Shown: positions 1 through 64,000 of the stretch, piece after piece
Position numbering within the stretch: the stretch's first letter is position 1
Layout: each line of letters opens with the position of its first letter
IMG/VR virus record: IMGVR_UViG_3300037424_000553
Coordinates: 947 to 64,946 of that record
Strand: one strand, 5' to 3'
DNA length: 64,000 bases
From: a virus
Notes under the pieces: model-generated
Databases searched by the model: none
Told to the model about the DNA's origin: nothing
The model's input: only the letters and a program-made list of their open reading frames with translations
Program-made: the position numbers and the translations under genes

Positions 1-8
1 CCAAGTGT

Positions 9-257
9 TCATAGCTTCACCTCATCGGCCATCGACTTGGCCAGTCCATCTTGAGTCAGCGCCATCTGACGCCGCTCATACTGATTCGTCTTGCCGCGAC
101 CCAGCTCAACCGTCCGCTGCCAAGTCACGATGCCGTTCTTCAGGATCTGATACACGATGCGCGTCGCCTGTACCTGCGTCTTCGTCGTGATGCCCTTCCC
201 GAAATCCTCCACGATCACCGGGTGCTCGCTATCGGGATCTCGTCTGCACGATCTCAT
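9..257 (-). CDS. hypothetical protein
   Basis: ATGA overlap with upstream gene; 82 aa. Confidence 0.6.
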   Translation of the reverse strand: MRSCRRDPDSEHPVIVEDFGKGITTKTQVQATRIVYQILKNGIVTWQRTVELGRGKTNQYERRQMALTQDGLAKSMADEVKL

Positions 258-1270
258 GCGTTGGCCACCTTGCTCGGCAGCTTCACCGCTCTGATGGGCG
301 CCGCCGTGACCAGGACATCCAGGTTGCTAACGATCGCGCCGAAGTCCTGCGCGACCTTGGTCCGGAACTTCTCGTCGTCCCGCAGCGTCTCGACATCGAC
401 GCCCTTCATAAGCTGCTCGAGCTGCTTGACCACCAAGGCGAGATCCCTGTCATCGGTCACGTCTTTCGGATTGAAGTTCTCGATGAACTCCATGATGTGC
501 GTGATCGCCGACTGCCGGAAAACTTTCTTCTCGCCCTTGGCCGTGCTCCCTTCCAACCGCTCCTTGAGGTGAGACGTCGCCTCGTGGAGCTGCTTACGCA
601 GGAGCATCCGGATGTCCGCTGCCGCCTCCAGCATCTTGTTCTTCAACTGCTCGGAGTGAAACAGGTACATCTTCGGGTTGATCTTCTCGAGGCGACCAGG
701 GACGCGCTCCTCTGACGCGTTGAACTCCATGTAGAAGGCGCCCTTCAACGCGGTCACCGGCATGTAGTCATCCTCGTGGTACAGCGCCCCGAGTCGCTTC
801 TTGGCGTTCGCTTTCGTCTCGGGGTAGACCGCGACCAGCTTGTCCACCAGCGCCGGGAGATCCACGGTCTGGTACTGCAACATCTTCGCCATGACCTCCT
901 CTACCGCATCCATCGGGATGAGGTAGTAGGACTTGCGGAGCGTCGTCGGGATCGCCTTGATGCCGAGGTACTTCTTGATGGTCCCGTACAGCGTCCTGAT
1001 CGCATCGTACTCGTCGCACTCCAGGAGCTTCTTGCCGACGGACAGCATCTTCTTGTCGGTCTCGTCCTGATCAGCCTCGCGCTTGACGTCGATCTGATCC
1101 TTGTCGACCTTGCCTCGGAAGCCGGGCATCCCGAACGTGAACTGGAAGCAGAGCCCGCGGTCGAACACGCTCGCCGTGACAGGGGCAGCCAACTCCTTGT
1201 GCACCGGCTGCTTCAGGGTGGTGGTTGCCTTCTTGACTGGCGACTTCTTCTTGGTTGCAGTGGTTGCCAT
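254..1270 (-). CDS. DUF3150-like phage protein
   Basis: 338 aa helical protein with SD AAGGAGG; overall resemblance to DUF3150 family by recall. Confidence 0.55.
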   Translation of the reverse strand: MATTATKKKSPVKKATTTLKQPVHKELAAPVTASVFDRGLCFQFTFGMPGFRGKVDKDQIDVKREADQDETDKKMLSVGKKLLECDEYDAIRTLYGTIKKYLGIKAIPTTLRKSYYLIPMDAVEEVMAKMLQYQTVDLPALVDKLVAVYPETKANAKKRLGALYHEDDYMPVTALKGAFYMEFNASEERVPGRLEKINPKMYLFHSEQLKNKMLEAAADIRMLLRKQLHEATSHLKERLEGSTAKGEKKVFRQSAITHIMEFIENFNPKDVTDDRDLALVVKQLEQLMKGVDVETLRDDEKFRTKVAQDFGAIVSNLDVLVTAAPIRAVKLPSKVANA

Positions 1271-1275
1271 GAGTC

Positions 1276-1500
1276 TCAGACCTCCTTCTCAGCTAGGTGA
1301 ATTGCATTCCGTGCAGTCTCGCGAGCTTCGATGAGACGCGGCAGACCACGCTTCTGACTCTCCGCCTCGCCGAGCTCATGATTGGTGAGCAGCACCTTCA
1401 ATGCGTGGAGCAGCTTCGGCGCTGCCTCGTGCAACTGACAGTGCTCTGGATCCCAAGCCCTGCTGTGAAGATCGAGCTGACAGCGTGTGCAGGGCATCAC
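1276..1500 (-). CDS. hypothetical protein
   Basis: Coupled small ORF. Confidence 0.6.
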   Translation of the reverse strand: MMPCTRCQLDLHSRAWDPEHCQLHEAAPKLLHALKVLLTNHELGEAESQKRGLPRLIEARETARNAIHLAEKEV

Positions 1501-1700
1501 TTGCCTTTCTTCGGCTCGACGTAATCTTGCACATCGAACGAATTCACCGTGTACTGCCCGCCGTTGTCGCAGTCGAGCGTGCTGGGGTCCGCACTCTCGA
1601 TCGCCTCGCGCAGCTTGTCAGCCAACTCATCGCGAGGCGCGAACTTCCCGGTCTCCCGATCAACTTCCACCGTGACGAGGAACTGAAACGTGTGTGCCAT
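1497..1700 (-). CDS. hypothetical protein
   Basis: TGATG overlap with ATPase stop. Confidence 0.65.
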   Translation of the reverse strand: MAHTFQFLVTVEVDRETGKFAPRDELADKLREAIESADPSTLDCDNGGQYTVNSFDVQDYVEPKKGK

Positions 1701-3244
1701 CACTTTCCTTTCTTGATGTTGACCACGCGCTTGCCCTCGCTCACATCCTCGCTGGGCATCGACGCCGGCTCGATGTCATGCTCCTGCGCCCACTTCTTGA
1801 AGTTCTCGATCTCGTGCGGCCGGGTCCTGCTCAGCGGCTTGATGCCGTTGATGGCCTCTCTGAGCAGCGTCATCGGCGCGGTCTTGGCGTTCTGCGCGAA
1901 CGTCGCCGCCGAGCAGAACTGAATCGCGTTCCGGATCTCACGACCGTTGTACCCCTTCGCCCACTCGGCCGCCTGCTCGAAGTCCTCTGTCTTGTAGGAC
2001 TTGAACATGAGCCGCTTGCCGCAGTGGATCCTGAAGATGTCCTCACGCTCGGCGTCGTTGGGGAGGTCGACGAAGAAGATCTTCTGGAACCGGGAGAGCA
2101 GCTCAGGCGTGAGCTTCTCCTGCTTGTTGACGCAGGCGACCGTGAGCACCCGCGACCTGTGCTCCTCCAGCCAGGTCAGCAGCGTGCCCGCCATCCGCTC
2201 CTCCCACGGGTTGGCGCTGCTCTGCCCCTGCGCCCCAGCGAGCCCCTTCTCCGCCTCGTCCCACCAGTCGACGATGGGCTCCATCGCCTCGACCAGGGCG
2301 TTGCGGTCCATGATGTTGTTCTCCACCGCCCCGACCTTGGATCCACCCTGCGAGAAGATCTTGCCGAAGTCGGTCTTCACGCAGCCGACCTTGAGATACG
2401 ACGGGATCGACTTCGCCATCTCCGACTTGCCGCAGCCCGGGACACCGCTGAACAGGATCGTCCGCGGGAAGTCCTCGATCAGGAGCCCTGCCGCCATCGC
2501 CTGCTCTGGATTCCAGAACACCGGGGCGACAGTCTCGAGATACCGCTTGAAGCGGCCGAACCCACCGACCATGCCCGGCCCCTGAGTGCTCTCGATCCAG
2601 TCGAGCAAGCCAGACTTCTGGAGCATGCCCGCCTTCTCGCGCAGGACCACGCGCACCGCCTTGCCGTTGAACGCCCCTTCCTGTGCGAGCGCCAGCGCGA
2701 AGCCGTTCTTCGCCTCGCTGATGGTCATGCTCTTCGCAGCCTGAATCACCGCCGTCCGCTCGCTGACGTCCAGCGTCTCGCCGCTCGCCTGCTCCGTGTC
2801 TGATACGATGCGGTCGAGAATCGTCCCCAGCTGCTCCGGCGTCGGCAGCGCGAAGGGGAGGAGCACGATGTCCTTCTCCAGCTCGGTCGGAATGTTCACC
2901 ACCGGACCGGTGAAGACGATGCACTTACCCGTCTGCTCCAGATGCGGGATGAGATCCCGGAGCATGCGGATCACAGTGCCGTTCCCGATGGCACCGTGGA
3001 AGTCCTTCAGGATGATGAGGTGCTGATCGGGAACGCCGCTCGAGATCTGCGCCAGCATCTGCTCGATGCTGACCTTCCCCTTGATGCTCTCGTGCCCGTG
3101 CCAGCCGAGCGTGGACGACCAGTAGACCTTCAGCTGGATGTCGCTCAGCTCGTTCATCAGGCGCTGCTCCTCATACGTCTTGACGAAGAGCAGCGGGTAT
3201 CTCGCGTTGCGGTACTGCTCGAGAGTGTCGAGGAACTTACTCAT
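1700..3244 (-). CDS. Ycf46/SpoVK-like AAA+ ATPase
   Basis: Walker A GVPGCGKS, Walker B DWWDEAEK, second region of homology PELLSRFQKIFFVDLP; SD AAGGAGG before ATG 3244. Confidence 0.85.
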   Translation of the reverse strand: MSKFLDTLEQYRNARYPLLFVKTYEEQRLMNELSDIQLKVYWSSTLGWHGHESIKGKVSIEQMLAQISSGVPDQHLIILKDFHGAIGNGTVIRMLRDLIPHLEQTGKCIVFTGPVVNIPTELEKDIVLLPFALPTPEQLGTILDRIVSDTEQASGETLDVSERTAVIQAAKSMTISEAKNGFALALAQEGAFNGKAVRVVLREKAGMLQKSGLLDWIESTQGPGMVGGFGRFKRYLETVAPVFWNPEQAMAAGLLIEDFPRTILFSGVPGCGKSEMAKSIPSYLKVGCVKTDFGKIFSQGGSKVGAVENNIMDRNALVEAMEPIVDWWDEAEKGLAGAQGQSSANPWEERMAGTLLTWLEEHRSRVLTVACVNKQEKLTPELLSRFQKIFFVDLPNDAEREDIFRIHCGKRLMFKSYKTEDFEQAAEWAKGYNGREIRNAIQFCSAATFAQNAKTAPMTLLREAINGIKPLSRTRPHEIENFKKWAQEHDIEPASMPSEDVSEGKRVVNIKKGK

Positions 3245-3483
3245 GTGGTTGGATCCTCCTTGGGAGTGGTGGTGTTGCCATCGACTTCTGCCGTCTCGCG
3301 TCGAGGCGAGTGCTTGCCCGTGTTGTTCTTGCGATAGTCGGTCAGCTTGTACCACGCCGCGTAGGCGCCTTTGCTCTTGTCGGCGGGGAAGTACCGCCAG
3401 ACGCCGCCCTGTTCATCGAGCGCAAAGAGTCCATCGCGTCCGACGCCGATCTGCTTGAATACTGCCGGTGCACTGTCGCTCAT
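3241..3483 (-). CDS. hypothetical protein
   Basis: ATGA overlaps at both ends. Confidence 0.65.
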   Translation of the reverse strand: MSDSAPAVFKQIGVGRDGLFALDEQGGVWRYFPADKSKGAYAAWYKLTDYRKNNTGKHSPRRETAEVDGNTTTPKEDPTT

Positions 3484-3710
3484 GCGTCGGGCCCCTTCGG
3501 ATCCACGACGTACTCGCCAAGGGCGATGTCGCGAGCCAGTAGATACTTGTTGGCGAACCCCTTCCGATTGCTCGTCCCTTCCAGGTCCAACGTCTCGACA
3601 TGGAGTGCGAGCACCTTGGTCACCATGAAGATATTTCCGCTGTGCTTGTGGAGCAACCATGTCTTGAACGGAATGTGCGCCTGCGGTTCGGGCTCACGCT
3701 GCTTGCTCAT
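3480..3710 (-). CDS. hypothetical protein
   Basis: Coupled ORF. Confidence 0.6.
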   Translation of the reverse strand: MSKQREPEPQAHIPFKTWLLHKHSGNIFMVTKVLALHVETLDLEGTSNRKGFANKYLLARDIALGEYVVDPKGPDA

Positions 3711-3990
3711 CAGCGCTTGCCCTTCTTGGTGACCATCACCTTCTTGCCACCAGGCTCGACACCATCGATGCGTTCGCCGTTCGCGTCGATGAGTATCATG
3801 CTGCAGCCCGGCGTCGCGCTCTTGAGGATACAGCTGAGCATGCGGGCCTGATCCACCGTGACGATGGAGCCGGGCATCTCGACGTATGCCCGCTCGGCAT
3901 GGGCGTCAGCTTCATCTCGCCAAAGCGACGCCCACCGGCCATGAGGTTGAATCCCAGCGCTGCCTCCAACTGTCGGTCATGCTCGATCAT
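3710..3990 (-). pseudogene. small gene interrupted by a probable 1-nt deletion near 3900
   Basis: SD-led frame has high GC3 until about 3900; a second high-GC3 frame continues to a stop overlapping the next ATG; total 281 nt = 3x94-1. Confidence 0.5.
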
Positions 3991-4050
3991 TGATCGTTCT
4001 CCTTGTGGGTGGTGAGTGGTTGACCTAGACTCTCCCTCTTCCTGTGATGT

Positions 4051-4956
4051 TCAGCTCTTCTGGGTAAGCTTCAACGCCCGCTTGGCGTCGATCTCCTTCT
4101 TCGCCTTGGCGTGATCGTTATTGACCTTGACCGCCTTCACCAGATTGACCAGCGGCTCGAGCCGATCGGCATGTACGTTCACTGGCTCGTCGCCGATACT
4201 GACGCTCACCGTCACGTTCACAGTGCCGTACTCGGTCGGCTCCACGTTGATGCTGATCCCCTCGGTCGCGAGCTTCAGACTGCCGGAACCTTCGTAGTAG
4301 CGGGGGATACCGAACTGCGTCTCGATCGCCTGTACGATCCGCTTGGCCTTTTCGCGACGCCGTAACGCCTCGGTGTCACGATCGTGTCGAGCGTTGATCC
4401 GTGCGACCTGCTCCTCGGCACGCTCCACCAGCTTGTCGGCGATCTTCTTCGGCGTCGCCTTCTCCAGCGGCAGGTTCATCGCCAGCCCTGGATGAGTCCT
4501 GATCTTCACCATGCTCGGGCTGAAGCTGTGCTTGCCAGCCTCGAGTCCGACCGACGGTGAGTACACGCCTGACGCCGTGATGTGCTGCAGATTCAGCGTG
4601 ACTTCCGAGTGATACTCGGCGACGAACACCGTCCAGGTCCCGACTACTCGAGCATCGCTGAGCAGGACCTTCGCCGTGTCCCACACCCGCTGCCGCCACG
4701 GGACGATCTTGTCATCGTAGATGTCGCGACGCTCACCGTACTCCGGCTCGGTGCCACGCTCCTTCGTGTCGTCCATGATGACGTACTTCGCGCAGAGCGC
4801 GATGAGCTCGACGTAGCTGCCGATCTTCTTGTGATCCTCGTCGAACTGCTGCCGATCCCGACTGCCCCCGATCGTCTTCCGAACGATGGCAGTGAGAGTG
4901 AACGGATCGTCGACGCCCTTGGTGTATACCACGCGCATGCTCTTGACGTAGGCCAT
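4051..4956 (-). CDS. hypothetical protein
   Basis: 301 aa, strong SD, native codon bias. Confidence 0.8.
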   Translation of the reverse strand: MAYVKSMRVVYTKGVDDPFTLTAIVRKTIGGSRDRQQFDEDHKKIGSYVELIALCAKYVIMDDTKERGTEPEYGERRDIYDDKIVPWRQRVWDTAKVLLSDARVVGTWTVFVAEYHSEVTLNLQHITASGVYSPSVGLEAGKHSFSPSMVKIRTHPGLAMNLPLEKATPKKIADKLVERAEEQVARINARHDRDTEALRRREKAKRIVQAIETQFGIPRYYEGSGSLKLATEGISINVEPTEYGTVNVTVSVSIGDEPVNVHADRLEPLVNLVKAVKVNNDHAKAKKEIDAKRALKLTQKS

Positions 4957-4959
4957 GAT

Positions 4960-4980
4960 GTGATCTCCTCTCAGTGGTTG
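4960..4980 (-). repeat. start-associated repeat CAACCACTGAGAGGAGATCAC, copy 1
   Basis: Identical 21-mer at 7701-7721; contains SD. Confidence 0.85.
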
Positions 4981-4993
4981 TAGGTTGGTGGGA

Positions 4994-5395
4994 CTAGGCT
5001 GACAGCGGTTCGCTGCTCTTCATGTGCTGCTCGGTCTGACGATGCGCCATCAGCGTCGTGGAGTTGATGATCATCTGACACCGGTTGCACCGGAGCACGC
5101 TGTCCCATGGCTTGTCGATGTTGAGCACCACCTCGTAGGTCTTCTTGCGGAGTCCGTAGTTCAGGACGTTGATGGTCGTGTGAAGCAGATCGAACTCCTC
5201 GAGCGTGAAGCCGATGCTCATCCCGTTGGTGTATCCACCGCGCGGACCTCGCGACCATGCCGCGTACTGGACGTTCTGTACACTCTCGCCATCCTTGTTC
5301 AGGACGACGGAAACCTTCTTGGTGCTCTCACCAGCCTTACCATGCTTCGTGTTCTGCTCGAAGATCGTCAGCGTGGTGATCATGTGCTCACTCAT
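4994..5395 (-). CDS. hypothetical protein with C-terminal C2H2-like motif
   Basis: CNRC...H..TEQH. Confidence 0.7.
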   Translation of the reverse strand: MSEHMITTLTIFEQNTKHGKAGESTKKVSVVLNKDGESVQNVQYAAWSRGPRGGYTNGMSIGFTLEEFDLLHTTINVLNYGLRKKTYEVVLNIDKPWDSVLRCNRCQMIINSTTLMAHRQTEQHMKSSEPLSA

Positions 5396-5396
5396 G

Positions 5397-5684
5397 CTAC
5401 TTACCCTCCAATCGTATCAGGTTGAGGTACTGCTTGAGGTTGAACACCTGCAGGTGAACCGGCAGACCGCAGACGTGCTGCCCGTTACACTCCGCGTGGA
5501 GCGCGTCGATGTTCTTCAGGACCTGGGCGAGCGGGAGCACTGGCAGCTTGCGCGGGCCCTCGTTGACCGGCTCGTTGGAGAACTGCTCGAGGAGCTGCGG
5601 ATCCACGGTGAGCTCGATGCGGTTGGACCGATTGAACTGGATCATGTGGTGGTCTCCTTGGTTGTCGAGTGGTTGATGAAGCAT
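5397..5684 (-). CDS. hypothetical protein
   Basis: Packed ORF; start uncertain. Confidence 0.55.
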   Translation of the reverse strand: MLHQPLDNQGDHHMIQFNRSNRIELTVDPQLLEQFSNEPVNEGPRKLPVLPLAQVLKNIDALHAECNGQHVCGLPVHLQVFNLKQYLNLIRLEGK

Positions 5685-5929
5685 TACGCCGACTGAGGAA
5701 TTCCGAAGTGCTCGCGGCGGTGCCGCGTGAGCATCCGCCAGATGGTCCCGATGGTGACTTCGCGCTCGGGCAGCATGAGCGCGATACTGGTTACCGGGTC
5801 CGTGAAGATGACGATCTTCTCGCCATCCACGGTCTGCTGGATCCCGTTGTAGCGCGCCCCGCAGAGCGAGATCGACAGCCCCGGGCCGGTGTGGATGTTC
5901 TCCGTGCTGATCGTGTCGAGGAGTATCAT
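5684..5929 (-). CDS. hypothetical protein
   Basis: Packed ORF. Confidence 0.6.
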   Translation of the reverse strand: MILLDTISTENIHTGPGLSISLCGARYNGIQQTVDGEKIVIFTDPVTSIALMLPEREVTIGTIWRMLTRHRREHFGIPQSA

Positions 5930-5930
5930 G

Positions 5931-6224
5931 TCACTTGATCTCCAGGATGAGCTTCATCGGTTCCGGGATCATCTCCCAGACGTGATCGAGCGCATCCTTG
6001 TAGTCCATGTCCATGTGATACCGCTCGCTCTGCATCCCCATGACGCAGAGGATTGCCGCCCGACGCATGAAGATCTTCTGCTTCGCCTCATCGACGACGC
6101 TGGCGTGAGCATGCCGCGCCGCGTTCTGCTTCTCGTGCTCCTTGAGTGCCTCAGGCAGAATCGTCACCTGGCAGGTCGTGCAGAACACTGCCCGCCCCTG
6201 ATCGCCACCCGTGATGTACGCCAT
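5931..6224 (-). CDS. hypothetical protein
   Basis: SD GGAGG before ATG 6224. Confidence 0.65.
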   Translation of the reverse strand: MAYITGGDQGRAVFCTTCQVTILPEALKEHEKQNAARHAHASVVDEAKQKIFMRRAAILCVMGMQSERYHMDMDYKDALDHVWEMIPEPMKLILEIK

Positions 6225-6226
6225 CG

Positions 6227-6418
6227 TTAATTCCTCCAGGCTATGCCGGTTGGATTGCACACCGGCGTCCGCATCCCATCGGGGTAGCGGATCTGTTTGA
6301 CTTTCACCGCGCAGCTGCTGTCCACCACCTGCTGACGCTCGGCCTCTGTCGAGTGCCCGAGGACAGCCCAGAGAAAGAACGTCGTGATGATGAATAGTGT
6401 GACTAAGGCTCCGAGCAT
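6227..6418 (-). CDS. small membrane protein
   Basis: N-terminal hydrophobic helix. Confidence 0.6.
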   Translation of the reverse strand: MLGALVTLFIITTFFLWAVLGHSTEAERQQVVDSSCAVKVKQIRYPDGMRTPVCNPTGIAWRN

Positions 6419-6594
6419 TACTTGATCTCCTGTTCGTCAAGGATGGTGGTGATGGTCTCGTGATCGTCGAGAATGTTCGCGGCCTCTTCGAGATACCGCT
6501 GTGTCGAATCATCCAAGCACTTGTCCGCTTCGATCTTGAATGCCATGGCCAAGATCTGTGCCGCCTCGATGAGCTGCGCTCTCGTCAACGTCAT
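6418..6594 (-). CDS. hypothetical protein (58 aa, below ORF-track cutoff)
   Basis: MTLTRAQLIEAAQ..., coupled at both ends. Confidence 0.6.
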   Translation of the reverse strand: MTLTRAQLIEAAQILAMAFKIEADKCLDDSTQRYLEEAANILDDHETITTILDEQEIK

Positions 6595-6785
6595 GGTTTG
6601 GTCTCCATGTTCGGGAGGATCGTCGTCTCGATGTAGATCGCATGATCACAGCCCTCGCAGCCCTCAGCGACGTGGGCCTCAGCGAGGTCGTTGACTATTT
6701 GCAGGGTCGCACCCTTGCCAACCCACCCGCAGGTGCAGAGCGCTGTCCGCGGTGGATTCCAGACGTTCGGGCCGTAGGTCCGCAT
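6591..6785 (-). CDS. small Cys/His-rich protein
   Basis: CTCG...H...C motif. Confidence 0.55.
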   Translation of the reverse strand: MRTYGPNVWNPPRTALCTCGWVGKGATLQIVNDLAEAHVAEGCEGCDHAIYIETTILPNMETKP

Positions 6786-7024
6786 CAGCTCAAGATCTCC
6801 TTGGTTGATTTGGTGATATCAGACCAACTTCCGCAGCCACCCAGGATCTCGGAGCAGACGAGCATATAAGGTAGCGTGTAATCACGCTTGATGTCACCCG
6901 TCCCAGTCAGTCGCTGGTTGATCTGAATCAGGAGTGACCGGCCCGAGCATGACCGCCGATGGTGGAGCGGGTCATCGCCAAACTTACGAAGCTCCACTTG
7001 GACTCCCTTGACTCGAAGCTTCAT
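6785..7024 (-). CDS. hypothetical protein
   Basis: Packed ORF from MKLRVK. Confidence 0.55.
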   Translation of the reverse strand: MKLRVKGVQVELRKFGDDPLHHRRSCSGRSLLIQINQRLTGTGDIKRDYTLPYMLVCSEILGGCGSWSDITKSTKEILS

Positions 7025-7025
7025 G

Positions 7026-7244
7026 TCAGATCCCGCTCGCATCGTCGAGAATCTTGTGGCACTCACGCTGTGACAGCTTGCGAGTGTCGATGATCGCGAT
7101 GACGCTATCATCCTCAGTATCATCGATCAAAGTGATGAAGAGCCGCTCGCTGCCAGACCATCTGTTTATGGTCTCAGCCAGCTCCTTGATGACGCTCTCG
7201 GGACTCTCCTTCCAGTCGAACAGAACGATCTTGGGCTCGCTCAT
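7026..7244 (-). CDS. hypothetical protein
   Basis: Coupled ORF. Confidence 0.6.
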   Translation of the reverse strand: MSEPKIVLFDWKESPESVIKELAETINRWSGSERLFITLIDDTEDDSVIAIIDTRKLSQRECHKILDDASGI

Positions 7245-7396
7245 GCGGCAATCTCCTCGACCACGGTGTCGTGGCGGTATGGTCGACGGATGTCCTGATC
7301 CTCGTGCCGGCTGGCAACCAGCTCAGCCTCAAGCAACTCGCTGACGCTGAGCGACTCGACGAACCACCCGCACTTACAGCTGATCGTGGCGGTCAT
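7241..7396 (-). CDS. hypothetical protein (51 aa)
   Basis: MTATISCKCGW..., ATGA overlap. Confidence 0.55.
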   Translation of the reverse strand: MTATISCKCGWFVESLSVSELLEAELVASRHEDQDIRRPYRHDTVVEEIAA

Positions 7397-7398
7397 GG

Positions 7399-7698
7399 CT
7401 ACTTGACCTCCTCGATGGTGAGCTCTCTCACCGTATCCTTGATGAGCACGCCCCAGATCCCGCGGGCATTGATCTTGGTGATCCGGTAGACGCGCTCACC
7501 GGTCCCGGGCGCTGCAACGAATCCACCGAAGTTGTCGCCCACCTTGTAGCGAGCGATATACGCGCTGTCGTCCATCAGGCAAGCCGGCTCGCCACCCTGC
7601 GGTTTGCCACAGGTGTGACGATCATCGGTCTCGTGATTGAAGCTGAAGGACGTCCGGCTATAGATCAGGATCACGGGGTTGAGTATGAGTCCGGGCAT
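7399..7698 (-). CDS. hypothetical protein
   Basis: Preceded by the start-associated repeat and SD. Confidence 0.7.
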   Translation of the reverse strand: MPGLILNPVILIYSRTSFSFNHETDDRHTCGKPQGGEPACLMDDSAYIARYKVGDNFGGFVAAPGTGERVYRITKINARGIWGVLIKDTVRELTIEEVK

Positions 7699-7700
7699 TG

Positions 7701-7721
7701 GTGATCTCCTCTCAGTGGTTG
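7701..7721 (-). repeat. start-associated repeat, copy 2
   Basis: Identical to 4960-4980. Confidence 0.85.
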
Positions 7722-7749
7722 AGTAGTGGTCGTACTGCATGCCGAGTGG

Positions 7750-7884
7750 CTACCGCGCCCGCTTCAGCTTGACGACTCGAGCCGAGAGACCGCGTCGCCG
7801 GATATAGCGGGCCATCTCATCGGCGTCCTTCTTGTTGAACTGCAGGATCTCACCGAATCGCCAGACGACCATCCACTTGAACAT
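7750..7884 (-). CDS. hypothetical protein (44 aa)
   Basis: MFKWMVVWRF..., follows the stop of the previous gene. Confidence 0.5.
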   Translation of the reverse strand: MFKWMVVWRFGEILQFNKKDADEMARYIRRRGLSARVVKLKRAR

Positions 7885-7886
7885 GG

Positions 7887-8144
7887 CTATTTGCCCTCCT
7901 TGATCCAGCTCAGATCGATGCCCAGCTCCGCCGCGTAGGCGATCCCGGCGTCGGTGAAATACAACCAGGTCTGTCCCTCGTCGCGCTGCGTGCCAACCAA
8001 CTTGGCCCGCTTGAGTTGCGTGAGGTTGCCGCGAAGTTCCTTGCTGCTCTCGACGTTCCCGCCGACGAGCGGCATCCCGCTCCAGTTCCCTGCATCCTTC
8101 GCGAACGCCTCGAACAGTGCCTTGCTCGTGTCAGTCAACTTCAT
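7887..8144 (-). CDS. small winged-helix-like protein, first gene after the ribozyme
   Basis: SD GGAGG; LRGNLTQLKRAKLV...WLYFTDAG resembles a wHTH. Confidence 0.6.
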   Translation of the reverse strand: MKLTDTSKALFEAFAKDAGNWSGMPLVGGNVESSKELRGNLTQLKRAKLVGTQRDEGQTWLYFTDAGIAYAAELGIDLSWIKEGK

Positions 8145-8160
8145 GATGTGGTGTCCTCCA

Positions 8161-8228
8161 GTGGTTTGGTTTCGGCCTTACCTCGGCCCTCCTCAGTCAG
8201 GGATGTACCCTGAGACCATCATGACCAC
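8161..8228 (-). ncRNA. type III hammerhead ribozyme
   Basis: UGGUC / stem I UCAGGG-UACAU-CCCUGA / core CUGAGGA / stem II GG(G)CC-GAGGUAA-GGCC / GAAA / ACCA; stem III extended by GUGGU:ACCAC; predicted cut between 8214 and 8213. Confidence 0.88.
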
Positions 8229-8871
8229 GCTCGCTTGTCATCGCGGTGTCGGGGCCGTCCTCTCTCTGTCCCGCCGACTACTCCAGTCCTGAACGTCGCC
8301 CGGCTTCGAGGCCCGTAGCGATCGGTCTGAGCGAGTGTGAGGGTATGTCGCCGTGAGGCGTGAGGTGCTGCGGATATTGGAGGCGGTGTTGCCTGCGTCA
8401 GTAGGATGCGTCGGAAGAATTCCGCGATGTCCCCATCGCGAAGAGAGAACGGAGCCGACCAGTGTGGTCATGCTCCCCGAAGGACTACCCGCCGGTGCGC
8501 TACGCTGCCCGCCGGATCCTTCAGTGTGATTGGCCCGTGCTTGGGTCCTCAATCCCGAGTAGCTGGTTTTGGGCTGCCGCCCGTTTCCCCCGCGTGCCCT
8601 TCTCCGACTCGCCCCGCCTGGGGCCTCGAAGATCTTGGGTCGTCGCCTACTGGCTTGCTCCTGGGGTTCGACTCGCCTGTCTCCCTGACTCGGAGAGTAG
8701 TCGGCTTGTGCTGGCCCCATCGCGGTACTGATCTCGGTTTACCGGGGAGAGTGTCTTGGAATCTTGTGCTCTCCTCTGGCTCGCTGCCCCGGTCTCGAAT
8801 CTCGGGACTATCTAGGCTAGAGTTACCAGGCTTACTTTCTAGCCTCCCTGACTACCAAAACCATCCTCTCA
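8214..8871 (-). ncRNA. candidate large structured noncoding RNA (about 650 nt)
   Basis: No credible ORF; GNRA and UUCG tetraloop hairpins; 11-bp and 12-bp long-range helices; bounded by a promoter and the hammerhead. Confidence 0.65.
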
Positions 8872-8877
8872 TATATA

Positions 8878-8908
8878 AGGATAAGGTGTCCACTTTTATT
8901 GGTGTCCA
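8878..8908 (-). promoter_or_regulatory. putative promoter TGGACA-N19-TATCCT with TGGACACC direct repeats
   Basis: AT-rich island; repeats at 8885-8892 and 8901-8908; same architecture at 34279-34309. Confidence 0.5.
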
Positions 8909-8944
8909 TTTTTGTTGATTAAATCAAACACTTACAACACACCT

Positions 8945-8968
8945 CCCTGACAAAATCAGGGGTTTTTT
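8945..8968 (+). terminator. intrinsic terminator-like hairpin with T6 tract
   Basis: CCCTGA-caaaa-TCAGGG-g-TTTTTT. Confidence 0.5.
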
Positions 8969-8976
8969 GAAGGAAT

Positions 8977-8997
8977 CCCTAGATGGAGAGTCTAGGG
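8977..8997 (-). terminator. hairpin downstream of the lysis cassette
   Basis: CCCTAGA/TCTAGGG 7-bp stem 13 nt after the last late gene stop. Confidence 0.4.
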
Positions 8998-9009
8998 GAG
9001 ATCTATAGA

Positions 9010-9426
9010 CTAGCGACGCTGCTGCTGTTGCTGCGATCCGCGCGAACAATCCGGAAGTTTGTTGATCTGATTTTGAATGCTGCTGAGTCGCACATTGAGC
9101 AGTGCGATGTCCCGCGCTTCATCAGGTGTCAATGCTTTCCGTCCACTCAGTTGATTGATACGAAACTGCGTATCAGCAGCTTGCCCTTCGAGTTGCGTCC
9201 GCTTGATGTCCGCGAACTGACAGGTGAAATCCGCGACAAGCTGTGTGAGCTCATCAGCCCAGACGATCTTGCCAGATCCCCATAGATACAGCGAGTAGAT
9301 CATTGCGACCGCCACGCCGATCTTCACGATGCCCTGCCCGAGCAATCCGAACTGCTCCCAGACATCTGAGAGCGACGCCTTTGGTGGCGGCACTGGGGAT
9401 ACAACCACTTTCTTCTTTCCCATCAT
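9010..9426 (-). CDS. single-pass membrane coiled-coil protein, possibly i-spanin-like
   Basis: One TM helix then a heptad-rich domain with two Cys; in lysis cassette. Confidence 0.5.
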   Translation of the reverse strand: MMGKKKVVVSPVPPPKASLSDVWEQFGLLGQGIVKIGVAVAMIYSLYLWGSGKIVWADELTQLVADFTCQFADIKRTQLEGQAADTQFRINQLSGRKALTPDEARDIALLNVRLSSIQNQINKLPDCSRGSQQQQQRR

Positions 9427-9487
9427 GCTCCTCCCATGCACCGCCCGGCCTGACATCACCGGGCGGTGCCGTCGTGGATTGCTCCTG

Positions 9488-9775
9488 CTACCCGCCACTG
9501 CCTTCAGCGGCCAGCTCTGCCATCGCCTGCATCTCGATCTCGTCCCACGTCTTCGGCATCAGCAACGCCTTGATCTGCTCCGGCGTCATGGCGTCGTACT
9601 TCGACGGGTTCGAGAAGATGTCCCCGAGAATATCCTTCGCCTTGCTGGCCATGTAGAGTCCAGCCTCCACGTACTTCACCCAGTCGGGGTTGCCGACCAG
9701 CCCAGCGTTCTTGGCTGCTCCGAACGCCTGCCCGATCAGTTGCAGAATGAGTCCTGCTGCCGCTTCCGCGCCCAT
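9488..9775 (-). CDS. lysis-cassette hypothetical protein
   Basis: 95 aa with amphipathic N-terminus. Confidence 0.65.
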   Translation of the reverse strand: MGAEAAAGLILQLIGQAFGAAKNAGLVGNPDWVKYVEAGLYMASKAKDILGDIFSNPSKYDAMTPEQIKALLMPKTWDEIEMQAMAELAAEGSGG

Positions 9776-9778
9776 GAT

Positions 9779-10591
9779 CTAGTACCTCCCCTGCGCGGCG
9801 AGTGTGAAATGCTCCGTACTCGCGCTGTAGTAGATCTCGAACCAGGTCGGAGCAGCGTAGGTGGTCTTGATTTCCTCCACCGCCCCAGCATTGATCTTCT
9901 TCTTCAGATCCTCCAGGTTGACGAACTTGCCGACGAGGGCGAGGTAGAAGTTGATGTTCTTCGTGACCTCGGCGAGCGCCGCCTGCAGCTTGTTCTCGTT
10001 CTCCGGATTGCTCACCACCTTCCAGGATGACAGCGCCTCCGCGAGCCCTGCCTGCGCACCCTGATACTTCTCGTAGGCGGCCCGTCCCTGCTCATAGACC
10101 GCCGGCGTGATACGTGGATCTCCCCGGAGCTTCAGCTTGACGAACTCCACCGCCGCCCGTTCGACGAGTTGCTTCTGCGCATCGGCGGCTTGGACAGCCT
10201 TGCCGACACCACTGCTCGCACAGGCGGTAGTCAGCCCGATCGCCAGGAATCCGACCAGGATCCAGGAGAGGAGCTTGCCGGCCTGGCCGGTACTGGTACC
10301 ACTGAAGAGCTTCCTGATGTTCCCCACGAAGTCACCGCTGCCCGAGGCGATGAACGCCATGATCGCGAACGCCGCGAGTGGCGGTAACTTGGTCACGTCG
10401 AGACCTGGAATGATGGCCCCAGCGTGTGGGATCAGCACCGCCGCGAGGCCGTTGAATGCCACCTCGGTGACGAGCTGCTTGGAGAATGTCACGAATGCCG
10501 GACTCACCCAGAGCCTGAAGAAGGCGCCGAGTACGGCCCCGGCCACCAGTGCGATGGTCAGGACCGTTGTTGGATTGAGATTGCTGAACAT
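9779..10591 (-). CDS. multi-TM holin-like protein with C-terminal lipoprotein-like domain
   Basis: 3-4 hydrophobic segments, the last ending in GLTTAC; SD AAGGAGG. Confidence 0.6.
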   Translation of the reverse strand: MFSNLNPTTVLTIALVAGAVLGAFFRLWVSPAFVTFSKQLVTEVAFNGLAAVLIPHAGAIIPGLDVTKLPPLAAFAIMAFIASGSGDFVGNIRKLFSGTSTGQAGKLLSWILVGFLAIGLTTACASSGVGKAVQAADAQKQLVERAAVEFVKLKLRGDPRITPAVYEQGRAAYEKYQGAQAGLAEALSSWKVVSNPENENKLQAALAEVTKNINFYLALVGKFVNLEDLKKKINAGAVEEIKTTYAAPTWFEIYYSASTEHFTLAAQGRY

Positions 10592-10655
10592 GGGTTCTCC
10601 TCCTTGTTCGTGTTCACTCCTTGAGCAGGCACCGCTACCATGGTGCCCCACTGCA

Positions 10656-11174
10656 TCAAAGCAACGCCCGCCTGAGCCAGCCCTTGTTGAACGTCTCAAA
10701 GCGGGGATCTGGTCCCTCGACCAGCTCGATATAGCGCATGGCATGATAGGCGTTGAGCGCGAGGTCCAACGTCTCTAGGTCAGGACCTCGCGCTGCTTGC
10801 CACTTGAGTCCGTTGATGTGCCCCAGCGTGATCGCCCCGATCTTCCCATCGATGACGACCGGGGTGCCAGGAAGGATGTAGTTGAGTGCCCGCTGGAGAT
10901 ACTGCGCCGTCCGGACCTGCCCGAGATTGATGCTCATATCCAGAAGCTTGTTTGCTGTCTCCTGGTGCTGGACCTCGTCAAGTCTCAGCGGGTCCCAGTA
11001 ACGAGTCTTGTAGAGGAAGAGAGCCCGCTCGACAGTCATGTTTGGGATGTCCTCGTCAGGGAAGTCCCGCTTTGTAATTCCCTTGTTGGTCTCTCCTCCT
11101 GGATCGTTCGGGTCGTTGACATAACCGGCTTCAACGTCAAGAACAGGCTTGGAAGCGATGACAAATGATGCCAT
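10656..11174 (-). CDS. endolysin, glycoside hydrolase family 108 with PG_binding_3-like C-terminus
   Basis: VEAGYVNDPNDPGGETNKGIT; C-terminal F..GWLRR. Confidence 0.9.
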   Translation of the reverse strand: MASFVIASKPVLDVEAGYVNDPNDPGGETNKGITKRDFPDEDIPNMTVERALFLYKTRYWDPLRLDEVQHQETANKLLDMSINLGQVRTAQYLQRALNYILPGTPVVIDGKIGAITLGHINGLKWQAARGPDLETLDLALNAYHAMRYIELVEGPDPRFETFNKGWLRRALL

Positions 11175-11225
11175 CAGAAGTCGCCATTCCACGATGTCAT
11201 TGTACTCCTCCTTCAGAGTTGTGAA

Positions 11226-11531
11226 TCATCTTGATGTCTTCTTCTCTTGGTCTTGCAAACGTCTGATGACAGTACCGATTTCACCGGTTCCGTACAACGC
11301 ATCCCAGCATCGATTCTGTGCATCACGATACTCGCCGGCAAGATTGAGACAGACCGCAAACATGAGTGCATCCCGTTGCTGATCTCGCTCAGTATGAATC
11401 ATCATCCGCGACATCAATGGTGTTGGAAGGATACCAAACAAAGCGAGCAGAAGCATCAAGGCAATGACTGCACCAAAGCCATGACGGCTGAGCAACTCCT
11501 TCCAAAACTCTGACGAACCATTTAGAAGCAC
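11226..11531 (-). CDS. putative holin
   Basis: TM helix; immediately upstream of the endolysin. Confidence 0.55.
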   Translation of the reverse strand: MLLNGSSEFWKELLSRHGFGAVIALMLLLALFGILPTPLMSRMMIHTERDQQRDALMFAVCLNLAGEYRDAQNRCWDALYGTGEIGTVIRRLQDQEKKTSR

Positions 11532-11544
11532 CGATCATCTCCCT

Positions 11545-13329
11545 TTACGCTGGTGGAATCGAGACGCCGTTCACTGGAATCACCTGCACGTAAACGCTTT
11601 GTGAGAGCACGGCACCAACAATAGAAAAGCCAACGACTGGATCAGAGTGTCCTGAGACATCGTACGAATCGAGAAAGTCTGACAAGATGAACTGCAGCGC
11701 AGCCGTGAACTCCTTCAGATTATCAAACGGCACCAGTCCTGAGAGTGTTTTCAGTGTCGCCAGGAATGGTACGATGACACCACTTTGATTTCTGAAGATC
11801 GAAAAGTGTGGCTTGATGTTGTCCGGTGGAAGAATGCGCAACTCATCGAAGTCCTGATAGAGCAGACCGACTGAAACGAGGAACGGTGTCGTATCCAAGA
11901 AATCAATACTTGGATTCGTGCCAGTCACTGGAATCTTATCGATGATCGCGAGTGGTTCAGCCGATCCAAGATCCGTGACATGGATGCCATCGTGAAAATC
12001 ATACCCGAGCAAGGTTGACGAGAATGGTGCGCCGAATGCCGTCCCACCAATGCTGTTCGGTGGTCCCACCCGTGTCCAGATCACGTAGCGCTGATTTCTG
12101 CTGATAGGCCAGATGCGTCCAGAAACAGCGAAGCCAGTCTGGAACTGCGTGATCGTTGTCGGTCCTGGTGTCGCTCCGATGATCCATGCCCCAACCCACT
12201 GGAAGGTATCACCAGTGAGAATGCTTGTCGCCCGGACTGCCGCAAAGACTCGGAGCGCATTGCCTCGTCTCAACGGAACCATGAACAGCTGCGCCCCGCC
12301 AATCAGATTGGTTGTGAAATTGAATTCACCAACACCATCGTTGATGAAGTGTGCACCATCGTAGACGCCACCAGGCCAGACCGTTGAATTCTGAATTCCG
12401 TTGAAGAGCACGGTCCCATCGGTGATATCAATCAGAACAGGAAATTCGAAGTTGACAGTGCCGAATCCAAGCAACGAATTGTCCTGATCGACGATGTGAA
12501 CAGTCAAGCCAATGATGAGATGCTTGTCTCGCCTCAAGATGACATCATTTACCTGCCCGCTGGCAGTCTGAATCAAGATCAGTGTCGCCGGAATGAAAAT
12601 TGTATAGCCAGGTGAGACCAGCGTCCCGAGCACGATCGATGTCGAGACGTTCGTTGCCGGGTCCTGATGCCACGTGATGGCGCCGAGAGCGATCGCACTG
12701 GCCCCAATATCATAGGTCGTTTCGAGTGTCGCGGTTGCCGTGCCGTTGATTGGAGCATCTTCGGTCCCACCGACTTTGAACACGGCCAACACTGGATGCG
12801 CGAGTACCGTGTTTGTGAAGCTCACGACAAAGCGACGATGGTCAAGCCCCCAGCCATGAAGCCGATATGATCCGCTGCCAATGACAAAGCCGGCGGCTTC
12901 AAGCTGTTCTCGGCAAGTCAAGAACGGTGGATCCCCACCATTCTTGAGCAAGGTATTTTGATTGAAGTTCCGGAACCAGATATCGCTCACAGTCAGTGTA
13001 TCGTCAACCGGTGCGAGCATGAGCATTTCAACGATCGGCCCACCACCGACGACTTCAGGCGAGAAGTGTACGCGCCTGGCGTTGTGGCCGACGATCACAC
13101 GCGGACGGGCATTCTTGAAGACAACATCAACCCGCTGTCCTGACGCAAACTTGACGTTACCACTGGCTGGGATCGCCCGCGCCTTGACGATGTACGTCCC
13201 GTCATCGTTGACCGCTTCGATGACTTCACTCTTGATCTGATCGGCTTCAGGATTCTCCCCACGCAAACGTCGCCTGAGCCTGAGGTAAGCGTCGATGAGA
13301 CGCCTGGACGGCGTGTATTCGATTGGCAT
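11545..13329 (-). CDS. tail/receptor-binding structural protein
   Basis: 594 aa beta-rich; end of tail operon. Confidence 0.6.
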   Translation of the reverse strand: MPIEYTPSRRLIDAYLRLRRRLRGENPEADQIKSEVIEAVNDDGTYIVKARAIPASGNVKFASGQRVDVVFKNARPRVIVGHNARRVHFSPEVVGGGPIVEMLMLAPVDDTLTVSDIWFRNFNQNTLLKNGGDPPFLTCREQLEAAGFVIGSGSYRLHGWGLDHRRFVVSFTNTVLAHPVLAVFKVGGTEDAPINGTATATLETTYDIGASAIALGAITWHQDPATNVSTSIVLGTLVSPGYTIFIPATLILIQTASGQVNDVILRRDKHLIIGLTVHIVDQDNSLLGFGTVNFEFPVLIDITDGTVLFNGIQNSTVWPGGVYDGAHFINDGVGEFNFTTNLIGGAQLFMVPLRRGNALRVFAAVRATSILTGDTFQWVGAWIIGATPGPTTITQFQTGFAVSGRIWPISRNQRYVIWTRVGPPNSIGGTAFGAPFSSTLLGYDFHDGIHVTDLGSAEPLAIIDKIPVTGTNPSIDFLDTTPFLVSVGLLYQDFDELRILPPDNIKPHFSIFRNQSGVIVPFLATLKTLSGLVPFDNLKEFTAALQFILSDFLDSYDVSGHSDPVVGFSIVGAVLSQSVYVQVIPVNGVSIPPA

Positions 13330-13363
13330 CAGATCTATCCGTCCAGGCGTCTCATCGTGACTG

Positions 13364-13675
13364 TTAGTTCTCAGGCGCTTCCGTCACATCGATGTAGTAC
13401 GACTTGCCAGGTTCCCATGGCATCTCTCGCACTGTTGAGACCTCGAACTTCCCCGACGGTGTCGCCTCCCAGAATTTGCGATCCTCACTCTGTCCATCGC
13501 TGACAATCCCAGAATCACCATGCGTCGCATAGACCGCCGTGAAGACGGCGTCGTAGAACGGAACACGAGTCTGCCCAGTGACCCGCTCGGGATTTGCGGG
13601 ATCATCATGCAGCGAGCGGTGTCCGTACCGCGTCGTGACCGCCTGACACACCATCTTACACCGTACTCGGATCAT
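13364..13675 (-). CDS. conserved phage hypothetical protein
   Basis: KFWEATPSG motif. Confidence 0.7.
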   Translation of the reverse strand: MIRVRCKMVCQAVTTRYGHRSLHDDPANPERVTGQTRVPFYDAVFTAVYATHGDSGIVSDGQSEDRKFWEATPSGKFEVSTVREMPWEPGKSYYIDVTEAPEN

Positions 13676-13713
13676 CGCGCCCTTTCCCCTGCTCGACCGG
13701 GTGATTCATTTCG

Positions 13714-14016
13714 CTATCCCTTGACCGTGCCATCGATCACGTACTCACCATCACGTGTCTTGGTGATGAAAACCACCTGGCCAGCAGTCAGCGGCTCGTC
13801 GTTCGACTGCCTGGCCTGCACAGTGCGTCCACGAAAGAATGCGGTCCCACCGGCAGTCGTCGAGACTGCGGTCATTGTCGCTTCATCGAAGAACGCCTGA
13901 TCCGAGTCCGCAGGCATGGTCTTGCCCACCATTGTGACGCGCTGATTCCGAATCCCTTGCACATCACCATTCTGCATGAGCGTTGTGTACTGATTCACCA
14001 TCCGTCGAAATGCCAT
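13714..14016 (-). CDS. tail accessory protein
   Basis: Position; SD GAAGGGAG. Confidence 0.65.
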   Translation of the reverse strand: MAFRRMVNQYTTLMQNGDVQGIRNQRVTMVGKTMPADSDQAFFDEATMTAVSTTAGGTAFFRGRTVQARQSNDEPLTAGQVVFITKTRDGEYVIDGTVKG

Positions 14017-14037
14017 GTCGTTCGCTCCCTTCGCCGC

Positions 14038-15759
14038 CTACGTTGCCTGCCACCCAAATCCAGTTGCATTTAGAGTGTATTCTGATTTGTCACCCTTCTC
14101 CATATATTTGCTCCGCACGCTTGTCATGATGATCGCCGGAATATTCAAGAGACTGCCATCCTCAGCTTGAATCCCGACGAAGGCGACAGTCTTGCCACGC
14201 TGAATGAATGGCATGCCGATTCCATCGAAGATCAACTCGTACTCGAACAATCCCTGCACAGCGATGAACTGTGCCTGAAGCTGCTGCAGTGTTGCCAGGT
14301 CAAGGTTCTCATCGCTGATCTCGATGTCCTGTGCATCATTGTCGGTTGAGAGCACGATCGTGAGCTCAAGCTGCCGTGAGCCACCGATACCAGGCTGCCC
14401 ACTCGTCGTCCGTGAAATTGGCGCGGCCCGCCCCGGTCCACCTGGCGCGAAGCCACCCTGCGTCTGTGTCCGGCGTGTGACAAAGTCCCAATCCTCATCG
14501 GCTTCATTCCAGACGTAATCAGTGACAATCTGCTCGACGAGTTGATTCCCCTTCGAACGAATCGTCTTGATCGTTTGGATTGAGTTGATGAATTGCCCAC
14601 CCGCCCCAGCTGAGAGATCAAGCTTCCTGGTGACATCCGTCTCACCAGTGAGAAACCCGCTCCCGTTGTAGGCATAGCCGATGTTTTCGATCTCCCACAG
14701 CCTGAAGGTATTCGTATCATCAGACTTATCAATCCGTGACCGCCTGATGAGTGACTCTTCCTGCTTTGGCTGCCCCTGCTGCCCCGATGTATCGAACGCC
14801 ACCGCTGTCCATCGGTTATCGATCGTCTCTCTGGTCTTCAGCACCATCCCAGAGGCATCGCGGGCAAACTCTTCCTTGGTCGACCGGAGCAGAATATGCG
14901 CCGGCATCTGATACACCGACGTCGTATGGACAATGCTCTGTAAGACACCAGGCGGAGAGAAGTTCTCCTGGAGATCCTCTTCGGTCTGCTCACCAGAGAT
15001 GAACAGATTGTTGAACCCGCCCGTGAGCGCGTTGTCAGGATCCGGCGAGAGCGATTCCGAGATCTTGGCTCCGCGTAGGGTGAGGATGCCGATCTTCTTA
15101 CTCTTGCGCTTACGGATCGTGACCTGCTTGCGCCGGACTTCGTTGAGCGTCAGGAAGTAGGTCGGCGTTGTCACTGGAAACGGACGTTGCCGCAGAATCA
15201 CCGTCGTATTCTCGACGAGGATATCGGTCCTGAACGGTTCAACGAATGTCCAGGGTCGAATGATGTTCCTGAGAATGTCGATGACACGCCCAACCGCTTC
15301 GAACGTCGCCTGAAATTCGTAGTCGATCGTTTCGTAAGAGAGCGTCAGCCCAGCGCTCGCGGCGACTTCAGCCGCCACCGCTGAGGCCATGAATCGACCC
15401 TGAACTTCGGGGATCGCGCCGATCGGTGGGACAAATGTCGAGATCGTCGGGGGCGCTGGGAGCCTGACGTAGCGCTTCTTGAAATAACTGTCGAGCAGGA
15501 GTGCCGCGGGATCTCGCCCACGGACTCGCCCGTTGACGTTATTCGGCGTGATCGTGATTTCATATTCGTCAATGACACCCTGCGTGATCTGTGAGATCGT
15601 TTTCTGCTGTGTCCCGTCGAGCAAGCCCAGGGCCAAGGAAACTCGATCCGCTGGCGAGGCCTGTCTGAACAACTCACTATCGTTGACTTCGATATTGAAG
15701 GCATCAGCGACCAGCTCCAATGTCGAATCAATGGCGAATGACGCATAGTCACTGGTCAT
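14038..15759 (-). CDS. tail hub/baseplate-like protein
   Basis: 573 aa; position after tail-tip genes. Confidence 0.55.
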   Translation of the reverse strand: MTSDYASFAIDSTLELVADAFNIEVNDSELFRQASPADRVSLALGLLDGTQQKTISQITQGVIDEYEITITPNNVNGRVRGRDPAALLLDSYFKKRYVRLPAPPTISTFVPPIGAIPEVQGRFMASAVAAEVAASAGLTLSYETIDYEFQATFEAVGRVIDILRNIIRPWTFVEPFRTDILVENTTVILRQRPFPVTTPTYFLTLNEVRRKQVTIRKRKSKKIGILTLRGAKISESLSPDPDNALTGGFNNLFISGEQTEEDLQENFSPPGVLQSIVHTTSVYQMPAHILLRSTKEEFARDASGMVLKTRETIDNRWTAVAFDTSGQQGQPKQEESLIRRSRIDKSDDTNTFRLWEIENIGYAYNGSGFLTGETDVTRKLDLSAGAGGQFINSIQTIKTIRSKGNQLVEQIVTDYVWNEADEDWDFVTRRTQTQGGFAPGGPGRAAPISRTTSGQPGIGGSRQLELTIVLSTDNDAQDIEISDENLDLATLQQLQAQFIAVQGLFEYELIFDGIGMPFIQRGKTVAFVGIQAEDGSLLNIPAIIMTSVRSKYMEKGDKSEYTLNATGFGWQAT

Positions 15760-16274
15760 GGCGTTTTCGTGATGACTCCAAACGGCTTCTGGACATCATT
15801 CTCGATGAGTGGCGTGAGGAGATTCGGCACCACATTCCATCGCAGCGTGAACGGGACGATGTTCTGCCGAACTGTCCAGCGGAGTTGAAGCTGGGCAATC
15901 AGACCACGCTGGACGACATTCCATCGCAGCGTAAATGGCGTGTTGAGCGGCTGCCGAACACTCCAGATGAGAAGCAGGCGATTCGGCTCGACGCCAGTAC
16001 TGTCGATCGGAATTGCCGCATCCTGCGTCCGTGGAACACCACCGAGTAGGGCATCGACTGGGATGGCTTCATCACGATTGAGCTGATCAAGCCCCTCGCT
16101 CTCAACGGGAGTCTTCTCATCACGTCTGAGAACAACTGTCTCGATACTCTCGACTGGAATGGATTCATCACGTGTGACTTGCTCGAGACCTTCGCTCTCA
16201 ACCGGAATTGAAGCATCGAGGACAAGTCCTCCACTGGACAGGAACAATGCGAAACTTCTGAGCGAGTACGACAT
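15756..16274 (-). CDS. tail protein with RDxxIP[VI][ED]S and LRWxV repeats
   Basis: Five RD..IPVES-type and four L.W.V repeats in translation. Confidence 0.7.
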   Translation of the reverse strand: MSYSLRSFALFLSSGGLVLDASIPVESEGLEQVTRDESIPVESIETVVLRRDEKTPVESEGLDQLNRDEAIPVDALLGGVPRTQDAAIPIDSTGVEPNRLLLIWSVRQPLNTPFTLRWNVVQRGLIAQLQLRWTVRQNIVPFTLRWNVVPNLLTPLIENDVQKPFGVITKTP

Positions 16275-16280
16275 GATTCG

Positions 16281-16649
16281 CTAGAGCGTATCGACACGCC
16301 AGTCAAAGTTCCTGCCTGTCCCAGCAGTCTGCTTGAGCGTAAACGTAACCGAGTATGGTGATGGAATCGGAATGCTGATCTTGTCAATCTCACCACCAGC
16401 CGACGAGCCAGGTGCCGCACCGTCACCTTGGGCATGAGCATAGGCCGATTCGTACACTAGAGACGGATTGGCATCGCCAGTCAGCACCTTGGTGTACGCC
16501 CGCAGCTCAAGGACATCTCCGTTCACCATATTACGAGTGTTAACGCTCAGGACATAGACACCATTATCATCGAACGACCCCGCATTGAGCGTGTGTTCGG
16601 TATTGATTACCGCCAGTTGCGTCCCGCTCGCCTTGACCGTGACAGACAT
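16281..16649 (-). CDS. tail accessory protein
   Basis: Position, SD. Confidence 0.65.
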   Translation of the reverse strand: MSVTVKASGTQLAVINTEHTLNAGSFDDNGVYVLSVNTRNMVNGDVLELRAYTKVLTGDANPSLVYESAYAHAQGDGAAPGSSAGGEIDKISIPIPSPYSVTFTLKQTAGTGRNFDWRVDTL

Positions 16650-16663
16650 CAGCTACTCCTTCT

Positions 16664-17452
16664 CTATGAAAAGCCAACGAGATCGGCTCGGAGTCCAACA
16701 GTCGCCGTTGATGATTTGCCGCGATAGGCAACGCGTGTGCCTTTTGGAATTGCCAGTGGCATCGAGACAATCGCTGTATGCGCTCGGTTCGTCGGTCGAT
16801 GATAGATGTTCGGAACGACGACGACTTCACTCGCCGCGGCCCCGATCCCGATATCAACGGCAACTTCAACGTCAGCCGTCGTGGCAACGATTGAGAAGAG
16901 AATATGCTTGATGCTCTGCGCCAACGATGCCGTGAGTTCAGCCCAGCTTCCCTTGGTATCGATCGCCCCAGTCGTCGCCACTGTGCCAGTCGATGTCGCA
17001 AGATCCGCCCCAATGGTGAGCGTCCGATGATAGCCACCTGGCTTGCCATACGTCGACGCGGCGAGGAGCACCTTGAGCAGCAAGTTCTGACTGATGCCAC
17101 CACTCTGGTTTCTCGCCGAGAGTCGTGTTCCTTTTGGAATCCGGAGTGGAATCCAGAATGGATCGCAGTGATAAAAGACGCCACCGACACCGGACGTCGG
17201 GCCGAACTGGAGATCCGCGAGTGCAACGACTTCGGATCCACCGGCCCCGACGCCGAGATCAAGGAGAAACGGAATCGTTGCCGCATGTCGCGAGCTGATG
17301 AGTAAGCCCTCGACATCGAAGGGCAGCGACGCCGCAAGCTGTACCCACGCACCTTTGGTATGTGTACTGCCTCCAGATGGGACCGTCGTCACATAGGCCG
17401 TCTGGTCGTCTTCACCCCAGCGGCTGAGATCCCCGACGCGCCAATCACCCAT
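16664..17452 (-). CDS. tail protein with two tandem homologous beta domains
   Basis: TKGAWVQLAAS...DLGVGAGGSEVV and TKGSWAELTAS...DIGIGAAASEVV. Confidence 0.65.
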   Translation of the reverse strand: MGDWRVGDLSRWGEDDQTAYVTTVPSGGSTHTKGAWVQLAASLPFDVEGLLISSRHAATIPFLLDLGVGAGGSEVVALADLQFGPTSGVGGVFYHCDPFWIPLRIPKGTRLSARNQSGGISQNLLLKVLLAASTYGKPGGYHRTLTIGADLATSTGTVATTGAIDTKGSWAELTASLAQSIKHILFSIVATTADVEVAVDIGIGAAASEVVVVPNIYHRPTNRAHTAIVSMPLAIPKGTRVAYRGKSSTATVGLRADLVGFS

Positions 17453-17460
17453 CGTATGGA

Positions 17461-18474
17461 CTAGACCGTCTGCCCGGTCAGCCTCGGTGTCCAGGTCGAA
17501 TTCTGCGCTGCAGCGCCGGCAAGCAGGGTCAGCTCTGCCCACATGGCGATCGTGGAGCCTGCCTTGAGATCTCCCGTACCACCCGGGACGTTCTTGGTCG
17601 CCGAGTCGAATGCGGTCACGCCGGAGACTGGCGCGGTCTGCCTGTTGCCCGCATTGAAGACCATGTCGTTGAATGCGGTACCAAGGGCGAAGGCAATATC
17701 CGCGTTGGGATCAGCCACTTCGGCGACTGCCGCAGCGAGGAGCGAGAGCATCTGCGGACTCGTGTTGTCCCAGAACATCTTTGCGTAGTACTTCTTGGTG
17801 CTACCACCCGGGGTATCGGCTGAGGCATTGTAGAACGGCCGCCGAACCTCGATGACCTCTGACGGATTCCGGTCGAAGAAGAACCCCTTCGAGAGGACGA
17901 AGGATTCACCCGTCCCACCACGGTTGTCACCGGCAACAGCGGCAGCCGGAAACAACGTTGTGAATGGATGATCCAGCGTCGCCGTCTTGCTGAGTCCGAT
18001 GTAGTTGATGATCCGGCGGATCGCCTTGTTGGTGCCGGTCTCGCGGAGCACCCACTGATTGAAGGCACCATCGACAGCCGAGAATCCTGCCGGGAGCGTG
18101 ACATCGAAGAGTGTCGCCCCGGCGAGCACCCCGGAGAGCTGCCCAGTCTGAGCCTCAACGGCGATGTCCCCGACAGTCAAGCCGGTCTTGATCGACTTGA
18201 GCAGTCGCTCGAACGTGGTCGAGAGCACCTGGGGCGTCACACCCGCCAGCGTCTTGAGCTCGTTCACGATCAGACCGGTGACATCACGCCCGAAGACGTT
18301 GACCTGCTGCGTCGTGTCGACCGCCGTCGAGCTGACGATCTGCATCAGCCCCGCGGCATCGATGAACGCCGGACGCTTGGTCCGATCGATCGGGCCACCG
18401 ATCGGAGAGACGACATCGTCGTCGGGGTCAACCTGCGCGTAGTACAGTTTGAGATCTGCAAGCGTGACTGACAT
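17461..18474 (-). CDS. tail structural protein
   Basis: 337 aa, Thr/Ala/Gly-rich. Confidence 0.65.
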   Translation of the reverse strand: MSVTLADLKLYYAQVDPDDDVVSPIGGPIDRTKRPAFIDAAGLMQIVSSTAVDTTQQVNVFGRDVTGLIVNELKTLAGVTPQVLSTTFERLLKSIKTGLTVGDIAVEAQTGQLSGVLAGATLFDVTLPAGFSAVDGAFNQWVLRETGTNKAIRRIINYIGLSKTATLDHPFTTLFPAAAVAGDNRGGTGESFVLSKGFFFDRNPSEVIEVRRPFYNASADTPGGSTKKYYAKMFWDNTSPQMLSLLAAAVAEVADPNADIAFALGTAFNDMVFNAGNRQTAPVSGVTAFDSATKNVPGGTGDLKAGSTIAMWAELTLLAGAAAQNSTWTPRLTGQTV

Positions 18475-18477
18475 GGG

Positions 18478-19545
18478 TTATGTCTCCTGTGCCGTCTCAA
18501 AGGCGAGACGCGGGTTGCCGACTTCCGGCGTGTTGATTGGGACATCGATGAGAACCCAGATGAAGTACCACTGCCCGATTGCGATATTCCCTTCGCTGAT
18601 CGCCCCTGTTGCAAAAACAGTCGGTGGAATCCCATATGATGGCGTACTGGTGAGCGTCCCGGCCACTGTTACCGTACCAGTATCGACGTAGGCGGTCGCC
18701 CCACCACCGAGCACGACGACCAAGGCTGGGGAAGTATAGACACCGGTGGTCGTACTCCTGAACACTCTGACTGATGACGCCCCAGTGATTGTCGGCCATG
18801 AGAGCGAGACAGTCTTGGTCGTATCATTGACGTTGACGCTGACCTCGATGCTATTGGCCAGCTCTGTCTCATCGCTATCGTAGCCGACCACACGCCAGAA
18901 GTACGTGGTGGCGACGGCCCATGTCCCACCGGCACCTGGGGCCGAAAGCACCGCAGCGACGAGGAGCCCGGCCGTTGTGTTGACGAGCGGGGGCGCTCCG
19001 GTCGTCGCTGCTGTGCCGGTATCGATGTATGTGTTCACCGCTCCAAGTGTCGCCACCAGGTTGGTGCCACTATACGTTCCAGGTACGTTGGTCCGGTAGA
19101 CCTTCGCCCCTGTTGCCGACGCCGGTGGCGTGTTCCACAGCAGCGTTACGGTCTTGGTCGTATCATCGACGTTGACCGTGACTTCACTGGATCCAACAGT
19201 CTCCCCGATCGCATTCAGCCAGGTGATCTTCCACCCGTAGAGTCCGGTCGCAGAGAATGTCCCACCAGCACCAGCCGCCGAGAGCGTCGCCTGTGGGGCA
19301 ACCGTACTCGGGCCGTAGGGTGGCCCGAGCGTGACCGTATCAGCGGCATGAGAGACCATGTCAATGCCATCGTTCCCAGCGATCGCTTCGAGCAGCTGGT
19401 TGACGGCATTCAGCACGCGATCTGACGTTGACTTGACCCCGAACTTCTTGGGCCGGATGTGCTCACCACCATCGATATCACCGAAGTCGAACGCAGTGAT
19501 CTGCGTCGCGCCATCGCTATCGAAGAACTGAACGGATGCTGACAT
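18478..19545 (-). CDS. tail protein with two FN3/Ig-like repeats
   Basis: Duplicated EV.VNV.DTTKTV.L.W...A....VYR unit. Confidence 0.65.
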   Translation of the reverse strand: MSASVQFFDSDGATQITAFDFGDIDGGEHIRPKKFGVKSTSDRVLNAVNQLLEAIAGNDGIDMVSHAADTVTLGPPYGPSTVAPQATLSAAGAGGTFSATGLYGWKITWLNAIGETVGSSEVTVNVDDTTKTVTLLWNTPPASATGAKVYRTNVPGTYSGTNLVATLGAVNTYIDTGTAATTGAPPLVNTTAGLLVAAVLSAPGAGGTWAVATTYFWRVVGYDSDETELANSIEVSVNVNDTTKTVSLSWPTITGASSVRVFRSTTTGVYTSPALVVVLGGGATAYVDTGTVTVAGTLTSTPSYGIPPTVFATGAISEGNIAIGQWYFIWVLIDVPINTPEVGNPRLAFETAQET

Positions 19546-19548
19546 GGT

Positions 19549-19980
19549 CTATGTCCCCGTGTAGGTGACGCCCCACAGTGCGGTGATCGCAACGACCTTG
19601 AACTTCGCGCTATACAGATAGATGTTCGGGCGATAGTTGATCGGCTCGAACTCCATCATGAAGATCGTAAAGTTGTTGAGCATCCAGTCTCGCAGTTCAA
19701 AGGTTGCCCCGCGTGTCCTGAACTTCGTATGGAACGCGATCACCGTCGGTTCGTCGAGGAATTGCTTGTCATCACTCGCGAGAACGGTCTCGCAGTCTTT
19801 CGCATACATCCCGAAGTCTTGGATGGTGACTTTCCCACCAATTGCGTCCTGCACGCTGTAGCGTTTCTTCCAGACCAATGGCTTGTACGTCTTTGGATCC
19901 GTCGTGAACCTGACGTTGTCGAGATAGACACCACCAAGCGGGAACGGGGGCGGGGCTGCCGGTGTGGGGAAAATAGGCAT
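19549..19980 (-). CDS. distal tail-like protein
   Basis: Directly after the tape measure gene. Confidence 0.5.
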   Translation of the reverse strand: MPIFPTPAAPPPFPLGGVYLDNVRFTTDPKTYKPLVWKKRYSVQDAIGGKVTIQDFGMYAKDCETVLASDDKQFLDEPTVIAFHTKFRTRGATFELRDWMLNNFTIFMMEFEPINYRPNIYLYSAKFKVVAITALWGVTYTGT

Positions 19981-20088
19981 GCTACATGGCTCCTACAGCC
20001 CTATCCAGTGGGCAGAGGTTGACCTCAGATGAATTTTCTCGCCCTTGAGGGGGAGAGATCCCCATTTCGTAGATCCTAGAATCTGTGC

Positions 20089-22536
20089 TCATATCCTAGA
20101 GGCCTCTTGCTCAAGCCCTCGGATGAGTCCATCCTTCATGTTCTCGAACCAGTTCCCCATGATGCCGGGGATCCGACCGATGAGATCGTTGATCGCCTTG
20201 TCACCGGCTTCCTTGACGCCACCCTGAATCCGCCCGACGTTGTACGGATCACCAGGAATCCCAGAAGCGGCGCGCTCGATCTTGGCCTGCCCTTCAGCCT
20301 GCTGATACATGATGTTGCCCATGCCGACATCACCACGCCCATACGCTTGCGTCGCCGCATCGTACCCAAGTCCGGTGAATGTCTTCTGCGCTTGCCCGAA
20401 TGATGCCGAGAGCACTGACCCTGTCGTGCTCCCCTGCTGCTGCATCTGTCGCTGAAACTGTTGAAACTCCATCGCCGCTCTCAGCTTCGCCGGATCAACC
20501 GCCCCACCTCCGAAGAACTGCCCAAAGGATTCGCGTGACTGCATCCCCTGCCGTTGCTGCGCCGCGCCGATATCAGCCGTCGTAATGGTCTTGCGACCAG
20601 AGAGCTTGGCCTGCTCCTCAGCCATCTTGATGAGCTGCCCGAGCATGCCGGCTTCCTTGTCCCGGCGATCCTGCTCAGCCTTGGCGGCATCATCACGCGC
20701 CTTGTTGACCTTGGCGATCTGATCGAGCTCAACGTTCGCACGCTGCTGCGCGAGATCCATGAGCTTCCGCTGAATCTCCTGCTGCAGCACCATGTTGTCC
20801 GAGTACATCGCTGCGAGTGCTTTGTTCGCAGTGATCTCGGCATCGATCGCACCCTTCTTGGCCTCAGTGATCTGTCGTGAGGAGTCCAACTCCAGATTCA
20901 TCCGGTCCTGAATCTTGGTCTTCTCATCGGAGTCGACGCGCTCGATCAACCGCAACTCGCTTTCTTTCTGCATCTCGAGCTGCCGGACTTCCAGGTCACT
21001 TGCATCCTTTCGAGCCTTGACCTGATCATCCATCAACCGTTTTGCATCCTCGGCTTCGGCCTGCCGGATCTGCAAGAGTGCGAGCTGCCGCTCGCCAGCA
21101 GCCTGAACTTCTCTTTGTGCAAGTTCCTTGTTGAGTTTGTCGACTTGCACCGGATCGGTTGTCAGCTTTATCAGCTGCGCAGTCTTCTCACGCTCATTCT
21201 GGATGATGAGCTCGTTGTACCCCATCATCATTTTCAGCTGTTCAACTTTTGATCCGGTCTCGAACAGCTTCAGATCGCTGAAATACTTCTGATCGATCTT
21301 GAGCTGCGCTTCACGAAGTTTCGCTGTTTCGTTGACATCATCAGGTGTGATGATCTGACCCGGCGCCTTGGCCTTAACTGCCGACTTGCCTTGCTCGCCA
21401 CCCTTGCCGACCGGTGGGACGAGAAAGTCGGCGACGCCCTTGCCGAACGACCTGACATACTCAATGCCCTTGCCGATCGCCCAGATCGCCGCGGCCACCG
21501 CTTTCAACGTTATTGAGAGTGGATCCAAGGCTTCATTGGATGTTACCATCCAGCGGATCCATTCGACGCCAAGGCCGATGACGGCCGTGATTCCTTCCAC
21601 GAAGAAGTTGATTACCTCCACAACCTTTGTCAGCGCTGGAATGAGCGAACGGCCGATGACGATCCACATATCCTCGAATGCATCCGAGAGTGCCGCCTTC
21701 GCTTGAATCAGCTCACGTGTTCGGGTCATGTCCTCCTGGGTCATGATCCCGACGTCGCGCGCTTTCTCCTTGAACTTCTCCAGGCTCGCCGCGCCACCAT
21801 CCAGAATCGGCGCGAGCTCACGGCCTGCGCGACCGAACAACTGCATCAGGGCGGCGTTACGCTGACTCGCACTTCCGATCTCTGAGAGCTTCTGGAGGGT
21901 CTCTTCGAAGACCTCACCAGTACTTCGCATCCCGCCTTCGGCATCGCGGACCGAGATCCCGTAGGCACCCAGGCGCTTGCCCCCGTTCTCGATTTCCATC
22001 GAGAGTCGGAACATCGTCCTGGTCATCATGTCGCCTTCGAAGCCCATCAGCTTGAAGGCATCGGCAAGAACGTTGGTCTCTTCGACAGTCATCCCGGTGA
22101 CGGCCGAGAGTGAGCGCATCTCCTTGTATACACCTTCGGTGACGCTCGCCGCCTTGAGCATGACGCCGACGAAGGTGGAGACCGCGAGTGTTGCAATGCC
22201 AACCGGTGATGCAAGCGCCGAGAAGCCGGTCTCCAGCGTCCGGAACATGGTACCAGCCGTGCCTGGAATACTGCCAAGCACCTTGCTGTAGTTGAAGACT
22301 GAGGACTCGGCGTCGCCAAAGCCTTTGATCGTATCCTTGATCTGATCCTGGATCTTGAGCTGCGTGAACTTGGTCCCACCTTCACGCATCGCCTTGAATG
22401 GATCGACATCCCCAAGCAAGGCGGTATTCTTCTTGAAATTGAGGAGCTGATCCTCAATCCCCTTGATTTCTTTCCTGACAGCTTCGGCCCCTTCAATGCC
22501 TGTCCGAATTGTCAGATCGCGTTCGTTCGTACCCAT
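20089..22536 (-). CDS. tape measure protein
   Basis: 815 aa helical; ALMQLFGRAGRELAPIL motif; after the chaperones. Confidence 0.9.
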   Translation of the reverse strand: MGTNERDLTIRTGIEGAEAVRKEIKGIEDQLLNFKKNTALLGDVDPFKAMREGGTKFTQLKIQDQIKDTIKGFGDAESSVFNYSKVLGSIPGTAGTMFRTLETGFSALASPVGIATLAVSTFVGVMLKAASVTEGVYKEMRSLSAVTGMTVEETNVLADAFKLMGFEGDMMTRTMFRLSMEIENGGKRLGAYGISVRDAEGGMRSTGEVFEETLQKLSEIGSASQRNAALMQLFGRAGRELAPILDGGAASLEKFKEKARDVGIMTQEDMTRTRELIQAKAALSDAFEDMWIVIGRSLIPALTKVVEVINFFVEGITAVIGLGVEWIRWMVTSNEALDPLSITLKAVAAAIWAIGKGIEYVRSFGKGVADFLVPPVGKGGEQGKSAVKAKAPGQIITPDDVNETAKLREAQLKIDQKYFSDLKLFETGSKVEQLKMMMGYNELIIQNEREKTAQLIKLTTDPVQVDKLNKELAQREVQAAGERQLALLQIRQAEAEDAKRLMDDQVKARKDASDLEVRQLEMQKESELRLIERVDSDEKTKIQDRMNLELDSSRQITEAKKGAIDAEITANKALAAMYSDNMVLQQEIQRKLMDLAQQRANVELDQIAKVNKARDDAAKAEQDRRDKEAGMLGQLIKMAEEQAKLSGRKTITTADIGAAQQRQGMQSRESFGQFFGGGAVDPAKLRAAMEFQQFQRQMQQQGSTTGSVLSASFGQAQKTFTGLGYDAATQAYGRGDVGMGNIMYQQAEGQAKIERAASGIPGDPYNVGRIQGGVKEAGDKAINDLIGRIPGIMGNWFENMKDGLIRGLEQEASRI

Positions 22537-22543
22537 GTCGCTC

Positions 22544-22795
22544 CTAGAACTTCAGGCCGCCTCGAGCCTCGATCTCTTCAGCCGTGAACTCGGTGTAGTT
22601 CCCGTCTTCACCATCCTTGTTCATCGCCGCTTCCATCGCTGCCTGTTCCTCGAGCGTCCCGCGCATGGCCAGGGCCATATCAAAGCTGAGCGACAGACTC
22701 GACTTTGGGTTCAGCCGGATCATCGTGCTTGGCCTGATCCCGTACCTTTTTGCCGCGAGATCCAGCAGCCGGGCGTGCGGACTCACCAGGAAAGG
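22544..22795 (-). CDS. frameshift extension of tail assembly chaperone (gpGT-like)
   Basis: Overlapping +1 frame LAAKRYGIRPS... ends 8 nt before the tape measure gene. Confidence 0.6.
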   Translation of the reverse strand, partial: PFLVSPHARLLDLAAKRYGIRPSTMIRLNPKSSLSLSFDMALAMRGTLEEQAAMEAAMNKDGEDGNYTEFTAEEIEARGGLKF

Positions 22796-23213
22796 CGGCC
22801 AAGTCGCGCTCCACCTCCTTGACGATCGGATCAGCATTGACGTTGCCCATGACAAAGCCGAAGATCAACGCCTTGTCCGTGTCAGGGAGATCCGCGATGT
22901 TCACCGTGCCGCATGTAAACCCTTCGTCATCGACCGTGGTCTCGCTCTGGATCTCACCATCGACGATCTTGATATCGACCAGGGCGGGCTTGATCGCGGC
23001 ATCCATAAGCGCGATCATCGTATTGATGCGCTGCTCATCACCAAGTCCGGCCACCGGATTCGGGGCATCATCACGCCCGAAGACGGACCAGACAACGCCG
23101 ATCAACTCTGGCGGAATCTGCTTGAGCCGAACCTGGGTCAGAAGCGAGACGCGCCGAACACGAACCTTGTTGCCCGAAGGGAGCGGGAGGAAGTGCTGTG
23201 TACCGTATCCCAT
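22680..23213 (-). CDS. tail assembly chaperone (gpG-like)
   Basis: Between major tail and tape measure genes; SD GGAGG. Confidence 0.75.
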   Translation of the reverse strand: MGYGTQHFLPLPSGNKVRVRRVSLLTQVRLKQIPPELIGVVWSVFGRDDAPNPVAGLGDEQRINTMIALMDAAIKPALVDIKIVDGEIQSETTVDDEGFTCGTVNIADLPDTDKALIFGFVMGNVNADPIVKEVERDLAAFPGESARPAAGSRGKKVRDQAKHDDPAEPKVESVAQL

Positions 23214-23242
23214 GGCCAAGCCTCCATCTCTGTCGTTGTTGT

Positions 23243-23274
23243 GCCTGGTGCCCCGATGAATTGGAGCACCAGGC
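23243..23274 (-). terminator. hairpin after major tail gene
   Basis: GCCTGGTGC/GCACCAGGC 9-bp stem. Confidence 0.55.
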
Positions 23275-23288
23275 TAGGCACTGCAGTC

Positions 23289-23900
23289 CTACGTACCCTG
23301 ACCCGTCGGGATCTGCTCCGGAGTCACGAACGCGTAGGTGGGCGGCGTCCCGAACGGTGTGTTCGGGAAGTAGTAGCCGAGCCGATCACCCTGGTTGCGA
23401 GTCGTGAGCGACTGCGCCCGCGCTGCAACCTTGGGCGCCTGATGATTCTGCCTGGCAAACGCCCAGTTCCTCGCCTCACCGAAGATCGCCTGATAGAGCA
23501 TCGCGGAGATGAAGCCACCCGCGCGCCGTGGGGCGACGATGAGCACTGAGAACAACTGGGGGAAAATGATCCCACCGAAGCTGATGCCGGTCACCTGATC
23601 CAACCGGCTGAGCGTGAGATCCCGGAGGTTCTCGTAGGAGAGCTCACCAGGGGTGAACTCGATACGGGCATCCTCTTTGATCGTCACGTAGCCGACGTTC
23701 CCGGTGTCCTGCTGCGTCTCGATGTCAAACGTTGTCGGTGACACGATCAACGCTGCGGCGTCGAGCGTGCTCCCGATGTATCGCCCACCCGGCTGGGGGC
23801 TGCCATCGACGTTCAACGGAACCGGCGGAACTGTCGGGATGGGAACGTTGATGTAGATGTCCCCACGCCCGACGTGAATGAGAATCGGATTCTGCGCCAT
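23289..23900 (-). CDS. major tail (tube) protein
   Basis: 203 aa; position; followed by a hairpin. Confidence 0.7.
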   Translation of the reverse strand: MAQNPILIHVGRGDIYINVPIPTVPPVPLNVDGSPQPGGRYIGSTLDAAALIVSPTTFDIETQQDTGNVGYVTIKEDARIEFTPGELSYENLRDLTLSRLDQVTGISFGGIIFPQLFSVLIVAPRRAGGFISAMLYQAIFGEARNWAFARQNHQAPKVAARAQSLTTRNQGDRLGYYFPNTPFGTPPTYAFVTPEQIPTGQGT

Positions 23901-23918
23901 GCCATCTCCCTTCTTACG

Positions 23919-24476
23919 CTAGGACCACGGCTCGTACGACCGTGCCCTGACGCGGAGTGTGATGTCCTTGCGGAACTGGCGTTCGGTTGTTGTGCCCTTC
24001 CTCGTGTAGGTTGGGCTGTACTCGAAGCCATCCACCCAGACATACGTGTTATGGAAGTTCTTGTCGTGCAGACACCGCCACGCTGCAATCCCATAGCGCC
24101 AGACCGTCTTGAGCATGCGCCCGATCTCGACATCCTCGGTGACGAGAACGACGAAGATCGTATGCTCACTCATCTCGAAGTTCTGCGCTTCGAGCATCTG
24201 CCTGGACGACTCGAGTAGAGTGAACGCCGCCGGAAACGCTTTCGGCTCGATCACCTCTGACATGTACCAGCCACTCTCGGTCATCTTCGGCAGATTGACT
24301 GTGGACAGACGCTGATTGGGTGCGACCGCAACTGTGTCGTTGTACGCCAAGAGCAACCGATCGATCTCAGCATTGAATCCGGCGCGAAGGTTGTACGCCA
24401 CGGCCTGCAATGCCGACTCGCCAAGCGACGTCGGAACGATCCCAACAAGAGGGAACGCGTGGCCGGGCGTGGTCAT
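23919..24476 (-). CDS. tail terminator-like protein
   Basis: Position before major tail gene. Confidence 0.5.
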   Translation of the reverse strand: MTTPGHAFPLVGIVPTSLGESALQAVAYNLRAGFNAEIDRLLLAYNDTVAVAPNQRLSTVNLPKMTESGWYMSEVIEPKAFPAAFTLLESSRQMLEAQNFEMSEHTIFVVLVTEDVEIGRMLKTVWRYGIAAWRCLHDKNFHNTYVWVDGFEYSPTYTRKGTTTERQFRKDITLRVRARSYEPWS

Positions 24477-24955
24477 CCTGTCCGCATCCGCTTGTAGATA
24501 TGGGCAAGCAAGGCATCGACGACGCGCTCACCTTCCGCCTGTGTCAGCGCTGGAATCACGATGCGCTTGGGCGGACGATTCTGCACGCTGATCGAGCCTG
24601 TCTGGTGAATGCGTCCGTAGAACACCTGTGTCCCGTACTCCATCCAACTCGGGGTCGTCCGGAACACCTGCATCGCATGCCCTTCCGATGTCAGGCTCCC
24701 GTAGAGATTGTCGCTAAGCCCACGGAGAATCCCGCGCCCGGCTCCGTTCGCCGCCTTCCACGCCGCGTAGCGTGGTGAGAGCGGCTTCCACGGTTCACCG
24801 GTGTAACTCCCCTGACTCGCGAAATGCTCCTTGATGAAATCGATGTAGATACGACGGATCTGTCCCCACACTGGTGTGAGATCGGCCAGCGCCGCATCCA
24901 GGCCTTGGAACATGACCGTGACGCCCTGCGTGTCGACCTCAACCTTGATCCCCAT
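24473..24955 (-). CDS. Mu gpG-like virion morphogenesis / tail completion protein
   Basis: W.PLSPRY...K; GTQVFYGRIHQTG...PPKR motif. Confidence 0.8.
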   Translation of the reverse strand: MGIKVEVDTQGVTVMFQGLDAALADLTPVWGQIRRIYIDFIKEHFASQGSYTGEPWKPLSPRYAAWKAANGAGRGILRGLSDNLYGSLTSEGHAMQVFRTTPSWMEYGTQVFYGRIHQTGSISVQNRPPKRIVIPALTQAEGERVVDALLAHIYKRMRTG

Positions 24956-25605
24956 CAGCGCCTCGGTCCCACTCGCGGAATCCGTGGCTTCATCATCGCC
25001 GCTGCTGGGGCGAGCTGCCTGGACTGCCGCTTGTAGTAGTCATCTCGAAGGATCCTGCCTTCATCCATGAACGTCCGAGCCAGCTTGTCGAAGAGATTCG
25101 ACTTTTGGAAGTTGTCACTCTCCTCAGGCGACTCCTTGAGAATCCACTTATCTGACATCCGCTGCGCCCAGCGGATCGCCTGCTTCTTGTAGCCGAAGTA
25201 GCCACCGAAGTTCAGCACTACGATCTTGAGTGCCGGGATGATCGTGGTGACATCATCACTGCCCTCGATCTGTGTCGCCGCTTCTTGAATCGCGACTTGC
25301 AGTTCCGCATCGAGGAAATATTGGTAGTAGTAGCGACCCCGAACAGTTGAGCCACCCGCCGGTGGCGGTGTGATTGTGACCAAGCCCATGATTGGATCAC
25401 TCAGCACCGACGCCACCGGCGTGTAGTCGACTTGAACAGACAACGTGCCTGGCACCACGCGCTCTTCCCAGACGAAGAACTCCGTGTTGGTTCCATCACG
25501 CTCGCCAACAAGCTGCTTCTGTTTGACCGGCCGATCCGTTGGCCCGTCATTCAGAAACGTCCGCAGATCTGCGATTGCGGTGGCGAGATCCGGCCAGACG
25601 CCCAT
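24955..25605 (-). CDS. head-tail adaptor
   Basis: DLRTFLND...FLDAEL motif; position. Confidence 0.6.
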   Translation of the reverse strand: MGVWPDLATAIADLRTFLNDGPTDRPVKQKQLVGERDGTNTEFFVWEERVVPGTLSVQVDYTPVASVLSDPIMGLVTITPPPAGGSTVRGRYYYQYFLDAELQVAIQEAATQIEGSDDVTTIIPALKIVVLNFGGYFGYKKQAIRWAQRMSDKWILKESPEESDNFQKSNLFDKLARTFMDEGRILRDDYYKRQSRQLAPAAAMMKPRIPRVGPRR

Positions 25606-25613
25606 CGCGACTC

Positions 25614-25970
25614 CTACACCATCTGGACTGCGGCCACAGTGTTGACCGACGTTCCGCCGATCGCCGCCGAGAAGTCCGCGAAGAGCTGATCCCGTCCATC
25701 GCCCCAGATCGTCGGATCCTGGAAGGGGCCGAAGCTCTCGAGCGTATCCTGCGGAATGACCGCGCTGATATTGCCCAGGCGGCCGTGGATGCAGGCGACG
25801 GATGGGACTGAAATCGTCACGCCTGCCGCTGTCCCGGTCTTGATCAGGAGCGCGACGCGCCCGCTGTTCTGGACCTGCATCCCGTTGATCGTGTCGACCG
25901 GCGCGAAGGCGAGAGCGTTGCCACCGACCGCGCTGACCGACTGAAGGGTGAGCCGTGTGCGAAGCGCCAT
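25614..25970 (-). CDS. virion structural protein
   Basis: Position; NSGRVALLIK motif. Confidence 0.6.
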   Translation of the reverse strand: MALRTRLTLQSVSAVGGNALAFAPVDTINGMQVQNSGRVALLIKTGTAAGVTISVPSVACIHGRLGNISAVIPQDTLESFGPFQDPTIWGDGRDQLFADFSAAIGGTSVNTVAAVQMV

Positions 25971-25996
25971 TTCAAGTTCCTCCTGTCGTTATCTGG

Positions 25997-26389
25997 TTAC
26001 GGAAGTGCCGAGCATACGAGGTACACTTCGATTTCCTGCCCCGACTGTGCCCCGCTGGCAACCAGCTTGGCCCAGAGAATCCCCATCAAAAACGCCTGCT
26101 GCGCGGCGGTGAATGCACGATACTGATTGCTCACCGCACTCAGAGCGACGATCGTGCCCGCCTCATCACGGACATCGAAGTACTGCTGATTGACATCATT
26201 CCCCGCCTTGTTCGGCAGACAGGTCTGAAACGAGACCGTCGTCCCGGTCAGCGTCCCAGGTACGATGATCCCCTTCGGGAGCCAGCCCGCCAGGTTCTGA
26301 CTCTTGAACGAGACCGTGTCACCGACTCTGAACAGGAACGGGAAGATGCGTACCCGTCCTGCCGGATCGATTTGTACGACCTGACTCAT
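25997..26389 (-). CDS. hypothetical protein
   Basis: Packed ORF. Confidence 0.65.
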   Translation of the reverse strand: MSQVVQIDPAGRVRIFPFLFRVGDTVSFKSQNLAGWLPKGIIVPGTLTGTTVSFQTCLPNKAGNDVNQQYFDVRDEAGTIVALSAVSNQYRAFTAAQQAFLMGILWAKLVASGAQSGQEIEVYLVCSALP

Positions 26390-26818
26390 CTAGTCCTCCT
26401 CTCCGTTGATCCACGCTCGGAGTGATTCGATGGTCAGGCGCTTGCCTGGCTCAACGAGTCCGTAGCGGAAGTTGTGTTCACGGGCGAACTTGTCGCGATC
26501 CTCGAGCTCAGGGACAGGCGGGAGCTGGACGCGATAGACATCGATCAGGAGCAGCTTGTGCGGCGACCAGAGCGACCACCGCAATGGTGCGCCGCGACGA
26601 TCGTAGGCGACGATGTGCGGAAGCCCAGGCCTGGTGAGGATTGTTGTCTCGCGCATCACCGTCCCGAGCAAGGCAGTCATCTCGCGCATGATCCGATGCC
26701 GCTCGATCTGCCGTGACGTCCAGCGATCGATGCGTTCGTCCTCCCGATCATGAAGCGGACCTCGAGCCCACCCTGCGCGAGGCGCTGGGAGTACGCTCAA
26801 GCCCGTGAACTCACTCAT
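26390..26818 (-). CDS. hypothetical protein
   Basis: Packed ORF. Confidence 0.6.
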   Translation of the reverse strand: MSEFTGLSVLPAPRAGWARGPLHDREDERIDRWTSRQIERHRIMREMTALLGTVMRETTILTRPGLPHIVAYDRRGAPLRWSLWSPHKLLLIDVYRVQLPPVPELEDRDKFAREHNFRYGLVEPGKRLTIESLRAWINGEED

Positions 26819-26826
26819 ACTGGTTC

Positions 26827-26858
26827 GCCCGGTGCCCCAAGCATCTGAGGCACCGGGC
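26827..26858 (-). terminator. hairpin after major capsid gene
   Basis: GCCCGGTGCC/GGCACCGGGC 10-bp stem. Confidence 0.6.
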
Positions 26859-26881
26859 AGCCCCTACAGATCCCGCACCGG

Positions 26882-28183
26882 CTAGAAGCTACCGGTGATG
26901 GAACCGTCGTTGCCGAGCCACCAGAAGCGACTGCCACCGCCGAGCCAGTCGGCTTCGAAACGACGCCGACTCCGGAAGCGGTAGGCGTCCACTTCGAACG
27001 CCGCCCCACTCGCCGGCTGCTCCTGAATCACCTCCAGCGGATCACGCTCCTGAAAGACGAAACCCTTCGCCCGCTCGCCGAGGCCCCATGCCCAGGAGGG
27101 CAGGAACCGCGCCAGGACTGGCTTGATGCCCAGCCCCATGAACGGGTTGGCCCCGAACACACCGCCCGGAAAGCCCGAGGCTGCGGTTGCCGCCGTGCTA
27201 CCGGCCGGACCCGTGATCGCGGGGTAGTACGGCACTCCCGCGGGCGGGCTGACGAGCAGTGGGGCGTGCAGCGCATCCATCGAACTGTGGATCAGCGTGT
27301 TGGGATTGACGATGATCTTGTTCAGCTGTGGATCGAGGGCGTTCAGCAGGTCCGACCACGCCTGCTTCAACGGGTTCAGCGCCAGGGCGACATACGTGCC
27401 CGGACGGTTCCCGTAGGTGCCGTGCAGCGTCGCGCTGAACGGTCCGACGACGGGGTTCCCGTTGATATCGATCGTGGTGTAGTTGGAAGCGGGAACGATG
27501 AGGTTGGAGTAGGTCGCCGCGAGCCCGATAAACCTGAGCGCCGCGTAGGCGTTCTCCGTGATGGCCATGGACTGACCGAGCCGCTGTGCGCGCTGACGGA
27601 TCTGTCCCGTCATGTCGTCGTCGAACAGGTCCCGATCGAACGACTCGATCAACCCGAACTTCTGGTTGACGAGCACGCTGTCCTCACCGATGATGCGTCC
27701 TTCCGGCCAACGATCGCCGCGAGCGATGCGCCCGGCGACCGCGCTCCCATACAGGGGGCCGTACCACTCCGCCACTGCATCGCTGCTCGCCTGCAGAGCG
27801 TAGTCCTGCCACTCGCGTGCGACCGAGATGTACCAGTCGTTCGCGAGCGTCTGGATCCCCTTCCTCAGCAGGAAGCTGAGCGCCGTCTCGGGGATGGCCT
27901 CGCGGAATCCGCGAACCGTCTCCATGCAGGCGTCCATCCACCGCGAGGGCTTGAAGTCATCCCGACTCCAGAGCGGGCAGACCGATTCCGCGAACTCGGT
28001 CAGCTTCTTGCCGTGCCACTTCCGCTCCTTGGCCGTGATGAAGGTGTATCCCTTCTGATGTGCACGCTCGGATTCCGAAAACCCGAGGTTGAGCCCCGCC
28101 TGCAGCTTGGCGGGATCGGCCCCAGCGAGCATCGCCAGAGCGCGAGAGATGTTGTTGATGTCTACCATCTGTCCTGATGCCAT
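26882..28183 (-). CDS. major capsid protein (Mu gpT-like, HK97 fold)
   Basis: 434 codons; after decoration and protease genes; KFGLIESFDRDLFDDD motif. Confidence 0.85.
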   Translation of the reverse strand: MASGQMVDINNISRALAMLAGADPAKLQAGLNLGFSESERAHQKGYTFITAKERKWHGKKLTEFAESVCPLWSRDDFKPSRWMDACMETVRGFREAIPETALSFLLRKGIQTLANDWYISVAREWQDYALQASSDAVAEWYGPLYGSAVAGRIARGDRWPEGRIIGEDSVLVNQKFGLIESFDRDLFDDDMTGQIRQRAQRLGQSMAITENAYAALRFIGLAATYSNLIVPASNYTTIDINGNPVVGPFSATLHGTYGNRPGTYVALALNPLKQAWSDLLNALDPQLNKIIVNPNTLIHSSMDALHAPLLVSPPAGVPYYPAITGPAGSTAATAASGFPGGVFGANPFMGLGIKPVLARFLPSWAWGLGERAKGFVFQERDPLEVIQEQPASGAAFEVDAYRFRSRRRFEADWLGGGSRFWWLGNDGSITGSF

Positions 28184-28205
28184 GGTCGTCATCACCTCGC
28201 TTTCA

Positions 28206-28712
28206 CTAGATCTGTGTCACCGTAAAGGTGTCGATCAGGATCGGGACGCGAACGGCGCCCACGAACGCCTGATTGAGGGGGTTCTCGACGATACCGACCT
28301 GGACACCGTTGCTGCCTTGCGTCTTGGTGACCTTGGTCGTGTCGGTCCCGGACATGTAGACCGGGTTGCCGTGATTGTACGTCTCGCCGGCGGTCCCGAC
28401 CAGAGCGTGGATGCCGCTGGTCATGACTGACAGCTCCCGCGGGGTCAGTGCCGCCTGGTTGCCCAGGTTGGCCATGCCGTCGCCGGGCTCCCGCAGAACA
28501 CCGATGTACTTCCCATTGGCACCCGTCCGGTTGAACCGGAGGATCCGCTGGTTGGTGGCGTCCCATGCCACCATCTCGCCCTGCCCGGGCTGTCCGAGTG
28601 CATCGCTGGTGAATGCCGACGCATCATACCGGTAGGCCACAGGAGATCCGGCGCCACCGGTACCGCGATTGATGTCTTTGATGTACGTGTAGAAGTTGGG
28701 GAACCTGCCCAT
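28206..28712 (-). CDS. capsid decoration/cement protein
   Basis: Size and position; GEMVAWD...YIGV. Confidence 0.6.
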   Translation of the reverse strand: MGRFPNFYTYIKDINRGTGGAGSPVAYRYDASAFTSDALGQPGQGEMVAWDATNQRILRFNRTGANGKYIGVLREPGDGMANLGNQAALTPRELSVMTSGIHALVGTAGETYNHGNPVYMSGTDTTKVTKTQGSNGVQVGIVENPLNQAFVGAVRVPILIDTFTVTQI

Positions 28713-28744
28713 AGTTGCTCGTTACCTCCTCTCTGTCAGCGACG

Positions 28745-30661
28745 TTACTTCTTGTCGCTGCCCTGATAGGACTCCGTGAACTTACCCACCATGTCCTTGA
28801 CGGTGACTTCGCCCTTCTCGCCGCTACCCTCGAGCGACCCGGCCTCACGGACGGGCTGCAGATGCCGTGCCATCAGCTTCGCCTCGCGGGCGATCTGATT
28901 GCTGGCCTGCTTGATCGCGGACGGCCACTGCTCCGGCTCGTAGAGCGTGACCAGCTCCTTGGCGGAGAGGATATCGGCCGGGACGTTCGCCTCCTTCAAC
29001 AGCTTGCCGGCCTCTTCGAGCCGATCGAATGCGATCACCTTGGACTTCAGGCGACGATTCTCGATCGCGAGCTTCTGGTTCTCCTTCAGTGCCTGTGACA
29101 GATTCCGATTGGTCTTCACGAACCTCCCCTCCTTCGCCTCGAGCTGCCGCTCGATCATGGTGATACGACCGCGCAGCTGCCGCTCGGATTCGCCCATCGT
29201 TTCGCCGGTCCGGGCCAACGTGAACCCTTCCGGCGGTGCGACTTCGTTGACCGTCGAACACTTGGCGCACTTGTACTGCATGCGCTGTCCCGCCTCGGCC
29301 TCGTCGCCCATCCCCATATCCCCGTCACCGCCCTCGTCGTCGTCGGCATCCTCGTCATCGCCGAACGCTTCCTTCTCCGCGTCCTCACCTTCGGCTGCCT
29401 TGCCTTCCTGCTCGGATCCCTCGGCTTCCTGCTCGCCCCCTTCGGCCTCTTCCTCGCCTTCCTTTTCCTTGCCCTCGGTCTCTTCCTCACCCTCGGCGGC
29501 GACCATCTCGGGGTCACCTGCGCCCATGGCGCCGGCATCCTCACCCTCGGGGATCTCCTCCGCGGGCATGTCGCCCTCGGGCACTTCCTCTGGAACCTCT
29601 TCGGCGCCACCGCCCAGGCCCAGCTCCTTGGACAGCTCACCGATGTCCTGCTGGATGTCCATCAGAATGTCCGCGACGTCGACGCCTGCCTTGTCAGCGC
29701 CGGCCTTGGCCTTCGCGAACTTCGCGCCGGCTGCCTTCAGCTTCTCGGTGGCGACTTCCACCACCGCCTCCAGGTTGTCCTGACTCGCAGCTTCGCGAAT
29801 CGAGCGCTTGAGCGCCTTGACTTCCCGGAACAAGATCATCGTCTCCTTGCTCGCGGCGAGTTGCAGGGCTTCCTTCGCCTTCTTGGGATCAACGACGACT
29901 TTCGTCGGATCCTTCTTGCCCGCCTCCTTGGCTACCGCCGTTGCCATGTAGCGACCTCCTCCTGCCCCCGTCCGGGGCGATGCTTCCCGACGCTTCTGCG
30001 TCTGGGAGCGTGTCCAGGCTGCCGCGCGGGCAGCCTCTTGGATCAGCGCCAGGAACCGCCCACCCCGGGCAGGTTTCGTGACGATATCGGCGCTGAATGC
30101 TTCTTGAATCTCCGTCACCAGATTGACCTGCATCCCACGGATCGTCCCTGGGTGCGAGATGCCGCCCCCATTGATGCTGATCCCGGCATAGACATCCTTG
30201 CTCTGTGGAAATTGCTTCTGGTACTTCAGCGCCGCCTCGACCTTGCCCATCGCCGTAGACCCGGCCTCGGTAGTATCGAACTCCAGATCCGAGAAGCAGG
30301 CTCGCAAGCGCTGCCCCGTTGCTGGATCTGGGACGTAGCCGAGCGTGCATTCCCCAAACCATCCAGCGAGATCATAGATGGATCGCTCCGGGCGATCACT
30401 CTCTTCGCTCTCTGACGGATGGTCGATGTAGAACTGCTTGCCACGGAACACTGCTGCCGCTGACTCGATGGCCTCGGCCGTGTAGTAGTTCTTGTCGCGG
30501 AGATTGCCCAAGCCTTCGGTGATGATGATGCACTTGGCTTTCCGTGTGACTGTGTCGACACCAACACCGTTGGCTTCGACGAATGGCGTCAGAGTGACGA
30601 ACCGCATCTCGCGGGCCTTCCACCCTGTCACCGGCTTTTTCTCAGCGACTGCTGTCGTCAT
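28745..30661 (-). CDS. prohead protease-scaffold fusion
   Basis: N-terminal YIDHP...AGISING...SADIVTKPARGGRF; acidic linker; C-terminal coiled coil. Confidence 0.8.
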   Translation of the reverse strand: MTTAVAEKKPVTGWKAREMRFVTLTPFVEANGVGVDTVTRKAKCIIITEGLGNLRDKNYYTAEAIESAAAVFRGKQFYIDHPSESEESDRPERSIYDLAGWFGECTLGYVPDPATGQRLRACFSDLEFDTTEAGSTAMGKVEAALKYQKQFPQSKDVYAGISINGGGISHPGTIRGMQVNLVTEIQEAFSADIVTKPARGGRFLALIQEAARAAAWTRSQTQKRREASPRTGAGGGRYMATAVAKEAGKKDPTKVVVDPKKAKEALQLAASKETMILFREVKALKRSIREAASQDNLEAVVEVATEKLKAAGAKFAKAKAGADKAGVDVADILMDIQQDIGELSKELGLGGGAEEVPEEVPEGDMPAEEIPEGEDAGAMGAGDPEMVAAEGEEETEGKEKEGEEEAEGGEQEAEGSEQEGKAAEGEDAEKEAFGDDEDADDDEGGDGDMGMGDEAEAGQRMQYKCAKCSTVNEVAPPEGFTLARTGETMGESERQLRGRITMIERQLEAKEGRFVKTNRNLSQALKENQKLAIENRRLKSKVIAFDRLEEAGKLLKEANVPADILSAKELVTLYEPEQWPSAIKQASNQIAREAKLMARHLQPVREAGSLEGSGEKGEVTVKDMVGKFTESYQGSDKK

Positions 30662-31185
30662 ACGTCATAGCCCCGCTGACGAAGAATTCCAAGTGTTGAC
30701 TGATTCCCACGTGCGCCACGCTTGAGTGCCGCGCGACGTCCTCGTTCAGCTTTGTCGTGTCGCTGCAAACGAGCCTGATCAGCACGGGCATTGGCGATGT
30801 GTTGCGGGACATACTTGCCAGCGCCACCACCCTTGCGACCAGATCCCGGACCACCCTCACTCTCACCCTCACCCTTGTGCGAAGACATCCCCATGTTGTC
30901 CATCCACCAGGCGAGTGCCCAGGGGTTGGTGATGTCGGGATGTTTCTTCATCGCCTTGACCGTCCCCTCCCAACCAGGTGGAGAGACTTCGCCAACCGCA
31001 CTGGCCATGCAGGCTTTCCAGTCTTTGTGCTTCGTCGCTGCATCCCACAGCTTCTGAAGCGGCGAGCGTGGCTCTTCGTTGGCTTCCTCGAAGGAATCCA
31101 AGAATGTATCCACTGGATCTGCGATGAAGACATTGAGCGTCAACTCACGCTCGATCATCTTCGCGATCTGATCGACGTCCTTCAT
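30658..31185 (-). CDS. head accessory protein with EGGPGSGR motif
   Basis: Also contains ITNPWALAWWM. Confidence 0.7.
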   Translation of the reverse strand: MKDVDQIAKMIERELTLNVFIADPVDTFLDSFEEANEEPRSPLQKLWDAATKHKDWKACMASAVGEVSPPGWEGTVKAMKKHPDITNPWALAWWMDNMGMSSHKGEGESEGGPGSGRKGGGAGKYVPQHIANARADQARLQRHDKAERGRRAALKRGARGNQSTLGILRQRGYDV

Positions 31186-32459
31186 GCAGCTCCTCTCCGT
31201 CCATGACGAAGCCCTGGCGCGGTATAGTCCTGCGCATCGCTCCCGGGCATGTCGCTGATTGCGCTATGCGCACCCATCGTACTCATCGCCTCGTTCTCAC
31301 CGGAGACGAGCGATGCTCTGACCACCAGGAACGCCCGCTGAATTGCCTTGGCCGTCGATGGATCCACTGGCTTCTGCTTGATCCGCGCCTTGCGCTCACC
31401 GGGCTTCTCGCGTCTGGTGAACGTCGAGATCTGCCGATCCTCATCACCCTCGGGCTCTTGCTTGGCGTAGATCGTCTTGCCACCGGGACGACGCCCTGAA
31501 CCGGGTCCACCCTCACTAGCTCCAAAACGACGTCGCAACTTGGCCCGCATCGCTGGTGAAATCTTTGGATTGACTGGTTCACCTTTGGCAGGACCTTGGA
31601 GTGGACCTTTGAATGGCTTCCCACTGAAGTCAAGTGGACCTTCAACAGGTTTGCCAGTAAATGAATCCAATCCGGCACCAGGCTTCTCAGCATAAGGGCG
31701 TTCCGTACGATGGCCTCGGCGTCCTGATCCAGGCCCACCCTCGCTTTCGTGTACACTCAAATCTTGTTGCAGCGAGTCGACGCCCTGTCCCTGCGAGACG
31801 ACCTGTTGATCCGCGGTGTAGCGAATCCAGTTCCCGGAATCCCAGACGCGGATCTCTTCATCCGTTCCGGGATTCGTGTAGACGATGGTGTCGTGATCGT
31901 TCGCATGAAACCGCCAGCCTTGTCCACTCAGGAGTGCGGCATGCTCATCGGTGCCAGGAACAGCTGATTCCTTTTTCGCACTGTCGACGAAGCTGGCCTG
32001 CACCACTGGCGACGCCTGTCGACGCATCGGATCATCCTTCGCTTCGAACTCATTGCAGACATCGACGGGACGAATCAACCCAGCAACTAGATCGCAGGCA
32101 CCAGGGAAGAGGAAGTGCGTACACTTGACACAGGACCGTGCGGGATTTTCCGCGTAGCGGTAGTTGACATCTTCCTTGGTCTCGAGACGTCCGGGCATCG
32201 CCTGCGTGAATTCTGCTTCACTCGACTTCATTGCTTTACGGAGTTTCAGCTTGCGCCGAACATCATCAACGAAGGCGGCGACTGGAATCGGCTCGTGCTT
32301 CGCCGTTGATTTCTTCGGCACCACCTTGACACCCTTGCGGAGCAGCGGGCTGTGCGAGAACATCGCCTGCGCGGTGTACATCTCCGTACTCTTGGATCCA
32401 GCAGGCATGTTCTTGCCCTGATCGATCCAGCTCTCACAGACGAGTGTGCTTGGTTGCAT
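31182..32459 (-). CDS. head accessory protein with HiPIP-like domain and two EGGPGSGR motifs
   Basis: CVKC-x8-C-x12-C; HESEGGPGSGRR and GASEGGPGSGRR. Confidence 0.7.
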   Translation of the reverse strand: MQPSTLVCESWIDQGKNMPAGSKSTEMYTAQAMFSHSPLLRKGVKVVPKKSTAKHEPIPVAAFVDDVRRKLKLRKAMKSSEAEFTQAMPGRLETKEDVNYRYAENPARSCVKCTHFLFPGACDLVAGLIRPVDVCNEFEAKDDPMRRQASPVVQASFVDSAKKESAVPGTDEHAALLSGQGWRFHANDHDTIVYTNPGTDEEIRVWDSGNWIRYTADQQVVSQGQGVDSLQQDLSVHESEGGPGSGRRGHRTERPYAEKPGAGLDSFTGKPVEGPLDFSGKPFKGPLQGPAKGEPVNPKISPAMRAKLRRRFGASEGGPGSGRRPGGKTIYAKQEPEGDEDRQISTFTRREKPGERKARIKQKPVDPSTAKAIQRAFLVVRASLVSGENEAMSTMGAHSAISDMPGSDAQDYTAPGLRHGRRGAA

Positions 32460-32464
32460 CGCTC

Positions 32465-32749
32465 CTAGAAGTTCATCCCCCGCTTGACACGCTTGTAGAG
32501 ATCTCGCAACCCCTCGAGGTCCGCCTTCTCATGGACGCCGATGTAGGTGATCTCGATCATGCCTGTGGCGCGATCACGCCGTGAAGCGACTCGCATCTCC
32601 GCATCGCCCCGCTGTTTCATCTCGTTGAACGCCTCCAGCACCATGGTCTGCTCCAGCTTCGCGATCTGTACCGCGAGTGATGCTTTCTTCTCTTCCACCG
32701 TCTCCACCGGATTTCCCGGTGCGCCCGTATCCTTGTCGACTTTCATCAT
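32465..32749 (-). CDS. hypothetical protein
   Basis: SD AGGAGG. Confidence 0.7.
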   Translation of the reverse strand: MMKVDKDTGAPGNPVETVEEKKASLAVQIAKLEQTMVLEAFNEMKQRGDAEMRVASRRDRATGMIEITYIGVHEKADLEGLRDLYKRVKRGMNF

Positions 32750-32780
32750 CGCCTCCTGTGTCGTTATGTACTATCCTCGG

Positions 32781-32904
32781 CTGTCTCGTCTTCAACAACA
32801 AAGGCGGAAAACCAAGCTGCCGGGGCCCGGTCCTCCGCCTCTGTCATCTAGCAATCCCGCCTACACTCCCGCTGGCGTCCCGGCGGGCGTGGGAGACGAG
32901 ACAG
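32781..32904 (-). ncRNA. candidate structured intergenic RNA / attenuator
   Basis: 11-bp closing stem around two internal hairpins, one terminator-like. Confidence 0.45.
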
Positions 32905-32914
32905 TCGAAGTCTG

Positions 32915-33454
32915 CTACAGCATCACACGTGCTCCTGCATTCGCACCGCGGTTCCAGCCGTAGAGCTGTCCGCCGACGCGGGTGTCGATGACGAGCTGCT
33001 TGTCGAGCCAGCGGAAGTTGTCGTAGCTGACCCCTGCCAGGATCATCAACGGCTCACGCTGCTTGACCATGCCCCACTGATCCACCATCGCGGCGACGAA
33101 CTGTGCAAGCTCATCACGAAGATCCTCGAGCTTCGTATTCTTCTCGATGATCTCCTCGATGACTGGATCTACGTGATAGCGCTGTTCCATGAACGGCGGG
33201 AGATCCCCGTATCCGATGGTGATGACGAGCTGCCCATCGCGGGTCCAGGTGGTCTCTGCGAACTTGACCTGCTTGAGATCGATGGAACTGAACTGCGCCT
33301 TCATCGCTTCGAATTGTCCGACGATCCCGATGACGAGCGCTGTGAGGGCTGGCCGCATGGCGCGGATGGTCTCACCACGCCGCTCCAGCAACTCATTGAC
33401 GAAGCCACGGATCTTGTGCCCGGGCTCGCCATGCAGGACTTGTGTCTCGCTCAT
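32915..33454 (-). CDS. hypothetical protein
   Basis: 179 aa, coupled. Confidence 0.7.
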   Translation of the reverse strand: MSETQVLHGEPGHKIRGFVNELLERRGETIRAMRPALTALVIGIVGQFEAMKAQFSSIDLKQVKFAETTWTRDGQLVITIGYGDLPPFMEQRYHVDPVIEEIIEKNTKLEDLRDELAQFVAAMVDQWGMVKQREPLMILAGVSYDNFRWLDKQLVIDTRVGGQLYGWNRGANAGARVML

Positions 33455-33903
33455 TTCCTCGTCTTGACCTTCCGCTTTTTCCTGGAGGCCTTCACCGTCT
33501 TCGCGGCGGCGTCATCATCGTCGTCATCGCCCTCATCATCGGGCACTGGCCGTGGGCGTCCTGCCTTCACCTTCGCCGGCTTCTTCATGGGCGGTGCCCC
33601 GAACGTCGGTGGCGCCCAGTTCTCTCGCACTGCTCCAGGGCGTTGCCCCCAGGTCCGGGCACTGACGTGATACACCGCCATGTAATGCCCTTCCCCGTTC
33701 AGGCACTCGAAGAGCTGATTGCCGCTGTGCATGTCCTGATGCGTCGGATAGAGCAGCACCTTCGTCGGCCAGCAGATCGGGCACATCGGGGGCAATGACT
33801 GGAAGCTCTTGTTCAGGACGATGTCATCGGGCTTCATCGGATTCACACCGATCGGGATGCCCATCTCCCGCGCGATCCCTTCGACGTTGGTGACGAGTCC
33901 CAT
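33451..33903 (-). CDS. zinc-ribbon protein with charged tail
   Basis: CPIC...C..GH. Confidence 0.65.
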   Translation of the reverse strand: MGLVTNVEGIAREMGIPIGVNPMKPDDIVLNKSFQSLPPMCPICWPTKVLLYPTHQDMHSGNQLFECLNGEGHYMAVYHVSARTWGQRPGAVRENWAPPTFGAPPMKKPAKVKAGRPRPVPDDEGDDDDDDAAAKTVKASRKKRKVKTRK

Positions 33904-33907
33904 AGTC

Positions 33908-34147
33908 CTAGCGCCTCCGCTTCGCCGCTGATGCGGTCGTCACGGGCGTCTTGACTTCCTTCGGTGGCGTGATGTCGACTTGCCGCGAGCAGGTGCCCTC
34001 GCACTTGAGGATGATCTTCAGCTCGCCTGTCGTGCTGGACGGATGCGAGAGCTTCCGCATCGGACGCCCACAACACTGTGTCGGCATGCGCGCTGGTTCG
34101 CGAAGCTGTTTGACTTCTTTCATCGCCGCTTTCCCCTTCGTTGTCAT
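33908..34147 (-). CDS. small zinc-finger-like protein
   Basis: CCGRPM...CEGTC; SD AGGAGG. Confidence 0.6.
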   Translation of the reverse strand: MTTKGKAAMKEVKQLREPARMPTQCCGRPMRKLSHPSSTTGELKIILKCEGTCSRQVDITPPKEVKTPVTTASAAKRRR

Positions 34148-34223
34148 CCGGCCCTCCTGTGTCGTTGTTGCGCTGGGCCTCCTGACATCCTCTACATGCA
34201 ACAAGCCCGAGTGGAAGATTCGC

Positions 34224-34424
34224 CTATCCTCCACTCGGGCTGTGCGGACTCCTCAGCGCCACCCGCTTGTTGATGGTGAGTATACAACACTCACCTCTGG
34301 TGTTGTCCACTGCTATTTTGTTCTGGTCAGCAGCCTGAAGAATGAGCCCCTTCCTTCTCGTCTCGTTCAACTGGTAGACCTTCCCACGATGAACAACAAG
34401 GCAAGGCAGCTTCAGCTTGGTCAT
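34224..34424 (-). CDS. small protein with HemP-like motif
   Basis: VVHRGKVYQLNETRRKGLIL. Confidence 0.45.
   Translation of the reverse strand: MTKLKLPCLVVHRGKVYQLNETRRKGLILQAADQNKIAVDNTRGECCILTINKRVALRSPHSPSGG
34275..34309 (-). promoter_or_regulatory. putative promoter TGGACA-N19-TATACT with overlapping inverted repeat
   Basis: GGTGAGT/ACTCACC inverted repeat (34275-34295) spans the -10. Confidence 0.5.
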
Positions 34425-36655
34425 GATTCTCCCCAGAGTGCCTTGATGTTGTGACGTTGGAGGAATAGCCGCTCGTCCGTGGCGAGATCCCTGAAGTCGA
34501 TCGCGAGCACGGCATCCGTCTCGTCAGTTGAACTCCAGTCTTTGTGCTTCGTGATGTTCATACAGAGGAAGACCATCGTCCGACTCCATGGCCTGAAGAG
34601 TGTGCCGAGCAGTCTGACTACTCTGACGTGCTGGCCTGTCTCCTCAAGCATCTCTCGAACAACGGCATCACGGGCAGACTCCCCAGCGTCGATGTGCCCA
34701 CCAGGCAGGACCCATCGTGCAAGGCCACGAGGCATGATTGCCCAAATGCGTCCATCACGCTCAAGTACTGCTGCGGCAACTCGAGTGTATGGAGCAAGGA
34801 TGTCGGACGCGAAATCGTCCGCGGCATAGATCACCTCACCTGTCGTGACGTTGACGATCGTTCGAATCTGTATATCATGCTCAGTGGCATACTCACCAAA
34901 GACAAAGTGCGGATTCGGTGGATGTCCCTGCCGCCAGAACATTGTCATCAGCGCTTGCAAGAAGTTGCCGTTCGCATCATCGTTCCATCGAACTTCTGAT
35001 GGATCGACTGCGCCTGTCGTAATGTTCTCTGCAGTCTGCTGATCGACGAGTGCGATGGCGAACCGAGGTATGACAGGGAAGGTCACAGCTCGGAGTGCTG
35101 GCCAGCGTTGCAGGATCTCTCGCGGGAGTCTGGCGACTTGAACATCCCATGGTGGTTGAATCACTGCACTATCATCAGCACTGCCCTGGAGCGTATCGAT
35201 CGGATACGCCGTCGGTTCCACGGGACGCCATGATGCCCAGCTCCGAACTTCAACAGCATGGCCCTCACGCTTTCTGAGCAGCACCGAATCCGGACGATCC
35301 GTCGCTACGGCAGTGAGGAGACTCCCCCATGTTCCTGTCTCGTACCCAACAGCCTCGCGTGGGAGACTCCGCCATGGGATGCTCTTGTAGACGGCGCCAG
35401 CTTCGTGCATCACCGCCGTGATCGTGGAGACCGGCTGCAGGATTTCATGCCCCCACGCCCAGCCCGCTTCCTTTGCAAACTTCGCTCTGATCTCATCAAC
35501 CTTATCCTGCACCGCCTTCTTGGAAATCTTGCTGAGCGGAATGACGCCGGTCGAGCGTGACTTGTTGTCCGTGATCAACACCAGCGGATCGGCCTTGATG
35601 CTCGGGAAGGATTGAATCCCATCGAACGTCGCGCCGGCATCATCAGCCCACTGCTTGACATCTTCAGGTGACGAGCCACCGCCCCCGGCAAACTTGCCAT
35701 CATCGTCCCGAGGATGCTGCCCTGGATCCCACGCTTCTTCCATCCGTGCCTGCCGTCGGCTGTAGCCCATGCCCGAGAGCACGGCAGTCGCCTGCATCTT
35801 CATCGCCTTGATTTCGTCGAGATCATCCATGAGCATGATCGTACACCGGCAGTTGTAGTGCCTGGGTGGCGCTTCGCCATCGAGATCTTCGTCGATGCGC
35901 AGACCATGCCGCGCGACACACCCTGGCGTGACGTTTGGATCATCGATCATGGCGAACCACACCATGTACGATTCCATCCGTTCGCCCTGCTGCGTCATCA
36001 ACAGATTCCACTGGCGTCTGGCTTCGTTCTTGTAGACCTTCACAGAGCCATACGCGTTGTACGCCGGCTTCTTCAGCTTGTCGACGCCGAACGTCTTGCT
36101 GATCTTGGCTCGCAGTGTCGCAAAGTCATCGCCATTGATGAGACCACGCCGGAGATCGTTGGTCACCACTCGCTTCATGTCATCGCCCATGGCCATGATG
36201 CGATCTTCGAATGTCGCGCCCCCGATCACACTGGTGGTGAGCTCCCCGAGTACGTGCTGCGTCGTGACGGGCAACTTGAAGAACGGCCCACGCTTGAGCA
36301 AGCGGGCAAGACGTCGCTCCAAAACATCAGGCTGTTGATTGAGCATGTCCGCCATTTTCGCGGTCGCCCGCTGTCCGACCTCGTCGGTGAGCTGATCCAG
36401 CTCACGATCGATCTTGGCCTGCATCTGCCGGAACGCCCCGGTGCTCCGCGCCTTGACATACGACGGATCCTCGGACAAGTAGGTGTCGTAGATCCCACGC
36501 AAGTTCGTCGTCAGGCGATCACGCGAGGCCTGATAGAGCTTCGCAATGTCAACAGCGTCGCTGTCCAGGCGTCGATTCAACCAATCGCGAACATGCTCGT
36601 TCGCCGCCTTGAGCAACTGCGCCGGTGTCTTCGTGGCTTCGATGAGTAGACTCAT
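34421..36655 (-). CDS. MuF (SPP1 gp7-like) minor head protein fused to C-terminal NUDIX hydrolase
   Basis: PPRHYNCRC; WDPGQHPRDDDGKF; Nudix box GGHIDAGESARDAVVREMLEETG. Confidence 0.85.
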   Translation of the reverse strand: MSLLIEATKTPAQLLKAANEHVRDWLNRRLDSDAVDIAKLYQASRDRLTTNLRGIYDTYLSEDPSYVKARSTGAFRQMQAKIDRELDQLTDEVGQRATAKMADMLNQQPDVLERRLARLLKRGPFFKLPVTTQHVLGELTTSVIGGATFEDRIMAMGDDMKRVVTNDLRRGLINGDDFATLRAKISKTFGVDKLKKPAYNAYGSVKVYKNEARRQWNLLMTQQGERMESYMVWFAMIDDPNVTPGCVARHGLRIDEDLDGEAPPRHYNCRCTIMLMDDLDEIKAMKMQATAVLSGMGYSRRQARMEEAWDPGQHPRDDDGKFAGGGGSSPEDVKQWADDAGATFDGIQSFPSIKADPLVLITDNKSRSTGVIPLSKISKKAVQDKVDEIRAKFAKEAGWAWGHEILQPVSTITAVMHEAGAVYKSIPWRSLPREAVGYETGTWGSLLTAVATDRPDSVLLRKREGHAVEVRSWASWRPVEPTAYPIDTLQGSADDSAVIQPPWDVQVARLPREILQRWPALRAVTFPVIPRFAIALVDQQTAENITTGAVDPSEVRWNDDANGNFLQALMTMFWRQGHPPNPHFVFGEYATEHDIQIRTIVNVTTGEVIYAADDFASDILAPYTRVAAAVLERDGRIWAIMPRGLARWVLPGGHIDAGESARDAVVREMLEETGQHVRVVRLLGTLFRPWSRTMVFLCMNITKHKDWSSTDETDAVLAIDFRDLATDERLFLQRHNIKALWGES

Positions 36656-39471
36656 AGGAGTGGGAGCAGACTCATGATATCATCTTCGTCCTGTTGCTTC
36701 ACGGTGAGCGGATCGATCCGTGTGGCTTCCGTCGAGCGACCCCCAACCCAGATGATCGAGGTGTGTGCCGCCCGAACATAGCCAGGGTGCGCCGGCTGTG
36801 GGCGTGGTTTCTTGATCCGCTTCGGCTTGACCGGCTTGACCAGCGTCGAGGGCTGGGACGAAGCTTCGCTCCCGGTGAATGTACTCCAGCTTGTCCCGCC
36901 GAGATAGAGCACTGCGTGATGCTGCGTGCGGTTGAGCAGTGGGGCTCTAACAAGCCAGGACGGTGGCCAGGGTGATCCTGGCGTAAAGACCAGAAATTCA
37001 CCTGGAGCCACTGGCACAGTCGACGCATCAATCGGGATTGTTTCATCCCGATCCAGAGCAAAGACCTGAGTGCCAATACTATCAACTGGTATCGCATCAT
37101 CGCGAACCAATGCAATGATCGTGACCGAGTCAATCGGGATCTCTTCATCACGCGCCTGTACTGTCCCAATCGCTTCGACAGGAATTGTCGCATCGCGAAC
37201 CAGGTTGCCCTGGGCATCAATCGGAATCTCATCATCGCGAAGCAAACTCCCACTGACATCGATTGGAATGTCTTCATCACGAGCACGCTGAATGACGACG
37301 GCACCCGTACTATCAATCGGAATGATGCTCTCGCGCAGGAGTGCCCGCAGGACATCGATCGGAATGGTAATGTCCTGGAGCAATGCCGCCAGTGTTTCGA
37401 CCGGGATCGTACTCCCATCGCGGAGCACCGCCCCAAGGACATCAACAGGGATGCTGGCCAGACGAGCCAACGTGCCAAGCGTATCAATCGGGATTGTGTC
37501 ATCCCGTTGAAGCATGACGACTTGACTACTCTCAACTGGAATCTCTTCGTCGCGGAGGAGACTCCCGAGCACATCGATTGGGATCTCTTCATCGCGAGCC
37601 AGTGCCCCAAGCACATCGATCGGAATGATTTCACCATTCCGAAGGACAACGCCCAGGACATCAATCGGAATCGTCTCATCCCTGAGCAGTGATCGGAGAC
37701 TCTCGATCGGAATCGTTTCACCATTCCGAAGGAGGGCAGCCTGGACATCAACAGGAATCTGCTCATCGCTGAACAGGGCTCGCAGACTCTCGATCGGAAT
37801 CGTCTCACTGCGAAGCAATGATCCCAGCACATCGATCGGGATCGTCGCATCCCTGACGAGCGAGACAGTGCTATCAATCGGGATTGTATCATCGCGCGAG
37901 ATTGCAACCACTGATGCACTCGACTCGACCGGAATCTCATCGATGCGTCCATGGGTCAGCAGTGATTCAAGCGGAATCGTCGTGCCGGCAAGGAATGAGA
38001 TCAGACTCTCGACCGGAATCCCAGTGAGTGTAAGCAGCTGCCTGAGACTCTCGAGCGGAATCCCGATCGTGAGCAGCAGTGATCTGAGTGACTCGACAGG
38101 GATCGCTTCATCACGAGTCAGATCGATGAATGGAGCAGCCGCCGAGCCGAAGGTCAGATAGCCATGCCACTCACTCGCGACACCACCCGCCGTATCAACA
38201 ATAGTCTGAAAGCCATCGCTGTTGATCGCATTCAGGTCGTACAGGGACTGAATCGTACCGGTCGTACTCGGGAAGGCAAGTAATTGATCATACTCTCGGA
38301 TCGTATCGATTTCGGTGTTTCCAACACCATTCTCCGAAAGGATGCCAAAAGTGTTCCGAGCCGACGGCGAGGAGGCGGAGCCGACCGCTACCCGATCTTG
38401 CACCGTCGACGTGCCAGCCGCCTGCTCGACCGTCATGCGGCCGATGAGATCCACTCCCAGAGGCTGGAAGGCCAACCCGCTGACCGTCGCCGTCGCGTTC
38501 AGCGTACTCCCGTCGATGGTGTACGCACCCGCCTGCCACAGGCCGCCCTTGATCGCTAGGGCGATGTACCGGCGGTTCGTGGTCGCCCGGGCGATCCAGT
38601 TCAGCCGGAAGCCGTTCGCGTTCCACTGCGTCAGCTGGGCTCGGGCGCTGGGATTGCCGCCCGCAAGCGCGATCATCCCGAGGCACTCGCCCGTCTTGCA
38701 GTAGCCGTCCGTATCCATCGTCGCGGAGCCATCGTCGCTGTTGCCCATCACGACGGCGTTGTTCGCAGCCAGGGTGCCAGAGGCGAACCCCACACATCGT
38801 CCACTGTCCGTCCGACCAACCGCCGGACTCGCGCCGGTCTGCTGTACGCCGGCGAACATAACCGCTTGACCAACGCCGTCTGATGTAAAGCCTGTGACTG
38901 TGTAGTCTTGATTTCCCGTCGCAGCGGGTTCGGCGATGCTGATCGCCTCGGCAACAGTGATATCGTCGCCGCCCCATGCCTCCCACATAATTACAAGACC
39001 ATTACTCGCAGCATCATCAACAATCAGTCTGAATCCATCGCTTAGAATCGCGTCTAGATCGAGGAGCCCTGCAATTGTCGTCGGAGTTGTCAAACTAATT
39101 TCTATTGCGATGCAATCATCACGGAAGGCCGACGAGCAAATTGCAGAGCCTGCACCGTTATCATCGAACGTGGCGACACAGCGACGATTGCTCGGACTCG
39201 AAGCAAACCCAAAACTCCACCAACTGCTCGGGATGTTGCTGACAAAATCATTTAGATCGAAAGTGTTAGCAGGTGTAACGCCAGTGAATTTCAGCGCCTT
39301 GGGCTGAAATCCTACAGTGACAGTCTTCGTCGATCCAAGTGCATCACTGCCAAGCCAGAGCAGAACACCGCGGGCGTAATTCATGCGACGCTTCTTGGCC
39401 AGACCAGGTGGAACAGATGGAGGACCCGGCGGGTCGAACGGTGCACCATGACCATGCTCATCGGGGAACAC
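36652..39471 (-). CDS. large virion-associated protein with about 25 tandem 14-18 aa IP[IVL][DE]x repeats
   Basis: Repeats visible in translation; start uncertain (39471 GTG or 39384 ATG). Confidence 0.75.
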   Translation of the reverse strand: MFPDEHGHGAPFDPPGPPSVPPGLAKKRRMNYARGVLLWLGSDALGSTKTVTVGFQPKALKFTGVTPANTFDLNDFVSNIPSSWWSFGFASSPSNRRCVATFDDNGAGSAICSSAFRDDCIAIEISLTTPTTIAGLLDLDAILSDGFRLIVDDAASNGLVIMWEAWGGDDITVAEAISIAEPAATGNQDYTVTGFTSDGVGQAVMFAGVQQTGASPAVGRTDSGRCVGFASGTLAANNAVVMGNSDDGSATMDTDGYCKTGECLGMIALAGGNPSARAQLTQWNANGFRLNWIARATTNRRYIALAIKGGLWQAGAYTIDGSTLNATATVSGLAFQPLGVDLIGRMTVEQAAGTSTVQDRVAVGSASSPSARNTFGILSENGVGNTEIDTIREYDQLLAFPSTTGTIQSLYDLNAINSDGFQTIVDTAGGVASEWHGYLTFGSAAAPFIDLTRDEAIPVESLRSLLLTIGIPLESLRQLLTLTGIPVESLISFLAGTTIPLESLLTHGRIDEIPVESSASVVAISRDDTIPIDSTVSLVRDATIPIDVLGSLLRSETIPIESLRALFSDEQIPVDVQAALLRNGETIPIESLRSLLRDETIPIDVLGVVLRNGEIIPIDVLGALARDEEIPIDVLGSLLRDEEIPVESSQVVMLQRDDTIPIDTLGTLARLASIPVDVLGAVLRDGSTIPVETLAALLQDITIPIDVLRALLRESIIPIDSTGAVVIQRARDEDIPIDVSGSLLRDDEIPIDAQGNLVRDATIPVEAIGTVQARDEEIPIDSVTIIALVRDDAIPVDSIGTQVFALDRDETIPIDASTVPVAPGEFLVFTPGSPWPPSWLVRAPLLNRTQHHAVLYLGGTSWSTFTGSEASSQPSTLVKPVKPKRIKKPRPQPAHPGYVRAAHTSIIWVGGRSTEATRIDPLTVKQQDEDDIMSLLPLL

Positions 39472-39487
39472 TCATTCTGCATCCCGC

Positions 39488-39928
39488 TCATCCACCAATC
39501 ACACTATCCGGCGCGAGGGCGCGGATCAAGCATGGTTGGATCTCGAGCTGCTGCCCTCGGCGCTCGACCAGGACATAGTTCCCTTCCAGCGGATCACCCC
39601 AATAGAGGAGCCGTGATCGTTTGGATCCTGTCGCATAACTCCCGTAGACGCGCATCGGTGGCCCATCGCCAAACGTCCAGATCTGTGGCGGCGCAATCAC
39701 CCCGACGAGTCCATGATCGAGGTTGATCACCGTCCACTCCGAGGGCTTGATCAGCTTCGGGGCGTAGGCATGCCCACCACACTCGGTGTAGTTCAGCAGA
39801 TCGTCTTTGCGATTTGGCTGATGTGGGTTGCCGTAGAGTCGAAGCCAGAGCGGCTCCGCCTCTTCGAGCCCAACCTGCTGTTTCAGGAACTGTGTCGCCC
39901 CGGCTTCAGTGAGAATCACCCGAGCCAT
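39488..39928 (-). CDS. conserved phage structural protein
   Basis: LRLYGN...YTEC..HAYAPK...W motif. Confidence 0.6.
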   Translation of the reverse strand: MARVILTEAGATQFLKQQVGLEEAEPLWLRLYGNPHQPNRKDDLLNYTECGGHAYAPKLIKPSEWTVINLDHGLVGVIAPPQIWTFGDGPPMRVYGSYATGSKRSRLLYWGDPLEGNYVLVERRGQQLEIQPCLIRALAPDSVIGG

Positions 39929-40914
39929 CAGACGCTCCCCTTCGGCAGATAGCGTTCACGGAAGGTCTTCGCAAACCCATGCTGATCACGCTCGATGACT
40001 TCGAACGTCCGCTCTGGTGGTGTCACGACTGGTGGGGCATCCGGCATGATGATCTCGTTCCTGACTGTGACCTCACCAGGTGGCGCCGGGGCGGCGGCTG
40101 GACTCGGTGGAATCACCACAGGAGGTGGCGTCACCGTCACCGATGGCGGCGTGCTCATCTTGTCGGCGATGGTCTTCATCGTCTCGGTCAGGACGCTCAT
40201 CGTCTGGACGAACAACTTCTGATTCGCTTCGCTCTGTCGCTGCTGTCGCTTGAACTCGGCAACCACTGGACCCGAGAGTTGGGAGCGATGTCCTGGAGCC
40301 TCCTCATCAGACGGGGCCAGGTTCTTGAGCGTCGCCTGGACTCTGGGGGTCGCCCCCTTCCCAAATTCCCCACCCTGTGGAGCAGGCTTGCCCCCAGATG
40401 AATCTTCTGGGGCTTCCCCTGGGGGAATCTCCTCCATGCCCGGGAGCGCTGGCGGTGGGGGCAGGGTGACCCGCTCCCGTTTGATCATCAGCATCTCACG
40501 GTCGTAGTCGAAATCCTCGCGCCCCAACTCCTTCGCAACCTGTTCCGCACTCCACCGATGCGACGCATAGTCCAGCCCTTGTGCCGTCGCAATGTCTTTG
40601 ATCTTGATCGAGCGATCTTCCTCGAACACTGTCGGGAAGATCATCTCAAGCGCATAGGCTTTGTTGCTCGCGATGAACTCCTGCGCCTGATGAAGCGGCA
40701 CCGGCGTCCATGGGGCGACGAGCTCAGTGCCACCCCCGTACCCACCTTCCTCATACCGCTCGATCGTCCTGACCAGACCTTCACGGAAGAGATCCAACTG
40801 GAGGGGCTGGATTTCATTCTCGGCGAGAATCGTCTCCACACTCACCGGCGTATGATCGTCGAGAGCTTCGCGGATCTCGTGCAACTCGATGATGTCAGGG
40901 CGCTCGGTGCTCAT
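39928..40914 (-). CDS. portal protein, C-terminal part
   Basis: EMIFPTVFEEDR...SHRWSAEQVAKELG..DYDREM matches portal C-terminal pattern. Confidence 0.6.
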   Translation of the reverse strand: MSTERPDIIELHEIREALDDHTPVSVETILAENEIQPLQLDLFREGLVRTIERYEEGGYGGGTELVAPWTPVPLHQAQEFIASNKAYALEMIFPTVFEEDRSIKIKDIATAQGLDYASHRWSAEQVAKELGREDFDYDREMLMIKRERVTLPPPPALPGMEEIPPGEAPEDSSGGKPAPQGGEFGKGATPRVQATLKNLAPSDEEAPGHRSQLSGPVVAEFKRQQRQSEANQKLFVQTMSVLTETMKTIADKMSTPPSVTVTPPPVVIPPSPAAAPAPPGEVTVRNEIIMPDAPPVVTPPERTFEVIERDQHGFAKTFRERYLPKGSV

Positions 40915-42566
40915 CGTCCCACCGTCCTGACGAGCCGCGCCTGTGCCCGCATTGGCCGCTCGTCTGTTGGCTCATCCTCGTTTGGATCATCCCCGGCATC
41001 CATGGTCGTATCAGGGTTGCTGTACTTGCTCTTGCTCGGATCGAGCAGTCTCGCATTGATCGCCTCAGCGATGATGCGCTCGAAGATCTGCTCGCCGGTC
41101 TCTTTAAGAATCTGCTGCTGATCCTCGATTGTCTTGACCGCCGGATCCGTCCGAACCAATGCCGTGGCCCTGGCGCCACCGGCGGCACCCTCGATGTTGA
41201 AGTACTCGTTCGGGAGACACATGCTCGCCGCGACAATGCTCGCGATCTGCTGGCCAATCCCCTGGGAGCCACGCCCGGCTGTGAGTACCGTGCTGGTGGC
41301 AGTCAGATCCACAGCTTCGTTCTCGATCCAGACACCACCAGGCGGTGGCAGCTCCGTGAGTGCTGGATTCTCGAGGAAGCTATCCACGTCGGTCTGATCA
41401 CCCTTGACCTTGATCTTGAAAACCAGGTTCGCCTCGAGCACCGCCTTGATCGTCTGCCCGTTGTAGAAGTCGTTGAAGCGTTGAATCCATGGCATCGCCG
41501 GCAGCAGGACCGAGCGCCCACGTTTCTCCTGACTGCTGACGTTCACCTTGATGTGCATGATGTTCGTCGGCGGGACCTGCTGGATGATGTACTTGCTCGA
41601 CGGGATCTGCCCTGACACCCACGTCTGATACGGGGTCGGCCACTGAAAGTGGTAGTAATACACCTCCTCGATGTCCTCAGGGTCGGTGACCACCTCCCAG
41701 CACGTCGACGGATCGAGCACCCTGAAGTTGGTCACGCCCCGGGACTTCTCATAGAACCGGAGCATGAGCTCACCCTGCCAGGGGAGATCCCGCGCCATCT
41801 GCTTGAACTTCTGCTTCATGTTGTTCCGCCGCCAGAAGGACTCCCACACCTTTCTGACTTGATCATCCTTGATTGAGTAGCTGATGCCACGCCCGATCGT
41901 GAACCGCTCGTAGATCTTGATGGCTGCCGCCGCCAAGGCGTTGTGGTTCACCATCGCAAAGGCGGTCGAGTGCATCTTCAGATAGTCATAGATGTAGAGC
42001 TGCTTGAAGAACGGCCCGCTCGTAATCGGGACGAACTCCGTATCCCAGAGCCGTGTCGCATCACCGCCTGGACTTGCTGTGAACCCTGATGGTGTATACG
42101 GCTCACCCGGGGCTTCCATGAATCGCCCCCACGATTCCATGTGCCGCTTATCCCGCCCGTAGCGACTCTCGTTGAGTTGCTTGAGCTCGGCGTAGTTCTT
42201 GACTTCCACCGGACGCCACCGGTTGCCCTCACGACTCGGCACCAAGACAATCCCACCAACATCACGTGGCACCATATTCATGGGCAGCCCTGGGATGCTG
42301 ACCTCGTGTTGCTTGTCTGGCTTCCAGGCCGTCGACTCGCTGATGCTCGGATCGACCACCGCGAAGCGCTTGGCGTAGTCGTACGCGGAAGTGGAATACT
42401 TCTCCGGACCGTTCTTGAGATCAGGCATGTACTGCGGCGTGCTCAACCACTTGCCGTAGAGTGGGCGACGCAAGCCTTTGCCCCCACCCTCCATCACTGA
42501 GCCCGGCTGCTGCTCTCCGTCAAGCGTTGCCAGGATGTCTGGCCCGCTATTCCCGACTGACTCCAT
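40911..42566 (-). CDS. portal protein, N-terminal/main part
   Basis: QGELMLRF, LDPSTCWEVVTDPED, KRGRSVL; directly after TerL; SD AAGGAG. Confidence 0.85.
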   Translation of the reverse strand: MESVGNSGPDILATLDGEQQPGSVMEGGGKGLRRPLYGKWLSTPQYMPDLKNGPEKYSTSAYDYAKRFAVVDPSISESTAWKPDKQHEVSIPGLPMNMVPRDVGGIVLVPSREGNRWRPVEVKNYAELKQLNESRYGRDKRHMESWGRFMEAPGEPYTPSGFTASPGGDATRLWDTEFVPITSGPFFKQLYIYDYLKMHSTAFAMVNHNALAAAAIKIYERFTIGRGISYSIKDDQVRKVWESFWRRNNMKQKFKQMARDLPWQGELMLRFYEKSRGVTNFRVLDPSTCWEVVTDPEDIEEVYYYHFQWPTPYQTWVSGQIPSSKYIIQQVPPTNIMHIKVNVSSQEKRGRSVLLPAMPWIQRFNDFYNGQTIKAVLEANLVFKIKVKGDQTDVDSFLENPALTELPPPGGVWIENEAVDLTATSTVLTAGRGSQGIGQQIASIVAASMCLPNEYFNIEGAAGGARATALVRTDPAVKTIEDQQQILKETGEQIFERIIAEAINARLLDPSKSKYSNPDTTMDAGDDPNEDEPTDERPMRAQARLVRTVGR

Positions 42567-42582
42567 CAAGATCTCCTTCTCA

Positions 42583-44376
42583 CTAGTAACGTCGCTTGAC
42601 CCAGCCCGCTTGCCCTGGGCCACGTACTTGCGGGGCGTTCGGTGTCCCTGTTCTCGCCGCCTGCCCCTGCTGTCCTAGTCGCTTGATCGTCGACGGAATC
42701 GATGGTGAGCCCGACTTCGGTCTGATGCCACGTCCCACGTTCCCAGCGATCCACCAATAGAGAATCAGGCTGTGAAAGTGATCTGGTGATTTCTTGCCTT
42801 CAAGCGTTCCGGCTGCAGCGGCCAACTCATCTTGTTCATCAGGATCCACGATGCGAATCCGCCCGACAGCATCGAGCTCGTACTTCACCATCGAGCACTG
42901 CGCAACCAAGGCATCGCGAAGTGGCACAGGCAATTGCCCGAGGGCAATCAGCCCTTGTTCGAACGCGGAGCGGAGCGCCCAGGCCATCTCCGCTTTGAGG
43001 TTGACGAACTTCGAATCGATGAGATGTTTGCGGTTCCTGGCAGCGCGTTCATCGGCATCTTTCGGCTTGTCCGTTGGACTGCTGCCGAAGTTGATCCCGA
43101 CCACCTTCTCACCCTTGCGACGAAGAATATCAGTGACGCCTCCGCCAACACCAGTGTCATCAACAACGATGACGTCACCGCCCACCACTTGTCGAACACG
43201 ACGGCAAGAATCAGCCGTAGCATCAACGCTCCGATAGCGAGGCTGACGAGGATTCGCTCCCACATTGGCATCCGTGGCGTCAGGGGAATAGCTTTCTGCC
43301 GGCGTCCGTGCGATGCTCTCCCCATGAATGATCGTCCCTCCACGGCCAGCAAAGAGAATCGTCCGGTCTCGCCCGTAGCGGGCCACATCGCAGGAGACCA
43401 CGGTGATGTCCCCGCCCACGCCCTCTTCACGATCCTCGGCCTCACTGAGCCAGGAGTAGGGGATGAGTACATCGCCTTCGACCGTGGGGAAGTCCCCGAT
43501 GCACCGAGCAATGAATGCGGGGGAATCCTCACCCCACTCTGCCTTGCGTTCGGCGATCCACTCTGGTCGCACGCGATCGCTGTAGTACGTCCCACCTTTC
43601 GAGTAGGGCGGCGCTTCCTTCCGACGGAGCTGTCCCTGGAGGGCCCGTGGGTGAATGACGAACGTCCGCTTCCAGGTCGACCGGTACGCCGTGAACACCT
43701 TGTAGAATTCCCCGAGCGGGCCACCTGGGGTGCTCGCCACGATCAGCTTCGCGGACTGCGTCGTCCGCATGCCTTGGACGGATTCCCAGATCTGTTTCTT
43801 CACGCCCTTGGCTTCATCGAAGACCGCAAGCAGATACGGACTGTGATAGCCTTCGATGTTGAGCGGCTCACTGCTCGCGATCCCAACGCTGAACCACTCG
43901 TTCGGGGCATGCTTGGCGTACAGGCGCGTGGTCGTGAGCTCGAACTGATTCATCAACCACTGGGCTTCCGGCAAGTCCTGATTCTCCATCCCGATGCGCC
44001 ACCACTTGTGGATCTCAGCCCAGAGAATATCCCGGACCTGCTTGTTGAACGTCGGCGCCGTGGTCGGCACCTTGGCGTAGGGATGAGTCGCCGTAAACCA
44101 GTCGATCGCCCAAGCCAGGGTCGTTGTCTTGCCTGGCCCGTGACACGCCCGCATGGCGATGTTCTCGCTCTCAGGGTCCGGGTCGGCGACGGCATCGAGG
44201 AAGTCACACTGCCAGGGATCGGGCTGCGCCTGCAGGACTTCACAGACGAAGTGGACGGGATTCATGAACCAGCGGGTGCTGATGTCGATCAGGTGCTGCC
44301 GGACTTCCTCAGATTCTTCGAGTTGCTCCTTGTCCGGCGGGATCTCCAGATACCGGGTGCCGGTCTTGTAATACAT
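42583..44376 (-). CDS. terL: terminase large subunit
   Basis: MRACHGPGKT Walker A, VFDEAK Walker B, SCDVARYGRD and SPDHFHS nuclease motifs. Confidence 0.92.
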   Translation of the reverse strand: MYYKTGTRYLEIPPDKEQLEESEEVRQHLIDISTRWFMNPVHFVCEVLQAQPDPWQCDFLDAVADPDPESENIAMRACHGPGKTTTLAWAIDWFTATHPYAKVPTTAPTFNKQVRDILWAEIHKWWRIGMENQDLPEAQWLMNQFELTTTRLYAKHAPNEWFSVGIASSEPLNIEGYHSPYLLAVFDEAKGVKKQIWESVQGMRTTQSAKLIVASTPGGPLGEFYKVFTAYRSTWKRTFVIHPRALQGQLRRKEAPPYSKGGTYYSDRVRPEWIAERKAEWGEDSPAFIARCIGDFPTVEGDVLIPYSWLSEAEDREEGVGGDITVVSCDVARYGRDRTILFAGRGGTIIHGESIARTPAESYSPDATDANVGANPRQPRYRSVDATADSCRRVRQVVGGDVIVVDDTGVGGGVTDILRRKGEKVVGINFGSSPTDKPKDADERAARNRKHLIDSKFVNLKAEMAWALRSAFEQGLIALGQLPVPLRDALVAQCSMVKYELDAVGRIRIVDPDEQDELAAAAGTLEGKKSPDHFHSLILYWWIAGNVGRGIRPKSGSPSIPSTIKRLGQQGQAARTGTPNAPQVRGPGQAGWVKRRY

Positions 44377-44651
44377 CAGTTGCGCCTGAGCCCGGCATCA
44401 AACTCGAGCTGATTGGAGAGCTTCGCACACTCCTGATGGGTCGCCATCACGAACTGCTGTGGCTTCCCACCCTCAGTCTCGAAATGCCCGATGATCCAGA
44501 GCGCCTTGTCGTACACAAGCACATCTTCGTTGATCATGCGTCCACGCTGATAGAGCGGCATCAGCTTCAGATGATTGATCTTCCCACCACAGCATCCACA
44601 GGTCGGACGAGCCAGGCGGCGACGTCGCGACTTCCGAGGCCGCTCAGGCAC
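44376..44651 (-). CDS. hypothetical protein
   Basis: Coupled. Confidence 0.6.
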   Translation of the reverse strand: MPERPRKSRRRRLARPTCGCCGGKINHLKLMPLYQRGRMINEDVLVYDKALWIIGHFETEGGKPQQFVMATHQECAKLSNQLEFDAGLRRN

Positions 44652-44934
44652 AGCAGCGGCACCCTGGCGTGTTCATGCAACAGAGGATCTTAGGCTCGAT
44701 TGCCCGTGGGCGTCCTGTCATCTGCCGTTTCGCTGCTCGACTTCCCTTGGGCCGCTTCAGCGGGATCTTGAGCTCGTGCATCACCTCACGCCGCCACATA
44801 GTCTCGCGACTGTTGAGGTTATCACTCCGCCGATTGTGGATGAGTGCGTTCAAGAACGTTGGCCCAGGATAGATCCCCTTCGCCCAGGCATCCTTGATCG
44901 CCCACTTGAACTTCGCCTCAGCTGAAATGCTCAT
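44644..44934 (-). CDS. hypothetical protein
   Basis: Coupled. Confidence 0.6.
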   Translation of the reverse strand: MSISAEAKFKWAIKDAWAKGIYPGPTFLNALIHNRRSDNLNSRETMWRREVMHELKIPLKRPKGSRAAKRQMTGRPRAIEPKILCCMNTPGCRCCA

Positions 44935-45212
44935 GTCCTGACCGGGATGGATGAACCTTGCCTGGTGATAATATCGCTCAGCATCGACTGGAGCATCGAG
45001 CGGGTGAGAATGACGCCACAGCCTTTCTCTGCACCCTTGTCCGTGGTGACCTGGAGAATCACCGAAGGCTCGCCTTTGTATCCAATCATGTCGACGAACC
45101 AGACCGCGTAGTTCACCACGCCTGGCTCATCACCATACCCAGGGCGTGTCCCGGCATCCAGCAGCGTCGCCTCACGTGGAATCATCAACCCATTGGGAAG
45201 AGCACGACTCAT
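44931..45212 (-). CDS. hypothetical protein
   Basis: ATGA overlaps. Confidence 0.6.
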   Translation of the reverse strand: MSRALPNGLMIPREATLLDAGTRPGYGDEPGVVNYAVWFVDMIGYKGEPSVILQVTTDKGAEKGCGVILTRSMLQSMLSDIITRQGSSIPVRT

Positions 45213-45550
45213 CGCTGATTCCTCGCCCAGTCCTGCGCCCGACGATACGCCTTGGTGGTATAGATCTCCACTCCACGTTCGCCGTGCGTCCGACTCAGCA
45301 AGAAGATCCCGAGCTTCATGTCGATCATCAGGCGATCGATCCGGCAGCCAATCCTGTTGACCCAGATCGGATGCCGGCGACGCCAGAGCAACACCCGTGG
45401 CCAGAACCACGGATTGTACTGGCGATCATCCAGCCACGCCCGATCGATCTTGAGCTTCAGACACCAGAGCAGATAGATCGTCCAGCGATCCCACTCTGGG
45501 ACTGCAATGCGCTTGAAGCAATGCCGTGAGATCTCGAACATGCAGGTCAT
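45209..45550 (-). CDS. hypothetical Trp/Arg-rich protein
   Basis: ATGA overlaps. Confidence 0.55.
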   Translation of the reverse strand: MTCMFEISRHCFKRIAVPEWDRWTIYLLWCLKLKIDRAWLDDRQYNPWFWPRVLLWRRRHPIWVNRIGCRIDRLMIDMKLGIFLLSRTHGERGVEIYTTKAYRRAQDWARNQR

Positions 45551-45825
45551 AGCTTCCTCGCTCGGCATGAGACCACGCGCCCGTTGACGATCCTGTATTC
45601 GTACTCGAATCCGTTCACCATACTCACCCAGATCTCGGTCACCATCTTTCGCGGAACATCGACTGAGTACTGCACGACACGCTGAATGAGTTGTGGCTTG
45701 CCCACCACTTCCAGTGGATAGCTCCCCTGACATTGCGTCGGAATCGCCGCCATGCTCTCGCTGTACCGTGTCGCACAGCCGATGCTGATGAGCCCGAGCA
45801 GGCTGAGGAACCACCGCCTAGTCAT
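45547..45825 (-). CDS. putative lipoprotein
   Basis: MTRRWFLSLLGLISIGC signal/lipobox. Confidence 0.6.
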   Translation of the reverse strand: MTRRWFLSLLGLISIGCATRYSESMAAIPTQCQGSYPLEVVGKPQLIQRVVQYSVDVPRKMVTEIWVSMVNGFEYEYRIVNGRVVSCRARKL

Positions 45826-45931
45826 GCCTTCTGATCCTTCTCGCGTACGATCATACGGAGGATGTGATAGATCGCATCAGCTTCTTGACGACGCTGTTTG
45901 AGTGGCGTGCCTGGATACGCTAACTGACTCA

Positions 45932-46678
45932 TCACTTCGCCCCGTTCAGGATCTGCGTCCGCATCGCTGAATCCTTCCTGGAGAGCTTCACAGTCTCGCC
46001 GTTCTCCCAGATGAGGTGGACGTACCAGAGCCCATCCTCGCCTTTGACCGGCAAGGCTGTACAGGGTGCGGTATGTCCCATGACGTTGTCGAGGTCGACG
46101 TAGAGTGGCACCCCAGCTTTTCTGACTTGATCGTAGAAGTACATGTCCTCGTGGCAGTCTTCCTTGTTGTACTGCCCGAGCGCGAACCATGGCTCTGGAA
46201 TGCGCTGAAGCAGTGTCTTCGCCACGAGAATGCCCGCCCCAGCACAGGCCCAGACTGGCCCGTAGAGGCCTTTGTGATGATCCAGCTCTGTCCACGGGAT
46301 CGACTGCCACTTGGTCTTGCCCTCGATCTTCACTTCATCGGAGAACAAGACCGGCCAGAAATACGGCTTGCTCAGGAGCGTCAGCGCGCAGACGATCTCT
46401 AGCTTGTGCGCCAACAGATTCATGATCAACTCCTGGTTGAACATGTGATCATCATCGACGAAGAAGAGGTGGGTCACCAGCGGATTCAGCATCGCCCGTC
46501 TGATCGCCTCGTTCCGATTCCACGCCGGACTGCTCCCTGAATTCCTGGCGTAGCTGCTATCCTTCGGGACGAACACCCCCTCCACTGACATCTCGAACGT
46601 GATGAAGCGCGTCATCCCGCCTGATGGCACCGCAACGGTCACGCCGCCCTGTCCTGGTCCGGTTTCAACGCCCTGCAT
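45932..46678 (-). CDS. glycosyltransferase, GT-A/GT2-like
   Basis: NRNEAIRRAM...HLFFVDDDH; EDMYF. Confidence 0.85.
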   Translation of the reverse strand: MQGVETGPGQGGVTVAVPSGGMTRFITFEMSVEGVFVPKDSSYARNSGSSPAWNRNEAIRRAMLNPLVTHLFFVDDDHMFNQELIMNLLAHKLEIVCALTLLSKPYFWPVLFSDEVKIEGKTKWQSIPWTELDHHKGLYGPVWACAGAGILVAKTLLQRIPEPWFALGQYNKEDCHEDMYFYDQVRKAGVPLYVDLDNVMGHTAPCTALPVKGEDGLWYVHLIWENGETVKLSRKDSAMRTQILNGAK

Positions 46679-46892
46679 GCGTGATCACCCCTTCTGTGTC
46701 GTTGTCGAACAGCTCACAGGAAAAGCTGTGAATCATCGACCGCCCGTACTGGCGAGACATCTCATCGAGCCACGCCTTGCTCACCTCGTATGTCGGCGTG
46801 ATGATGACTGATGGAATAGCGGGGAGCAGTGATGTCACGACTCTCGCCATGACACCACTGCTGAGCAGCTGAAGAAAGCCCCGCCGGTTCAT
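46665..46892 (-). CDS. hypothetical protein with twin-Arg-like N-terminus
   Basis: MNRRGFLQLL. Confidence 0.55.
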   Translation of the reverse strand: MNRRGFLQLLSSGVMARVVTSLLPAIPSVIITPTYEVSKAWLDEMSRQYGRSMIHSFSCELFDNDTEGVITHAGR

Positions 46893-47122
46893 CAGCAGGC
46901 GACGCGGACGATCTCGGCGAGCCTGGCGCTGCTGGTGGTCAGCACGGCCTTGGCCTGATGCGCCTCACCATGCTCCAGCAGATCCAGCGCCTGCGTTACT
47001 TCACGCTGCACTTCTAGGATCTCCGCCTTCACCGAGTCGTATGACCCGGACTGCGGCACCCCACCCTCACCCTGCTGCTCACCCTGCCCCTGCTCCTGCT
47101 CATCGTCTTTCTTCTTGGCCAT
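46892..47122 (-). CDS. hypothetical protein
   Basis: SD AGGAGG. Confidence 0.6.
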   Translation of the reverse strand: MAKKKDDEQEQGQGEQQGEGGVPQSGSYDSVKAEILEVQREVTQALDLLEHGEAHQAKAVLTTSSARLAEIVRVAC

Positions 47123-47193
47123 GCTCAGCCTCCTGGTTGTATGTTCACCGCACCCATCAAACCCACCAATGCAGGCGACGTCAAGGAGCGAAC

Positions 47194-47550
47194 TCATGGT
47201 TTCGCCCACCACGCTCGACCAGTGGCATCCACCCAGCCGAGGATTCGCCCGTGCGTCGTCTGCCAATGGCCGATCCACTGACGACCACGCTGGGCGACCT
47301 TGTACATATCTTCGACGCGAGCATGCTCGATGTACTTCACGAACGTGTTCGGCCCTGGCCCACCAAGTGATGCGAGCGCCCCACCTGGGATCTCCACGAG
47401 ACGCCTGGCAGCCTCGAGCCTGAGCACGCCTTCTTTGCTATGCAACAGCCATTGCCCGAGCGTGCCATACCAGCTCGAGAGGCGTGTCAGGAACGGGATG
47501 CTCACCACGCTCCCACTCAGCATCCTCAGCAGATCGCGTCGCGGTATCAT
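47194..47550 (-). CDS. hypothetical protein
   Basis: RRDLLRML N-terminus; start uncertain. Confidence 0.45.
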   Translation of the reverse strand: MIPRRDLLRMLSGSVVSIPFLTRLSSWYGTLGQWLLHSKEGVLRLEAARRLVEIPGGALASLGGPGPNTFVKYIEHARVEDMYKVAQRGRQWIGHWQTTHGRILGWVDATGRAWWAKP

Positions 47551-47730
47551 CACCACCGCCCGAGCAACTTCATGATGCATGGCACTACGACCACCATGAC
47601 AATGATGAGTACGATCGGAATGATGATTGATGACGCTTTCATGCCTTCATCATCTCACGCTCATACGCCGGACGATCCCACGTAAACAGGTAGCAGAGGT
47701 ACATCGCCCGCATCACGCTGTACTCCGCCA

Positions 47731-49185
47731 TCAGAACGTCAGCACCGGGTTCGGGTTGTTCCATGCCTTCTTGATGAGGATGAACCGGATGAACTCTTCG
47801 GTATGACTCTGATCCCCGTACACCTGGACGCCCTTCTCGACATCCGGGTGTGGCAGCAGATTGGCCGTGATCCCGACGAAGCGACCACCGCGGGCGCTCA
47901 TCTCCTGATTCCAGTACAGCACGCTGCGTGGGACGAAGTAGGACTTGTGCGTCGGGTCCTGATAGGCACCCTGGCCAACCAGGCTGTGCGGCACGATGAT
48001 CTCCGCCGTGCCACCAACCTTGAGCACCCGGTCGATCTCGTTGATGATGAAGATCACATCCTCGCTATTGAAATGTTCGAGGACGTTGTCGCAGAGGACG
48101 TGATCGAAGCACTCATCAGGCACTGGAATCCCTCGCCGGAGATCCCGAACGATCTGGACGCCCTGGAACGCCTGGATGTCCATGTTCAACCAGCGATCGA
48201 GCTGCTCATCCGCCTTGGGTGTGTCCCCACAGCCGATGTTGAGGCAGAGCCGGTTCTTCACGCTCTCCAGTCCGTACTTGTGCTTGAGCAACCTGCCGTT
48301 CATCTCGTACATCCGATTCCACTGCGCCTGATCGTTGACCCGGGCGTAGGTGGAAGAGTGGGGATAGCCAGCCATGCCGTGCTTCACCTTCGCCGCGCCC
48401 ATCACCCCACACTTCCAGCCCTTCGCCTTTACCCGGATGTTGTAGTCGTTGTCGTCGAACCCGTAGCCGACGAACTGCTCATCGAGTGGGCCGACCTCCT
48501 GCCAGCACTCGTTGCGGATCACTACCGCCACGAACATCAGCGGCTTTTGGACCTCGGTCAGATCATCCGGACCTTTGTGGGTGATCTTCTGCTCGTCGTT
48601 GCCCACACCCCCGTTGATCTCCAGGCTCAGCATCCCGTACTGTTGATGCGTGGGCAGCATCAACGCCTGCTGCACCCAGTGATGCCAGTGGATACTCTCC
48701 ACCTCACAGTCATCGTTGAGCACGAGCAGATCCGGCCCGATGTACTCCATGACCTGATCTTCGCGGAGCTGCTTGTGGAACTGTCCAGCCGCTTGCGCCA
48801 TGAGATTGATCGCGCGGGCAAAGACGAACGGCTTGGGGATCGTGATGAACGTGACCTGCGGGTATTTCTGCTTCAGGGCTTCGGAGATCCCGTTGTCGCC
48901 GACCACCACGTGGACAGTGGAGCCAGGCTGACTCCGCTCCATCGAGGCGAGACAGACATTCAGGAACTGATCAGTGCAGGATGGCACCAGCACCTTGAGC
49001 GCCCGGCCTGGGGTCCGCTGCCCGAAGGCAGCCTTAGAATCCCCTGCCAAGGCTTCATCTTGCCCCTGGGTTGAAACTTTGGCCCCAGACTGGGGTTCTC
49101 TAGGCGCCTCCTGCTCGGACTGCCCCTGGAGGACCGTCTGCCCTTCCCTGAGGTTCAACAGGACTGCTGGTGTCTCGTTGGCCAT
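47731..49185 (-). CDS. GT2 glycosyltransferase fused to class I SAM methyltransferase
   Basis: VVVGDNG, VLNDD, GYGFDDND; LNIGCG...FDHVLCDNVLEH, YQDPTH. Confidence 0.88.
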   Translation of the reverse strand: MANETPAVLLNLREGQTVLQGQSEQEAPREPQSGAKVSTQGQDEALAGDSKAAFGQRTPGRALKVLVPSCTDQFLNVCLASMERSQPGSTVHVVVGDNGISEALKQKYPQVTFITIPKPFVFARAINLMAQAAGQFHKQLREDQVMEYIGPDLLVLNDDCEVESIHWHHWVQQALMLPTHQQYGMLSLEINGGVGNDEQKITHKGPDDLTEVQKPLMFVAVVIRNECWQEVGPLDEQFVGYGFDDNDYNIRVKAKGWKCGVMGAAKVKHGMAGYPHSSTYARVNDQAQWNRMYEMNGRLLKHKYGLESVKNRLCLNIGCGDTPKADEQLDRWLNMDIQAFQGVQIVRDLRRGIPVPDECFDHVLCDNVLEHFNSEDVIFIINEIDRVLKVGGTAEIIVPHSLVGQGAYQDPTHKSYFVPRSVLYWNQEMSARGGRFVGITANLLPHPDVEKGVQVYGDQSHTEEFIRFILIKKAWNNPNPVLTF

Positions 49186-49732
49186 GTCCGCTCTCCCTGT
49201 GTCGTTGGTCAGACTGGGTGGAGCGCCGCCCGGCACGACGCGGTTTCATTTTCTCGTCATCAGCGTTGAACGCATCGAACAAATCAAAGTGTTGATAGCC
49301 TCGAGTCCAGTTGAACTTGCTCATATCCCGAGCACCTCATCCAGGATCTCGTAGCGATCAAACACTTTCTTCAGCGCGTGTCTGAGTGTCCGTCGACACC
49401 AGTCAACACGCTGTGCGAGTCTGCTATCATGCTCGCTCGCCACCACCATCGCCTCGCAGAGGTGGGGCGTGGTCATGTACATCAGGCCTGTCCGGCAGAA
49501 CCGGCAGGCGTATGGCCGTTGCGTCGACACGCGCTCGCTGGGCCGCAGCCATGGGGGCACGATGATGTAATGACTTGCCCCGCCAACTTCCCAGCCCGCT
49601 TCAGCCGCTTGATGCAATCGAGACAGGTGATGAGGTTGGTGTGTGGACTGAGCTTCGCGGGATCGACGTTGGTTGGACATAGGCTCCTGAGATTCCCATG
49701 GAGCATGATCCGCTGATAATGAATGCGCGCCA

Positions 49733-49921
49733 TCAGCGGATGTAGAGGTAGGCCAACGTTGAAAAGACGCCGATCATGAGCAAGCACAGCCAGAGAATCC
49801 GCCGAGCCACTGCCCACCGCTCACGACGTATGCGATAGGCTGGACGAGTTTCTCGCGCCAAGCGTTTCGCTCGACGGTTCAGCTCTTCGAGTGTTGCACG
49901 CTGTTCCCGTGAGAGCGTCAT
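49733..49921 (-). CDS. small membrane protein
   Basis: C-terminal TM helix; SD AGGAG. Confidence 0.55.
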   Translation of the reverse strand: MTLSREQRATLEELNRRAKRLARETRPAYRIRRERWAVARRILWLCLLMIGVFSTLAYLYIR

Positions 49922-50157
49922 TGACGGTGACTCCTCTTGCTCAGGCAGGATAGCAGAGTGAGGCTGACGCTGTCCACACATGACTGATGAGGTGACCATC
50001 ACCAGCCTGTTCATTCTCTGGAGCGATCACCATGGCATGCATAAGCATTCATTCACTCACGAACGCTGTCTCAAGTATCTCAGGCACCGCCTGATGAGCC
50101 GTGGCCAGAGGAGTATCCCATCAATCACCGCTGTCCTGAATGCACGCCAGAACATCA

Positions 50158-52526
50158 TCATCGCGGGCAGGTGATGTAGTGGTGAATCCCGAGCAGTGGG
50201 ACTCTCAGCAGCAGCCTGCACAAGCCTGGCACCCCATACCCACGCTCCATGTCGATCCATGGCCAGGTCTTCCCACACTGCCTGCAGCGATGCGCTTGCC
50301 GTCGTGTCCCATCCGCGTTGAGGTGCCGCATCAGCGTCCCCGCTCGATACACCAAACGCAGATTCCACCCAGCAGTCTCAGACGCTGACACCCCTCGCAC
50401 TTCACCTTTCGTTTCTTCATCATGTCCTCACCCTGCAGATGCACTCACCACGGAAGGGCGTGCGACTCCGTGGACAGTCCAGGTAGTGTCCCATCCGCGT
50501 CTGTTGCTTCAGCCGCCCTGTCGGACTATTCCTCCCCACGTACGCATCCACATCGTTGGCTAAGATCCTGGCCAACTCGCTCACCATCTCTTCCCGTGGG
50601 CGCTTGTTCAGGATCACACTGTTGTTGTCGATGAAATACTCCGCACAGGCCATGATCCGGGCATCGATCGCCACGACCATCTCAGGCCGGAGTTGGTTCA
50701 ACACCCGCTGCCGTTCGGCCTCATCCATGGGCAGCGCATACAGGCGATCATACACACGCTGCCGCTCCACTCTGAGGGTGTCTTGCACGAGCGCATCCTT
50801 CTCATTCATCATGCTTTGGGCTCCTTGGTACAGGCACCGATCACCCCATCCCGCACACGGTAGAAATCGAGCGCAAAGAGACAGGCCTGCTCTGTCGCGA
50901 ACTCCTGCTCGATCCGCTCAGGCACAGCAGTGCCCACCCGCGCAGGTGAGCCAGACCATAAACCAGATTTCAATCATAGCACTCTCCCGTCCTTGTCAAG
51001 ACAGCGTCCACCCTGACCGGGCTCATGCGCAAGCACGCATTCAGGACTGTGGACTTGTGCTCTTACCGTCGCAATGATGCGCTGGAGATAATGCTGGCAG
51101 GTATTACATGGACAGTATCGCGCCCCTGGATCCGCACACTCAACATGCTTGCCACTAATCTCGCAGATATCATCCTTCGTGACACTCTTCACCGCTGTCT
51201 GAATCGCCTGCTCGATGATGAGCCTCGCATACTGCTCGATCCCTCGTACAGCATCGAGCACTTCCCGTTTCCCAGATGCCCATGGAATATGATCGTTGGC
51301 ATAGCGATGCAAGGCTCCGGCGATCTCCCTGGCCACGCTCGTCGCATTCATGGTGTACATTCCTCGCGGCAGTCAGCACAGAGTCGCATGCTCACGGCGG
51401 ATTCTGGATCGCCATACGAGCCATCCTCACGCTCGAACACAACTGGGACCACCTGTACATCAGTCCCGCTATCACATAACTCGCAGACAAGCGTCCTGCT
51501 GACACGTATCGCATTCATCGCTTCATCCACCTCGTACAATCTGGATTCTCCTCAAGCACATCAACAAGCCCATACCACCACTGATCAGGTGCCTGCCCAT
51601 GCACATCACAGCGAATCTCCATGTGCCACCGCGTGTTGTACAGCGTAACAATCGGCTCATACTCTGTCGCGCCACACCGCTTGAGATACGGGGCAAAGCT
51701 ATTGAGCGATCGCCCTTGGAAAATCACCGACGCCTGACGATCTCCCGGACCTCGCGGATGTCCGGCACAGATGGAAAAGACGCCGAGCCCAGGCAGGGCA
51801 TTCAGGCGATCAAGTACGACGTGAACCAACGCCCGATCCACCATCTGATTCCGATACAGGACATCGCAGAGTCCACGCCGCGAGGGTGTCGGGGCGAGGC
51901 TACCGCTACTCATGGCCAAGTTCCTGTGCACGATGAACATCCGTGATCGTCACCCCACCAGGCAGTTGAATCGTCGTCTTGATGATCAGGGCTCGTCGCG
52001 GCATCCGCTTGCTCCATTCCGGTGGATGCATCGATGGATCGCGCCACCGAACATCAGCCCATGCGCCATCCTTGGCGATCCGAATCACACTTCCGAGCCC
52101 ACCATCTCTGGTCGTCACCCAGTCGCTCCGCATCAACGGCGGGTAGCGCTCAGTGACCTTGACACGGCCCATGACAGACCTCGCAGTCGACCGCAAGCGG
52201 CTTCCCGCAATACGGGCAGTAGCGAAGATTCACCACCAGGATCTCACCAGTAATCGGATCCACCATAGTCCAGACACTGCCGTTGTACAACACTTGCAGA
52301 TCACGGCGTCCGCTTGCTTGACATGGATGTATCTGACTCGCCATCAGCGCACCCAGCCGTGAAGTTTGAGTGTGTATTCGATTTCCTTAAGCACCTTGGC
52401 GATCGCTTCGAGCGCCATCGCCAGGAACAGAAATGCCAAGCATGTCCAAAATCCTGTCTCGGAATAGATCCCAACCATGAGGCACGCTGTCACCAAGAGT
52501 CGCACCCAAATCACTGATCGCTCCAT
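50158..52526 (-). other. run of small packed hypothetical genes (incl. 50158-50400, 50420-50812, 50974-51360, 51348-51539, 52344-52526)
   Basis: Coupled minus-strand ORFs without recognisable motifs; several Cys-rich. Confidence 0.5.
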
Positions 52527-53389
52527 GGGATGAGTGCAACCTGCCCCGGTGCATGCACGTTCGGCTCACCGATGATGTGCTTGTACTCCCCCTCGAACTT
52601 GTTGCCCGGATCGATCTGGTTGTAGAAGGCATACTTCCGACGCCGATCCGAATCATCACGGTAGCCATAGTGAATCAGTGGACGAGCGAATACCGCGCTC
52701 GTAGGCTCCACACCGTTCGGCCTGAAGTTCTCCCGCGGAATGGAACCACAGTGAAATCCGCCCTTGCTCCCCTCCCAGGAGAATCGCATGATGTGAAGCT
52801 GATCCGCCGTGATGCGATCGATGGTGAACAGTCGTGGAAATCTGAGGCGCGGATACCCATCAGCGAGGTTCCCGTAGATCCCATCCACCCGCCGCTGCGC
52901 GTTGGAGTCCCAGAGGTAGATGAACGGAATGCTCACCACATCCACCTGCTTCTCCAGCCAGCCAATGATCTGAGAAAAATCCCTGATGAACGCCTGACTC
53001 GGCACCTCATCACCATCCAGGCAGAGCATGTGCCTGAACAGCACCTTGCTCTTGCAGTATTCCCAGAGGAAGTTCTTGTCCCTGATCTCGCTCACCGCCT
53101 GTGATTCACGCGCTGCCGGCCTGAATGGACTCTTGATGAAATGGAGGATATTGCGATCTCCGGCGGGAGTCTCCTTGCCCTGATACACCTGAATCGCTCC
53201 ATCCTCATGCATGTCGATGAGTCCACCGCACGCTGCAATACACTCATCCTTGGTGTGATCATCGCTTCCATCATCGAGCACGACGATGGTCTGTACGGCT
53301 CCAAACGTCTTACTCAACACTTCTTGAATCCACCGCTCTTCGTTCCTGATCCGCATCATGCATGCTACATCACTGCGATTTGTCGCCAT
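52511..53389 (-). CDS. glycosyltransferase, GT2
   Basis: MMRIRNEE, VVLDDGSDD, EIRDKN, LCLDGDE, HYGY. Confidence 0.88.
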   Translation of the reverse strand: MATNRSDVACMMRIRNEERWIQEVLSKTFGAVQTIVVLDDGSDDHTKDECIAACGGLIDMHEDGAIQVYQGKETPAGDRNILHFIKSPFRPAARESQAVSEIRDKNFLWEYCKSKVLFRHMLCLDGDEVPSQAFIRDFSQIIGWLEKQVDVVSIPFIYLWDSNAQRRVDGIYGNLADGYPRLRFPRLFTIDRITADQLHIMRFSWEGSKGGFHCGSIPRENFRPNGVEPTSAVFARPLIHYGYRDDSDRRRKYAFYNQIDPGNKFEGEYKHIIGEPNVHAPGQVALIPWSDQ

Positions 53390-53633
53390 CACCTTTTCCT
53401 TTCGCCACTTCCCGTAGTTTGCGCATCGTAATACCTTCGCGCTGACTCTCCATCGGGACATCGATCTCAACAATTTCACCGATCACCCAGTTCGGCTTAT
53501 TCGAGATATGCATCATCACACCAAGCTTGAGATGATACAGCTCATCAATCGACCGAAGCCGATACTGCACGCTATCAACAACCGAAACATCGATGAACTC
53601 CACCCGCATCGGGATTTTCCGTAACTCGCCCAT
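53370..53633 (-). CDS. hypothetical protein
   Basis: Packed ORF. Confidence 0.55.
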   Translation of the reverse strand: MGELRKIPMRVEFIDVSVVDSVQYRLRSIDELYHLKLGVMMHISNKPNWVIGEIVEIDVPMESQREGITMRKLREVAKGKGDGDKSQ

Positions 53634-53652
53634 ACCTAGACTCTCTCCCCAC

Positions 53653-54528
53653 CTAGATGATGCGATTCCGGTAGAAGCCTTTGAGCCGCGGGACACGAAT
53701 CAGATCAAACTCTTGTCCGTTGACTACCACTACTTCCGGATTCAGGTTCAGATCCGGGAGTGCTTGCTTGAAGTACTCCTCGAGGTAGAGTGCACTGGTA
53801 GGCCAGTCCTCATGCCGCAGGACGTTGCTCGCAAAGTAAGACATATTCTGCCCACCGAAGTAGCGCACCCACTTGTTCACCCACTTGATCACGCCCTTGC
53901 TGATTCGATCCTGTGACGCCGGATCGTTGGACGCTACAGCCATGTGCTGTACCGCGATCTGATGCAGGGCGGCGATCTTGTAGCCAGCCAGACGAAGCCT
54001 GGTCTGATAGTCGACTTCTTCATGATGCCCGATCTCTGCATCGAAGCCACCAACCTCACTGGCCACACGCCTAGGCATCATCCAGTTGCATCCGACGCCC
54101 CACAGGATCTCGGTGTACACCGCCCGAGGAATCGGATATGCCCCACCGTTGGGGAAGATGATGCCGAGCTCATGGTAGCGATCCAGCGTTGCCGCCATCA
54201 TCTCGTCCCAGCCCTGCGTGTGATGAATGACGTCATGATCGCAGTACGCGATGTACTCGGTCTCACATTCATTGAGAATCCGATTCACCGCCCCAACGTA
54301 CCCGATGTTGTCCTTCGGATGAATTAGCTTCACCTTCGCCCCCAGCTGCCGCTCGATGCTCTGGTAGAGAATCCCGACCTGCCGAGCCTGCTCCACATCA
54401 GGGTGCGGATTGCAGATGATGAATGCTCGCCAGTCTGTGGTACATGTCTTTATCAGCGATTCGATCAACCGCTGCAACCCAATGGGGTTGCCGTAGCTGG
54501 CGATACCGATGTCAAGACGTCTGCTCAT
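53653..54528 (-). CDS. glycosyltransferase, GT2
   Basis: NIGYVGAVN, YCDHD, GGFDAEIGHHEEVDYQTRL. Confidence 0.88.
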   Translation of the reverse strand: MSRRLDIGIASYGNPIGLQRLIESLIKTCTTDWRAFIICNPHPDVEQARQVGILYQSIERQLGAKVKLIHPKDNIGYVGAVNRILNECETEYIAYCDHDVIHHTQGWDEMMAATLDRYHELGIIFPNGGAYPIPRAVYTEILWGVGCNWMMPRRVASEVGGFDAEIGHHEEVDYQTRLRLAGYKIAALHQIAVQHMAVASNDPASQDRISKGVIKWVNKWVRYFGGQNMSYFASNVLRHEDWPTSALYLEEYFKQALPDLNLNPEVVVVNGQEFDLIRVPRLKGFYRNRII

Positions 54529-54878
54529 GGATTCTCCTTCACATGTGAGACCAACCACCGAATGACCCAGACGTTGTGGAGCACGCACTGCTTGAGAAAG
54601 TCGAGATCCCGCTCGTTCAGATACGGGCCCAGCTCCACATCACGCTGCTTGTGCTCGCGCGCGATGGCGAGCTCATCGCCCCCGTGCTGCATGATCTTCA
54701 ATGTACTCTGCCAGAGCAGATTCGCACAGAACTCCGCCTTGTCCATCGGAATGACGAGCACATCAGATACAGGTGGATACAACAACTCCAGCAGTGCATC
54801 AACCGTATGAAATCCATCGCCGTCATGACTCAGAAAATCGAGGATGAGCTTCTTGGCTTCCGGCTTCGGAACGATCAC
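54525..54878 (-). CDS. hypothetical protein
   Basis: GTGA overlap start. Confidence 0.6.
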   Translation of the reverse strand: MIVPKPEAKKLILDFLSHDGDGFHTVDALLELLYPPVSDVLVIPMDKAEFCANLLWQSTLKIMQHGGDELAIAREHKQRDVELGPYLNERDLDFLKQCVLHNVWVIRWLVSHVKENP

Positions 54879-56611
54879 GGCTTGGCCCACCAGCCACTCG
54901 GCAGCTTGGTGAATCCGATCCGAGTGAGGAGTGGCTCCCACTCGGTGACGTACTTGTTGTTCCGCGTAAGGTGCATCGGAATGCTCCCCTCGTGCTCGTC
55001 ATCACCGATGCCAAAGGCGTTCTGCGCGAGAAACTGCCCACCAGTATCCAGCAGCTCGAAGACGCTCTCAGCCCAATCCTCGACGTTGATAAGATGCTCG
55101 AAGAAATCGAGGGCCACCACCGCCTTGATCTTCCCGGACACTGTCTCGTCCGGCTTTTTCGGTGGTGCCCAGTCATCAGTGAGCATCAGCAGCGGAGTCA
55201 GCCCACGCCTGTTGAACCTGAAGACTGCAAACCGGGCTGTCTGGCTCCCCAGCAAGTCGTGGTAAATCGGGCTGAGCCCATGCTCTGCCAGGCTGATGGA
55301 GAGATCCCCGATGCCATCGCCAAGGGCCACCACGCCTGCCCCAGGGCCGTATTCGGTCAGCAGATGCTGTGAGATCCCTGTGCACATCCCGGTGTAGTTG
55401 AACCCGGTATCGAGGTGATACGCGCTCAACTCCCAGAGATAGGCGTTCGTCTGCTTGTACCACATCAGCAGATCGAAGTCTGTCCACTGCTGCTTACGGA
55501 CACGCGCTGCACGGAAGTCATTGGCGACTTCACCGTGCAAGGCACCGAATCCGCGCATCAGCTGGACTCGCGCCTCACCTTCGCGAATGCCCAAGAACAG
55601 TGACAACTCTAGTGCCCGATCATGCTCACTCTGTCGATCCATCCGTGTCCTCCACTCCGCTGTACAGACGTTGAGTGCTTCATCCCATGTTTCATCGTGC
55701 ACGGCATCGCTGTTGAATGTCGTGTCGATCGGGCGCTGGGCAAGATCCGGGAACGCCTTGTCATGCTGCACGGCAAGCAGAACATCCTGATGCGCGAGGA
55801 GATCTGGCAGCCTCCCTTCATGATGCAACAGATTGGCAACAACGGTAAATGCAACATCAGCACGACTGACTTTCATCGGGAGCCCAACATTGAATACGCG
55901 CTTGCGAGTCAGAAATCGATCAAGCAGTGGATCCAATGGTTTGAATGTCCCAACTAGCTGCCAAATGAACGACGCCGCATCGTTGGCGAAGCAAGGCGAG
56001 AACCACCGATCAGCAACCTGCTTTGGCCTGAGCGAGCGATTCGTTGGTAGCTTGCTCCTGTACATCTGCTCCAGTGGATTCGCTCGTCCAAGATTTGGCC
56101 AGGGTCTGACACCGAGAATGAACGTAAGTCTGACGATATAGATCATCGTCTCGTGCTCACGCATCATCATCAGTTTCTCAGTCGCGAGCTTCTGTTTCCC
56201 GTAGTGATTCACCGGTGGATCGATGTCGCCATTCGGAATCGCAGTGCCATACGGAGCGTGCTCACCACCAAACACCGCCTGTGAACTTACATGAACAATC
56301 CACCGTTTCCGCTTGTCTGACCACCGCTTGAGTGCGAGCGGAATCTCGACGTTTTGGAACCAGTACTGATCAGGTGCTTTTTCAACCGCATCAGGACTAT
56401 TCTCCCCAATGAGATTGATGATGACGTCTGGATCCCAGAGATCACAGAACCGCTCGACATCCATGTGTGTCGTGAAGTTGACCTGTACACTCGTCTGCCA
56501 TGGCAACTCCTGACGACTCGAGTACGTGATCTGAAGATTCCCAGGCTCCCATCGACGGAGATGCTGCCCGATGATCCCACTCGCACCAAGCACTAACACT
56601 TTCGTATTCAT
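54875..56611 (-). CDS. RmlD-like NAD(P)-dependent sugar reductase/epimerase fused to SAM methyltransferase
   Basis: VLVLGASGIIG, HVSSQAVF, YGKQK; VVALGDGIG, ALDFFEHL. Confidence 0.85.
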   Translation of the reverse strand: MNTKVLVLGASGIIGQHLRRWEPGNLQITYSSRQELPWQTSVQVNFTTHMDVERFCDLWDPDVIINLIGENSPDAVEKAPDQYWFQNVEIPLALKRWSDKRKRWIVHVSSQAVFGGEHAPYGTAIPNGDIDPPVNHYGKQKLATEKLMMMREHETMIYIVRLTFILGVRPWPNLGRANPLEQMYRSKLPTNRSLRPKQVADRWFSPCFANDAASFIWQLVGTFKPLDPLLDRFLTRKRVFNVGLPMKVSRADVAFTVVANLLHHEGRLPDLLAHQDVLLAVQHDKAFPDLAQRPIDTTFNSDAVHDETWDEALNVCTAEWRTRMDRQSEHDRALELSLFLGIREGEARVQLMRGFGALHGEVANDFRAARVRKQQWTDFDLLMWYKQTNAYLWELSAYHLDTGFNYTGMCTGISQHLLTEYGPGAGVVALGDGIGDLSISLAEHGLSPIYHDLLGSQTARFAVFRFNRRGLTPLLMLTDDWAPPKKPDETVSGKIKAVVALDFFEHLINVEDWAESVFELLDTGGQFLAQNAFGIGDDEHEGSIPMHLTRNNKYVTEWEPLLTRIGFTKLPSGWWAKP

Positions 56612-56955
56612 CAGAGATATTGACCACTCGCATGCACCGTGGTCGTCAGCGTGACCTCAACGTAGCGCACACGGTGTGTCGACATCCCCTTGTCACGCGC
56701 TGTGAACCAACCCGTTGACCCGTCACCCTCGAGCTCGAGCACCACCAACTCTTGATCAGTCAGAATGTGCTTGACCTTGGTCCCCGGTGGAAATTGCTTG
56801 GCCATCTCTGCTATTTCGATCGTGACACCAAGGTGCGTCAATGGAACACCTTCACGATCCAGCATCCCACACCAAATGCATCCAGGAACTCCAGGAGGCA
56901 ATGGCTCACTGGTTGCCATCGAACGCCGACAGCGTGGGCACTGGTAATGGTCCAT
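56611..56955 (-). CDS. hypothetical protein with Zn ribbon
   Basis: CPRC...CIWC. Confidence 0.6.
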   Translation of the reverse strand: MDHYQCPRCRRSMATSEPLPPGVPGCIWCGMLDREGVPLTHLGVTIEIAEMAKQFPPGTKVKHILTDQELVVLELEGDGSTGWFTARDKGMSTHRVRYVEVTLTTTVHASGQYL

Positions 56956-57365
56956 CAGGATTGCACTGCATGCGAGAATCGACGCCGCGCTTCTGTGCGA
57001 GCTGAGAGTTGACGAAGGTATTCAGCGTGCATGAGCAACACCTGATTCTCCTTGCTCCCCGCCGGATACCCACTCGCTTCCTGCTCGAAGCTCTTCGCCT
57101 CATCCTCGATGATCGCCTTGCATGGACACACTGACAACGGCATCTTCATCTGAATCGGATCGTTGACCATCGCCTGCTGCCCAGGCCAGCGTTTGACATT
57201 CTCATTGATCGCAATCTGCTGCTCAAGCCACTGTCCACGTGGGCAGACTGCGCGATGAACCTGTGGATCGTCGAACAACTCTGCCGAGATCTCTCCTGGG
57301 CAATTGCACCCAGGACCCTCAGCCCCGAGCCCAGCCATATGTGGCATCTCAGGCACACTAGACAT
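56955..57365 (-). CDS. hypothetical protein
   Basis: Packed ORF. Confidence 0.55.
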   Translation of the reverse strand: MSSVPEMPHMAGLGAEGPGCNCPGEISAELFDDPQVHRAVCPRGQWLEQQIAINENVKRWPGQQAMVNDPIQMKMPLSVCPCKAIIEDEAKSFEQEASGYPAGSKENQVLLMHAEYLRQLSARTEARRRFSHAVQS

Positions 57366-57609
57366 CGATCACCTCTCTGATCTTCTTCTCGAGATCCATG
57401 CGATCCTCACGATGTGTCGCCCGCAAGAGTACCGGCTCGATCACTTGCAAGAACGTAACCACTCGCCGCCAGAGCAATGTCTGCGGACTCCCTTCAAGCT
57501 GCTGAATCCGCGCACGCTGCGCATGAACAATCCTGTTCAACCGTGTCGCCTCATCCTGCCAGTGGAGGCGCTCATGCGTCAAGCGGGCGATTTCAGCCTG
57601 CTGATCCAC
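57358..57609 (-). CDS. hypothetical coiled-coil protein
   Basis: Coupled. Confidence 0.6.
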   Translation of the reverse strand: MDQQAEIARLTHERLHWQDEATRLNRIVHAQRARIQQLEGSPQTLLWRRVVTFLQVIEPVLLRATHREDRMDLEKKIREVIDV

Positions 57610-57816
57610 TACGTCAGATTCGCTTTCTGTTTCTCGGCCGCCCAGGTTGTCTGCTTACAGACGCAGAGTGTTCCCGGTGGCGGCTCCTTCGGCTGTGGCC
57701 CGTTTGTCGCAGGCCGCCCTGAGTTGTCATTCCCCCACACAAAGAGATGAATGGATCCGCACTGTGGATTATTCGGATTCACGGGCATTGTCGTTATCCT
57801 CCATTCTGAGTTGACT

Positions 57817-58491
57817 TCATCGTGGCGGTCGCGGATCGTGCGGCCTGCCATTCTTACCAACCGGGAGCACTGGCACAGTTGACGAGGCTCCGATGCTTTT
57901 CGCTGAGGATCCACGGAGCAGAGCCACCCGCTCGACCACCCGCTCCATGATTCCACCGATGTTATGCGTATGCGTATGCTGGACAGATCCCTCTTGCTTG
58001 ACCACTACCACATCTGCGTACGTCTCAGGTTCCAACCGCTTGAGCATCTTCAGAGCGATCTCTGGATCATGATAGGCATGGACGACCACCGCATCGAGGA
58101 AGAAGAATTTCGGATAGACACGAGCCTTCTCGTACTCCCGACGGAAGGTGATCCATGGCTCACCATGCAGATTCTTCTTCCAGTCAATCATGCTCTCAGC
58201 CGAGATCCCAGCCATCGCCGCGGCCATACCATCGCTGGCCCCCATGCGCACCCCAGCCAAGACTTTATTCGCGACCTCATCGTTGAAATCGGTGTGCTTG
58301 GCCTTCTTGTTCATCGCCGGGAACTTGATGTATGGCGGGATCTCGAACGTGATGCGCGGACGTTGTACACGCGTCGCCGCAAAGAGATCAGCCTGCCGTT
58401 GCTTCTCGAGCATGATCTCCATGTTCTTGGGCGTCCGCGGTGTCCCGCGTTTGCGTAGCATGTCAATCGCACTCTTCTTTTTCTTGGGCAT
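57817..58491 (-). CDS. terminase small subunit-like HTH protein
   Basis: VLAGVRMGAS..MAAAMAGIS.ES..DWKK; ALKMLKRLEPETY. Confidence 0.7.
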   Translation of the reverse strand: MPKKKKSAIDMLRKRGTPRTPKNMEIMLEKQRQADLFAATRVQRPRITFEIPPYIKFPAMNKKAKHTDFNDEVANKVLAGVRMGASDGMAAAMAGISAESMIDWKKNLHGEPWITFRREYEKARVYPKFFFLDAVVVHAYHDPEIALKMLKRLEPETYADVVVVKQEGSVQHTHTHNIGGIMERVVERVALLRGSSAKSIGASSTVPVLPVGKNGRPHDPRPPR

Positions 58492-59006
58492 TACCGCTCT
58501 CCGTGCTGCATGCGATAGAAGGCTTCCACATTCCCCATCGCATCATGCACTGGGTTGTGATCATGCGGCGTGACTCGCATCTTTTTCCACTCCTGACTCT
58601 TCGCAAAGTTCCCAACGAGTCCGGCATAGTAGTCGGAGATCCGACGCCCTGAGTGTCCGAACGGGTTGCTCCCGGTGTGTCGCCAGAACCCATCGTTGAT
58701 CCATTGAAAATCGTACGCCGGATTATCGCTCACGAAGATCGGACGCCCGTTGAATCCCCATAGCCACTGTGCAAATTGAATGAACACAGTCTTGGCATCA
58801 TACCGTGTCCCAACAATGAATGACTTGGCTGGATTGATTTGATCCGGAACGCACTGCGCGAGAATCCCATGGAACGTCTCCCACTTGAGGCTCTCGTGAT
58901 TCTTGAACTCTTTGTAGCAGTCGTAATTCACCGCTCCGAACTCAGTGAGCTCACCCATCGATGGGCAGGGTCCAACAGCTTCGCAGTCGACGAAGATCAG
59001 TGGCAT
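58491..59006 (-). CDS. DEDDh 3'-5' exonuclease (Rv2179c-like)
   Basis: FVDCE, SDNPAYD, HNPVHDA. Confidence 0.85.
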   Translation of the reverse strand: MPLIFVDCEAVGPCPSMGELTEFGAVNYDCYKEFKNHESLKWETFHGILAQCVPDQINPAKSFIVGTRYDAKTVFIQFAQWLWGFNGRPIFVSDNPAYDFQWINDGFWRHTGSNPFGHSGRRISDYYAGLVGNFAKSQEWKKMRVTPHDHNPVHDAMGNVEAFYRMQHGER

Positions 59007-59009
59007 GAT

Positions 59010-59246
59010 TCAGTCTTTCTTGGGGAGCTTCACGGCTCGCCCACCATTCGTATGAATCTGTTCAGGAACATACCATGGTGCCGGATTCACTCGAGGCGGT
59101 GGTGAATCAATACGTGCAGCTCTCACACGCTCAGCGGCATCATCAAGGCATCGACGAGCCTGAGCAAGTTGCTCATCCATTTCACGACGATCAGTCTTGA
59201 AGATGACAACAAGTGCAGGAATGATGCGAATGAGCAGGTCAATCAT
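59010..59246 (-). CDS. hypothetical protein
   Basis: Packed ORF. Confidence 0.55.
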   Translation of the reverse strand: MIDLLIRIIPALVVIFKTDRREMDEQLAQARRCLDDAAERVRAARIDSPPPRVNPAPWYVPEQIHTNGGRAVKLPKKD

Positions 59247-59713
59247 GGATCAAGCCGGTGCATGCGCCGAGTCCGCTCCCATAGCTCATCGATTTTATCC
59301 GGTGGAACATGGGCCTCGTAGCGCGCCATGTACTCGTAGTCCTCACGCCGCCCAGCCTTGATGAGATCCAGGAGCACCAGGTGCACCTCGCGATGCTGCT
59401 CAACGCCACCAGGTGAGTAGTCGGGATTTTCCTGTCCAGGCTGCCAGACACCTTGCCAGGCCATCATCATCGACTCGAGCCTGATTCGCTCCGGGCTCAC
59501 CGCCGGAATGATGAAATGAAAATCTTCAGGTCTCAGCAACATCATCTCGCGAATTGCAATCCCGAATGCTTCGAGCGATCGCCCGACCCGCTCAGCATGC
59601 TGCCCAATGCTCTGAACAAACTGTTCCAACAGTTGGCGCTGCTCTTCACCGTTGAGTGGGATCTCCTCCAACTCGAGTGTCAGATCATTCACGCGGTAAC
59701 GTCTGACCGGCAT
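59243..59713 (-). CDS. hypothetical protein
   Basis: Coupled. Confidence 0.6.
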   Translation of the reverse strand: MPVRRYRVNDLTLELEEIPLNGEEQRQLLEQFVQSIGQHAERVGRSLEAFGIAIREMMLLRPEDFHFIIPAVSPERIRLESMMMAWQGVWQPGQENPDYSPGGVEQHREVHLVLLDLIKAGRREDYEYMARYEAHVPPDKIDELWERTRRMHRLDP

Positions 59714-60225
59714 CAGAGTTTGCTCGGCTCCACACCCTGGGCATTCTGATAGTGCCCGGCGTAGGGCTTCATGGCTGGTTGATCAAGCTGGTGCACGATG
59801 ATCTGCGCGAATTTCATGCCAGTCCAGAGTGGCAATGACGCATACTGCCTGACATTGGTGATTTCCATCGTGAGGTATCCGTTCCACCCTGGATCCACCC
59901 AGAACGCGAGTGAGTGATTGTAGCCCTCACGCGCCCTGCTGCTCTTGAGCTTCAACTCTACCGCGTATCCATTCGGAACGTAGATGCTCTCGTAGAGATC
60001 CACAAGCATGAACTGCCCAGGCTGTATGGTCCAGGGATTGTGCTTGCTTGCTATCACCTCGAGGTAAACATCGCGAAACCCGGCTTCGCTCTGAGCCTCG
60101 ACTAGCAACCTCCGTCCGATGCGAACATCAATCGAAGCCGGATTGATCAGACTGAAATCACGCTCTTCAATGTTCGGGATCAACGTCGGAAGCAACTTCA
60201 GGAGCGAGCCATCGCTGAGTATCAT
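59713..60225 (-). CDS. dcd: dCTP deaminase
   Basis: INPASIDVR, KSSRAREG, WVDPGWNGYLTMEI, Y.GHYQ. Confidence 0.92.
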   Translation of the reverse strand: MILSDGSLLKLLPTLIPNIEERDFSLINPASIDVRIGRRLLVEAQSEAGFRDVYLEVIASKHNPWTIQPGQFMLVDLYESIYVPNGYAVELKLKSSRAREGYNHSLAFWVDPGWNGYLTMEITNVRQYASLPLWTGMKFAQIIVHQLDQPAMKPYAGHYQNAQGVEPSKL

Positions 60226-60315
60226 GTCACCATTCTCCTAGATGTGACCAACAACTTCCACATGCCTGAGAACGATCTCACCATTCATCAGATACACTGC
60301 CATCACCGGGTGTAG

Positions 60316-60690
60316 TCAGCCACCTGTCGGGAGCCGCTGCGGAAAGCCGTACTCCTCGGATGTCTTGTTGAACTTCTTGATGATCGCCTCCGGGAAGCTC
60401 CGATCAATCACCGTGAGCAGGAGGTCCAGGTACAGGAACGTGTCGGCCGCTTCCTCAGCGATCTTGTCCTTCGCCTGCTCGATCGTCGAGAGTTGCCGGC
60501 CGGGCTCGCTGATGTTCTTGATCTCGTCCTGAATGCGCCGCAGCTTCTTCACTGCATTGCAGGTCTCCCCAGCCTCACCAGCCATCGCGTTCGACCAATC
60601 CGCAACGCTCCAGTTCTTCAGATCTCCATCGTGCCAGAGCTTCCCGCGCTCGACGTTGACGACGTGCACTTCACCGAACTGCATGTCCAT
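60316..60690 (-). CDS. MazG-like nucleotide pyrophosphohydrolase
   Basis: GEAGETCNAVKK...EEAADTFLYL. Confidence 0.85.
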   Translation of the reverse strand: MDMQFGEVHVVNVERGKLWHDGDLKNWSVADWSNAMAGEAGETCNAVKKLRRIQDEIKNISEPGRQLSTIEQAKDKIAEEAADTFLYLDLLLTVIDRSFPEAIIKKFNKTSEEYGFPQRLPTGG

Positions 60691-60947
60691 CAGCCCTTGC
60701 TCCTCTTGGGATCACGCCCGTACGTCGCCTCGCCGGTGTTCCCCTTCTGAATCTTGCCATCCTTGTTGTGAATGTACAACTGCGTGAGCTGCCCGGTCTC
60801 CACCCAGATGTTGCGGCAGTGCGCACGGGCCCTGGTCACAAGCGTGCGCTTGTGATCATCAATGGAAATGGCAGCCTTGGACGCGTCAACAAACTTCCAG
60901 ACACCAGCCTTTGACCACCGTACTCGATAGACCAACCGCTTTGCCAT
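60690..60947 (-). CDS. DUF2188-like protein
   Basis: LYIHNKDGKIQ...TYGRDP..SKG. Confidence 0.7.
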   Translation of the reverse strand: MAKRLVYRVRWSKAGVWKFVDASKAAISIDDHKRTLVTRARAHCRNIWVETGQLTQLYIHNKDGKIQKGNTGEATYGRDPKRSKG

Positions 60948-61372
60948 TATCGCCTCCAGAGTGAAGGATAGTCCTGCTTCAACAATTTACTCACCTCATC
61001 AGACACCGGGATCTCCTGCGCCTGCACGTACGTGATCATCAATCGCAAGTGTTGTTCACGCTCTGGCGTCCAGCCATGATCAAGATCACGTGTAAACATG
61101 AAGTAGATCTCGAACAACCGCCCATAGTCTGCTCTGAGTCGTTTGCTCGCAGATTTACTCAGAACTTCAACCTGACGGAGATTGTTGATGGCACCGAGCA
61201 CTGTCTCGTGATCAAGCCGGTAATCTCTCAGAGCTTCGTTGATCTCCGTCCACTGAATATGTCTGAACAAAACCTGTACCACACGGACCCATCCGAACTC
61301 GCCGAAATTGAGTCCACCAAGCACTGACTTGAGCTGCTGTGCTGCCGCCACCTCGTCTTGCTGTTGGTTCAT
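60947..61372 (-). CDS. hypothetical protein
   Basis: SD GGAG before ATG 61372. Confidence 0.6.
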   Translation of the reverse strand: MNQQQDEVAAAQQLKSVLGGLNFGEFGWVRVVQVLFRHIQWTEINEALRDYRLDHETVLGAINNLRQVEVLSKSASKRLRADYGRLFEIYFMFTRDLDHGWTPEREQHLRLMITYVQAQEIPVSDEVSKLLKQDYPSLWRR

Positions 61373-61489
61373 CGTCTGATGATCTCCGGCAATGTCTCTT
61401 GATGCCGCTTGCAGAGAATGAGGATTTCTCCACGAATCAGGATACAGCCGCACCTGAAGTCACGACGGACCTCTGACGGGACCTTCCCA

Positions 61490-61777
61490 CTATCCTGCGA
61501 GGCTGGCAACGCCGTGCTCCACGGTTCCGATCCACTCACATCGTTGGCCATTCCTGGTGATCCCACAAATGATGGGTGTCTTGACCGTGAACCGCTTGAA
61601 GCTATCGTGCCATTCGATCGCATGCCCACTCGGATGCGGCGCTGGACCAATATGAAGCAGCGCTCCACACCCTGGACAGCGAAGCAAGAATCCGGTCGGC
61701 TCCGCGTTGCTTCCCACCCTGACAGGCACCCATTCACCCGGCTTCTTGGGATTGCTGTTCACCGGCCTGAGAATCAT
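61490..61777 (-). CDS. Cys/His-rich hypothetical protein
   Basis: CPGC...H...C...C. Confidence 0.6.
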   Translation of the reverse strand: MILRPVNSNPKKPGEWVPVRVGSNAEPTGFLLRCPGCGALLHIGPAPHPSGHAIEWHDSFKRFTVKTPIICGITRNGQRCEWIGTVEHGVASLAG

Positions 61778-62148
61778 ACCGGCTCCTTGCGAATAGGTGG
61801 CATCATCGGTGGTGTAAGACGCCGAGCCTTATTCCACCAAAGGTGGAGCGTGAACTTATGGAGGTTGATGTACTCCTCATGCGGTGGAAACACCTGGATC
61901 ACCTCGACGTCAGGCGGAAAGAACTCGTAGCGGACCGCAAGCAGTTCATCCCACGTCGGCAGCCGCTTCTTGGCACTGAACGAAACATGCCGCCACGGTT
62001 CCTGACTCCCATCATAGACATCATCATCGGTGACCATGATGCGGAGACTCCCCCAGCCGAACATCCTCGCGGTGTTCGATTGAATGTTCTCCCACACAGA
62101 CGCCGGAGCAATCGCTGTCACATCCATCGGCTTGCCGGGTGGCATCAT
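61774..62148 (-). CDS. conserved phage hypothetical protein
   Basis: WRHVSFS...PTWDEL..VR...HLW motif. Confidence 0.7.
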   Translation of the reverse strand: MMPPGKPMDVTAIAPASVWENIQSNTARMFGWGSLRIMVTDDDVYDGSQEPWRHVSFSAKKRLPTWDELLAVRYEFFPPDVEVIQVFPPHEEYINLHKFTLHLWWNKARRLTPPMMPPIRKEPV

Positions 62149-62286
62149 TGCTCCTTCAGGCTGCGCTCGAGCGCCCAGCCGATGTAGAATCCAAGAACAA
62201 TGTAGACTGGAATCACCAACACAAAACAACAGTGCCCCAACGCTCTCCCAAGTTTGGAAGAACGCCGGGGCACCGTCATGTAGATC

Positions 62287-63231
62287 CTAGTTGCCCTGGA
62301 CTGCGAGCGTCGGCGTGGCACGCTCGGGCGCCGGCGTGAAACTCACCGGCTTCAGCGGAGTAGTGGTCTCCTTCTCTTCGATCCGAGCCGACCTGACCGA
62401 CCCAGACTTGAAACCCGTGATGGAGAGCATGAGCTCACCCTTGACGTACGACCCGGAAACACCCATGCCCAGGCCGACAGCTCCAGCGAGCGCGTAGGGA
62501 TTCGCCCCACCAGCGGGCATCCCGGAACCACCGAATGATGCGGAACCACCGAAGCCCCAGGTCCGATTGACGGGGCGAATCACGAACTCGACGACGCCCT
62601 CGTCGGCGCCCTTGTCCATCGCCTTGCGAGCAGCGGAGCAGACGGCTTCGATCCACTGCCCGTCCTTCTCTTCCACTCGAACGGCACCGACGTACCCGGA
62701 GAAGTTGGCCGCCGGAGCGACCTTGTCCCACGCGGGATAGTACAGCTTGATGGACCGCTTGTCATCGCTCTTGGACGACCCGTTGCAGTCACTGGCCTGT
62801 GCGTAGGTCATCGCGATTGGCCGCACCGGACCGGCACCGTTGATGAACGTGCTGGGCAGATAGGGCTGCGTGAAGTTGGGATACGCCGGCGCGAACCCCG
62901 GGAGCTGAATCAGGTTCGGGACCGAGTTGGAGATTACGGTCTGCGACGGGTTGTTGCTCAGCGCATTCTCGTTCTCGTTCTTGTTCTTGTTCTCGTTGAC
63001 CGACGTCTGCGACTGATCGGACGTCGCCGCCCCACCAGTACCGATGCCAGTCCCGACAGCCGTCCCACCAGTCGCGGTCGCCGAGGCGCCTGAGACCGTG
63101 GACTGAATCGCGGAATTGAGATTGTTCTGCGTCACCTGCGCGGAAACGGGCATCGCCGACGTCATGATCAACGCCAGCGCCGACCAAATGCCGATGACGA
63201 CCCTCCGGTACGTCCAGTTGACTCGAAACAT
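62287..63231 (-). CDS. secreted protein with Gln/Asn-rich beta-strand segment
   Basis: Signal peptide ending AMPVSA; SVNENKNKNENENAL. Confidence 0.75.
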   Translation of the reverse strand: MFRVNWTYRRVVIGIWSALALIMTSAMPVSAQVTQNNLNSAIQSTVSGASATATGGTAVGTGIGTGGAATSDQSQTSVNENKNKNENENALSNNPSQTVISNSVPNLIQLPGFAPAYPNFTQPYLPSTFINGAGPVRPIAMTYAQASDCNGSSKSDDKRSIKLYYPAWDKVAPAANFSGYVGAVRVEEKDGQWIEAVCSAARKAMDKGADEGVVEFVIRPVNRTWGFGGSASFGGSGMPAGGANPYALAGAVGLGMGVSGSYVKGELMLSITGFKSGSVRSARIEEKETTTPLKPVSFTPAPERATPTLAVQGN

Positions 63232-63271
63232 CTGGATGATCCTCCTGTAACTGTGAGTTGTTAGGGTGAAT

Positions 63272-63303
63272 GAGTGACCCAGCCAGATATCACTGGGTCA
63301 CTC
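63272..63303. terminator. intergenic hairpin
   Basis: GAGTGACCCAG/CTGGGTCACTC 11-bp stem. Confidence 0.6.
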
Positions 63304-63316
63304 GCCACGTGTCGAA

Positions 63317-63727
63317 CTACTGACTGACGTTCCCGGAGCCGTTGACCAGGGCGTTCTTGTTGACGTTCACGTTGGTATTGACGTTCACGCTCGACTGATA
63401 CTGCTCGGAGCGAGCGCTCCCGCCGGTCGCCTGAGCCGACGCCGAGGCCGAACCACCGATGCCGACACCGACGCCCACCGCGATGGTGTGCTGACGGATG
63501 GCATTGGCGTTGATGGCGATCGCGTTCTGCGTCTGCGACTGAGCCTGAGCCTGACTCTGCGACTGATCCTGCGTCTGGGTCTGTGAGAGCGTGTCACCGA
63601 CGACGCTGTTGTCCGCGCCGGTGCAGTTCTGGACGAAGGCTCCGTTGCAGTCCGCGAGCGCGACGCCCGGAACCACCGCGAAGAGGGCCAGGGCCAGAAC
63701 CGTGACGATGCTGATGAGCTTCGACAT
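63317..63727 (-). CDS. secreted Gln/Asn-rich low-complexity protein
   Basis: Signal peptide ending GVALA; QTQTQDQSQSQAQAQSQ; SVNVNTNVNVNKNAL. Confidence 0.8.
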   Translation of the reverse strand: MSKLISIVTVLALALFAVVPGVALADCNGAFVQNCTGADNSVVGDTLSQTQTQDQSQSQAQAQSQTQNAIAINANAIRQHTIAVGVGVGIGGSASASAQATGGSARSEQYQSSVNVNTNVNVNKNALVNGSGNVSQ

Positions 63728-63790
63728 CGATGTTTCTCCTGTGTAGTTTATGGTGATCCTAACTTCTTTTCCCTAACCCGAAACTGCCAA

Positions 63791-64000
63791 TCAATCCCGG
63801 TTGGGTTGCGTCTGTCCGTCACCATGGCGAACAGGCGGTAGTACGACACTCGGCTGCACGTGAATCCGAAATCCTTTCGACTGCTCGATGAACTGCTTCT
63901 GCCCTTCGACCGCCCCGCAATTCAGGTATGCCTGATTGAAGCCATGCGCTGCCATGACTCCGCACCGCTGATCGACGGGCCACGGAGACTGCTTAGACTT
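63791..64000 (-). CDS. partial hypothetical protein (5' end outside window)
   Basis: Open frame to window edge. Confidence 0.45.
   Translation of the reverse strand, partial: KSKQSPWPVDQRCGVMAAHGFNQAYLNCGAVEGQKQFIEQSKGFRIHVQPSVVLPPVRHGDGQTQPNRD

Follow-up and report, generated by a model that had tools for sequence, protein, structure and literature searches.

An undescribed phage leader RNA with a variant hammerhead at a late/early gene boundary

A stretch on the minus strand of an uncultured phage genome encodes a non-coding RNA that has no catalogued family, an undescribed phage leader with a variant hammerhead. It lies in the window, by which we mean the whole 64,000-nt stretch of DNA that was analysed, itself part of a 97-kb IMG/VR virus record that is about 92% complete. 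What is new here is the undescribed leader RNA family; the kind of system, a phage transcript processed by a hammerhead, is already known. As selection is consistent on the 5′ module and on the hammerhead while the body varies, we read the region as a three-part leader of the early operon, with a conserved head that would act in cis, a variable structured body, and a self-cleaving tail. Our estimate for this reading is about 50%. An initial annotation, made from the window alone, had proposed one discrete, ornate RNA of 650 nt. That the RNA is non-coding, on the minus strand, and uncatalogued is borne out, but the bodies are not shared among relatives and a gene lies inside the RNA in one clade.

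Relatives were gathered via the flanking lysis protein, as contigs encoding its homologs. Collecting homologs from IMG/VR or metagenomes had been suggested as a check, and six distinct metagenome relatives with a common layout were obtained. With the window they make seven sequences, which fall into three tight clades. Clade A consists of the window and L003 (identical to L012), with an RNA of about 655 nt that is 87% identical between them. Clade B consists of L005 and L006, with an RNA of about 670-690 nt that carries a small ORF. Clade C consists of L014, L019 (its RNA identical to that of L021), and L010, which ends at its contig end; the RNA is 449-532 nt here. L019 has a hairpin expansion, as one apical hairpin is 83 nt longer in L019:3172-3439 than in L014:3172-3356 and the RNAs are otherwise near-identical. 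Such length variation of peripheral stems is typical of structured RNAs.

The order of parts is the same in all relatives. The lysis gene is followed by a hairpin or terminator, a TAAGTGnTTGAT-type block, a TATCCTTATATA-like block, a long stretch without a conserved ORF, the hammerhead, and finally an RBS with the first early gene. When the phage GenBank collection was searched by blastn, no match to the RNA region was found, and pattern scans of IMG/VR with body, hammerhead, and H1-loop motifs recovered L003 as the sole relative. Four contigs with distant homologs of the lysis protein (L009, L011, L017, and L018) are without a leader of this kind. A scan of GTDB genomes with the H1-loop motif gave one match, which falls in an Acidobacteriaceae MAG within a Crp/Fnr-like gene; being a chance match rather than a homolog, it offers no clue to the host.

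Genes of the record are essentially all on the minus strand (Table 1). In transcription order, the RNA region comes after the lysis cassette, the end of the late genes, which also encodes two small proteins besides the endolysin. Homologs of the last protein of the cassette mark the locus in all relatives and adjoin Amidase_2, SLT, or YkuD genes in other phages. Downstream of the RNA region are small genes without known family and then an AAA ATPase gene, a run that is typical of an early block. With the lysis cassette upstream and the early block downstream, the region sits at the late/early boundary. Synteny between the window and L003 stops exactly at the start codon after the hammerhead (8142-8160 in the window, L003:5320-5340), and the genes beyond it are unrelated. 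Judging from these sequences, the leader-hammerhead unit would mark a recombination boundary. Another contig, L002, was found via a homolog of the 85-aa early protein, but has no such RNA upstream and was set aside as not a relative of the leader; the sequence upstream of that homolog (L002:60-130) resembles the reverse complement of a tRNA 3′ half.

Table 1 Features of the RNA region and its neighborhood, in window coordinates
Feature	Position	Strand	Remark
Endolysin gene, GH108 and PG_binding_3 domains	10656-11192		lysis cassette
Last lysis-cassette gene, membrane or coiled-coil protein, 138-162 aa	9010-9498	-	homologs in all relatives
Terminator-like hairpin	8945-8962		3′ of the lysis gene
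Conserved block 1, TGTAAGTGTTTGATT	8922-8936	-	kept in all clades; unique in the window
Two tandem 16-nt repeats, GTGGACACC-type	8885-8916	-	clade A only
Conserved block 2, TATCCTTATATATGAGA	8867-8883	-	presumed promoter/start region
Conserved 5′ module, ~125 nt	8731-8858	-	clades A, B, and C
H1, 7-bp hairpin with near-invariant 16-nt loop (8822-8837)	8815-8844	-	5 of 7 pairs change on both sides; 100% of cells paired
ACCGGG	8788-8793	-	3′ strand of 4-bp local helix H2, or pseudoknot partner of H1-loop 8826-8831
P3, ~10-bp hairpin with AAGACAC loop motif	8742-8779	-	3 pairs change on both sides
Clade-specific non-coding body	8219-8730	-	300-500 nt across clades
Type III hammerhead	8167-8218	-	predicted cut between 8214 and 8213; C17 = 8214
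First early gene, 85 aa, no known family	7887-8144	-	RBS and start codon at 8142-8159

We infer that transcription starts at an AT-rich block upstream of the RNA, which is common to all relatives. The promoter put forward in the initial annotation thus stands as a conserved, promoter-like AT-rich block above the RNA, but neither the window nor any relative has a match to a sigma-70-type promoter. The reading of block 2 as a promoter for a phage RNA polymerase was dropped because its motif is unique in the window. The 16-nt tandem repeats, possibly a protein-binding site or operator, sit between the two conserved blocks, where clades B and C have a terminator-like hairpin instead. In L014 and L010, terminator-like hairpins on the sense strand, equivalent to that at 8945-8962, precede the TTTAC.../TATATA block.

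The other end of the region coincides with the predicted hammerhead cut site, as had been claimed, and the stems of this hammerhead covary in the relatives. The motif, the sole instance of its type in the window, was parsed by hand in the seven sequences and the parse was confirmed by script. The core is surrounded by three helices, of which I and II end in loops and III is open, and all three stems show compensatory changes among the 7 sequences. Stem I has 6 bp, five of which change on both sides between clades. Stem II has 4-5 bp, its second pair being G:C, A:U, or C:G, and stem III has 3-4 bp with U:A or G:C as the outer pair. The core positions are C3 U4 G5 A6 N7 G8 A9 ... G12 A13 A14, the A15.1-U16.1 pair, and the H17 cut site. 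Clades A and B keep every one of these bases, but an additional G or C is inserted between A9 and stem II; clade C is without the insertion, and position U4 is C there. N7, as expected, may be G, C, or U. An extra base at the same position after A9 occurs in the active viroid hammerhead CChMVd. These two variations set the motif apart from members of Hammerhead_3 (RF00008), as does its score of 17.0 bits against a gathering threshold of 48.5 (E=0.19 on a 111-nt stretch). Near the cut site, GUGGUCAUGAUGGUC (8220-8231) repeats the UGGUC of stem III, and the 3′ flank (8163-8170) holds ACCA and ACCAC. With these repeats, two registers of stem III are possible, or else competition with the helix formed by 8461-8472.

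Hammerheads are known to flank genes in prophage operons (Perreault et al. 2011, PMC3088659). The closest published parallel is in the haloviruses HF1/HF2, whose first early ORF is preceded, at a distance of 13 nt, by a variant hammerhead with a cut site to which the transcript 5′ end maps (PMC3088659). The motif described here resembles that HHphage hammerhead in its three-stem junction, open stem III, CUGANGA...GAAA core, and GUC cut site. It also resembles it in lying on a polycistronic phage transcript directly upstream of the first early ORF, as a predicted maker of the mRNA 5′ end. The difference is that a non-coding leader of 450-650 nt precedes it here, not another gene.

Within the RNA, conservation among all three clades is confined to the 5′ module and the hammerhead. 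Cross-clade alignment by blastn is limited to the first ~125 nt (window versus L005, E=6e-11; L005 versus L014, E=8e-19). A covariance model (R1) built from six sequences, with L010 left out, recovers all its members, at 95.9 bits for the window and 115-134 bits for the relatives, and finds the held-out L010 at 31 bits (E=2e-8). In the R1 alignment, 87.5% of cells are paired, and 9 of the 21 pairs change on both sides compared with 5.1 ± 1.4 in shuffles, a count reached in 2 of 500 shuffles. When the partner strand is slid, such changes number 0-2. Searches of two phage records found a single copy of the module in each.

The H1 loop is nearly invariant except for a UGGU/AGCC switch, which co-occurs with a GACC/GGGCC switch ~35 nt downstream. 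Pairing between loop and downstream segment involves two pairs changed on both sides and one replacement of U-G by A-C. This pairing is a candidate pseudoknot, or an alternative to H2. It has 92% of cells paired, compared with 25-67% when the partner is slid, although the covariation comes from just two ‘alleles’ and one recombination tract could have moved both.

The body is GC-rich and differs from clade to clade. No similarity between the bodies of different clades is found by blastn. The clade C body was also modeled by covariance (186 positions, 56 pairs), and a search without filters gave nothing better than E=0.27 outside the clade. A consensus of clades A and B from MAFFT and RNAalifold was fragmentary and unreliable, and was discarded.

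Folding of the window body was assessed from individual helices. The tetraloop hairpins initially picked out all occur on the minus strand, one with a GGGA loop at 8423-8440 (9 bp when extended to 8421-8442), UCC-UUCG-GGG at 8475-8484, and GGGC-GGCA-GCCC at 8571-8582. However, the GGCA loop is not of GNRA type, and GNRA/UNCG hairpins are not significantly enriched (2 versus 1.45 in shuffles, P=0.42). The perfect 11-bp helix between 8695-8705 and 8273-8283 is likewise present, but it is invariant in L003 and hence uninformative on covariation. Nested within it is a second perfect 11-bp helix, between 8621-8631 and 8304-8314, which has one wobble and one mismatch in L003. One such helix alone arises in 6% of dinucleotide shuffles; two arise in none of 600, and four helices of at least 9 bp have P=0.01. 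The 12-bp helix with two G-U pairs, between 8441-8452 and 8255-8266, is found crossing the 11-bp helix as described, with one compensatory change in L003 (C:G to U:A). It forms a crossing set together with the helix of 8461-8472 and 8220-8231. Because the crossing helices conflict with the nested set, a pseudoknot or two alternative folds would result. As for the outer GGGGCC:GGCCCC pairing, both sequences exist, but L003 does not preserve their pairing.

The minimum-free-energy z-score of the 658-nt RNA is -1.33 on the minus strand and -0.18 on the plus strand. Consensus folds of each clade were compared with column shuffles. In clade C, z is -6.1 with 16 compensatory pairs versus 6.0, and none of 60 shuffles reaches 16. 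In clade B, z is -3.7 with 4 compensatory pairs versus 1.7 (P about 0.07), and in clade A, z is -1.3 with 4 versus 2.0 (P about 0.12, not significant). Support for a folded body is strong in clade C, moderate in clade B, and weak by covariation in clade A. Covariation among relatives, which had been named as a check, is thus seen in the module, in the hammerhead, and in the clade C body, but is not significant in the body of the window's own clade. Since reverse complements score similarly in consensus folding, the strand is set by the hammerhead and gene orientation, not by folding counts.

Clade B is exceptional in coding. Between its body and the hammerhead is an in-frame ORF for a basic protein of 49-50 aa (L005:1899-2048, L006:3512-3664), with 60% protein identity where 33% of bases differ. 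The 5′ piece that cleavage would release in clade B is therefore not purely non-coding RNA. The peptide has no tblastn match in the window, and no conserved ORF was found in clades A and C. A conserved ORF had been named in advance as an observation that would count against a structured RNA; it is absent from clades A and C but present in clade B.

Parts of the stretch are present in 24 public runs from 23 studies, mostly of sediment; sediment DNA runs with 20-35% of the words number roughly 20. In the metatranscriptome X5, a 699-nt L003-like contig spans 8160-8839; it starts ~20 nt below the TATAT block, crosses the cut site, and reaches the RBS. Shorter pieces occur in two other RNA runs, making three metatranscriptome runs in total. 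The 8.4-kb L003 locus has 33% of its words in X5 as well. With a third of the locus in X5, either the phage was transcribed or phage DNA was present, and with the contig bridging the cut site, uncleaved molecules or DNA exist in the X5 sample. The bridging neither proves nor excludes cleavage. Mapping to metatranscriptomes did not reveal the discrete abundant species that had been anticipated, as the contig bridges the cut and the flanking locus appears in the same run.

These observations bear on whether the region instead makes a stable, discrete, trans-acting RNA of ~650 nt, released by the hammerhead to act by itself on host or phage, whether as decoy or scaffold or by forming a multimeric particle in the style of ROOL and GOLLD. 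We hold this to be possible rather than probable. The non-coding stretch is long and GC-rich, its long-range helices exceed chance, clades B and C show strong consensus folds, the hammerhead forms the 3′ boundary in clades A and C, and the region is found in RNA libraries; even the covariation between H1 loop and downstream segment could reflect an intermolecular kissing contact. Against it, the bodies share no detectable sequence or structure across clades, while to our knowledge known ornate RNAs each keep a single architecture. Moreover, a protein-coding gene lies inside the would-be released piece in clade B, the z-score of the window RNA is only -1.3, the RNA contig spans the cut site, and the RNA is not seen above its neighbors in abundance. 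Clade-specific bodies together with the clade B ORF indicate that the function under selection resides in module and cut, not in one ornate 650-nt fold.

Family searches were consistent with the initial view that the RNA is not ROOL, GOLLD, OLE, RNase P, or tmRNA. Rfam 15 at the gathering threshold gives no match to any family in the 64-kb window, GOLLD, ROOL, OLE, HEARO, raiA, RNase P, group I/II introns, and EGFOA (RF02955) included. With E up to 10 over 7800-9300, nothing relevant appears except the sub-threshold hammerhead, and with E up to 1, five relatives yield nothing. ARAGORN reports 0 tRNA or tmRNA genes in the whole window. Like GOLLD (RF01998) and ROOL (RF03087), this is a large, GC-rich, phage-borne non-coding RNA with many helices (bioRxiv 10.1101/2024.12.08.627333). 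Unlike them, it matches no covariance model, is not beside tRNA genes, keeps only the 125-nt module with the rest clade-specific, and is an operon leader with a ribozyme at the 3′ end.

Variation within the body is uneven. Identity between the window and L003 is 69% over the first 90 nt, 81% at the apical hairpin (8440-8529), and 96% over 8530-8649. Contigs from runs X21 and X23 have loose ends at window position 8796, where the same body is joined to other 5′ sequences, one resembling the H1-H2 region of clades B and C and one unlike any sequence compared. As far as can be read from these junctions, they point to mosaic exchange of modules by recombination.

Such mosaic ends, together with clade-specific bodies and the lack of significant covariation in clade A, would also fit a simpler scheme. 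In it the hammerhead alone matters, perhaps with promoter-proximal hairpins, and sets the 5′ end of the early mRNA, whereas the body is a neutral, recombining spacer. We judge this scheme improbable. A neutral spacer is not expected to persist at 300-500 nt in every clade, or to show the z-score of -6.1 and the 16 compensatory pairs of clade C. Nor is it expected to have 120-nt stretches at 96% identity beside stretches at 69-81%, or two perfect 11-bp helices.

It is very improbable that the region works as DNA rather than RNA, be it as an origin of replication, a site bound by regulatory proteins, or a hot spot of recombination. Inverted repeats and the two tandem 16-nt repeats speak for it, as does the synteny break directly after the region, with different downstream genes in the window and L003. 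Yet H1 keeps its complementarity as its sequence changes while the loop is conserved, which is the pattern of an RNA and not of a protein-binding site. The hammerhead is strand-specific, with a conserved core and covarying stems, and the region is GC-rich rather than AT-rich, and appears to be transcribed.

The description of the stretch as gene-free holds for the window's clade, which has no conserved frame. A 160-aa ORF (8238-8720) in the window is split by indels of 4 nt and 1 nt in the 87%-identical L003, and a Pfam search gives no matches in the stretch. The L014 stretch has no sense-strand ORF of at least 25 aa before a 119-aa GTG frame at 3327, which opens ~110 nt before the cut and is the frame of the downstream gene extended back into the leader. 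Hence, unrecognised or decayed protein-coding sequence is scarcely credible, despite the 160-aa ORF and the real small ORF of clade B, given the frame-breaking indels in L003, the lack of Pfam hits, the clade B peptide without a tblastn match in the window, and L014 without ORFs in the stretch.

In the three-part leader that we favor, transcription would begin at the conserved AT-rich block that comes directly behind the late (lysis) operon and its terminator. Two hairpins would form in the first ~125 nt, H1 with its invariant loop and P3, along with a short helix or else a pseudoknot of the loop. This 5′ module would be the selected functional unit. By analogy to put-type leaders and nuclease-processing sites, it would most likely work in cis, with either the early transcript as it emerges or the polymerase making it as the target. 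A GC-rich, self-complementary body of 300-500 nt would come next, clade-specific and quick to evolve and recombine. The hammerhead is then predicted to cut the transcript ~70 nt before the first early start codon, which would leave the early mRNA with a 5′-OH and the leader with a 2′,3′-cyclic phosphate. Such cleavage would uncouple the fates of leader and early mRNA.

The put RNAs of phage HK022 are cis-acting antiterminator RNAs located just downstream of early promoters, where two 5′ stem-loops of the early transcript make RNA polymerase terminator-resistant. The present module is likewise a stem-loop module at the extreme 5′ end of early transcripts, comparable in position and hairpins alone, but unlike put it has a long body and a ribozyme downstream. 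To assign antitermination to the module would be pure analogy. No boxA-like sequence of the rrn/lambda type (up to 3 mismatches to a consensus that may not apply to the host of this phage) is found inside 8150-8950. In T7 early mRNA, RNase III processing sites cut the polycistronic transcript upstream of a gene and shape mRNA stability. The structured element described here would likewise cleave an early polycistronic phage transcript ahead of a gene, but the cut would be self-catalysed, with no host nuclease.

Hammerheads in phage operons are known, while what they process is rarely clear. Here the hammerhead goes together with a leader RNA, conserved yet uncatalogued, at a late/early boundary in an uncultured group of sediment phages. 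Its variants, with an extra base after A9 or C at U4, are kept across clades and so provide natural tests of how much the core tolerates. Should early transcription or the fate of the mRNA be under the control of the 5′ module, the module would amount to a new RNA-based switch that operates in the first minutes of infection. A bolder proposal, which we think unlikely, is a new class of large phage RNA in which a 125-nt ‘head’ is combined with interchangeable ‘bodies’ of 300-500 nt. It would be released by the hammerhead at the start of infection and act in trans in host takeover, for example as a decoy or a self-assembling particle; on this view, the covariation between H1 loop and downstream segment would reflect contact between molecules. 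Were the whole leader released to act in trans, it would be a modular addition to the few large phage RNAs of unknown function.
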